A stretch of 14,905 nucleotides of DNA, taken from IMG/VR virus record IMGVR_UViG_641522650_000010. The stretch is one strand, 5' to 3'. Both the position numbers and the translations under genes were made by a program. Below, piece after piece: positions 1 through 14,905 of this stretch. The DNA comes from a virus. Its lineage: Duplodnaviria; Heunggongvirae; Uroviricota; Caudoviricetes. The notes below the pieces were generated by a model that was not told the origin of the DNA, made no database searches, and saw only the letters and a list, made by a program, of their open reading frames with translations. How positions within the stretch are numbered: the first letter of the stretch is position 1; the number at the start of each line of letters is the position of its first letter.

Positions 1-7594: not shown

Positions 7595-7670
7595 TGGTGG
7601 CCCTTGCTGGATTTGAACCAGCGACCTGGCGATTATGAGTCGCTCGCTCTCACCACTGAGCTAAAGGGCC
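7595..7670 (-). tRNA. tRNA-Ile2 (anticodon CAU, lysidine type; ileX/ileZ-like); tRNA-Met cannot be excluded from the anticodon alone
   Basis: Manual fold: perfect acceptor ggccctt/aagggcc, D-arm gctc agtggtga gagc, anticodon loop cTCATAa, T-arm gctgg ttcaaat ccagc, encoded CCA; closely resembles E. coli ileX as I recall it. Confidence 0.8.
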
Positions 7671-7719
7671 GGGAGCAGAATAATAATGGTGCGTAATTAA
7701 TTCTGCAATCTCATCCGTT

Positions 7720-8769
7720 TCAAACGATTAAATCCTGAACTTCCCTGACTGTCTGCTCAAAACGTCCGGTCTCCAGTTCAACGCCAATCGCACGACGCCC
7801 GAGCGCCAGTGCCGCTTTTACCGTTGAACCTGAGCCCATAAAAAAATCTGCAACCTGGTCTCCCGGACGACTGCTCGCGTTGATTATCTGCTGCAACATT
7901 TCTGCCGGTTTTTCGCACGGATGTTTCCCTGGATAGTACTGCACCGGTTTATACGTCCACACATCGGTGTACGGCACCTGCACCGTCACACCGAAATACC
8001 TCCGCAAATTTTTATATTCACTCAGCAGTTCCATATACTGCCGGCTCAGCTCACTGTATGTGCTGACCAGTTGGTAATGGGACTTTTCCAGTTCTCTCCG
8101 CTGATGTTTCTCTTCTGCCACCCGGGCAAACAGCGACTGTAATTTCAGATAATCGCTTTCGTTCGGTAGCTGCCACTGACTGGCACTGAACCAGTGCGAC
8201 ACCATGTTTTTCTTTCCTGTGGCATCTGCAATCTGTTTTGCCGTTATCCCCAGGGCAGCTCGCGCATCACGAAAGTAAGCAATCAGCGGGGCCATCACAT
8301 GCTGTTTCAGTACCCTGCCCTTCGCCGCATACCCGGCATCTTTCGGACGATACGGCCCCTGATAATGTTCCGCGAACAGAATGCGCTCTGTGGCGGGGAA
8401 ATACGCCCGCAGGCTTTCCTTGTTGCATCCGTTCCAGCGTCCGGACGGCTTCGCCCAGATAATATGGTTCAGCACACTGAAGCGTTCACGCATCATGATT
8501 TCGATATCAGATGCCAGGCGATGACCACAGAACAGGTAAAGACTTCCGGCAGGTTTCAGCACCCGCCAGAACTGCGCCAGACACTGGTCCAGCCACTTCA
8601 GGTAATCATCGTCGCCCTTCCACTGGTTATCCCAGCCCTCAGGCTTCACTTTAAAGTACGGCGGGTCCGTGACTATCAGGTCAACAGAATTTTCGGGTAA
8701 CGACCGGATAAATTCCAGGCAGTCGGCGTTGATTAACTCACAACTGGATATTTTTACAGTATTAAGCAT
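7720..8769 (-). CDS. Orphan DNA methyltransferase, beta-class amino-MTase (N6-adenine or N4-cytosine)
   Basis: 349 aa; motif IV DPPY near the N-terminus (DLIVTDPPY) and motif I FxGxG near the C-terminus (DFFMGSGST), the beta-class order, with a long insert between. No adjacent restriction endonuclease candidate. Confidence 0.85.
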   Translation of the reverse strand: MLNTVKISSCELINADCLEFIRSLPENSVDLIVTDPPYFKVKPEGWDNQWKGDDDYLKWLDQCLAQFWRVLKPAGSLYLFCGHRLASDIEIMMRERFSVLNHIIWAKPSGRWNGCNKESLRAYFPATERILFAEHYQGPYRPKDAGYAAKGRVLKQHVMAPLIAYFRDARAALGITAKQIADATGKKNMVSHWFSASQWQLPNESDYLKLQSLFARVAEEKHQRRELEKSHYQLVSTYSELSRQYMELLSEYKNLRRYFGVTVQVPYTDVWTYKPVQYYPGKHPCEKPAEMLQQIINASSRPGDQVADFFMGSGSTVKAALALGRRAIGVELETGRFEQTVREVQDLIV

Positions 8770-8801
8770 GGATCATTAAACCTGTCTCTGATAGGCTCAT
8801 T

Positions 8802-8820
8802 CTGCTTTTGCGCAAAGCAG
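8802..8820. promoter_or_regulatory. 19-bp imperfect palindrome 33-51 bp upstream of the methyltransferase start; candidate operator
   Basis: ctgcttttgcgcaaagcag: symmetric arms around a central GCGC. Placement fits a repressor/controller operator, but no binding data. Confidence 0.3.
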
Positions 8821-8863
8821 TGGGCCTGAGGTTTGCTTGTGAACCCAACGCATGAGCAGATGG

Positions 8864-8890
8864 CTGGTGGGTGCCCCTAACACCCACCAG
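8864..8890. other. Perfect 10-bp stem / 7-nt loop hairpin next to the upstream terminator
   Basis: ctggtgggtg (8864-8873) and cacccaccag (8881-8890) are exact reverse complements; loop cccctaa. Confidence 0.4.
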
Positions 8891-8904
8891 CCGCCCATTT
8901 ACCA

Positions 8905-8933
8905 CAAATAAAAAAGCCTTCAGGACTGAAGGC
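8905..8933 (-). terminator. Rho-independent terminator overlapping the stop codon of the small HTH-like ORF
   Basis: Minus-strand reading gccttca-gtcc-tgaaggc (7-bp stem) followed by ttttttatttg. Confidence 0.55.
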
Positions 8934-9117
8934 GTCTGTAACAACCGAACTGATAGTCTGCCAGACCCGCCATAACAAGTTGGGTCAGTATTAACTGACA
9001 GCGTTCGCGTGAAAGGTAAGTATTCTGCGCAATCTCCCCGACTGTCGCCGGTTCGGTGACGCTTAATTCATTAAACACCACTCTGGCGGTTTCTGTCATA
9101 TCCTGCTGTTTCAGCAT
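8920..9117 (-). CDS. Hypothetical small protein (65 aa) with a possible helix-turn-helix
   Basis: Internal ATG at 9117..9115 preceded by AAGGGAAAAAGAC; product MLKQQDMTETARVVFNELSVTEPATVGEIAQNTYLSRERCQLILTQLVMAGLADYQFGCYRRLQS. The segment TVGEIAQNTYLSRERCQLIL looks like an HTH. The ORF-track version (8920..9210) starts at an upstream GTG that overlaps the tR'-like terminator, which I consider less likely. Confidence 0.4.
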   Translation of the reverse strand: MLKQQDMTETARVVFNELSVTEPATVGEIAQNTYLSRERCQLILTQLVMAGLADYQFGCYRRLQS

Positions 9118-9239
9118 GTCTTTTTCCCTTTTCCGGTTAACGTGACACACCAATAACTCTTGTCGAAAAAGCCAGCAAGCTGAAAGACAGGTATTCACCG
9201 CCACCAGCACGTTTACTGTACTGGACCGATTTCAGCCAT

Positions 9240-9261
9240 AAAAAAACCCGCTCGCGGCGGG
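9240..9261 (-). terminator. Rho-independent terminator about 70 nt downstream of the Q gene (tR'-like)
   Basis: Minus-strand reading cccgc-cgcga-gcggg followed by seven U (plus-strand A-run 9240-9246). Confidence 0.55.
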
Positions 9262-9332
9262 TTTAAGCTGTGTGGCGAAGTAACCACTCTTAACATACTG
9301 ACATACTTTTTGCGGACCGCACTAATCATTTT

Positions 9333-9713
9333 TTACTTTTTTAGCAGCCAGTCGTCCATCTCCAGTCTTACCCCCAGCACAGACAAACATCCGTCAATAA
9401 ACCCTTCGGCTATCTGCATCTCAATTCGTATTGCTTTTTCGCTTTTCTTTCTCGTCCTGGCTATCTGTCTTTTTGATATTCGCAACAAATAATGAGCAAT
9501 GAGAAGCGAATACTCCTCAGGTTTTTTCTGCTTCAGACGAGCAAGACAGTTTTCAATGATAAGTCCGTCATCATCGCAGCAGGCCGGACGTGGTTTAGTG
9601 GCAGATGGTAAAAGTCCTTTGAATCCGGCAGCGATCGGAGAATAGTCCACCCCGGTGTTACCACTTGCAGCCCATGCCCCCCAGCGTTCAAGAACCATCT
9701 GAATATCACGCAT
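9333..9713 (-). CDS. Late-gene antitermination protein Q (QuuD-like)
   Basis: ATG at 9713..9711 with GGAG RBS; product MRDIQMVLERWGAWAASGNTGVDYSPIAAGFKGLLPS...CCDDDG... resembles the small Q antiterminators of E. coli cryptic prophages as I recall them. The ORF-track TTG start at 9728 adds 5 residues and is less likely. Confidence 0.75.
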   Translation of the reverse strand: MRDIQMVLERWGAWAASGNTGVDYSPIAAGFKGLLPSATKPRPACCDDDGLIIENCLARLKQKKPEEYSLLIAHYLLRISKRQIARTRKKSEKAIRIEMQIAEGFIDGCLSVLGVRLEMDDWLLKK

Positions 9714-9730
9714 CAACTTTCTCCACAAAA

Positions 9731-10726
9731 TCAGGACAGCACACCAATCGCCAGCGCGCGATCGATAAAACGAAATATCAGCTCCAGTTGGGAGCCATAC
9801 TTCTCTTCAAATGCCACGGTATCCGCATGCAGTTCGTCATGGTGTTTTCTGCACAAAGGCAACACAAAAAGGTCATGCGCTTTTGTTCCCATTCCACCCT
9901 GACCGTGACCTATCAGGTGGTGGGGATCATCAGCGGGCTTTCCACAACATGCACACGGCTGTGTCTTAACCCAGCGCGTGTACTTTTCATTAACCCAGCG
10001 GCGACGTTTTGGGCGTAACATAAAAGACTCCGGCGACTCCGGATCCACTTTCAGCGCCAGCACCTTTTTCGCCTTATCCTGGATGATGCTGGTGGCAGGA
10101 ACCGAAGGCACAAGGTCACTTTCCCGGGTAACAGTCGGCACAACAGGCTTCGGTAATCTCAGTGCCTTACGGGCTGCACTTTCCGGTAAGGCATCCGCCA
10201 GATCATTACGAATCAGCCACCAGCACAGTTCCGGCATTGTCACAACGTGACTGTCATCAAAACCGAGATCCCGACGCACAACAGACAACACCCAGCGGGC
10301 ACAGTTATCCGTTGCCATTGATTCCAGCCGTTCCGTGAACTGGTCACGGAGAAGATTGTCACAGTGCCAGCACAGACGGATTGCACCCGGAGCGTGTCGC
10401 ATTGTGGTCATGTTCTCGCTGTGCCAGTCGGAATGAGGCCACTGGCAGCCTTTTTCACGAAGTAACCAGCTTTCAAGACATTCCACGCCACCAGCACGAC
10501 GGATCACTTCCTCATTGCGGAACACGGCCCGAACGGCAGGATCATCCGCCAGCGGTTGTGATGCCGCCGGAACGGCACCACTGGCGAAAGATGAATAACG
10601 CTCCGGCTCAGGCTCCAGCAGGACACGCCCCTGCATAAACAGGGGCATCAGCTCTGAACCTGGTCTGAACAATACGATCCCCATACGCGGGGCAATTTCA
10701 GGGGTCAGTAGTGCTCTCACGGTCAC
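9731..10726 (-). CDS. DUF968-family prophage protein (YdfU-like) with C-terminal Cys/His cluster
   Basis: 331 aa from a GTG start one nucleotide after the upstream stop; C-terminus QPCACCGKPADDPHHLIGHGQGG...LCRKHHDELH has CxxC and paired His residues like HNH/zinc-binding nuclease folds. Position directly upstream of Q matches the Qin-prophage ydfU-quuQ arrangement as I recall it. Confidence 0.65.
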   Translation of the reverse strand: MTVRALLTPEIAPRMGIVLFRPGSELMPLFMQGRVLLEPEPERYSSFASGAVPAASQPLADDPAVRAVFRNEEVIRRAGGVECLESWLLREKGCQWPHSDWHSENMTTMRHAPGAIRLCWHCDNLLRDQFTERLESMATDNCARWVLSVVRRDLGFDDSHVVTMPELCWWLIRNDLADALPESAARKALRLPKPVVPTVTRESDLVPSVPATSIIQDKAKKVLALKVDPESPESFMLRPKRRRWVNEKYTRWVKTQPCACCGKPADDPHHLIGHGQGGMGTKAHDLFVLPLCRKHHDELHADTVAFEEKYGSQLELIFRFIDRALAIGVLS

Positions 10727-10727
10727 C

Positions 10728-11537
10728 TCAATGAACGGTATCGAGCAGCTTTAACAGCTCAGGGAATCGGGATTCGAAGAAATGCGGCTGCGTCTCGCGC
10801 GGATTTGCAGGACAGGTGATGTTCTTGCCGAACATGCAGCCTTTCGCTGTCAGCGACCAGAATTTTTTGATGTTGTTAATCGCGGTACGGCTGTATCGTT
10901 CGCGCTGCTCGACGATCCCCAGCTTAACCATCTGGTGATATGCCTGATTAGCCGTAAGGCGGATACCATACTGTTTCAGCAGTGCACTCAGCGACAGCGT
11001 GGGGCGACTTGAGCCATCAGGCGCGTCAGCAGGAGCATCAATGGCATAGCGCGGTGCCAGATTCGGTAAGCCAACAGCCTCCTGGAGTTTCTGACAGGCA
11101 CCAAGCACTGAAGAGTTAGACAGGTTTAATTCCCGGCGCATAAAGTCCAGCAGAATCACACCAGCCTGCATCTTGTCAGCAGCCTGTCCGGATAATTTTT
11201 CCGGTGCGCTGGTTACCATGTCGAAAGTACGGATCACCTTCAGATGGAATGACGGGCTGATCCACATTGCATAGGCATACACCAGTTCCTTGCAGACATA
11301 CGTTCCCCGTTCATTTCCCCCATGAATCATACTCACCGGGTCAACACCCAAATTCTGGGTGTTGGTCAATTCATAAACAAGCTCAACAGTTTGTTGGCTG
11401 GAAATAAACTTTCCCGGCTCCTTGGTTCTGGCATTTGCACCAGATGCTACTGCTGCGCGATGCAGATCGTTCAGGCTGTAACGCCCATAAGCATCACGAC
11501 GAACTTCAATACCATCAATGACCATCAGATTATTCAT
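10728..11537 (-). CDS. KilA-N domain protein (Roi/antirepressor-like)
   Basis: ATG at 11537..11535 with strong RBS AAGAGGAGAAACGAAGT; N-terminus MNNLMVIDGIEVRRDAYGRYSLNDLHRAA... typical of KilA-N/Bro-N DNA-binding domains. The ORF-track GTG start at 11570 would overlap rusA by 14 nt. Confidence 0.7.
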   Translation of the reverse strand: MNNLMVIDGIEVRRDAYGRYSLNDLHRAAVASGANARTKEPGKFISSQQTVELVYELTNTQNLGVDPVSMIHGGNERGTYVCKELVYAYAMWISPSFHLKVIRTFDMVTSAPEKLSGQAADKMQAGVILLDFMRRELNLSNSSVLGACQKLQEAVGLPNLAPRYAIDAPADAPDGSSRPTLSLSALLKQYGIRLTANQAYHQMVKLGIVEQRERYSRTAINNIKKFWSLTAKGCMFGKNITCPANPRETQPHFFESRFPELLKLLDTVH

Positions 11538-11556
11538 ACTTCGTTTCTCCTCTTGA

Positions 11557-11946
11557 TCAGGCGGCTGCACCCGCCGTTTTCTCGTACTTACTGATAGTGA
11601 TCTCGACCTTCCCTTTCGGGATAACCGGTCCCCACTCCACCAGCATTCTTTTCACCTGACTGTCGTCTTCCCACACACCCGCGTGGGTCAGGGCGTCAAA
11701 CAGCGCCTTGTTATAGTTGTCCAGATCGCGGATCCGGTTATCCGGAGGAAACAACACGATCTCCACTGAAGCAGGTGCCGACGTTGGTTTCGGCAGACGA
11801 CGTAACTGCTCAACTATTGCTGCGCACGCCGCGCTCTGGAATTTTCGCCCCGCCGCGCTTATCAGGCTCTTACCAGCAAACGCCCCTTTGTTGGGGTGTC
11901 GCCAGTACGTGTTCACGCTGGGCGGAAAAGGCAGTATTAGCTTCAT
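11557..11946 (-). CDS. rusA: Holliday-junction resolvase RusA
   Basis: 129 aa; MKLILPFPPSVNTYWRH... and DLDNYNKALFDALTHAGVWEDDSQV match RusA-family motifs; ATGA-type overlap with the upstream gene. Confidence 0.85.
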   Translation of the reverse strand: MKLILPFPPSVNTYWRHPNKGAFAGKSLISAAGRKFQSAACAAIVEQLRRLPKPTSAPASVEIVLFPPDNRIRDLDNYNKALFDALTHAGVWEDDSQVKRMLVEWGPVIPKGKVEITISKYEKTAGAAA

Positions 11947-12596
11947 GCCACCATCTCCCTGACCAGTTTTTCCGCCTGCTGGCGAACCTGCGCCAGAAAT
12001 GCCTCACCACATGCCTCAAGTTCATCGCGCCCGATGTAGCTGATTGCCGGTCCCTTCCAGGTCTTGTCGAAAACAGCAATAGCACCAGCGAAGAAAGCAC
12101 CTGTTGGCACCTGCTTTTCGTCTTTCGGGATAAACCAGGCAGGCAGTTCAAAACCAATACGCCCGCGAATAAAAGCAATATGATCTGCATCTTCCGGCCA
12201 CCACACTTCGCTGGTGGCAGCTTTGATCAGGAAAACATAGCGCCCGCCTTTATCACGCATGGCACTGGCATGCTTCATGATGTAACGCATGCCGATGATG
12301 TATTGCCCCTCATGCTGACTGGCGCGGCTGTACGGGGGATTGCCAAAGGCAGCACCTTTAAGCTCCGCAAGACGTTCTGACCAGTCATGCGCCAGCGCGT
12401 TGTCTTCCGCCGTGTAATACGCGGCACATTTGGCGTTATCACCGTCAGTGAACAGATCCAGAACAAACGGACCAAACAAGGTGTTAATTCCCCAGAAAAT
12501 GTTGTCCGGCGTGCGCCACTGATCGCCCACTTCCTTCAGTTCATGGGCTGGTTTGTTCCGCAGTTCCACCAGCGCCTGGCAATATTTATTACTCAT
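11943..12596 (-). CDS. Phage-type DNA N6-adenine methyltransferase (Dam-like), orphan
   Basis: ATG at 12596..12594 gives 217 aa MSNKYCQALVELRNKP...; catalytic motif FGNPPYS; stop/start overlap TAATG with the upstream gene. The ORF-track GTG start at 12629 is less likely. Confidence 0.8.
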   Translation of the reverse strand: MSNKYCQALVELRNKPAHELKEVGDQWRTPDNIFWGINTLFGPFVLDLFTDGDNAKCAAYYTAEDNALAHDWSERLAELKGAAFGNPPYSRASQHEGQYIIGMRYIMKHASAMRDKGGRYVFLIKAATSEVWWPEDADHIAFIRGRIGFELPAWFIPKDEKQVPTGAFFAGAIAVFDKTWKGPAISYIGRDELEACGEAFLAQVRQQAEKLVREMVA

Positions 12597-13084
12597 TAAG
12601 CCCCCACGTAATTCCCTGACAGATACCACTCATCACCCGATACAGCGCGCTTACTGCTTTTCCGTAAACACTGCTCACGACGCGCCAGAAAATTGTTTCG
12701 TTCTGGCTGGGAGTGGCTTTCACGGAATGCCGCCATCCACACCGTTGCAGCACGACGGTATAAGCCCCTGGACTCCAGTTCTTCCGCCTGGCGGGTCAGG
12801 CACAAAATCTCCCGCGGGTCGTTAGTGCCGACATAGAAATTGCGCACAGGTCTGGTTTCACGAACTGGTTGCGGTTCCGCCTCCTGCGCTCTCTCAGTCA
12901 GGCGCGGGAAATGTCTGCGTGTATCCCCTTCACAACGGTGAGCCACACGACCACTCTGACGTAATTTGCTTGCTGACTGCAGAACGCACTGCCGTGAGTA
13001 ACCTGCAAAAGCATCCGCAATGTCTCCGGAAGTACACCCCGGATGGGCTTCAATGAATTTCTGAACTTCATTCAAAAGACTCAT
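12596..13084 (-). CDS. PerC-family-like putative transcriptional regulator
   Basis: 162 aa; C-terminal half has ESRGLYRRAATVWMAAF...REQCL, resembling the GLWRRAA..W....R..CL signature I recall for PerC/Pch proteins; ATGA overlap with the O-like gene stop. Confidence 0.45.
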   Translation of the reverse strand: MSLLNEVQKFIEAHPGCTSGDIADAFAGYSRQCVLQSASKLRQSGRVAHRCEGDTRRHFPRLTERAQEAEPQPVRETRPVRNFYVGTNDPREILCLTRQAEELESRGLYRRAATVWMAAFRESHSQPERNNFLARREQCLRKSSKRAVSGDEWYLSGNYVGA

Positions 13085-13905
13085 AATCCCCCCCTGAATC
13101 CTGCCGGGATCTGGCTGTAGTCCACGTTGTCGTAACTGGCTTTGAAGTACGGGTCCTCGCGTCTGGCTGCAGATACCGCAGGAACTTCCCAGGATTCTTC
13201 GAAATGACGATCTGGACCAAAGAACGTGACAGCCTGTTTCACAAATTGTGTGCCGCTATTGCCCATCGCAGATACCCAGCCCGCGTAGCGTTTCACACCT
13301 TCCAGCATGGTTTCGGGGTTTACCCCCTCGTTCAAACGGGCTTTCCAGGCTTTGAAGGCTGCAGATTTTGAATTGCCACCAGCACGTTTGGGATATGCCA
13401 GCCATGCCTGCTCAAACTCCGGAGAGTATTCCGGTCGGTTTGAACGAACTCGCACGGACTCATCAACTGATGCACCAACAGCTATTGGTTCATTGACTGG
13501 TTCTTTGACTGGTTCAAAAGAGTGACTGGTTCTGGGTGAATCTCCTGCACTACCCCTTGGTGCAACTCCTGCACTACCTGGTGAATTTGCTGCACCAGAT
13601 AGTGAATTATTTGCACTACCCCCTAGTGAATCTCCTGCACCATCAAGATGAAGGAGATAGATATTACTTGAGTTACCTTTTTCACCTTTCCGGGTGACTT
13701 TTTTTACCCGCCCGGACTCACAAAGGGCCGCAATATGATTCATCACAGAACGTTTGCTAATCTCGCACTGGTCAGCAATATGCTGGTAGCTGGGCCAGCA
13801 CTCACCCTGATCGCTGGCATTATCAGCCAGCTTAATCAGAACCAGTTTTCGCAATGGATTTCCCACTCGAATTTTCATCGCTTTAACCATCAGCTCCATA
13901 CTCAT
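13081..13905 (-). CDS. Replication initiation protein, O-like (N-terminal HTH, Gly/Ser/Ala-rich linker encoded by iterons, C-terminal domain)
   Basis: 274 aa; RBS GGAGGTG; N-terminal HTH-like LRKLVLIKLADNASDQGECWPSYQHIADQCEISKRSVMNHIAAL; repetitive linker GDSLGGSANNSLSGAANSPGSAGVAPRGSAGDSP coincides with nucleotide direct repeats, as with lambda O and its origin. Confidence 0.6.
   Translation of the reverse strand: MSMELMVKAMKIRVGNPLRKLVLIKLADNASDQGECWPSYQHIADQCEISKRSVMNHIAALCESGRVKKVTRKGEKGNSSNIYLLHLDGAGDSLGGSANNSLSGAANSPGSAGVAPRGSAGDSPRTSHSFEPVKEPVNEPIAVGASVDESVRVRSNRPEYSPEFEQAWLAYPKRAGGNSKSAAFKAWKARLNEGVNPETMLEGVKRYAGWVSAMGNSGTQFVKQAVTFFGPDRHFEESWEVPAVSAARREDPYFKASYDNVDYSQIPAGFRGGL
13535..13645. 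repeat. About five imperfect direct repeats (iteron-like, 21-24 bp) inside the O-like gene; candidate replication origin
   Basis: Recurring GTGAAT...CTCCTGCAC(T/C)ACC units at about 13535, 13559, 13580, 13601 and 13624; moderately AT-rich DNA follows at 13645-13700. Confidence 0.5.
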
Positions 13906-14243
13906 GCAGCACCTCCGAGATGCTTCATGTTTTTTCCGGAGCGAAAGGCTATAAGCGGCATACTGATGCGGTAATTACGGCCCAGCGGTTCACAAATCAC
14001 CTTCTGACATTCACGGTCAACCAGGCTAACACGTAGAACATGCCCTGCAGGCGTGGTGTACTACTGACCCGGACGAGGACAACGGAAAGTCTGATTGGTA
14101 AACCGTTTGAAAATATTCCGGATCATTTGCGCCCCCTTACCTCTGAAGGGTTCAGCGACAAATTTATGAGGCAGGCCAGTGCCGAAGCATCATTAATATA
14201 GTCATACAAGCTAACAGCCAGCGGAGATTCGGCTTTTGCCAAC

Positions 14244-14905
<662 letters not shown>

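Follow-up and report, generated by a model that had tools for sequence, protein, structure and literature searches.

Organization of the Locus

The locus lies on the minus strand of a 14,905-nucleotide stretch of tailed-phage DNA (IMG/VR record IMGVR_UViG_641522650_000010; hereafter, the window), in which a Q antiterminator gene is followed by a pR′-like block, a tR′-like intrinsic terminator (T1), a small open reading frame (ORF), a second terminator (T2), a structured leader, a DNA methyltransferase (methylase) gene, and three tRNA genes (Table 1). All features listed in the original prediction are present on this strand, with small corrections: T1, a stem followed by a T run, lies downstream of Q, and the stop codon of the small ORF is located inside the 3′ arm of T2. 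Both T1 and T2 have a GC-rich stem directly 5′ of a U tract, as intrinsic terminators do, and nine terminator-like sites lie between positions 7000 and 10000, versus 3.2 ± 1.8 in shuffled sequences. A scan of the same interval found no sigma-70-like promoter on the minus strand. No endonuclease gene was found beside the methylase, as originally noted; its neighbors are Q, the tRNA genes, and DUF1737, here and in related loci.

Table 1. Positions of genes, signals, and leader RNA elements in the window.
Feature	Position	Strand	Details
Q antiterminator gene (131 aa)	9333–9728	−	PF06530, E = 1.6e-52
pR′-like block	9284–9325	−	−10-like TATGTC 9300–9305, second TATGTT 9292–9297; putative position
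T1, tR′-like intrinsic terminator	9240–9264	−	8-bp GC-rich stem 9244–9264, then T run; −11.2 kcal/mol
Conserved motif CTTGCTG-N9-11-CAGAGTTAY-TGTRTG	9142–9179	−	5′ region of small ORF
Small ORF (65 aa)	8920–9117	−	ATG 9117, TGA 8920–8922; SD-like AAGGGA 9125–9130
T2	8910–8933	−	7-bp stem 8916–8933, then T6 (TTTTTT)
Structured leader RNA of methylase (~135 nt)	8767–8907	−	covariance-model match 8767–8906(−), 113.6 bits
P1 5′ strand	8902–8907 (pairs with 8838–8843)	−	
Helix A	8893–8898 with 8852–8857	−	
Helix B	8881–8892 with 8862–8873	−	perfect 12-bp arms, 7-nt loop; about −28 kcal/mol as RNA
P1 3′ strand/helix C 5′ strand	8835–8846	−	
Helix D	8824–8826 with 8794–8796	−	
Helix E	8802–8820	−	CTGCTTT-GCGCA-AAAGCAG, 7-bp stem + 5-nt loop
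GAGCCTATCA box	8789–8798	−	
Helix C 3′ strand	8770–8782	−	
DNA methyltransferase (349 aa)	7720–8769	−	PF01555; ATG at 8769
Three tRNA genes	7421–7670	−	CAT (ileZ in relatives' annotation), Arg-TCG, Arg-TCT

The pR′-like block is kept before T1 in loci with a PF06530-type Q, and it still precedes T1 in phiP27 and Stx2a_1447 despite other genes between Q and the block. An isrK-like Rfam match at 9241–9313 is weak (18.3 bits, below the gathering score). A terminator occupies the T1 position in nearly all related loci, and the conserved motif ahead of the small ORF is found in nearly all aligned loci of all clades, the P. mirabilis-type included. Only in the E. coli/Stx lineage does T2 make a good terminator, its U tract being weak or lost elsewhere, so the description of the module as terminator-bracketed fits the window but is not general for the cassette. 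The cassette is mosaic, and different Q genes lie upstream of it in different loci. Transcription from pR′ is reported to be constitutive and terminated at tR′ (PMC7547250); the layout here, behind a PF06530 Q and a tR′-like T1, agrees with the proposed position under Q-dependent read-through.

An Orphan Methylase Close to M.EcoGII

The methylase matches PF01555 (N6_N4_Mtase) with an E-value of 1.4e-43 and 149.8 bits (cut-off 26.7). DPPY (residues 35–38) lies near the N terminus and FMGSG (FxGxG; residues 310–314) near the C terminus, i.e., the beta-class order of a catalytic motif, a target-recognition region, and an AdoMet-binding motif, which upholds the orphan DPPY...FxGxG enzyme originally described. 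It is identical to M.EcoGII at 334 of 349 residues (~96%), with some of the differences resembling machine-reading errors in the file that supplied the reference sequence (supplement of PMC11551740). The best phage match is the enzyme of phage 1720a-02 (92.5% identity), named as very similar in PMC5778455. Judged by its sequence, the methylase is an orphan beta-class enzyme near-identical to M.EcoGII, a characterized non-specific and toxic m6A enzyme. The same paper describes M.EcoGII and M.EcoGI as non-specific N6-adenine methyltransferases carried by prophages in E. coli O104:H4, silent in the lysogen and harmful on expression, and reports purified M.EcoGII to be fully active alone (PMC5778455). 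The passages of that source retrieved by term search mention neither the upstream small gene, nor the leader, nor the position behind Q.

A Small Winged-Helix Gene Linked to the Methylase

Conservation of the small ORF beside the methylase, on which the original prediction depended, was borne out. An intact 65-aa ORF precedes the methylase in 74/74 evaluable IMG/VR contigs, with a spacer of 149–151 nt in 73, and nearly every one of 36 species loci (Escherichia through Proteus, Providencia, and Plesiomonas) has kept the pair, the exceptions being decayed or truncated loci. The pair occurs behind at least two Q families, and the cassette is carried by about half of the complete E. coli genomes (2650/5426). 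Compared with its relatives, the small ORF has pN of 0.02–0.41, well below a pS saturated at 0.6–0.9 in divergent clades; thus, it is protein-coding and under purifying selection. The small protein diverges to about 42–50% identity in lambdoid loci while keeping its linkage to the methylase, and N15 gp51 is distantly homologous to it (hhalign 95%, E = 2e-8; ~29% aligned identity, N15-like gp51 family) and occurs with the methylase in six N15-like phages. The association therefore outlasts both sequence divergence and rearrangement to the N15-like order. P. mirabilis-type loci keep the small gene and have no long leader, with only a terminator and a strong SD before the methylase; because of this, the small protein cannot act solely via the long leader.

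The only family that fits the small ORF is phrog_331 ('unknown function'), and PGAP names it 'TrmB family'. An AF2 model (pLDDT 92.5) has a winged-helix fold of order a1-b1-a2-a3-b2-b3 (H9–16, H26–33, H37–49, E53–56, E59–62), with Foldseek TMq values of 0.79–0.81 to OhrR and other MarR-type winged helices; IclR and the N-terminal winged-helix dimerization domains of O-methyltransferases were also matched. Nothing in Rfam, NCBIfam, or Pfam scored above threshold. The only profile hits are sub-threshold winged helices, i.e., TrmB (PF01978; 18.1 bits, cut-off 25.6) and MarR (below its curated cut-off), with no match to HTH_3 (Xre-type). The HTH-like segment seen originally is thus supported as a winged helix but is not Xre-type, and the layout of a controller (C) protein, also proposed, is not supported for a family with this fold and a net charge of −3 to 0. 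Acidic-to-neutral charge is unusual in nucleic-acid binders, and members of the P. mirabilis clade have an acidic recognition helix. The protein, which has two Cys, does not match the Mu Com zinc ribbon (PF10122), and no Com-like ORF was found anywhere in the window.

Alternatively, the methylase protein could be the direct target of the small protein, which would modulate its activity, restrain it as an antitoxin does, or guide its targeting, with the leader serving independently, e.g., as an RNase III-type processing or stability element of the late transcript. The strict linkage with or without the long leader, the acidic-to-neutral charge, and the O-methyltransferase dimerization-domain matches are consistent with such a partner, and the leader's irregular 5′ stem (described below), which also precedes unrelated late genes, is consistent with an independent leader. 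However, no natural fusion between them turned up among the matches examined, and purified M.EcoGII is reported to be fully active alone. We regard this explanation as rather unlikely.

A Conserved Structured Leader RNA

Between T2 and the methylase start codon lies the only match in the window to a covariance model of the leader. Two of its stems were known from the original prediction: the perfect hairpin is present, but with arms of 12 bp, not 10 (helix B), and the 19-bp palindrome is present but imperfect, with a 7-bp stem around a 5-nt center (helix E), and ends 33 nt before the methylase ATG, as reported. P1, A, and B combine into an irregular stem of ~25 bp whose internal loops are asymmetric. 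A 147-nt leader segment folds with −61 kcal/mol (z = −3.7). The opposite strand in the window folds about equally well (z = −4.1), so the strand call rests on comparative data, where G·U outnumber A·C pairs 98:39.

Pairing is maintained across relatives. In an alignment of 75 distinct sequences fitted to the covariance model (A7), 94% of cells pair versus 30–49% in slid controls, and double changes are seen at 20/24 pairs, counts that the fitting biases towards structure and that draw on few deep clades. In a MAFFT alignment (A3), 90% of cells pair versus 26–47% in slid controls, and 11 pairs changed on both sides. In both alignments, compensatory changes exceed the shifted-register controls, as expected of a structured cis-regulatory RNA; these controls replaced a naive all-against-all covariation scan, which was swamped by clade-correlated transitions. 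Among the 75 sequences, compensatory changes occur at 11/11 pairs of helix B and at 5/5 core pairs of helix E, and helices A and D covary too. Helix C, in which a segment farther upstream pairs with nt −2 to −13 ahead of the methylase start codon in the lambdoid group, is 95.6% paired (variants AAGC/GCUU, GGAC/GUUC, and GGGC/GCCC), with covariation that amounts to two or three events; it appears in the minimum-energy fold of most representatives and competes with the alternative helix P1 for a shared strand. Since the leader keeps 60–91% nucleotide identity where synonymous sites saturate in divergent clades, it is under selection. On this comparative evidence, the leader is a conserved structured RNA, from which we infer an effect on translation. 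Rfam 15 contains no family matching it (the best hit is P26, on the opposite strand, at 24.2 bits versus 36), nor does it match the leaders of L147, N15, phiKO2, VHML, ST2-1pr, ARM81ld, SE1, and IME1369_02.

Several other candidates in the leader were set aside. A local hairpin GGUU/AACC around TCAC pairs in just 60% of cells. GCUCAUG, considered as boxA-like, pairs with AUGGGC in 100% of sequences and was treated as helix A. A leader peptide from the invariant AUG of AAUGGGCG is contradicted by locus L147, whose frame ends after five codons, and by stem changes that are compensatory, not synonymous. A sigma-70 promoter (GTGAAAAT, or TTGCGC-N16-TATCAG) is absent from the minus-strand scan and further weakened by the variable GTG-to-AATGGGCG spacing and by −10-like hexamers that, by eye, have no T at −7. 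A closing helix UGGGC/GCCCA is 100% paired, with one double change (locus L041), and clashes with helices A and D; it is possibly an alternative state of the leader. The absence of helix C from some leaders and the equal folding of both window strands count against the role proposed below for the leader.

The leader could instead have been kept as DNA, for Chi sites or recombination junctions between modules, with the small ORF as a passenger. Each arm of helix B carries a Chi octamer (8884–8891 on the minus strand; 8863–8870 on the plus strand), further Chi sites lie upstream of the small ORF, and the window contains 11 versus 0.72 expected; moreover, helix B in Enterobacteriaceae has an almost unchanging 5′ arm (GGCTGGTGGGTG) and a drifting 3′ arm, and the mosaic placement behind different Q genes fits a junction. 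Yet helix B stays paired in P22-like, N15-like, and Vibrio versions whose sequences are unrelated and lack Chi, helices A, D, and E covary as well, and the small gene–methylase association survives both divergence (about 42–50%, ~29%) and the N15-like rearrangement. Little credence can be given to this account.

Helix E is palindromic through its center in many lineages (GCGC, TGCGCA, ATCGAT, CTGCAG, GTGCAC). The original prediction took the palindromes for operators, at which the small protein, as a C-protein-like DNA-binding autoregulator, would set methylase transcription. The winged-helix fold suits this proposal, as does a DNA palindrome through the very center in many independent lineages, which an RNA hairpin does not need, and the N15-like homologue, whose gene is not part of the late transcript, would suit a DNA binder working in trans. 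Against it stand the lack of an Xre-type HTH, of an endonuclease, and of a sigma-70-like promoter in the scanned interval, the charge of the protein with its acidic recognition helix in the P. mirabilis clade, and the G·U pairs and long-range helices A, C, and D, which operators leave unexplained. Furthermore, both stems, which belong to a covarying RNA structure, also occur without a nearby small-gene homologue: helix B before holin genes where none was detected, and helix E in VHML, ARM81ld, and ST2-1pr, with none found within ~0.9–1.5 kb upstream. Control through operators thus appears improbable, and we read the palindromes as RNA stems.

The Leader in Related Phages

All leaders directly before a methylase homologue contain helices A, B, D, and E. 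N15-like, Hafnia, and Vibrio leaders lack helix C. The 5′ hairpin (P1+A+B) is also found before holin genes, and no small-protein homologue was detected in the sampled holin-leader loci. Similarly, Vibrio VHML/MAR, Vibrio ST2-1pr, and Aeromonas ARM81ld have the leader and no small-protein homologue within ~0.9–1.5 kb upstream of the methylase. In ARM81ld and ST2-1pr, Zn_ribbon_Com (PF10122) ORFs are located between leader and methylase (27.9 and 26.2 bits, respectively; cut-off 22.9). In these Com-bearing phages, Com is 3′ of the leader, and the winged-helix gene of the other phages is 5′ of it. In N15-like phages, the small-protein homologue lies upstream of the late promoter, outside the late transcript.

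Proposed Mechanism and Significance

We propose that the region is a late cassette gated by Q and controlled post-transcriptionally in a com-mom-like manner, an explanation that we consider, on balance, probable. It would be the first cassette of a lambdoid late operon. Judging from layout and literature, late-promoter transcripts would end at T1 (tR′) in the lysogen, and only Q-modified polymerase would read through T1 and T2. Because the cassette sits behind Q and a tR′-like terminator, Q-dependent read-through is its natural expression route, and with a non-specific, toxic enzyme of the M.EcoGII kind downstream, the methylase would be made only late in lytic growth, when it could methylate progeny DNA against restriction. 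Most likely, the leader restricts or gates methylase translation, or directs processing, by analogy with the structure that inhibits Mu mom translation. We think that the small protein is a dedicated companion of the methylase family, which is the weakest step, and that its most likely task is to control, during transcription or after it, how much methylase is made, in a Com-like role with a different fold. Transcription, read-through, RNA folding, and binding in this scheme are predictions from sequence, layout, and the literature. Several observations sit less easily with a Com-like role: P. mirabilis-type loci have no long leader, the N15-like homologue lies upstream of the late promoter, Com follows the leader where the winged-helix gene precedes it, and the family is acidic to neutral.

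More speculatively, and with some doubt on our part, the leader may be an undescribed, widespread class of phage cis-regulatory RNA. P1+A+B would be the hallmark of leaders that precede lethal late genes, namely those for promiscuous methylases and for holins (at least five kinds), across lambdoid, P22-like, N15-like, and Vibrio/Aeromonas phages. The 3′ domain would switch between the start-site-sequestering helix C and P1, and phrog_331/N15 gp51 would be a new, zinc-finger-less analogue of Mu Com that operates this switch for the enzyme marketed as EcoGII.

M.EcoGII is in wide use as a tool, and its cassette is abundant in E. coli; we have so far found no description in the literature of how the phage silences and then switches on this toxic enzyme. 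The data point to Mu-mom-like logic built from different parts, i.e., Q/tR′ gating, a leader for which Rfam has no family, and a winged-helix small protein. If confirmed, this would give a function to a very common 'hypothetical protein' family (phrog_331, N15 gp51), add the methylase/holin leader element to the known phage regulatory RNAs, and account for M.EcoGII-type methylases being invisible in lysogen methylomes. If the leader is a mere processing site, the finding is ordinary.

Comparison with Known Systems

C proteins of type II restriction-modification systems resemble the small protein in being small HTH-type proteins encoded beside a methylase with inverted repeats nearby. However, they are dimers with an Xre-type HTH that control endonuclease timing and recognize C-boxes located upstream of the gene encoding them, whereas here there is a winged helix, no endonuclease, and downstream repeats with the behavior of RNA helices. 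Before the small ORF, the CTTGCTG-N-CAGAGTTAY motif and a short variable stem are not C-box-like in appearance. The lambdoid Q/pR′/tR′ arrangement (StxS, PMC7547250; IsrK) is shared, with a PF06530 Q, a promoter-like block, and a strong terminator about 70–90 nt past the Q stop codon, followed by late genes, except that the isrK match here is far below the Rfam threshold.

The N15 gp51-gp52 region (also phiKO2, PY54, YDC107_1, 48ST307, and MStein-2023a) shares the distant small-protein homologue, helices A, B, D, and E, and a methylase of 56–61% identity, followed by a holin gene. It differs in its order (small gene, late promoter, terminator, leader, methylase) and in having neither helix C nor the UGAUC box. 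M.EcoGII and M.EcoGI share with the present enzyme the length of 349 aa, the DPPY-TRD-FxGxG order, and the prophage location. In Mu-like prophages, non-specific methylases lie behind com genes at the mom position (PMC3299994). Among them, Hin1523, Nme1821, and Hia5, silent under laboratory conditions, offer a plausible parallel as promiscuous adenine methylases behind a small regulator gene, in a different phage type and with Com as the regulator.

Mu com-mom itself (PMC6483171; Hattman 1999, cited in PMC3299994) offers a further comparison. The hairpin that Com is reported to bind is short and almost self-complementary, and it adjoins a translation-inhibition structure (PMC6483171). The present cassette differs from com-mom in that its small protein is a winged helix with no Cys4 zinc ribbon, its small gene is 5′ of the leader and does not overlap the enzyme gene, its gating would depend on Q and tR′ rather than on C protein, Dam, and OxyR, and its enzyme is a methyltransferase, not Mom. 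Both systems have a late, host-damaging, broad adenine-modifying function, a gene for ~60–70 aa immediately upstream of the enzyme gene, and an enzyme start region within an RNA structure (predicted here) adjoining a near-self-complementary hairpin. Finally, the homologous cassettes of ARM81ld and ST2-1pr themselves carry Com.

Layout of the late region

The minus strand of the window carries the start of a lambdoid late region (see the table), in which the coordinates of the original prediction, the conservation of its small ORF, the orphan status of its methylase and the Q-gated position of the cassette are all supported. A pR'-like block, with the position of pR' inferred from conservation alone, precedes T1, the tR'-like terminator behind Q. 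In some related loci, additional genes separate Q from this promoter-like block, namely a GIY-YIG nuclease in phiP27 (L001, 1734-2963) and two reverse-strand genes in Stx2a_1447 (L003, 1383-2946), so that Q lies 1.3-1.7 kb from its presumed target promoter. A motif 45-60 nt 5' of the small ORF's ATG, CTTGCTG-N9-11-CAGAGTTAY-TGTRTG, is kept in nearly all aligned loci of every clade, including Proteus mirabilis-type loci without a long leader; it includes a short variable stem and poorly resembles a sigma-70 promoter.

Features of the late region and its surroundings
Feature	Position	Strand	Remarks
DUF968/HNH gene	9731-10726	-	
Q antiterminator	9333-9728	-	PF06530, E=1.6e-52
T1	9240-9264	-	strong hairpin and T run
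CTTGCTG...TGTRTG motif	9142-9179	-	
Small ORF	8920-9117	-	65 aa
T2	8910-8933	-	hairpin and T run; small ORF's stop codon inside 3' arm
Spacer	between T2 and methylase	-	150 nt
Leader covariance match	8767-8906	-	113.6 bits
Helix B arms	8881-8892, 8862-8873		
Helix E	8802-8820		
Codon 4-9 hairpin	8743-8760	-	ACUG...CAGU
Methyltransferase	7720-8769	-	349 aa; PF01555, E=1.4e-43
HTH_3 match	about 8185-8271		methylase residues 167-195; E=0.021
tRNA genes (three)	7421-7670	-	
STnc100	7141-7345	-	full length; 139.5 bits, gathering score 47
Sialate-esterase-like gene	4957-6651	-	
IS gene cluster	1-4780		
Chi sites (11)	6700-13383		e.g., 8863-8870 (+), 8884-8891 (-), 9201-9208 (-)

Past the tRNA genes lie an sRNA of the Rfam family STnc100, a DUF1737 gene, the esterase-like gene and then IS elements. 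STnc100 sits just 3' of the tRNA genes, which is the site of stxAB in Stx phages; the window has no stx genes. The tRNA at 7595-7670 (-) is called Met (CAT) by ARAGORN and ileZ, a tRNA-Ile with a modified CAU anticodon, in related Stx phage records. The IS cluster, which we take to comprise IS66-type tnpA/tnpB/tnpC-like ORFs, an IS3-type transposase and an IS2-like pair, truncates the prophage beyond the esterase-like gene, and no lysis genes are left in the window. Chi octamers (GCTGGTGG) are in strong excess (11 versus 0.72 expected, with a maximum of 4 in 200 shuffles), and seven of the 11 lie on the prophage's transcribed strand, a sense-strand bias likewise seen in related lambdoid loci. 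The N15, phiKO2, HK620 and SE1 loci have none. Lambdoid phages rich in Chi have been described before (PMC3784561, PMC12315714).

A small gene tightly linked to a known methylase

The linkage between the small ORF and the methylase is very tight. An intact 65-aa ORF is present in 74 of 74 IMG/VR contigs that have a close methylase and sufficient upstream sequence, 73 of them with a spacer of 149-151 nt. Among 36 loci sampled at one genome per species (Escherichia, Salmonella, Klebsiella, Citrobacter, Buttiauxella, Proteus, Providencia, Erwinia, Plesiomonas and other genera), the pair occurs in all except decayed loci and one contig end. It follows Q genes of at least two families, PF06530 and PF03589, and the most distant homologue of the small protein (42% identity; 4.08-Mb genome) likewise lies between a Q gene and a methylase. 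In six N15-like phages, the partner of the methylase homologue (56-61% identical) is gp51, which is distantly homologous to the small protein (hhalign probability 95%, E=2e-8) and is encoded upstream of the late promoter. P. mirabilis-type loci keep both genes, with only a terminator and a strong Shine-Dalgarno (SD) sequence between them.

We regard the small ORF as genuine and dedicated. Its pN against relatives is 0.02-0.41, with synonymous sites saturated in divergent clades (pS 0.6-0.9). The HTH-like character originally proposed is borne out by an AlphaFold2 model (24-sequence alignment; pLDDT 92.5) with the canonical winged-helix order a1-b1-a2-a3-b2-b3. Foldseek matched it to MarR/OhrR and IclR winged helices and to N-terminal winged-helix dimerisation domains of O-methyltransferases (TMq about 0.6-0.8). 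This fold and the lack of an endonuclease place it outside the controller-protein family. No Pfam or NCBIfam model reached its cut-off, and the sole fitting family is phrog_331, of "unknown function". With 62 representatives at 50% identity in a set of 1.84 billion proteins, the family is a narrow one; its net charge runs from -3 to 0.

By sequence, the methylase is a known enzyme. It matches 334 of 349 residues of M.EcoGII as printed in the PMC11551740 supplement, where several of the differences resemble machine-reading errors in the file, and shares 92.5% identity with its counterpart in phage 1720a-02, described as very similar to M.EcoGII in PMC5778455. According to that paper, M.EcoGI and M.EcoGII act on adenine whatever its sequence context, are silent in the lysogen and damage cells that express them constitutively. 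The segment that starts at the stop codon of Q and extends to the methylase is present in full in 2650 of 5426 complete E. coli genomes, as well as in many Stx-converting phages; as a gene set, the cassette is ordinary. A weak Xre-type HTH_3 match in the central region of the methylase (ITAKQIADATGKKNMVSHWF...) raises the possibility that the enzyme itself may contain a helix-turn-helix DNA-binding element.

The spacer as a structured leader RNA

The spacer is 142-154 nt long in most loci. In most comparisons between clades, its sequence (60-91% identity) is more conserved than the coding DNA on either side. When 35 species loci were aligned with MAFFT, RNAalifold and pair counting supported four helices, namely A (AUGGG(C) with (G)CUCAU), B, the long-range C (GGUCAcAAGC with GCUUacUGAUC) and D (GGC with GCC), with 90% of cells paired versus 26-47% for slid partners and 11 pairs changed on both sides. 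A covariance model of helices A, B, D and E matched the window once and gave 77 matches in the related loci searched. Among 75 distinct sequences, in an alignment fitted to that model and with deep diversity stemming from a handful of clades, 94% of cells are paired (30-49% in slid controls) and 20 of 24 pairs show both-side changes. In this fitted alignment, G.U pairs outnumber A.C pairs by 98 to 39, favoring the sense strand. Helix C is confined to the lambdoid group, with two or three compensatory events. Rfam 15 has no match to the leader, whether from the window or from any of eight divergent relatives.

Helices B and E are the two elements taken originally as candidate binding sites of the small protein. 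Both exist, the hairpin with arms perfect over 12 bp rather than 10, and the 19-bp palindrome as a 7-bp stem around five central bases. They behave as RNA stems, with both-side changes in 11 of 11 pairs of helix B, often with three or four pair types per position, and in five of five pairs of helix E. An operator role is unlikely, although in many independent lineages the DNA of helix E is palindromic across the loop as well (centers GCGC, TGCGCA, ATCGAT, CTGCAG and GTGCAC; the window, L310, L313, L315, L318, L309 and L027-L044); this central palindromy is not required by an RNA hairpin alone and still speaks for DNA-level reading.

Leader helices ahead of other genes

Against operators also counts the occurrence of helices B and E before genes in loci where no small-protein homologue was found upstream. 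Leader helices precede methylase homologues in N15, phiKO2, PY54, YDC107_1, 48ST307, MStein-2023a, Hafnia yong2, Morganella IME1369_02, Vibrio VHML/MAR, ST2-1pr and Aeromonas ARM81ld; in the Vibrio and Aeromonas phages, a stretch of about 0.9-1.5 kb ahead of the methylase yielded no small-protein homologue. Neither hairpin can therefore be the small protein's private operator; equally, the P. mirabilis-type loci imply that the small protein cannot act only via the long leader.

The leader's 5' part (the GUGA/UCAC helix P1 with helices A and B) also precedes holin genes, in 34 distinct versions among 63 matching IMG/VR loci with at least five unrelated holin-like proteins downstream, and in HK620 and SE1, the latter P22-like. 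In these versions, unrelated sequences re-form stem B. The holin-type hairpin is long and conserved (UUCGUGA-AA-AUGGGCG-variable stem-CAUCUU/UGAUUU-GCUCAUG-...-UCACGAA) and lies 150-260 nt upstream of at least five kinds of holin gene in P22-like and lambdoid phages (L138, L147, L161, L246 from HK620, L247 from SE1, and L248-L308); it is absent from Rfam, and none of three annotated phage records examined for it (HK620, HK633, SE1) lists it.

A possible mechanism and its parallel in Mu

In most lambdoid representatives, the minimum-energy fold consists of the A+B hairpin plus another domain. This domain is closed by helix C, which takes in nucleotides -2 to -13 relative to the methylase AUG; the sequence offers no good SD at normal spacing there. 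P1 (89% paired) and helix C are mutually exclusive because both use the UCA of an invariant UCAC block. P1 states are 2-9 kcal/mol less stable, and a UGGGC/GCCCA pairing is also possible. A small hairpin in methylase codons 4-9 (ACUGU...ACAGU in relatives), which every representative examined shows in its predicted fold, might further mask the start site.

The leader may work like that of Mu mom, with the start region held in structure and helix C and P1 as alternative states; as an alternative to this reading, the roughly 25 bp of P1+A+B, interrupted by asymmetric internal loops, may serve as a processing or stability site. In Mu mom, a short hairpin likewise lies beside a translation-inhibition structure, which Com opens, and the Com target hairpin is nearly self-complementary (PMC6483171). 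Two of the Vibrio/Aeromonas phages, ST2-1pr and ARM81ld, carry a Pfam Zn_ribbon_Com ORF, above the curated cut-off, between leader and methylase, and other non-specific adenine methylases have already been placed behind com genes (PMC3299994).

Follow-up and report, generated by a model that had tools for sequence, protein, structure and literature searches.

In phage 21 (OL657228), which encodes a Q protein of the same family as the one considered here, the late regulatory cassette begins a few bases from the Q stop codon. The structural basis of Q21 action has been described (PMC6606751; bioRxiv 10.1101/651190). In coordinates of the phage 21 locus, the elements are as follows.

1332: Q stop codon
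1339–1344: -35 hexamer, TTGACA
1347–1362: QBEu ATTGAGCA and QBEd AATGAGCA
1362–1367: -10 hexamer, AACACT
1374: transcription start
1375–1381: pause element (SDPE), TAAGCTG
1376–1423 (+3 to +50): terminator

The pR'-qut-6S RNA-tR' unit of phage lambda follows the same logic, with the late promoter just after Q and the Q site upstream of the -10, although lambda Q belongs to the unrelated protein family PF03589. A -10-like pause element at the transcript start, a short terminated RNA and Q-dependent read-through are features of lambda that are proposed here for the new locus as well. Lambda tR' lies at +194, compared with about +49 for the terminator described below. In the Shiga-toxin (Stx) prophages Sp5 and Sp15 of the Sakai strain, the PR' start determined by dRNA-seq and the 3' end at tR' determined by Term-seq are 258 nt apart (Sy et al. 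2020, PMC7547250).

The DNA analysed here, referred to as the window, is a stretch of 14,905 nt from a tailed phage (IMG/VR record IMGVR_UViG_641522650_000010). We consider it probable that positions 9334–9240 on the minus strand form the late regulatory cassette of a lambdoid prophage with a Q of the Q21/Q933W family, operating by the mechanism proposed below. The Q gene, its upstream neighbor and the elements of the cassette are the following.

10726–9731, minus strand: gene for a DUF968/HNH protein, 5' of Q
9333–9713, minus strand: Q antiterminator gene, 126 aa (ATG at 9713, TAA at 9335–9333; PF06530, match to Q21 in the PDB)
9326–9334 (-46 to -38), minus strand: A-rich tract AAAAAATGA, in overlap with the Q stop codon; perhaps the proximal subsite of an UP element
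9311–9320 (-32 to -23), minus strand: GCGGTCCGCA, with the palindromic core GCGG-T-CCGC; candidate Q-binding element at the -35 position
9295–9303, minus strand: -10 region of the extended type, TG (9303–9302), n, CAGTAT (9300–9295), i.e., TGtCAGTAT, placed by conservation among 37 modules
9283–9295 (-7 to +6), minus strand: conserved block TGTTAAGAGTGGT, at least 90% conserved (W at -5) in the 37 modules
9292–9286 (-4 to +3), minus strand: TAAGAGT, candidate sigma-dependent pause element resembling TAAGCTG of phage 21
9288, minus strand: predicted late transcription start (+1, an A), by homology to the Sp5 PR' start
9272–9287 (+2 to +17), minus strand: small 5' hairpin of the predicted transcript (MFE structure)
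9240–9264 (+25 to +49), minus strand: promoter-proximal intrinsic terminator (8-bp stem, 5-nt loop, U7)
8910–8933 (about +356 to +379), minus strand: second intrinsic terminator, hairpin-T6, overlapping the stop codon of a 65-aa ORF

Like phage 21, the interval has a Q site, here a candidate, that falls between the -10 and the place of a -35; it also has a TAAG-type element at the start site and an intrinsic terminator ending at about +50. The span from the Q stop codon to the end of the terminator measures 91 nt in phage 21 and 93 nt here; a compact interval is the norm for the family. Phage 21 has a consensus -35 (TTGACA), whereas the window has none, and the distance from the -10 to the TAAG element is shorter by 5 bp in the window than in phage 21. 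The phage 21 element consists of two 8-bp direct repeats, ATTGAGCA and AATGAGCA, at -27 to -12, in contrast to the single short palindrome at -32 to -23 of the window. Finally, the stem of the phage 21 terminator includes the pause element, whereas the window terminator is a separate hairpin. An earlier note on this DNA had proposed the short interval after Q as a unit of late promoter, Q site and terminator, a proposal that gains support from the Q family, the homology to PR', the conserved -10 and the phage 21 layout.

The PF06530 profile matches the Q protein of the window over the whole of its 126 residues (E value 1.4e-52, 177 bits; Pfam profile search), and the Q21 chains of PDB entries 6p18 and 6jnx are matched with an E value of 7.5e-8. 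Judged from its sequence, it is an antiterminator of the family for which Yin et al. (bioRxiv 10.1101/651190) use the name Q21/Q933W (PF06530), and it is encoded immediately upstream of the cassette. Identity with Q933W is 48%, the divergence being concentrated at residues ~78–104, a putative helix-turn-helix (SKRQIARTRKKSEKAIRIEMQIAEG in the window Q, a different 25-residue stretch in Q933W). These residues align with helix H5 of Q21 and with the presumed recognition helix, and about 20 residues matching the long inter-helix loop of the Q21 DNA-binding helices are missing from the window Q; both statements depend on an alignment that is uncertain in the C-terminal half.

Phages 933W, Sp5 and Sp15, whose Q is the one 48% identical to that of the window, have in common with it the position of the -10, the TAAGAGTGGTTAC block at the start site and the proximal hairpin followed by U7. 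They differ in the palindrome (TTACGATCGTAA vs GCGGTCCGCA), and a partial -35, TTTACG, is present in the Stx phages. Nothing in the window corresponds to the next 200 nt of Sp5, the part with the 74-nt StxS small RNA and its terminator; at this place the window has a 65-aa ORF and a DNA methylase gene, and a BLAST search with the 74-nt processed StxS RNA gave no significant match in it. The same terminator cassette is also carried by SfV and by an Stx2c phage, in both of which the window is matched from the hairpin (9263) onwards. SfV encodes a 250-aa Q and has the promoter TTGCAT-17-TAAGAT, both of other types than those of the window, and it continues past the terminator with the same 65-aa ORF and methylase gene. 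The Stx2c phage likewise has a different Q and promoter type, its -35 and -10 being read as TTGTTT and TAAATG. Because the same terminator stands behind different late promoters in SfV and the Stx2c phage, it is a portable first terminator of late operons, which recombination has put behind different Q/promoter modules.

Since the coordinates of Sy et al. refer to an older genome version, the 258-nt spacing was re-checked on the Sp5 sequence itself. It fits only A746 of 'ataagAgtgg' together with T1003 (locus L004), the last T in the T-tract of the distal terminator, and the mapped start A746 comes 7 nt after the Sp5 -10, TATCAT. In a BLAST comparison of this 258-nt transcript with the window, nucleotides 1–49 align to 9288–9240 with 82% identity (E value 5e-7), and the remainder has no significant match. 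In a search of more distant sequences with BLAST, positions 9296–9240 were ~84% identical to the segment just 3' of Q933W in many Stx1 and Stx2a phages. By homology to Sp5, we infer a late transcription start at about A9288.

A scan for consensus sigma-70 promoters gave no -35/-10 pair on either strand between 8600 and 9900. The earlier note had been unable to see such a pair by eye, which this result reproduces, and it had recommended promoter prediction on the minus strand of 9262–9360; the consensus scan of 8600–9900 returned no match there either. Comparison with relatives was more informative. The set comprised 80 viral contigs encoding relatives of the window Q, 77 of them loci with any downstream flank, and 53 of these loci provided 37 distinct modules for an alignment anchored on the palindrome. 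Their consensus reads ...AaAAAt.acTA.cGCGGTCCGCAaa..gt.t.ttA.t.TGtTAAG/AGTGGTtAC (slash before the predicted start). The 37 modules, that of the window included, have no -35 hexamer. Within the -10, at -12 to -7, A-11 and T-7 are at least 90% conserved and the adjoining positions vary, giving hexamers such as TAGTCT, TATTGT, TACTGT, TAACGT and TATCAT (TAnnnT type). The -10 of the window, CAGTAT, agrees with the consensus at 3 of 6 positions and is therefore weak; in the modules of the window group it is preceded by TG at -15/-14. Because there is no -35 hexamer and the -10 is weak, the late promoter can be detected by comparison only. Both the position homologous to the Sp5 start and the conserved -10 point to the same place, where a promoter would exist that has no -35 hexamer and leaves the consensus scan blank.

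A second conserved feature of these promoters is an A6 tract at -46 to -41 (9334–9329). At -45 to -41 the modules read AaAAA, with 4 of 5 positions at least 90% conserved among the 37, and the tract is found in the Q933W clade also. It may correspond to the proximal subsite of an UP element, whose consensus, AAAAAARNR, it resembles. The promoter would rely on the extended -10 and, probably, on this UP-like element.

The intrinsic terminator lies shortly downstream of the predicted start. The earlier note had placed a GC-rich hairpin with a U7 tract on the minus strand about 70 nt from the Q stop codon, and the distance found is 68 nt (9332–9265). Its coordinates for the terminator, 9240–9261, omit three A-T pairs at the base of the stem, but the hairpin and the T7 are as it described them. 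The hairpin, AAACCCGC-cgcga-GCGGGTTT at 9264–9244, has 8 pairs, 5 of them G-C, and a 5-nt loop, and it runs into T7 at 9246–9240. In shuffled sequences 1.3 terminator-like sites would be expected in this region, and 4 were observed. For the predicted 49-nt transcript (9288–9240), the computed fold of -18 kcal/mol (z = -3.07, compared with 200 shuffled versions) consists of the small 5' hairpin and the terminator hairpin. The former is probably not essential, because its position is not conserved in the group with a 142-aa Q. Among 58 distinct modules drawn from the two Q clades, 49 have a hairpin and T-run that end at +47 to +60, with 15 different stems, and most of the other modules differ from a full hairpin and T-run by a single stem mismatch. 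No Rfam family reached its gathering score: the values were 21.6 for Trp_leader (threshold 41), driven by the hairpin, and 18.3 bits for IsrK (RF01394; threshold 50) at 9241–9313 on the minus strand, due mostly to the terminator hairpin. IsrK is a small RNA of Salmonella prophages that is also made from an antitermination-regulated promoter (Sy et al., PMC7547250).

How complete a block this hairpin imposes is a separate question. In Sp5 lysogens the 258-nt PR' RNA passes the equivalent hairpin without Q (PMC7547250), which means that some polymerases do so and that the proximal hairpin is not a complete block in Sp5. It might accordingly be argued that the hairpin is a leaky leader and not a working tR', that it shapes or stabilises the late RNA's 5' end or yields a short RNA as a by-product, and that the block controlled by Q is the second terminator (8933–8910). 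The PR' RNA of Sp5 and Sp15 lysogens would fit this, as it is 258 nt long and ends distally despite a near-identical hairpin-U7 at +24 to +49, and so would the presence of a second terminator in the window and of two annotated terminators, in the same arrangement, in SfV. Nevertheless, we think this explanation unlikely. The hairpin is a textbook intrinsic terminator, with an 8-bp GC-rich stem and U7; the arrangement is kept at +47 to +60 in the 49 of 58 modules in spite of the changing stems, and the phage 21 terminator occupies +3 to +50. In addition, RNAs of about 50 nt would presumably be missed easily by standard RNA-seq or by a Northern probe directed to the 3' part of StxS. Nor does it exclude a working first terminator, as tandem terminators could both be targets of Q. 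Tandem terminators of which the first is leaky are the most economical reading, and on this analysis the proximal hairpin probably acts as an incomplete block, with another terminator to follow.

The conserved TAAGAGTGGT block, which spans the start, occurs once in the window, and the start-site block is shared with the Q933W clade as well. Within it, TAAGAGT is a tentative candidate for the pause element. From the centre of the window palindrome it is 24 bp downstream to TAAG and 16 bp to the -10; the annotated pause element of phage 21 lies 24.5 bp downstream of the QBEu centre and 16.5 bp downstream of the QBEd centre. It is because of this match to the subsite geometry of phage 21 that we regard TAAGAGT as the best candidate. 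When read in the phage 21 register, TAAGAGT has a G instead of a T at hexamer position 6; with the alternative +1 register, AAGAGT, position 2 is a T and not the critical A in two lineages (L079 and APSE-7). The element overlaps the start site, and to our knowledge it is closer to the -10 than any other sigma-dependent pause element. The polymerase that Q engages may be paused on TAAGAGT or may still be at the promoter -10. Two further -10-like elements, TACTTC (+7 to +12) and CAGCTT (+19 to +24), were discarded as they are not conserved.

The start is also bracketed, on the minus strand, by an inverted repeat of TTAAG (-5 to -1, 9289–9293) and CTTAA (+22 to +26, 9263–9267). Within the clade that has GCGGTCCGCA (clade A), the two arms, WTAAG and CTTAW, are perfectly complementary in 27/27 distinct modules. 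There are two haplotypes, and the outer base co-varies: GATAAG occurs with CTTAT (n=10 distinct modules) and GTTAAG with CTTAA (n=17). An RNA stem was rejected for this repeat, since the mapped start is downstream of the 5' arm and, in the Q933W clade, including the inducible Sp5, the arms are mismatched or deleted. We treat the repeat as dispensable or as a case of lineage linkage.

The remaining element, at the position where a -35 would be expected, is the palindrome. The exact 10-mer GCGGTCCGCA occurs once in the window and is centred on T9316, at -28. It is present in 53 of the 77 flanked loci, its distance from the Q stop codon ranging from -28 to +1487 nt, and it remains with this type of Q, always 32 nt before the predicted start, wherever the module sits relative to Q, be it inside the 3' end of Q (-28), directly after it (+1, +12), or 0.8–1.5 kb away behind an insert. 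The other 24 of the 77 flanked Q loci have no module within 1.5 kb downstream, a count to be read with a caveat as to selection. In every fragment carrying AAGAGTGGT, the sequence (C/T)GCGG(T/C)CCGCA stands exactly 19 nt 5' of it, and when AAGAGTGGT was used as an independent anchor, all fragments other than those of the 933W type were found to carry GCGGTCCGCA.

The second comparison set consisted of 80 loci retrieved with Q933W. Here, Qs with a helix of the Q933W type have TTTACGATCGTAAA at the position of the palindrome, centred at -27.5, and the QuuD-like Qs of 126 aa (…SDG(T/Y)IGKKLQK) have TTTACGTACGTAAA. The clades with a different helix-turn-helix thus carry TTACGATCGTAA (Q933W) or TTACGTACGTAA (QuuD-like) in place of GCGGTCCGCA, both centred at -27.5. 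Three helix-turn-helix classes are in this way paired with three palindromes at a single position, and the -10 position, TAAGAGTGGT and the terminator are common to all three. By sequence comparison, then, an element 5' of the -10 tracks the type of the Q DNA-binding helix. Because the palindrome changes with the helix-turn-helix of Q, we propose that GCGGTCCGCA is a candidate Q-binding element.

APSE-7, a phage of the aphid symbiont Hamiltonella defensa, has GCGGTCCGCA and a TAATGT -10 at the same spacing; there (L166, 800–860), the palindrome and -10 lie within the 3' end of Q, directly upstream of the variable toxin cassette (CdtB), a layout comparable to that of E. coli phages in which stx is placed behind PR'. 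Many relatives from IMG/VR (L032–L079) have 0.8–1.5 kb inserted between Q and the module of GCGGTCCGCA, -10 and TAAGAGTGGT, and in these loci the Q stop codon is followed by a hairpin of its own. Such inserts indicate that in this clade the late promoter sometimes lies at a distance from Q.

The only local direct repeat, AGTATGTC followed by AGTATGTT (9292–9307, minus strand), has an 8-bp period, overlaps the -10 and looks like the architecture of the Q21 element. It is specific to the lineage and was rejected as a Q21-style site (read from 9307 to 9292), as it is not conserved in modules with the same Q helix-turn-helix; an element of that style, two 8-bp direct repeats 5' of the -10, is absent from the window. 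The palindrome was also considered as an RNA hairpin and was ruled out, given that its loop would be 0–1 nt.

The half-sites of the palindrome are only ~5 bp apart, a spacing at which two helix-turn-helix domains would not easily share one face of the DNA. In the literature searched, no published Q-binding element for Q933W was found, and the part of the results of Zhang et al. 2018 (PMC6266700) considered here gives no element-level mapping of the Stx pR' regions. We suggest, as a tentative possibility, that part of the Q21/Q933W family (the window clade, Q933W and the QuuD-like proteins) reads a short site of two-fold symmetry at about -28 that replaces the -35. Each helix-turn-helix variant would then have its own palindrome (GCGGTCCGC, TTACGATCGTAA and TTACGTACGTAA), unlike the tandem direct repeats of Q21. 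The proteins of these three clades also seem to be without a counterpart of the long inter-helix loop of Q21.

Short palindromes are typical of dimeric regulators, and the only structurally solved relative, Q21, uses direct repeats. The palindrome could consequently be an operator at which another regulator represses or activates the late promoter, with Q docking elsewhere, for example at the TAAGAGTGGT block, which is common to Q clades with similar conserved N-terminal parts. This seems rather improbable to us, as the palindrome takes three forms that go with three helix-turn-helix types of Q, its position fits the Q21 subsite geometry, and no other gene travels with it; the 65-aa winged-helix ORF is found behind other late-promoter types too (SfV with its 250-aa Q and the Stx2c phage). 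It is very doubtful that the hairpin serves only to end the early rightward message of Q, like the terminator at the end of any operon, with the late promoter elsewhere, e.g., nearer the tRNAs or nanS-p: a hairpin after a coding gene and the lack of a consensus promoter in the interval would suit that, but the interval is base-for-base homologous to the dRNA-seq-mapped PR', the -10 is conserved at the right distance, the GCGGTCCGCA/-10/TAAGAGTGGT module is followed by a terminator also where as much as 1.5 kb separates it from Q, and both the exact 10-mer GCGGTCCGCA and TAAGAGTGGT are unique in the window.

In the proposed mechanism, the preferred reading of the cassette, host polymerase with sigma-70 would start at about A9288 using the extended -10 and no -35. 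Without Q, most transcripts would end at the hairpin-U7 (9246–9240), giving an RNA of ~49 nt, and those passing the first hairpin would stop at the second terminator (8933–8910, with ends at 8915–8910). Q would bind the palindromic GCGGTCCGCA at -32 to -23 through its helix-turn-helix and then engage the promoter-proximal polymerase, probably held by sigma region 2 re-binding to TAAGAGT. It may then ride on the polymerase as a nozzle at the RNA exit channel, as has been shown structurally for Q21, so that terminator hairpins could not form. Late transcription would proceed through the 65-aa ORF, the DNA methylase gene, the tRNAs and nanS-p. The start site in this sequence, the binding of Q to the palindrome, the pause element and the Q-dependent read-through are all predictions from comparison with the systems above.

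The genes that would be reached by this transcript, and the insertion sequences of the window, are listed here.

8920–9117, minus strand: first ORF of the predicted late transcript, a 65-aa winged-helix-like protein with a weak TrmB match
8769–7720, minus strand: DNA methylase
7421–7670, minus strand: three tRNA genes (CAT anticodon, Arg-TCG, Arg-TCT)
6918–6685, minus strand: DUF1737
6651–4957, minus strand: nanS-p esterase
4780–3507, minus strand: IS3-type integrase-core ORF
2492–3310, plus strand: IS3-type integrase-core ORF
1–2389, plus strand: IS66 family element (orf1, TnpB, transposase)
14905–14252: further insertion-sequence ORF

The product of the 65-aa ORF matches TrmB with an E value of 0.0024, below the Pfam cutoff, and its homologues are annotated as hypothetical or as TrmB-family proteins in related phages. 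Its stop codon lies within the stem of the second terminator (8910–8933), and the unit of ORF and terminator is also present in phages with other Q types, namely SfV, phiP27, mEp460 and the Stx2c phages. Between the second terminator and the methylase gene, at 8829–8893, there is a long perfect inverted repeat (GGCTGGTGGGTG…CACCCACCAGCC) with no T-run, which has a weak Rfam match to Pseudomonas P26 (24 bits, threshold 36). The tRNA trio is arranged like the ileZ-argN-argO genes that precede stx in Stx phages, and about 500 bp with several hairpin terminators separate the tRNAs from DUF1737.

No stx genes are present in the window, and none follow the tRNA trio. Long-tailed Stx2a phages have a Q of this type too, and we regard the window prophage as a toxin-less relative of these phages. 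The closest relative is PPyecE_EH1910, with 98.5% identity over 8700–9800 of the window. The window contains no holin or endolysin genes. Insertion sequences are dense at both ends of the window, and the IS66 and IS3 elements interrupt the region where lysis genes would be expected, so the cassette may be a remnant that no longer controls them.

A search of 5,426 complete E. coli genomes with Q and the cassette (query 9200–9720) gave matches covering 80% or more of the query in 214 of them. In this respect the finding is one of routine annotation, as it provides the late start and the first stop of a common E. coli prophage type, and the cassette, consisting of promoter, probable Q docking site and first terminator, is of a known design that is seen in phage 21 and the Shiga-toxin phages. 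The potentially new element is one, the palindromic, clade-specific candidate Q-binding site. The comparison yields a template, i.e., an A-tract, a clade-specific palindrome at -32 to -23, a -10, TAAGAGTGGT and a terminator by about +50, which may be used to locate the late promoter in Stx phages and their relatives, where the output of toxin hinges on this switch, and to predict which Q and promoter are compatible there. A candidate variant of Q-DNA recognition within the Q21/Q933W family is suggested as well. If the symmetric site is indeed read by Q, there would be a simple code for which Q allele activates which late promoter, and this code would extend to the expression of Shiga toxin in mosaic phages.

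Follow-up and report, generated by a model that had tools for sequence, protein, structure and literature searches.

The window analysed here, meaning the whole stretch of 14,905 nucleotides, is 100% identical to CP001063.1, which we take to be the genome of Shigella boydii CDC 3083-94. Its features, including two methyltransferase genes among lambdoid phage genes and flanking insertion sequences (IS), are the following:

1..4826, no strand assigned: IS nest (an element of the IS66 family, an orfB of the IS3 family and, at 3496-4826, a strain-specific IS of 1331 bp) that truncates the late side of the prophage.
7421..7670, minus strand: phage genes for three tRNAs (Met/CAT, Arg/TCG, Arg/TCT), following the beta-class methyltransferase gene.
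7720..8769, minus strand: intact gene for a beta-class adenine methyltransferase of the M.EcoGII/M.EcoGI type, 349 aa, predicted to be non-specific (PF01555).
8916..8933, minus strand: second terminator-like hairpin, directly preceding the beta-class methyltransferase gene.
9244..9264, minus strand: terminator-like hairpin with a T-run just downstream of Q (tR'-like); a terminator is annotated at the same position in phage SfV.
9333..9728, minus strand: antiterminator Q gene (PF06530, E 1.6e-52).
11557..11946, minus strand: rusA Holliday-junction resolvase gene (PF05866), with its ATG overlapping the TGA of dam (ATGA).
11943..12596, minus strand: dam, intact gene for a phage Dam-type N6-adenine DNA methyltransferase, 217 aa (PF05869 / TIGR01712).
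12294..12296, minus strand: codon ATC of dam, Ile101, a derived T101I change according to the alignment of homologues.
12327..12347, minus strand: FGNPPYS codons in the translated dam ORF, residues 84-90, catalytic motif IV.
12596..13084, minus strand: PerC-domain ORF, 162 aa (PF06069, E 1e-9), equivalent to SfV orf40 and translationally coupled to dam, its TAA overlapping the dam ATG (TAATG).
13081..13905, minus strand: replication-initiator-like HTH protein, 274 aa (HTH_36, DnaD_N), the first gene still intact in what survives of the early-right operon.
14244..14905, minus strand: IS3-family element in place of PR, cro, cI and all other sequence that preceded the replication genes, with the transposase reading in the same direction as dam; prophage homology stops at 14243.

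The gene at 11943-12596, for which a preliminary description had proposed a Dam-like enzyme with the motif FGNPPYS, is indeed an intact ORF. Its start was placed at the ATG at 12596 and not at the GTG at 12629, because every homologue begins MSNKYCQ. Two family models match the product above their curated cutoffs and over nearly their full length. Pfam PF05869 'Dam' gives E 9.8e-46 and 156 bits (cutoff 28.1) over model positions 3-167 of 169, and TIGR01712 (phage_N6A_met), an NCBIfam equivalog, gives E 1.5e-76 and 255.6 bits (cutoff 97.05) over all 165 model positions. The product also matches the PADLOC model MTase_II with E 1.6e-157, and by a wide margin the family match is far beyond chance. 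All the invariant motifs of the family are present: TP, D47, N54-K56-C57 (NAKC), NPPY and G145-R146..F149 (GR..F). These come from an alignment of eight members from phages of Proteobacteria and Firmicutes, in which N86, P87, P88 and Y89 are invariant as far as PamA of S. aureus and the lactococcal phage Dam. The length of 217 aa and the alignment are consistent with a compact single-domain Dam that would have no separate target-recognition domain, a view drawn only from length and alignment because the AlphaFold2 model, built on 34 sequences of 76-99% identity, was unusable (mean pLDDT 40.7, pTM 0.31). A sequence search of the PDB gave zero matches at E up to 1, and neither sequence nor profile searches produced a meaningful match or a solved homologue there. 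The antisense and overlapping ORFs across 11775-12825 had no meaningful family matches. The gene is carried by 2120 of the 5426 complete E. coli genomes. The window dam is an intact copy of the gene for a long-known phage adenine methyltransferase, most likely of GATC specificity, and the finding is real but ordinary.

The Dam of phage SfV (orf-41, AAL89443.1), whose gene is named dam / DNA adenine methylase in the GenBank record, has the same length as the window protein and shares 215 of its 217 residues, the window version having I101 for T and A153 for V. Dam activity was reportedly described for orf-41 in the SfV paper. The two genes occupy the same place, between the PerC-like orf40 and rusA/nin, and a beta-class methyltransferase gene follows Q in both; the SfV counterpart of the 274-aa HTH protein is orf39, annotated as 'replication protein'. 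The window differs in that SfV orf42, a small ORF with a LexA DNA-binding domain between dam and rusA, is missing, and in that its dam lies in an IS-bounded remnant whereas the one of SfV is in a phage. Copies of the SfV Dam are also present in SfII, cdtI, mEp460, 1720a-02 and the Stx2c/Stx2a phages. The window Dam is identical to that of 1720a-02 at 214 of 217 residues and to WP_000066918.1, from an apparently complete prophage of E. coli 2014C-3011, at 216. The gene order dam ... rusA-KilA-N-DUF968-Q-small ORF-beta-class methyltransferase is common to SfV, 1720a-02, E. coli prophages and Stx2a_1447. In SfV, 1720a-02 and the Stx2 phages the two methyltransferase genes are ~3-5 kb apart, dam among the replication/nin genes and the beta-class gene after Q. 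The pairing of dam with the M.EcoGII-type gene has been described before, as a module conserved in SfV-like and Stx2-like lambdoid phages.

More distant relatives were found by tblastn and BLASTP in the S. aureus mosaic phi11 (the PamA locus, 36.8% identity to the window Dam) and in the lactococcal 936 group, and the Dam of phage T1 matched with E 2e-9. PamA, M.Phi93DAM and T1 Dam (and HP1/HP2 Dam by annotation) share the core W/x-TP, LD...NAKC, NPPY and GR(I/L)xF and are likewise orphan and phage-borne, but PamA, M.Phi93DAM and T1 Dam have only 24-39% identity to the window Dam, and the short distant forms (~140 aa) lack both the insertion after NPPY and the C-terminal helix of the 217-aa enterobacterial form. 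GATC activity has been found for PamA by DpnI assay, with NPPY mutants also made (PMC12435837), and M.Phi93DAM is GATC-specific by SMRT sequencing and DpnI/DpnII digestion (PMC4190342). From these two activities and the 99% identity to the SfV Dam we infer that the target of the window Dam is most likely GATC.

The same product, G-m6A-TC, is predicted for the window enzyme and for the host type of Dam (E. coli Dam and T4 Dam, alpha class, PF02086), which is also an orphan. However, no sequence relation of the window Dam to alpha-class Dam, DpnM included, was detected (no PF02086 match and no solved Dam structure at E up to 1), and convergence on GATC has been stated for phage and bacterial Dam-like enzymes (PMC5537653). 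M.EcoMIV of EC958, a silent 'prophage Dam homologue', was considered as the same gene and rejected, as it is a PF02086 protein. STEC prophages contain another orphan annotated as adenine/GATC methyltransferase, the MT-A70 'phage Dam' of Stx2a phages (M.EcoGV / M.EcoPA8orf6770P), but it belongs to a different Pfam family (PF05063) and is located near the integrase end of the phage. 'Phage Dam' labels can mislead, since the MT-A70 'Dam' M.EcoPA8orf6770P of phage PA8 (phiPA8) was found to methylate 16S rRNA together with a partner, PNB-2 (PMC10810198). An identity of the window Dam with this Stx-phage rRNA methyltransferase was rejected: BLASTP against PA8 gp5 gave E 7.1, and gp5 is a PF05063 protein while the window protein is not.

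That the locus carries two unrelated amino-methyltransferases, as had been proposed, was borne out, since both genes are intact, they fall in PF05869 and PF01555 and BLASTP between their products gave E 1.9, that is, no detectable pairwise similarity. The 349-aa enzyme matches PF01555 (N6_N4_Mtase) with E 1.4e-43 over residues 29-340. It is assigned to the beta class because DPPY is near the N-terminus and FxGxG near the C-terminus, and the order DPPY, central helical TRD, FxGxG is the layout of the M.EcoGII family. Identity to M.EcoGII is 334/350 (~95%) when the reference is the sequence printed in the SUPREM supplement, which contains OCR errors; discounting the likely errors leaves ~13 substitutions. 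The enzyme is also 93% identical to that of phage 1720a-02, which has been named as very similar to M.EcoGII (PMC5778455). Judged by its sequence, the 7720-8769 product is an M.EcoGII orthologue. M.EcoGII has no target motif and methylates essentially any adenine (PMC5778455), and M.EcoGI/GII homologues at ~93% identity have been given as non-specific (PMC6602927). From the identity, context-independent adenine methylation would be expected also for the window enzyme, and the prediction of a motif from REBASE is moot for it because M.EcoGII has none. M.EcoGII and M.EcoGI of E. coli O104:H4 C227-11 have the same length of 349 aa, the same class (DPPY ... FxGxG) and are also orphan and prophage-borne, whereas the window allele, with its predicted activity, lies in a prophage remnant. 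M.EcoGII is silent in the lysogen and deleterious when constitutive (PMC5778455), and close relatives of the M.EcoGII type are silent in lysogens (PMC5778455; PMC4659465). The M.EcoGI homologue of EC958 has low-level transcription. The non-specific Hia5/Hin1523 family was rejected as a relative, these being alpha-class Dam relatives. Like dam, the beta-class gene is found in more than one third of the complete E. coli genomes. The window locus is not special in having the pair; the preliminary description had missed the SfV-like/Stx2-like phage module, the M.EcoGII identity and the remnant status.

No restriction endonuclease candidate had been seen in the window and our search agrees with this. 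Apart from the methyltransferase models, PADLOC gave no restriction-enzyme or defence match among the window proteins, save that the KilA-N ORF marginally matches PDC-S22, a candidate-system model (E 1.9e-05). The sole nuclease-like genes in the window code for RusA and for the DUF968 protein (with a marginal HNHc_6 match), both standard genes of the lambdoid nin region. A partner just outside the window was also looked for, and no endonuclease gene was found within 10 kb on either side in CP001063.1, where the flanks contain IS elements, genes with Pfam domains fitting host housekeeping and one 162-aa ORF with no family match. Around the dam of SfV and of E. coli prophages, and within the 24 kb of 1720a-02 that we examined, no restriction gene is annotated either. 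The window Dam is an orphan methyltransferase. The number of GATC sites in the window, 48, is close to the 55.5 +/- 7.4 expected, with neither enrichment nor depletion overall.

The locus had been described as a prophage, and the phage genes are there, but the term fits only in part. Homology to prophages is limited to 4827-14243 and a DUF1378 stub, and ~9.6 kb of phage DNA survives in CP001063.1, bounded and interrupted by IS elements. This remnant has no repressor, PR or operators, integrase, lysis or virion/morphogenesis genes, in which it differs from its complete relatives. The window locus is a dead, non-viable prophage fragment and not a functional inducible prophage. A consensus scan of the coding strand upstream of dam found no sigma-70-like promoter within the remnant, and the hexamers annotated as the dam promoter in SfV are here TGGCGC/TACGGA, which are poor. 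Visual inspection of the stretch from Q to the first terminator did not locate a PR' promoter with certainty. Because IS elements have removed PR/cI and the integrase, lysis and virion genes, both methyltransferase genes are probably unexpressed passengers, leftovers of the phage.

Our preferred reading, to which we give a probability of roughly 0.85, is that the window ORF codes for an orphan phage Dam of the PF05869/TIGR01712 family (that of the SfV, T1 and HP1/HP2 Dam and PamA), most likely acting on GATC, that had its role in the parent phage with an M.EcoGII-type partner and persists here as part of a leftover module. The enzyme would be a small single-motif (NPPY), S-adenosylmethionine-dependent N6-adenine DNA methyltransferase. 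In the parent lambdoid phage, dam would be a gene of the delayed-early rightward operon, preceded by the replication genes, followed by rusA/nin/Q and coupled translationally to both neighbours. From this position and coupling we infer that Dam would be made while the phage DNA replicates. Replicating lambda and P22 DNA is under-methylated by the host Dam (PMC8022706). The phage enzyme could keep the fast-replicating phage DNA fully GATC-methylated, which would protect it from methylation-sensitive GATC endonucleases in the next host and mimic the host Dam status. The M.EcoGII orthologue, located after Q and the two terminator-like hairpins, would be part of the Q-dependent late transcription unit and, by methylating adenines of almost every context shortly before packaging, would provide a broad anti-restriction cover. 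Its Q-dependent late position may be the reason why an enzyme of this type is silent and tolerated in lysogens. The layered protection against host restriction suggested in the preliminary description is thus reasonable for the parent phages. It can no longer be the role of the genes in this strain, because the prophage is an IS-eroded remnant in which both are probably silent. For epigenetic control of host genes, also suggested, the precedent is found only in a distant member of the family, PamA of S. aureus (PMC12435837).

It is possible, although we would not put it at even odds, that dam is a pseudogene in all but name, an intact ORF coding for an enzyme inactive or impaired by T101I, untranscribed since the promoter of the operon was lost to IS and with no function in this strain. 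Position 101 is Thr in all 120 cluster representatives of at least 76% identity to the window Dam and also in homologues from phages of Salmonella, Aeromonas and Proteus (42-49% identity), so that it is invariant in every long-form homologue examined. It sits in a subfamily-specific loop after NPPY, within the insertion that the short forms lack. Every Shigella copy examined (L006-L010) has Ile101, and T101I is the sole difference from the closest E. coli copy, the one in the apparently complete prophage. The substitution might reduce or alter Dam activity. The replacement of PR/cI by IS and the absence of a promoter-like site on the coding strand upstream of dam point in the same direction, as does the decay of the neighbours: a 74-aa ORF has a nonsense codon in the window strain, and sister strains have split versions of Q and KilA-N. 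On the other hand, the dam ORF, its start and stop coupling and all the invariant family motifs are intact, and one substitution of conservative size outside NPPY is no proof of lost function. Besides, read-through transcription of dam is possible because the IS transposase reads towards it.

Retention of the pair by the host for epigenetic regulation or for 'vaccine'-like protection from incoming restriction systems, and not for phage anti-restriction, seems to us very unlikely. Both methyltransferase ORFs are intact and identical in L006-L010 while neighbours have frameshifts or nonsense codons in some strains, but the Shigella copies share at least 99.6% identity across 10 kb, and in such a clonal set common integrity is no evidence of selection. 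PamA does reprogram host gene expression from a prophage (PMC12435837), but constitutive M.EcoGII is deleterious and the enzyme is silent in lysogens (PMC5778455). The Dam copy moreover has a derived change at an invariant site. Shigella would be expected to possess its own Dam, as reportedly described in the SfV abstract, and a second GATC enzyme would then be redundant.

We consider it highly unlikely that the Shigella T101I allele, with altered or relaxed specificity and low constitutive expression by IS read-through, adds non-GATC or extra adenine methylation to the host genome, or, as a variant, that the Q-dependent M.EcoGII-type gene of the remnant is activated in trans on induction of another resident lambdoid prophage and hypermethylates its DNA. 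If true, either would be a small example of remnant prophage genes taking part in methylation or in phage-phage interactions.

Finally, it is highly improbable that DNA GATC methylation is not the main activity of the PF05869 protein and that this protein acts on another substrate together with one translated alongside it (the PerC-domain protein upstream or, in relatives, the LexA-domain one downstream), as the tight TAATG coupling, the occasional PerC::Dam and Dam::LexA-domain fusion ORFs in databases and the PA8 MT-A70 enzyme with PNB-2 (PMC10810198) might suggest, given that the PA8 enzyme is an MT-A70 protein with no similarity to the window Dam, PamA and M.Phi93DAM methylate GATC when expressed alone, the fusions are rare (~20 clusters, each with 1-3 members, whereas the separate genes number in the thousands) and explained by a G5-to-G6 indel or by deletions, and the LexA-like ORF is missing here and from many prophages. 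A role of these neighbours as obligatory partners or as a recognition domain acting in trans was likewise not supported. The C-terminal extensions of Dam homologues in other genera are unrelated to the LexA or PerC domains.

Going back to the leftover phage module that we favour, its importance is small beyond correct annotation. Because the locus is a dead remnant, neither gene should be counted as an active epigenetic or anti-restriction function without expression data, and for the M.EcoGII orthologue methylome predictions should expect context-free m6A only if the gene is expressed. The 'Dam-like' genes of E. coli and Shigella prophages belong to at least three unrelated families (PF05869, PF02086 and MT-A70) with different demonstrated activities, and they should not be pooled.

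The two methyltransferase genes and the hairpins of the module are placed in the window as follows:

11943-12596, minus strand: dam, 217 aa, with FGNPPYS at residues 84-90 of the protein
12294-12296, minus strand: codon 101 of dam, changed by T101I
9264-9244, minus strand: terminator-like hairpin after Q
8933-8916, minus strand: second hairpin, between a small ORF and the M.EcoGII-type gene
7720-8769, minus strand: M.EcoGII-type partner methyltransferase gene, 349 aa, with a PF01555 match
7406-7389, minus strand: hairpin after three tRNAs

The dam ATG shares bases with the TAA of the upstream PerC-domain ORF (TAATG) and its TGA with the ATG of the downstream rusA (ATGA). An in-frame GTG is found 33 nt 5' of this ATG, and since all homologues begin with MSNKYCQ the ATG was taken as the start. 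The protein matched Pfam PF05869 "Dam" (E 9.8e-46, 156 bits; cutoff 28), the NCBIfam equivalog TIGR01712 "phage N-6-adenine-methyltransferase" (255.6 bits; cutoff 97) and, end to end, the PADLOC type II methyltransferase model. In the alignment with distant members all the elements of the family core (W/x-T-P, L-D...N-A-K-C, N-P-P-Y and G-R-(I/L)-x-F) were intact. On sequence grounds the family assignment is secure and, given the ORF, the FGNPPYS motif and these matches, the coordinates, motif and "Dam-like" label of the preliminary description are correct. The protein has neither a PF02086 match in Pfam nor a match in the PDB sequence search and is unrelated to host Dam or T4 Dam, so that "Dam-like" describes a predicted function and not orthology with host Dam. 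A G5 run (window 12597-12612) precedes the dam ATG. PerC-domain::Dam fusions of 379-380 aa appear in ~20 database clusters (proteins P0004-P0018); the 380-aa forms examined are explained by a G5-to-G6 insertion just 5' of the dam start, and the fusions probably reflect sporadic mutation or sequencing error and not design.

This dam is already known and very common. Its product is identical at 215 of 217 residues to that of Shigella flexneri phage SfV, at 214 to the copy in phage 1720a-02 and at 216 to the one that E. coli 2014C-3011 carries in a seemingly complete prophage. The gene was found in 42 phage records at 95-99% nucleotide identity (including SfV, SfII, cdtI, mEp460 and Stx2a/Stx2c phages) and in 2120 of 5426 complete E. 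coli genomes, and the family in 587 phage records of Proteobacteria and Firmicutes by tblastn. Allison et al. 2002 reportedly gave experimental confirmation of SfV orf-41 as a Dam methylase and are said to have noted multiple methylases in SfV. Distant family members are phage T1 Dam (E 2e-9), whose phage record links T1 dam to HP2 dam, the Dam of lactococcal 936-group phages and the S. aureus mosaic-phi11 methyltransferase (PamA). M.Phi93DAM, a relative of the 936-group Dam, carries NPPY as its only motif and is GATC-specific by SMRT sequencing and DpnI/DpnII digestion (PMC4190342). For PamA, GATC methylation and raised fnbA expression were demonstrated (PMC12435837); epigenetic control of host genes, one of the roles proposed earlier, has its precedent only in this distant protein.

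The partner protein has DPPY towards the N-terminus and FxGxG towards the C-terminus and so belongs to the beta class. It shows no pairwise similarity to the Dam-like protein, and the different families (PF01555 and PF05869) bear out the description of two unrelated amino-methyltransferases. M.EcoGII, which is commercially available as a reagent, is a characterised adenine methyltransferase of DNA and RNA that lacks sequence specificity. The partner was identical at 334 of 350 positions (~95%) to M.EcoGII as given in the SUPREM supplement, several of the mismatches being evident OCR errors in that text, and from this identity it would have no target motif to predict. The partner is also 93% identical to the enzyme of phage 1720a-02, named as a very similar relative of M.EcoGII (PMC5778455), and a STEC methylome study classes homologues at ~93% identity as non-specific (PMC6602927). 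M.EcoGII methylates adenine whatever the surrounding sequence, is unexpressed in the lysogen and is deleterious when constitutively expressed (PMC5778455); the EC958 M.EcoGI homologue showed low-level transcription. This type of gene was present in 1978 of 5426 E. coli genomes.

On the minus strand, a replication-initiator-like HTH gene is followed by the PerC-domain ORF, dam, rusA, a KilA-N ORF, a DUF968 (HNH-like) ORF, Q, the first hairpin, the small ORF, the second hairpin, the M.EcoGII-type gene, the three tRNAs, the third hairpin, an STnc100-like sRNA, a DUF1737 ORF and a SASA-family esterase. Because an equivalent order recurs in SfV, 1720a-02, E. coli prophages and Stx2a_1447, the dual-methylase arrangement is a conserved, previously described phage module and not a peculiarity of this locus. 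Terminators are annotated in the SfV record after Q and after the orf48 methylase. Read against the standard lambdoid layout, dam is part of the delayed-early PR operon with the replication genes, and the late unit under Q antitermination starts with the M.EcoGII-type gene. In SfV, 1720a-02 and many prophages a 108-aa ORF with a LexA DNA-binding domain separates dam from rusA (cf. 5678-6004 in the related locus L004). The window and the closest E. coli copies lack it, and there dam overlaps rusA directly (junction 11943-11946).

Several neighbours deserve description. The product of the ORF 5' of dam (12596-13084, minus strand) contains a PerC domain, of the LEE-activator family, and weakly matches the ANR family; prophage PerC/Pch-like regulators influence virulence genes in EPEC/EHEC. 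The DUF968 protein (9731-10726, minus strand), the sole uncharacterised nuclease-like gene of the module, has a C-terminus rich in Cys and His, matches the HNHc_6 nuclease model marginally (26.8 bits, cutoff 26.6), and did not match the restriction or defence models. The STnc100 sRNA (Rfam; 7141-7345, minus strand), between the phage tRNAs and the DUF1737 ORF, is full-length with 139.5 bits against a gathering score of 47. In close relatives stx2A/B lie downstream of the tRNAs; here only ~500 bp (6919-7420), with the sRNA and terminator-like hairpins, precede DUF1737 and the esterase, and the late region is an stx-less version of a Stx2-phage-like one, apparently at the yecE site. A 2.9-kb stretch (5890-8770) contains no GATC, with ~10 expected at the average density of the window; it takes in the esterase gene's N-terminal half, DUF1737, the sRNA and tRNA genes and all of the M.EcoGII-type gene, directly before whose ATG there is a single GATC (8771-8774). 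GATC-free prophage regions are known from the ST131 and O111 methylome papers.

The window was identical (100%, full length) to CP001063.1, which we take to be Shigella boydii CDC 3083-94, and an exact-protein look-up placed the locus in several NCBI assemblies, by their accessions Shigella. Phage-derived DNA is confined to ~4827-14243 and a DUF1378 stub near 3351-3495, ~9.6 kb in total. On the right it is cut at 14244 by an IS3-family element (14244-14905), and on the left there is a nest of IS (1-4826) with an IS66-family element, an IS3-family orfB and a strain-specific 1331-bp IS (3496-4826), the latter missing from five sister assemblies. Two sister strains have an IS110-family insertion at ~2415. 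By Pfam domains and order, the genes beyond the IS fit a host origin: one side has a molybdopterin oxidoreductase, two methyltransferase-domain genes and a MAPEG protein, the other an ABC fragment, a hexapeptide-repeat protein and a CymA-like protein. The oxidoreductase and the two methyltransferase-domain genes may be read as torZ-, cmoB- and cmoA-like. With the gene order around yecE, a location beside cmoA/cmoB-like genes fits yecE, where some Stx2 phages attach and after which the record of one related phage is named. A 74-aa ORF before the replication gene (13902-14126, minus strand), found also in sister strains and E. coli/SfV relatives, has an internal stop in the CP001063.1 strain, which points to continuing decay of the remnant.

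No restriction gene was found in the window or within 10 kb on each side in the source genome; the statement that the window has no restriction endonuclease candidate holds, and a partner just outside it, proposed as a refutation, was absent over that distance. The observation in the preliminary description is confirmed and its interpretation partly supported. The remnant has no repressor, PR, integrase, lysis or virion gene, and layered protection does not extend to it; because it can make no virions, both methyltransferase genes are most likely silent passengers in this Shigella remnant. The strand that carries dam showed no consensus promoter 5' of the gene inside the remnant; weak read-through from the IS is conceivable because its transposase gene points the same way.

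A functionally dead allele or operon is a tentative alternative that overlaps with silent passengers and does not exclude them. T101I, common to Shigella loci L006-L010, is the sole difference from the closest E. coli prophage relative. Thr101 was present in all 120 cluster representatives (>=76% identity) and in Salmonella, Aeromonas and Proteus phage homologues (42-49% identity), and residue 101 is located in a subfamily-specific insertion right after NPPY; the AlphaFold2 model was unusable (pLDDT 40.7) and PDB sequence and profile searches gave no solved homologue. Both methyltransferase ORFs are intact and identical across L006-L010. In the sister assembly L005 (GCA_002968185.1) dam is broken into two ORFs by a 1-nt deletion (6436-6437) in the C5 run of its NPPY codons; this assembly has 12 gap openings over 10 kb, and with so many other indels the deletion is likely an error and uninformative. 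Domestication of the methyltransferases by the host is very unlikely for these genes, and a partner-dependent enzyme acting on a substrate other than DNA, after the example of the phage PA8 MT-A70 enzyme, is hard to credit, as that enzyme belongs to a different family.

For the parent phages the layered protection put forward in the preliminary description is reasonable. Host Dam lags on lambda and P22 DNA (PMC8022706), and we infer that the phage Dam, produced together with the replication proteins, would keep the fast-replicating phage DNA fully GATC-methylated. The M.EcoGII-type enzyme would be released solely by Q antitermination and would methylate adenines broadly before packaging, so that many m6A-sensitive type I, II and III enzymes may be blocked, as demonstrated in vitro with M.EcoGII methylation for several type II enzymes (PMC5778455).

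Follow-up and report, generated by a model that had tools for sequence, protein, structure and literature searches.

The yfdN locus

The window, that is, the whole stretch of DNA that was analysed, comprises 14,905 nucleotides of a prophage of the Caudoviricetes (IMG/VR virus record IMGVR_UViG_641522650_000010). The gene studied here is read from the minus strand and is flanked by a replication-initiator-like gene and a DNA methyltransferase gene. The features of the locus are as follows.

14252-14905, minus strand: open reading frame of an IS3-family transposase with an rve integrase core (Pfam rve), running off the end of the window
13081-13905, minus strand: upstream replication-initiator-like gene, with HTH_36 and weak DnaD_N matches in Pfam
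12596-13084, minus strand: yfdN-type coding sequence for a two-domain protein of the PerC family, with 162 aa and a TAA stop
12905-13084, minus strand: residues 1-60 of YfdN, predicted N-terminal winged helix-turn-helix (AlphaFold2, Foldseek, weak HMM matches)
12833-12898, minus strand: residues 63-84, inter-domain linker, predicted to be disordered, variable in length and sequence
12638-12817, minus strand: residues 90-149, predicted three-helix domain of the PerC/ANR type (Pfam, AlphaFold2, conservation)
12599-12637, minus strand: residues 150-162, C-terminal tail with the subfamily motif W-Y-L-S/A-G-x-Y-V-G (alignments A2 and A3), low pLDDT
11943-12596, minus strand: downstream gene of a Dam-family N6-adenine DNA methyltransferase (Pfam Dam, E 9.8e-46), whose ATG overlaps the yfdN stop codon (TAATG)

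According to the ORF list and the sequence itself, the yfdN reading frame is intact, with an ATG at 13084-13082 and a TAA at 12598-12596, and it shares 99% identity with a common allele (P0001). The window gene shares approximately 96% DNA identity with yfdN of E. coli K-12. Of 5426 complete E. coli genomes, 2668 contain a match to its 489 bp, in most cases with a DNA identity of 95-99%. The matched genes bear the RefSeq label 'yfdN: PerC family transcriptional regulator', and in some of the matching strains, ET12567 among these, a yfdN-yfdM gene pair is annotated. The gene was also identified in the phages SfIV (gp42), SfV (orf40), SfII, mEp460 and Ayreon and in several Stx2c- and Stx2a-converting phages, while a more distant homologue is present in Salmonella phage ST64B. 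These comparisons identify the window gene as an intact yfdN orthologue, yfdN being an already known and annotated prophage gene of E. coli. This identity, taken jointly with the two-domain architecture predicted below, can be regarded as nearly certain.

Previous mentions of the gene are scattered. A search of the accessible literature for functional studies of YfdN found none, the mentions being screens or expression lists. The gene was termed 'the K12 unique PerC homologue' and was removed from a ler-lacZ reporter strain merely as a precaution (PMC5931665). Its overexpression resulted in a glycogen phenotype in a screen, and in the nitric-oxide transcriptional profile of strain CFT073 it was up 12.6-fold, alongside other prophage genes (PMC5320621). 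In addition, yfdN is a predicted member of an interaction cluster for 'negative regulation of transcription'.

Membership in the PerC family

An earlier reading of this DNA, made from the sequence alone, had proposed a PerC-like regulator, without naming its strand, on account of a PerC/Pch-like signature in the C-terminal half of the protein. The HMM search bears this out, as the Pfam PerC profile PF06069 matches YfdN residues 98-151 (12632-12793) with an E of 9.8e-10 and 39 bits, above the curated gathering cut-off of 22.6 bits, and the resemblance greatly exceeds what chance would produce. The two quoted motifs, GLYRRAATVW (residues 107-116; 12737-12766) and REQCL (residues 136-140; 12665-12679), belong to a core A..LE..GLxRRAA..W ... 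R..RR..C that can be aligned with the prototype PerC (alignments A2 and A3). The resemblance is further upheld by BLASTP against PerC of enteropathogenic E. coli (EPEC; plasmid pMAR2), in which YfdN residues 98-153 and PerC residues 6-61 share 32% identity (E 2e-7). Over its full length, YfdN is covered by PHROG 1324, 'transcriptional activator' (E 5.9e-77).

The family appears to be small, with just 156 clusters retrieved at E <=0.001 by a family-profile search of 1.84 billion representative proteins. The matches are split in two architectures, namely two-domain proteins of ~138-165 aa (alignment A2) and PerC-only proteins of ~57-105 aa (alignment A3); all 46 two-domain relatives match Pfam PerC. 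The conserved core of the domain is represented in YfdN by A100, L103, R111, A112, W116, R136 and C139. The AlphaFold2 models of the PerC domain have a pLDDT of about 90-96, and when modelled alone the domain is predicted with confidence to form a three-helix bundle, with a pLDDT of about 95 over the helices. Many truncated or fused variants of yfdN are present in databases. One relative (P0104) is a chimera, in which the winged helix of the neighbouring replication protein replaces that of YfdN and is fused to the PerC domain. With its 162 aa and extra N-terminal domain, YfdN lies outside the small single-domain type, which has about 60-105 aa and an 'MGI...FR' tail. Because of this additional domain and the replacement of the tail by WYLSGNYVG, YfdN can be assigned to a distinct PerC subfamily.

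A predicted winged helix in the N-terminal half

The N-terminal half had previously been left unassigned, and we agree as far as Pfam and NCBIfam are concerned, since neither provides a confident match; a fold is proposed for it here. In an AlphaFold2 model of YfdN that was built with 21 homologues, residues 1-60 form the elements of a winged helix, with H1 at 3-13, H2 at 19-25, the recognition helix H3 at 31-44 and a beta-hairpin wing at 47-60, and the block-mean pLDDT over these residues is 83-91. The linker that follows has a pLDDT of <50, and its columns in alignment A2 are rich in indels. When the N-terminal unit was compared with the PDB by Foldseek, it matched the winged helices of the ArsR/SmtB, MarR/MepR/SlyA, BlaI/MecI and PerR regulators (rmsd 1.7-2.9 A over 58-67 columns, probability 1.0). 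The corresponding E values of 0.03-0.2 are only modest because the winged-helix domain is short.

Profile searches point in the same direction. The window YfdN weakly matches phrog_1687 MarR (E 5.5e-5) and BilQ (E 1.5e-3). Among the 46 two-domain relatives, Penicillinase_R is matched by five and MarR_2 by four, other matched profiles being HTH_24, MarR, DsrD and PaaX. Some relatives of YfdN are named 'MarR family' or 'helix-turn-helix domain-containing' by NCBI. Across the 46 relatives, lysine and arginine are enriched at positions 31, 32, 36 and 40, which lie on a single face of H3, and in the wing at 49 and 57. Position 49, a histidine in the window protein, is K/R in 72% of relatives. When the family alignment was used as a profile against the PDB, nothing was matched even at E 10, and the YfdN family therefore has no solved relative. 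Based on the model and these matches, residues 1-60 of YfdN are assigned to a predicted winged helix-turn-helix that probably binds DNA, and this predicted and hitherto unlabelled domain of the yfdN subfamily appears to be described here for the first time.

Relationship between the PerC and ANR domains

The C-terminal domain of YfdN is also related to the ANR family. The ANR profile NF033650 matches the whole protein with an E of 9.2e-5 and 22.2 bits, which is below the NCBIfam cut-off of 32, and the match covers model positions 5-51 of 54. For an 80-residue C-terminal fragment the E improves to 1.3e-5. The same profile is matched by 33 of the 37 PerC-only relatives, with a best E of 6.3e-12, and by EPEC PerC with an E of 1.7e-3. 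The predicted structures agree, as the PerC domain of YfdN superposes on the model of an Aeromonas-phage 'ANR family transcriptional regulator' with an rmsd of 0.6 A over 57 columns. ANR matches had been noticed earlier for one PerC-like protein borne on a phage-inducible chromosomal island (PICI) (PMC11773190). As judged from the profile matches, YfdN is homologous to the ANR family, yet it is not an ANR member by the cut-off. Since both the profiles and the predicted folds coincide, PerC and ANR constitute a single superfamily.

When the isolated PerC domain was compared with the PDB by Foldseek, it retrieved only MIT/TPR-like three-helix bundles of the protein-binding kind as weak matches (E >0.5), and no DNA-binding fold was found among these PDB matches. 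ANR proteins, which show no apparent ability to bind DNA, were reported to bind directly to AraC-family regulators and H-NS (PMC4983702, PMC5570504). Silencing by H-NS is relieved by Pch, which has no homology to known DNA-binding proteins (PMC4764244). By analogy, the PerC domain of YfdN is a probable protein-binding module, and the contact mode of the ANR proteins would be the best mechanistic model for it.

Genomic context

The yfdN gene occupies a position between tightly packed genes. Its ATG overlaps the TGA of the upstream gene (ATGA) and has a Shine-Dalgarno-like run rich in G ahead of it. The order on the minus strand is the HTH_36 replication gene, yfdN, Dam, RusA, KilA-N, DUF968 and Q (9333-9728), and it is matched in strain A1, in SfIV and in a relative of 24% identity. 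When the surroundings of yfdN were scanned for promoters and terminators, no promoter-like site was detected nearby. The neighbourhood of the 24%-identical relative corresponds from CI/Cro-like genes through to lysis genes. Downstream of a relative of 33% identity lie genes for an MT-A70 methyltransferase, a LexA-like protein, RusA, an antirepressor, DUF968 and Q, and a relative of 39% identity lies directly after a Phage_lambda_P gene. One further relative is found in an integrase-AlpA island of the PICI type, with no recognisable replication gene alongside. Thus, in three of the four informative contexts, which include relatives down to 24% identity, the gene is located just after phage replication genes. 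An analogue of lambda P, the helicase loader, was considered for YfdN and ruled out, as the Phage_lambda_P gene directly precedes one of the relatives.

The early-operon position that had been suggested for the gene is confirmed by the gene order in the window, in strain A1, in SfIV and in the 24%-identical relative. On this comparative basis, yfdN belongs to the delayed-early genes of lambdoid phages of the SfV/SfIV/mEp460/CPS-53 type, and its translation is coupled to that of its neighbours. To judge from synteny, a stable lysogen would not express such a gene of a pR-type early operon. Members of the family occur in Lelliottia, Citrobacter, Enterobacter, Cronobacter, Franconibacter, Erwinia, Kosakonia, Pantoea, Hafnia and Salmonella, most of which are not known to carry the LEE.

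Similarity of the window to other prophages ends at 14243. The window is covered to no more than 62% by any complete E. coli genome, and the junction at 14243/14244 had no exact match in the GTDB species representatives. Given this end point and the IS3-family open reading frame beyond it, the operon has been cut off from its immunity and promoter region. Elements of the IS66 and IS3 families fill positions 1-4780. With the upstream portion of its operon absent from the window, yfdN may be unexpressed in this copy.

Functional interpretation

The state of the window copy raises the question of whether its yfdN is a silent passenger of a decaying prophage, intact in sequence but deprived of regulated expression. 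The insertion elements at 1-4780 and past 14243 and the loss of the immunity and promoter region are consistent with such decay, as are the absence of any promoter-like site between the 14243 boundary and yfdN in the scan and the numerous truncated or fused variants in databases. However, the frame is unbroken, with 99% identity to the common allele, and the transposase gene of the insertion element is co-oriented, so that read-through transcription could be possible; we consider silence of this copy fairly unlikely. A different alternative is that YfdN is not a transcription factor but an accessory of replication or exclusion that fills a slot like that of Ren. In phage lambda, ren directly follows the replication genes, and three of the four informative contexts place the yfdN-type gene directly after HTH_36 initiator or lambda-P type genes. 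A weak PHROG match of residues 3-68 to a 'Ren-like exclusion protein' (E 0.0023) and the natural chimera that joins an initiator winged helix to a PerC domain would also fit this role. Nevertheless, the Ren match is marginal, one distant relative (that of the integrase-AlpA island) has no neighbour recognisable as a replication gene, and a yfdN-type gene that already has a P gene ahead of it cannot be a replacement for lambda P. Moreover, the PerC/ANR domain is known solely from contexts of transcription regulators, and a replication or exclusion role appears quite unlikely.

The remaining alternatives concern the target of the protein. According to the sequence-only reading, YfdN could mediate cross-talk from prophage to host by activating virulence regulons; a Pch-like activator would switch on regulons such as the LEE via ler. 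The PerC domain is common to YfdN and PerC/PchABC, the Stx2c- and Stx2a-converting phages carry yfdN, and PchABC are themselves prophage-encoded activators of ler (PMC5931665, PMC4764244). In the literature, LEE1/ler activation has been shown solely for PerC and PchA/B/C (PMC5931665, PMC4764244); strong activation of ler is limited to the group-1 proteins PchA/B/C, and PchD and PchE gave none or <2-fold (PMC5931665). Among PICI-borne PerC-like proteins, two left LEE1 unaffected and a third repressed it (PMC11773190). Hence the PerC homologues outside group 1 tested so far show little, no or the opposite effect on the LEE. (YfdN is not PchD or PchE of O157 under another name, as the published cloning primers encode different N-termini.) Furthermore, YfdN has no conserved PerC-only tail and carries an added winged helix, its gene lies inside an early operon rather than in a moron position with its own promoter, and it is widespread in K-12, in phages of Shigella and Salmonella and in Erwinia, Cronobacter and Pantoea, which are not known to carry the LEE. 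On these grounds, the proposed virulence cross-talk is unsupported, and a Pch-like activator is very unlikely. It is even more improbable that YfdN is a controller or specificity partner of the adjoining downstream methyltransferase. The TAATG overlap with the Dam-family gene would suit such a partnership, and distant relatives precede methyltransferases of differing Pfam families (MT-A70, D12 and Dam). On the other hand, SfIV and many E. coli prophages have a LexA-like gene in the next position and lack a methyltransferase, ~2.3 kb separate the two genes in one context (P0132), and lambdoid gene shuffling can yield adjacency without functional linkage.

Overall, the best explanation is that YfdN is a DNA-tethered regulator of the phage early operon, which we regard as reasonably probable. 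A possible sequence of events would begin with transcription of the early operon, upon which the winged helix would place YfdN on specific DNA. The PerC/ANR domain may then contact a nucleoid-associated or AraC-type regulator, with H-NS/StpA as the leading candidate. This contact could change local silencing or activation, mainly within the phage's own programme and with possible side effects on host genes. The mechanism is put forward tentatively, as DNA binding, protein partner and regulatory outcome are all proposed by analogy. Outcomes vary within the PerC family between activation, repression and no effect, and the regulatory direction of YfdN is therefore unpredictable.

More speculatively still, YfdN-type proteins might be DNA-tethered antagonists of nucleoid silencing, and PerC, Pch and ANR might form one superfamily with one contact-based mechanism, although we consider this generalization somewhat doubtful. 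If it is true, temperate phages of Enterobacterales would lift control by H-NS (or by AraC-type regulators) locally on induction, and a single contact mechanism would explain why PerC, Pch and ANR proteins activate, repress or do nothing at the LEE. With the winged helix, the yfdN branch would possess a clear DNA-binding element that is absent from Pch-type proteins, and the coincidence of PerC with ANR suggests that the mechanism they share is protein contact with H-NS or AraC-type regulators. The gene itself is routine and already annotated, belongs to a very common prophage family and carries little weight as a finding; the winged-helix label and the link between PerC and ANR are modest additions that may be useful for annotation and for work on PerC and Pch.

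Comparison with known systems

The closest counterparts of the window gene are its orthologues in K-12 (YfdN of CPS-53/KpLE1), SfIV (gp42), SfV (orf40) and mEp460, at about 96-98% DNA identity, followed by the ST64B homologue, which has 72% protein identity to the window YfdN across the C-terminal domain. All of these have the two-domain length of 162-164 aa, matching the window protein, and share its neighbours, with a replication protein upstream and a Dam or LexA-like gene downstream. Unlike in these counterparts, the window prophage is cut by IS elements. In addition, the window YfdN starts at an ATG two codons downstream of the annotated K-12 start and is shorter accordingly, the start region reading GTG-AGC-ATG in K-12 yfdN and GGG-ATT-ATG in the window.

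EPEC PerC (pMAR2/pEAF) and PchA/B/C of enterohaemorrhagic E. coli have a three-helix PerC core that is homologous to that of YfdN, and the consensus A-x2-L-E-x2-G-L-Y-R-R-A-A-x2-W ... R-R-x2-C is common to YfdN and PerC/Pch. YfdN, PerC and PchA/B/C are also all encoded on mobile elements. However, EPEC PerC is a single-domain protein of 89 aa, to which YfdN adds the predicted N-terminal winged helix. The tail of EPEC PerC reads 'MGLVNEKIFR' and that of most PerC-only relatives in alignment A3 'MGI...FR', whereas YfdN has no such tail. The perC gene is part of the plasmid operon perABC, and yfdN is situated inside a phage early operon.

For the ANR family, of which Aar of enteroaggregative E. 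coli (EAEC) is an example, the profile and the predicted structure indicate the same three-helix domain as in YfdN. ANR proteins are single-domain and <10 kDa, a size limit that YfdN exceeds, and YfdN is fused to a predicted DNA-binding domain. Lambda Ren shares with YfdN the slot after the replication genes and a marginal similarity (E 0.0023), but has no PerC domain. Finally, the MarR, ArsR and BlaI regulators appear to share with residues 1-60 of YfdN the bare winged-helix fold, while the dimerisation helices of the MarR type and the metal site of ArsR have no counterpart in YfdN.

A natural chimera and the neighbourhood of yfdN

Parts of the replication protein and of YfdN, whose genes adjoin in the window, also occur joined in one natural protein. 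By alignment, P0104 (186 aa, 13 member sequences) is a chimera in which the winged helix of the replication protein (HTH_36) is followed by the YfdN linker and PerC domain, the fusion being in register with its junction inside the wing ('TRRHF'). This suggests that the winged helices of the two proteins are interchangeable, or else that a simple deletion occurred between the adjoining genes.

For yfdN itself (window 12596-13084, minus strand), a run of seven G residues precedes the start codon (window 13085-13096, GGGGGGGATTATG), whereas K-12 yfdN carries GGGGGTGAGCATG at this place. The K-12 gene is annotated from a GTG two codons earlier, which accounts for its product of 164 aa as compared with 162 aa in the window. 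The next gene after YfdN-type genes often encodes a DNA methyltransferase, and its Pfam family varies between the window and the loci of the distant two-domain relatives:

window 11943-12596 (minus strand) and L006: Dam
L003: MT-A70
L005: D12 class

SfIV and numerous prophages of E. coli differ in that yfdN is followed there by a gene for a LexA-like protein rather than by a methyltransferase gene.

Prophage context

The prophage segment is flanked on both sides by insertion sequences (window 1-4780 and 14244-14905), and coverage of the window by any complete E. coli genome never exceeded 62%. The sequence may come from an organism rich in IS elements, for instance Shigella. The flanking elements are as follows:

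1-2389: IS66-family unit, complete-looking, three ORFs
2492-3310: IS3-family orfB
3507-4780: another IS3-family element, orfA/orfB pair, opposite strand
within 14244-14905: IS3-family transposase ORF, right end

The late region has the layout of a Stx-converting phage, in the order Q, N6_N4 methylase, tRNA-Met/Arg/Arg (window 7421-7670), DUF1737 and a nanS-p-like esterase. The usual place of stxAB corresponds to window 6919-7420, where there are just ~500 bp; this segment has a 96% contiguous match to lambdoid phages (PhiR5_1, PhiR12 series) whose names do not mark them as Stx phages, and the alignment of Stx2 prophage genomes to the window is broken there.

Comparison with the perA-perC operon

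On the EPEC plasmid pMAR2, the prototype perC shares one operon with perA (L009 17176-18756), which encodes an AraC-family regulator. Proteins of the ANR (AraC negative regulator) family are defined by the same pairing with an AraC-type partner, as 'anti-activators accompanying AraC family regulators', and the perA/perC arrangement fits the PerC-ANR homology obtained from profiles and predicted folds.

What the first reader, a model, noticed from the sequence alone, without database searches (positions are those of the whole stretch)
13535..13645. Iteron-like direct repeats inside the O-like replication gene
About five imperfect 21-24 bp direct repeats (GTGAAT...CTCCTGCACTACC) lie within the coding sequence, exactly where the protein has a repetitive Gly/Ser/Ala-rich linker, followed by AT-richer DNA. 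This is the lambda-style arrangement of origin iterons embedded in the initiator gene, so this prophage remnant may retain a cis-acting origin even though no helicase-loader gene is present in the window.
Basis: partly seen in the sequence, partly recalled or inferred. Interest (0 to 1): 0.4.

Follow-up and report, generated by a model that had tools for sequence, protein, structure and literature searches.

The report
Origin-type iterons inside a phage initiator gene
Five evenly spaced, palindromic DNA sites inside a defective prophage's replication gene are most likely where that gene's own protein binds to start DNA copying, an arrangement known from phage lambda but seen here in an unrelated and very widespread initiator family.

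Summary
Window 13536-13640 holds five copies of GTGCA-N5-TKCAC (coding strand), spaced 24/21/21/24 bp. Chance expects 0.07 sites in the window.

They lie in the minus-strand gene 13081-13905. This is a 274-aa replication initiator, 98-99% identical to SfV orf39 and mEp460 gp43. The repeats fall in the disordered linker after an N-terminal winged helix.

The repeats are DNA-level sites, not peptide repeats:
- Half-site bases stay constant while the encoded residues change.
- In 8 of 19 related lineages one unit is read in a different reading frame, yet spacing stays 21-25 bp.
- Half-site sequence co-varies with the recognition helix.
- Copy number changes by whole units.
- In the 37-kb SfV genome the motif occurs only here.

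Directly 3' lies a 28-bp block, AGAACCAGTCACTCTTTTGAACCAGTCA, conserved even at synonymous sites (93% identical codons, against 40% in the winged helix).

The missing helicase loader is the native state: SfV, mEp460, cdtI and ST64B have none in this module.

The lambda-style reading is supported, although the protein is not a lambda O homologue and origin activity is untested. The local copy looks decayed: L66R in the initiator, a nonsense codon in the upstream ORF, and an IS element cutting the operon.

It is a new member of a known kind, of modest interest.

The parts
13081..13905 (-). Replication initiator gene (274 aa). It has an N-terminal winged helix, a disordered linker, a helical C-terminal domain and a disordered tail.
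   Evidence: ORF and translation. phrog_270 'replication initiation protein', E=6e-87. Pfam HTH_36 over aa 17-65, E=1e-10. 98-99% DNA identity to SfV orf39 and mEp460 gp43. AlphaFold2 model: aa 1-88 confident, aa 90-157 pLDDT below 50, aa 160-230 helical, aa 230-274 pLDDT below 50.
13642..13905 (-). Coding region for the winged-helix DNA-binding domain (aa 1-88). The recognition helix lies at about aa 51-64 (model helix), and the window copy carries L66R.
   Evidence: Fold matches are generic winged-helix proteins, including the DnaD N-domain. Position 66 is L or M in every homologue listed.
13626..13640 (-). Iteron 1 core: GTGCAGGAGATTCAC
13602..13616 (-). Iteron 2 core: GTGCAAATAATTCAC
13581..13595 (-). 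Iteron 3 core: GTGCAGCAAATTCAC
13560..13574 (-). Iteron 4 core: GTGCAGGAGTTGCAC. The half-sites form a perfect palindrome, so it matches on both strands.
13536..13550 (-). Iteron 5 core: GTGCAGGAGATTCAC. It abuts the conserved block.
13494..13533 (-). Conserved block AGAACCAGTCACTCTTTTGAACCAGTCA (13506-13533) plus a third AACCAGTCA copy (13494-13502). The same 9-mer is read in two frames, as RTSH and as EPV. It is a candidate unwinding or helicase-entry element, and it is the junction at which domains are swapped.
   Evidence: AACCAGTCA occurs 3 times against 0.15 expected. Identical-codon rate is 93% here against 40% in the winged helix. The block is found in at least 120 IMG/VR contigs, and in 116 of the 117 in which an ORF could be traced it sits directly after a repeat-bearing linker that follows the winged-helix sequence where the upstream DNA is held. 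Domain-swap junction. A Shigella boydii cluster carries one more 12-bp unit.
13642..13681 (-). Least stable 40-mer of the gene (30% G+C), on the 5' side of the iterons in the coding direction.
13084..13434 (-). C-terminal helical domain (aa 158-230) and disordered tail (aa 231-274). This is the presumed helicase-recruiting module.
   Evidence: PHROG hits to 'DnaD-like helicase loader' and 'primosomal protein' families over aa 145-249. No Pfam family matches. The tail type co-varies with whether phage DnaC and DnaB genes follow.
13902..14126 (-). Small upstream ORF, the homologue of mEp460 gp42 and SfV orf38. It is inactivated by W22 to stop (TAG at 14061-14063). Its stop codon overlaps the initiator's start codon.
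14252..14905 (-). IS3-family transposase ORF. Homology of the phage early operon to mEp460 ends at about 14244.

Best explanation
The five dyad-symmetric units are iterons, meaning cognate binding sites for dimers of the winged-helix domain encoded just upstream in the same gene. Together with the adjacent conserved AACCAGTCA block they most likely form the replication origin of an SfV/mEp460-type temperate phage.

Inferred mechanism, by analogy with lambda:
- The initiator is made from the early rightward operon.
- Its N-domain fills the 5+5+5-bp sites. These are spaced about two helical turns apart, so all lie on one face of the DNA.
- The wrapped complex destabilises a flanking low-stability segment. 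I favour the conserved block on the 3' side.
- The C-terminal domain and tail recruit the host DnaB helicase, probably as DnaB-DnaC, because no phage loader or helicase exists in this module.

What is shown: the anatomy, the DNA-level constraint, the co-variation with the recognition helix, and the native absence of a loader.

What is inferred: binding, unwinding, helicase recruitment, and origin activity.

In this window the cis element is intact, but the locus is decayed. It would probably fire only if a related phage supplied the initiator in trans.
For: 1. Non-chance, site-like anatomy. There are five GTGCA-N5-TKCAC sites, spaced 24/21/21/24 bp, against 0.07 expected. In the whole 37-kb SfV genome the motif occurs only at these five sites.

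2. DNA-level rather than peptide-level conservation.
- Half-sites are 49/50 constant across units, while the residues they encode differ.
- Among 79 near-identical relatives, polymorphic positions number 5/50 in half-sites against 12/33 in inter-site spacers (Fisher p=0.005).
- In 8 of 19 lineages one unit is in another reading frame (for example GSVRETP/GVVSERH and PMPSKST/VCHEIAP). Spacing patterns remain 21,21,24 / 24,21,21,24 / 23,22,24.

3. Specificity pairing. The recognition-helix variant predicts the half-site:
- ..RSV[MQ]N.. goes with GTGCA
- ..RS[VA]I[NS].. goes with GTGAA
- ..S[ST]VK.. goes with GGGCA
- ..[ST]AVR.. goes with TGCCA

Natural recombinants carry a foreign winged helix together with its own iterons on an SfV-type C-terminus (P0060, P0068, P0072).

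4. The copy number differs between relatives by gain or loss of repeat units; proteins with 1 to 9 units are seen. Lambda (4 iterons) and Stx phages (6 iterons) differ in the same way (PMC7466680).

5. Position. The array lies in the disordered inter-domain linker, with pLDDT below 50 over aa 90-157. Lambda's annotated iterons lie at codons about 116-144 of O, spaced 20/24/23 bp.

6. The three least stable 40-mers of the gene are the two flanks and the array itself.

7. Complete phages SfV, mEp460, cdtI and ST64B carry this gene with no loader or helicase gene in the module, and SfV has none annotated anywhere in its genome. The gene must therefore suffice on the phage side.
Against: - There is no experimental datum for any member. 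I found no paper describing this family's origin.
- The flanks are only moderately AT-rich (30% and 41.5% G+C, against 22% in lambda), so the unwinding site is not obvious.
- No DnaA box or promoter-like site lies nearby.
- The protein has no detectable sequence similarity to lambda O, so the mechanism is transferred by analogy only.
- The 117 loci were selected through the conserved block itself, so its presence there is by construction. The independent sample is the tblastn set, where 9 of 11 distinct types have the block and mEp554 and phiP27 lack it.
- The pairwise codon statistics are not phylogenetically independent.
- The local initiator carries L66R at a conserved hydrophobic position and may be inactive.
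Confidence: 0.75

Rival explanations
1. The repeats are only a by-product of a low-complexity Gly/Ser/Ala/Pro peptide linker that grows and shrinks by replication slippage. On this reading the DNA has no cis function.
For: The segment encodes a disordered linker. In the window all spacings are multiples of three. Copy number differs between relatives by gain or loss of repeat units, which is how slippage-prone coding repeats behave.
Against: Across relatives the same DNA unit is read in two or three frames, giving unrelated peptides. The constant nucleotides cross codon boundaries and include third positions, while the residues vary. The units are dyad-symmetric with a fixed 5+5+5 layout. Half-sites are less polymorphic than spacers. 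The half-site sequence follows the recognition helix.
Confidence: 0.04
2. The sites do bind the initiator, but they act in regulation rather than as the origin. Possibilities are a transcriptional roadblock, autoregulation of the early operon, or titration and handcuffing for copy control. The real origin would lie elsewhere.
For: Plasmid iterons serve both initiation and control (PMC4980987). The AT-richness of the flanks is modest. No origin assay exists for this family.
Against: The sites lie 260-370 bp inside the coding region, not at a promoter, and no promoter-like site is nearby. The motif occurs nowhere else in SfV, so no second iteron cluster is available to be the origin. The arrangement matches the experimentally defined lambda origin and the repeat arrays noted in P22 and L (PMC8022706; PMC7466680). 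The adjacent block is under DNA-level constraint.
Confidence: 0.12
3. The repeats and the conserved block are mainly a recombination joint. Their shared sequence lets phages exchange the N-terminal and C-terminal halves of the initiator, and their conservation reflects frequent exchange rather than function.
For: Natural chimeras break exactly at the block (P0060, P0068, P0072). The same N-domain plus block is joined to at least five kinds of downstream partner.
Against: This may account for the block but not for the iterons, which differ between lineages and so offer no homology for exchange. The block is identical at synonymous sites across phages of Vibrio, Stenotrophomonas, Aggregatibacter and enterobacteria, while the neighbouring winged-helix codons are saturated. 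That pattern indicates purifying selection on the DNA or on the peptide.
Confidence: 0.05
4. The sites are bound by a different protein, either a host factor or another phage regulator such as the adjacent PerC-like or Rha-like proteins.
For: Binding has not been tested. Several DNA-binding proteins are encoded nearby.
Against: The half-site sequence co-varies with the recognition helix of the initiator itself and moves with it in chimeras. The neighbouring genes differ among lineages that keep the arrangement.
Confidence: 0.04

Closest known systems
Phage lambda ori (four 18-19-bp iterons plus an AT-rich tract inside gene O), and the 6-iteron origins of Stx phages 933W and P27
   Same: An array of dyad-symmetric repeats spaced about two helical turns apart (lambda 20/24/23 bp; here 24/21/21/24 bp). 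The array is embedded in the initiator gene, in the part that encodes the linker after the N-terminal DNA-binding domain. The iteron number varies between relatives and adds residues to the protein (PMC7466680).
   Different: The initiator shows no detectable sequence similarity to lambda O and belongs to Pfam HTH_36, with a weak DnaD_N hit, rather than the lambda O family. There is no P-type loader gene. The flank is only 30-41% G+C, against 22% in lambda. A conserved AACCAGTCA block follows the iterons in the position where lambda has its AT-rich tract.
P22 gene 18 and phage L gene 18 origins (repeats inside the initiator gene)
   Same: The published view is that distantly related ori-binding proteins each carry their own distinct repeats within their coding regions (PMC8022706). 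This is the situation found here.
   Different: In those phages the repeats were noted for single genomes, and a DnaB-type helicase gene (gene 12) follows. Here the module is initiator-only. The evidence here is comparative: frame independence and helix/half-site co-variation.
Iteron plasmid origins (pSC101, R6K, RK2, pPS10 Rep/iteron systems)
   Same: Repeated initiator sites adjoin a DNA-unwinding element that often contains short direct repeats. The three to four GAACCAGTCA 12-mers here resemble such repeat-containing unwinding elements (PMC4980987).
   Different: Plasmid iterons lie outside the rep gene and are usually accompanied by DnaA boxes, and none is present here. Plasmid Rep proteins have tandem winged-helix domains, whereas this protein has one winged helix plus an unrelated helical domain.
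DnaD-like / 'primosomal protein' phage replication proteins (PHROG 1701, 9327, 186)
   Same: The C-terminal half (aa 145-249) matches these PHROG families, and the N-domain weakly matches DnaD_N.
   Different: The Pfam DnaD_N score of 22.1 bits is below the 27-bit cut-off. No Pfam family matches the C-terminal domain. Those names are annotations, not tested functions.

Membership tests
Lambda-style 'origin inside the initiator gene' (architectural class) | Three or more direct repeats of about 15-20 bp with internal dyad symmetry, spaced about two helical turns apart | tested here: met
   Five GTGCA-N5-TKCAC units spaced 24/21/21/24 bp, against 0.07 expected. Lambda reference spacing is 20/24/23 bp.
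Lambda-style 'origin inside the initiator gene' (architectural class) | The repeats lie within the initiator ORF, in the linker between the DNA-binding domain and the C-terminal domain | tested here: met
   HTH_36 covers aa 17-65. The repeats encode aa 88-124. The model gives pLDDT below 50 for aa 90-157.
Lambda-style 'origin inside the initiator gene' (architectural class) | The repeats are specific to the cognate initiator (specificity pair) | tested here: met
   Shown by co-variation only. The recognition-helix variant predicts the half-site, and the two move together in chimeras. Physical binding was not tested.
Lambda-style 'origin inside the initiator gene' (architectural class) | An adjacent strongly AT-rich unwinding region | tested here: inconclusive
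   The flanks are the least stable parts of the gene, but they are 30% and 41.5% G+C against 22% in lambda.
Lambda-style 'origin inside the initiator gene' (architectural class) | The fragment supports initiator-dependent replication | not testable with these tools
   Needs an ori-plasmid assay or replication-intermediate mapping.
Lambda O protein family | Sequence homology to lambda O | tested here: not met
   BLASTP against lambda O gives no significant alignment; the best E-value is 0.019 over 22 residues. The Pfam hits are HTH_36, DnaD_N and HTH_11, not the lambda O family.
Lambda O protein family | A cognate P-type helicase loader encoded immediately downstream | tested here: not met
   The next genes are a PerC-like regulator and a Dam methylase. 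The same is true in SfV, mEp460, cdtI and ST64B.
HTH_36-type phage replication initiators (phrog_270; SfV orf39 group) | Profile match above threshold and full-length similarity to members | tested here: met
   HTH_36 scores 41.5 bits against a 25-bit cut-off. phrog_270 E=6e-87. 98-99% identity to SfV orf39 and mEp460 gp43. 5427 related protein clusters.
Iteron-plasmid origins | DnaA box(es) next to the iterons | tested here: not met
   The only TTWTNCACA match in the window is at 2423, which is chance level.

The most novel reading that the evidence does not exclude
The 28-bp block AGAACCAGTCACTCTTTTGAACCAGTCA that abuts the last iteron may be a host-independent origin core. It could be an unwinding or helicase-entry site, or a site for a conserved surface of the initiator.

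On this reading the block is shared by thousands of HTH_36 initiator genes, from Vibrio and Aggregatibacter to Escherichia. It also serves as the fixed joint at which 'winged helix plus iterons' specificity cassettes are exchanged onto alternative helicase-recruiting C-terminal modules.

In the loader-less SfV form, a short C-terminal tail (...VDYSQIPAGFRG) would recruit host DnaB-DnaC directly.

A practical consequence would be that iteron specificity can be read from the recognition helix.
Probability: 0.35. Interest if true: 0.55.

Novelty: new member of a known kind. Interest (0 to 1): 0.35.

Why it matters
- **Annotation.** This gene is annotated only as 'helix-turn-helix domain-containing protein' in the named database entries I saw, across Escherichia, Shigella, Salmonella, Klebsiella and related genera, in a family of 5427 related clusters. 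Recognising that it carries its own origin gives a rule for locating origins in a very common prophage family. The rule is winged helix, then 3-5 dyad units at 21-24 bp, then the AACCAGTCA block.

- **A system for study.** The natural set of matched initiator/iteron pairs could be used to study winged-helix specificity. The loader-less module also asks how a phage initiator recruits the host helicase without a P or DnaC partner.

- **This locus.** An intact origin in a decayed prophage could titrate the initiator of an incoming SfV-type phage. It could also fire in situ if that initiator is supplied. Both effects are documented for ectopic lambda origins (PMC4488673, PMC3349717).

Tried and rejected
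- **Literature.** Six full-text searches and two look-ups by id found no description of this family's origin. The SfV genome paper and the Weigel & Seitz 2006 review are not held. My recollection that the review describes initiator-only modules is therefore unverified. The pIGMS31 preprint proved irrelevant.

- **C-terminal domain.** There is no Pfam hit, no useful NCBIfam hit and no PDB sequence hit. The Foldseek search returned only generic winged-helix folds for the N-domain, all with E of 0.014 or above. I did not pursue this domain further.

- **Sampling.** The first scan of viral contigs with the N-domain alignment returned only near-identical genes. It was useful for copy-number and polymorphism counts but not for diversity. 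Diversity came from tblastn against phages and from a scan with the block pattern.

- **Local signals.** DnaA boxes, sigma-70-like promoters and Rfam families gave nothing at the locus. A terminator-like hairpin at 13682-13697 on the plus strand is at chance frequency.

- **GC skew.** I considered cumulative GC skew as an origin indicator and did not use it. The local profile shows no turning point at the array, and I did not expect skew to be informative for a small, unidirectionally transcribed phage region (my judgement, not tested).

- **Rejected reading.** I rejected the idea that the missing loader gene reflects deletion in this remnant. Complete phages have the same gene order.

Full report
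**1. What is there**

The finding lies in a minus-strand ORF, window 13081-13905, of 274 aa.

- The protein matches PHROG 270 'replication initiation protein' (E=6e-87).
- Its N-terminus matches Pfam HTH_36 over aa 17-65 at 41.5 bits, against a cut-off of 25.
- The DNA is 98-99% identical to the replication genes of phages SfV (orf39), mEp460 (gp43), cdtI, Ayreon and Stx2c phages. It is also present in a large share of complete E. coli genomes.
- A database search finds 5427 related protein clusters. Almost all are named only 'helix-turn-helix domain-containing protein'.

**2.

- Tandem Repeats Finder and the repeat finder both report the array.
- On the coding strand each unit has the core GTGCA-N5-T(T/G)CAC. 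The cores lie at 13626-13640, 13602-13616, 13581-13595, 13560-13574 and 13536-13550, spaced 24, 21, 21, 24 bp.
- These are the only matches to the pattern in the window. Shuffles expect 0.07, and none of 200 reached the observed count.
- In the complete 37-kb SfV genome the pattern also occurs only at the five homologous sites.

**3. DNA sites or a repetitive peptide?**

Three lines of evidence say these are DNA sites.

*(a) Within the window.* The codon-by-codon print-out shows that the ten half-site bases are constant in 49 of 50 cases, including all third-codon positions they cover. The codons they belong to specify different residues:
- GGT/AGT give G/S.
- GAT/AAT/GTT give D/N/V.
- TCA/GCA give S/A.
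- CTA/CCA give L/P.

The central five bases and the inter-site spacers vary.

*(b) Among near-identical relatives.* In 79 same-length relatives, variable positions number 5/50 in half-sites, 3/25 in centres and 12/33 in spacers. Half-sites against spacers gives Fisher p=0.005.

*(c) Across diverged relatives.* Every gene with the conserved N-domain has 2-8 dyad units at the same place:

| Lineage | Unit |
|---|---|
| Vibrio D160 | GTGAC-N5-GTCAC |
| mEp554 | GTGTC-AGAGA-GACAC |
| Stx2a_F451, SI5 | GGGCA-GGAGC-TGCCC |
| Klebsiella, Serratia lineages (Stenotrophomonas: CTATGC-N9-GCATAG) | TGCCA-N5-TGGCA |
| Other lineages | GTGAA-N5-TGCAC |
| Other lineages | GTGTA-N5-TACAC |

In 8 of 19 lineage representatives one unit sits in a different reading frame from its neighbours. 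This gives unrelated peptides such as GSVRETP/GVVSERH and PMPSKST/VCHEIAP. Spacing nonetheless stays 21-25 bp, apart from two 44-45-bp gaps where a degenerate unit was not called, in the patterns 21,21,24 / 24,21,21,24 / 23,22,24.

**4. Link to the protein**

- The recognition-helix variant predicts the half-site..RSV[MQ]N.. with GTGCA..RS[VA]I[NS].. with GTGAA..S[ST]VK.. with GGGCA, and ..[ST]AVR.. with TGCCA.
- Natural chimeras carry a foreign winged helix together with its own iterons on an SfV-type C-terminal half (P0060, P0068, P0072).
- An AlphaFold2 model has mean pLDDT 60, which is adequate for domain boundaries only. It gives a confident winged helix for aa 1-88, disorder for aa 90-157, a helical domain for aa 160-230 and a disordered tail.
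- Fold matches are generic winged-helix proteins.
- The cis sites are therefore written into a protein segment that has no fold to preserve.

**5. Copy number**

- Among the 80 nearest IMG/VR genes, 69 of the 80 carry five units.
- Eight have four matches to the strict pattern while keeping the standard 272-aa length, so these are point changes in a core, not lost units.
- Two have six units and one has seven.
- cdtI has eight, through a 66-bp three-unit duplication.
- Protein clusters range from one to nine units, and the two-unit form was seen on 64 contigs.
- Lambda (4 iterons) and Stx phages (6 iterons) differ in the same way. The two iterons next to the AT-rich tract suffice for lambda replication in vitro (PMC7466680).

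**6. The flanks**

The three least stable 40-mers of the gene are the 5' flank (13642-13681, 30% G+C), the array itself, and the 3' flank.

The 3' flank is remarkable for another reason. The 28-bp sequence AGAACCAGTCACTCTTTTGAACCAGTCA abuts the last iteron.
- It contains AACCAGTCA twice, and a third copy follows in the window (3 copies against 0.15 expected).
- The 9-mer is read in two frames, as RTSH and as EPV.
- The block is nearly identical in DNA among phages of Escherichia, Vibrio, Stenotrophomonas, Klebsiella, Serratia and Aggregatibacter.
- Where two homologues have the same amino acid, they use the same codon in 93% of cases in the block (407/437), against 40% in the winged helix (781/1951). 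These pairs are not phylogenetically independent, so the figure is descriptive.
- A scan of viral contigs found the block in at least 120 contigs. In 116 of the 117 in which an ORF could be traced, the block sits directly after a repeat-bearing linker that follows the winged-helix sequence where the upstream DNA is held.
- That sample was selected through the block itself. In the independent tblastn sample, 9 of 11 types have it, and mEp554 and phiP27 do not.
- A Shigella boydii cluster has one more 12-bp unit.

I read the block as the best candidate for the unwinding or helicase-entry element. This is inference.

**7. The helicase-loader question**

- No loader or helicase gene is in the window.
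- In SfV, mEp460, cdtI and ST64B the gene order is cro, (genes), Rha-like or antirepressor-like regulator, (small ORF; not annotated in ST64B), initiator, PerC-like regulator (not annotated in cdtI), Dam methylase, RusA.
- No loader is annotated in that module, and none is annotated anywhere in the SfV genome.
- Relatives with the same N-domain are followed by other partners: DnaC plus DnaB (PhiR49_2, a Citrobacter prophage), a primase-helicase (Stx2a_F451, SI5), a P-like loader (RothD, S1249) or DnaB alone (BUCT708). phiP27, which shares the C-terminal domain but has a divergent N-terminus, is also followed by DnaC plus DnaB.
- The extreme C-terminal tail differs accordingly. ...VDYSQIPAGFRG goes with the loader-less form, and two other tails go with DnaC plus DnaB.
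- The loader-less form therefore presumably recruits the host helicase directly. This is inferred, not shown.

**8. Comparison with what is known**

- Lambda's annotated iterons are 18 bp, spaced 20/24/23 bp, at codons about 116-144 of O. A 22% G+C tract follows them.
- The architecture here is the same, but the protein shows no similarity to lambda O. Membership of the O family is therefore rejected, while 'works like lambda ori' stands.
- Published comparisons of lambda, P22 and L already state that distantly related ori-binding proteins each carry their own repeats within their coding regions (PMC8022706).
- I found no paper describing the origin of the SfV/ST64B/mEp460 group.
- My verdict is a new member of a known kind.

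**9. State of this copy**

The iteron cores are identical to those of SfV and mEp460. The only difference is one spacer substitution (G to A, Gly to Arg) between units 4 and 5.

The locus is decaying:
- The initiator has L66R at a position that is L or M in every homologue seen.
- Its stop codon has mutated, adding two residues.
- The small upstream ORF, whose stop overlaps the initiator's start, has W22 to stop.
- The early operon is cut by an IS3-family element at about 14244.

The cis element is thus probably intact while the trans functions are doubtful. It could still respond to, or titrate, the initiator of a related phage, as ectopic lambda origins do (PMC4488673, PMC3349717).

**10. 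Negative results at the locus**

There is no Rfam family, no DnaA box and no sigma-70-like promoter here.

Noticed in passing
window 13494-13533 (-); also loci L097-L216: A 28-bp block, AGAACCAGTCACTCTTTTGAACCAGTCA, lies directly 3' of the iterons. It is conserved at synonymous sites (93% identical codons against 40% in the winged helix) across phages of distant hosts. It contains the same 9-mer in two reading frames. It is also the junction at which N-terminal and C-terminal halves of the initiator are exchanged.
   Followed up: partly
window 13708-13710 (codon 66 of the initiator) and 13081-13089: The initiator carries L66R at a position that is L or M in all homologues. Its TGA stop has changed to GGA, which adds two residues (FRGGL). 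A Shigella boydii protein cluster (P0015) shares the FRGGL end and the spacer Gly-to-Arg change, but it keeps L66 and has one extra EPVK 12-bp unit.
   Followed up: partly
window 13902-14126 (-): The 74-aa ORF upstream of the initiator (homologue of mEp460 gp42 and SfV orf38) has a nonsense mutation, W22 to TAG at 14061-14063. Its stop codon overlaps the initiator's ATG, so translational coupling may be lost.
   Followed up: yes
window ~14244-14905: An IS3-family element (transposase ORF 14252-14905, minus strand) truncates the Rha-like early gene. This separates the initiator gene from the phage early promoter region.
   Followed up: partly
window 1-4780: A cluster of insertion sequences: three IS66-family ORFs (1-2389), an IS3-family orfB (2492-3310) and an IS2-like element (3507-4780, minus strand). 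These are assigned from their translations alone, with no family search run. The IS density, together with the Shigella boydii cluster P0015 that shares two of the window's initiator variants, suggests a Shigella-type genome.
   Followed up: no
window 4957-9728 (-): A late region of Stx-phage type without toxin genes. It holds antiterminator Q (9333-9728), an N6/N4 DNA methylase (7720-8769), three tRNA genes (7424-7670), the sRNA family STnc100 (7141-7345) and a SASA/DUF6645 esterase-like gene (4957-6651). The gap of about 490 bp between the sRNA and the esterase is too short to hold stxAB.
   Followed up: no
loci L005, L007, L218 and alignment A3: Three alternative C-terminal tails occur on otherwise similar initiators. 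...VDYSQIPAGFRG is found where no loader follows. ...SDKFGKSSDKLTF and ...QDYGQ..C[ND]W are found where phage DnaC-like and DnaB-like genes follow. This suggests that the tail selects the helicase partner.
   Followed up: partly
locus L007 (phiP27 L17) and L015 (mEp554): More distant HTH_36 initiators that lack the conserved block still carry in-gene dyad repeats read in different frames. In phiP27 the unit is TTGACCCTTCAGAWTCTGG, read as FDPSDSG and LTLQNLD. In mEp554 it is GGTAGTGTCAGAGAGACACC, present four times.
   Followed up: partly
window 13682-13707 (+): A hairpin, TCACCTTTCCGGGTGA, followed by a T7 run lies on the strand antisense to the initiator gene. It looks like a terminator but occurs at chance frequency in the scan.
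   Followed up: no
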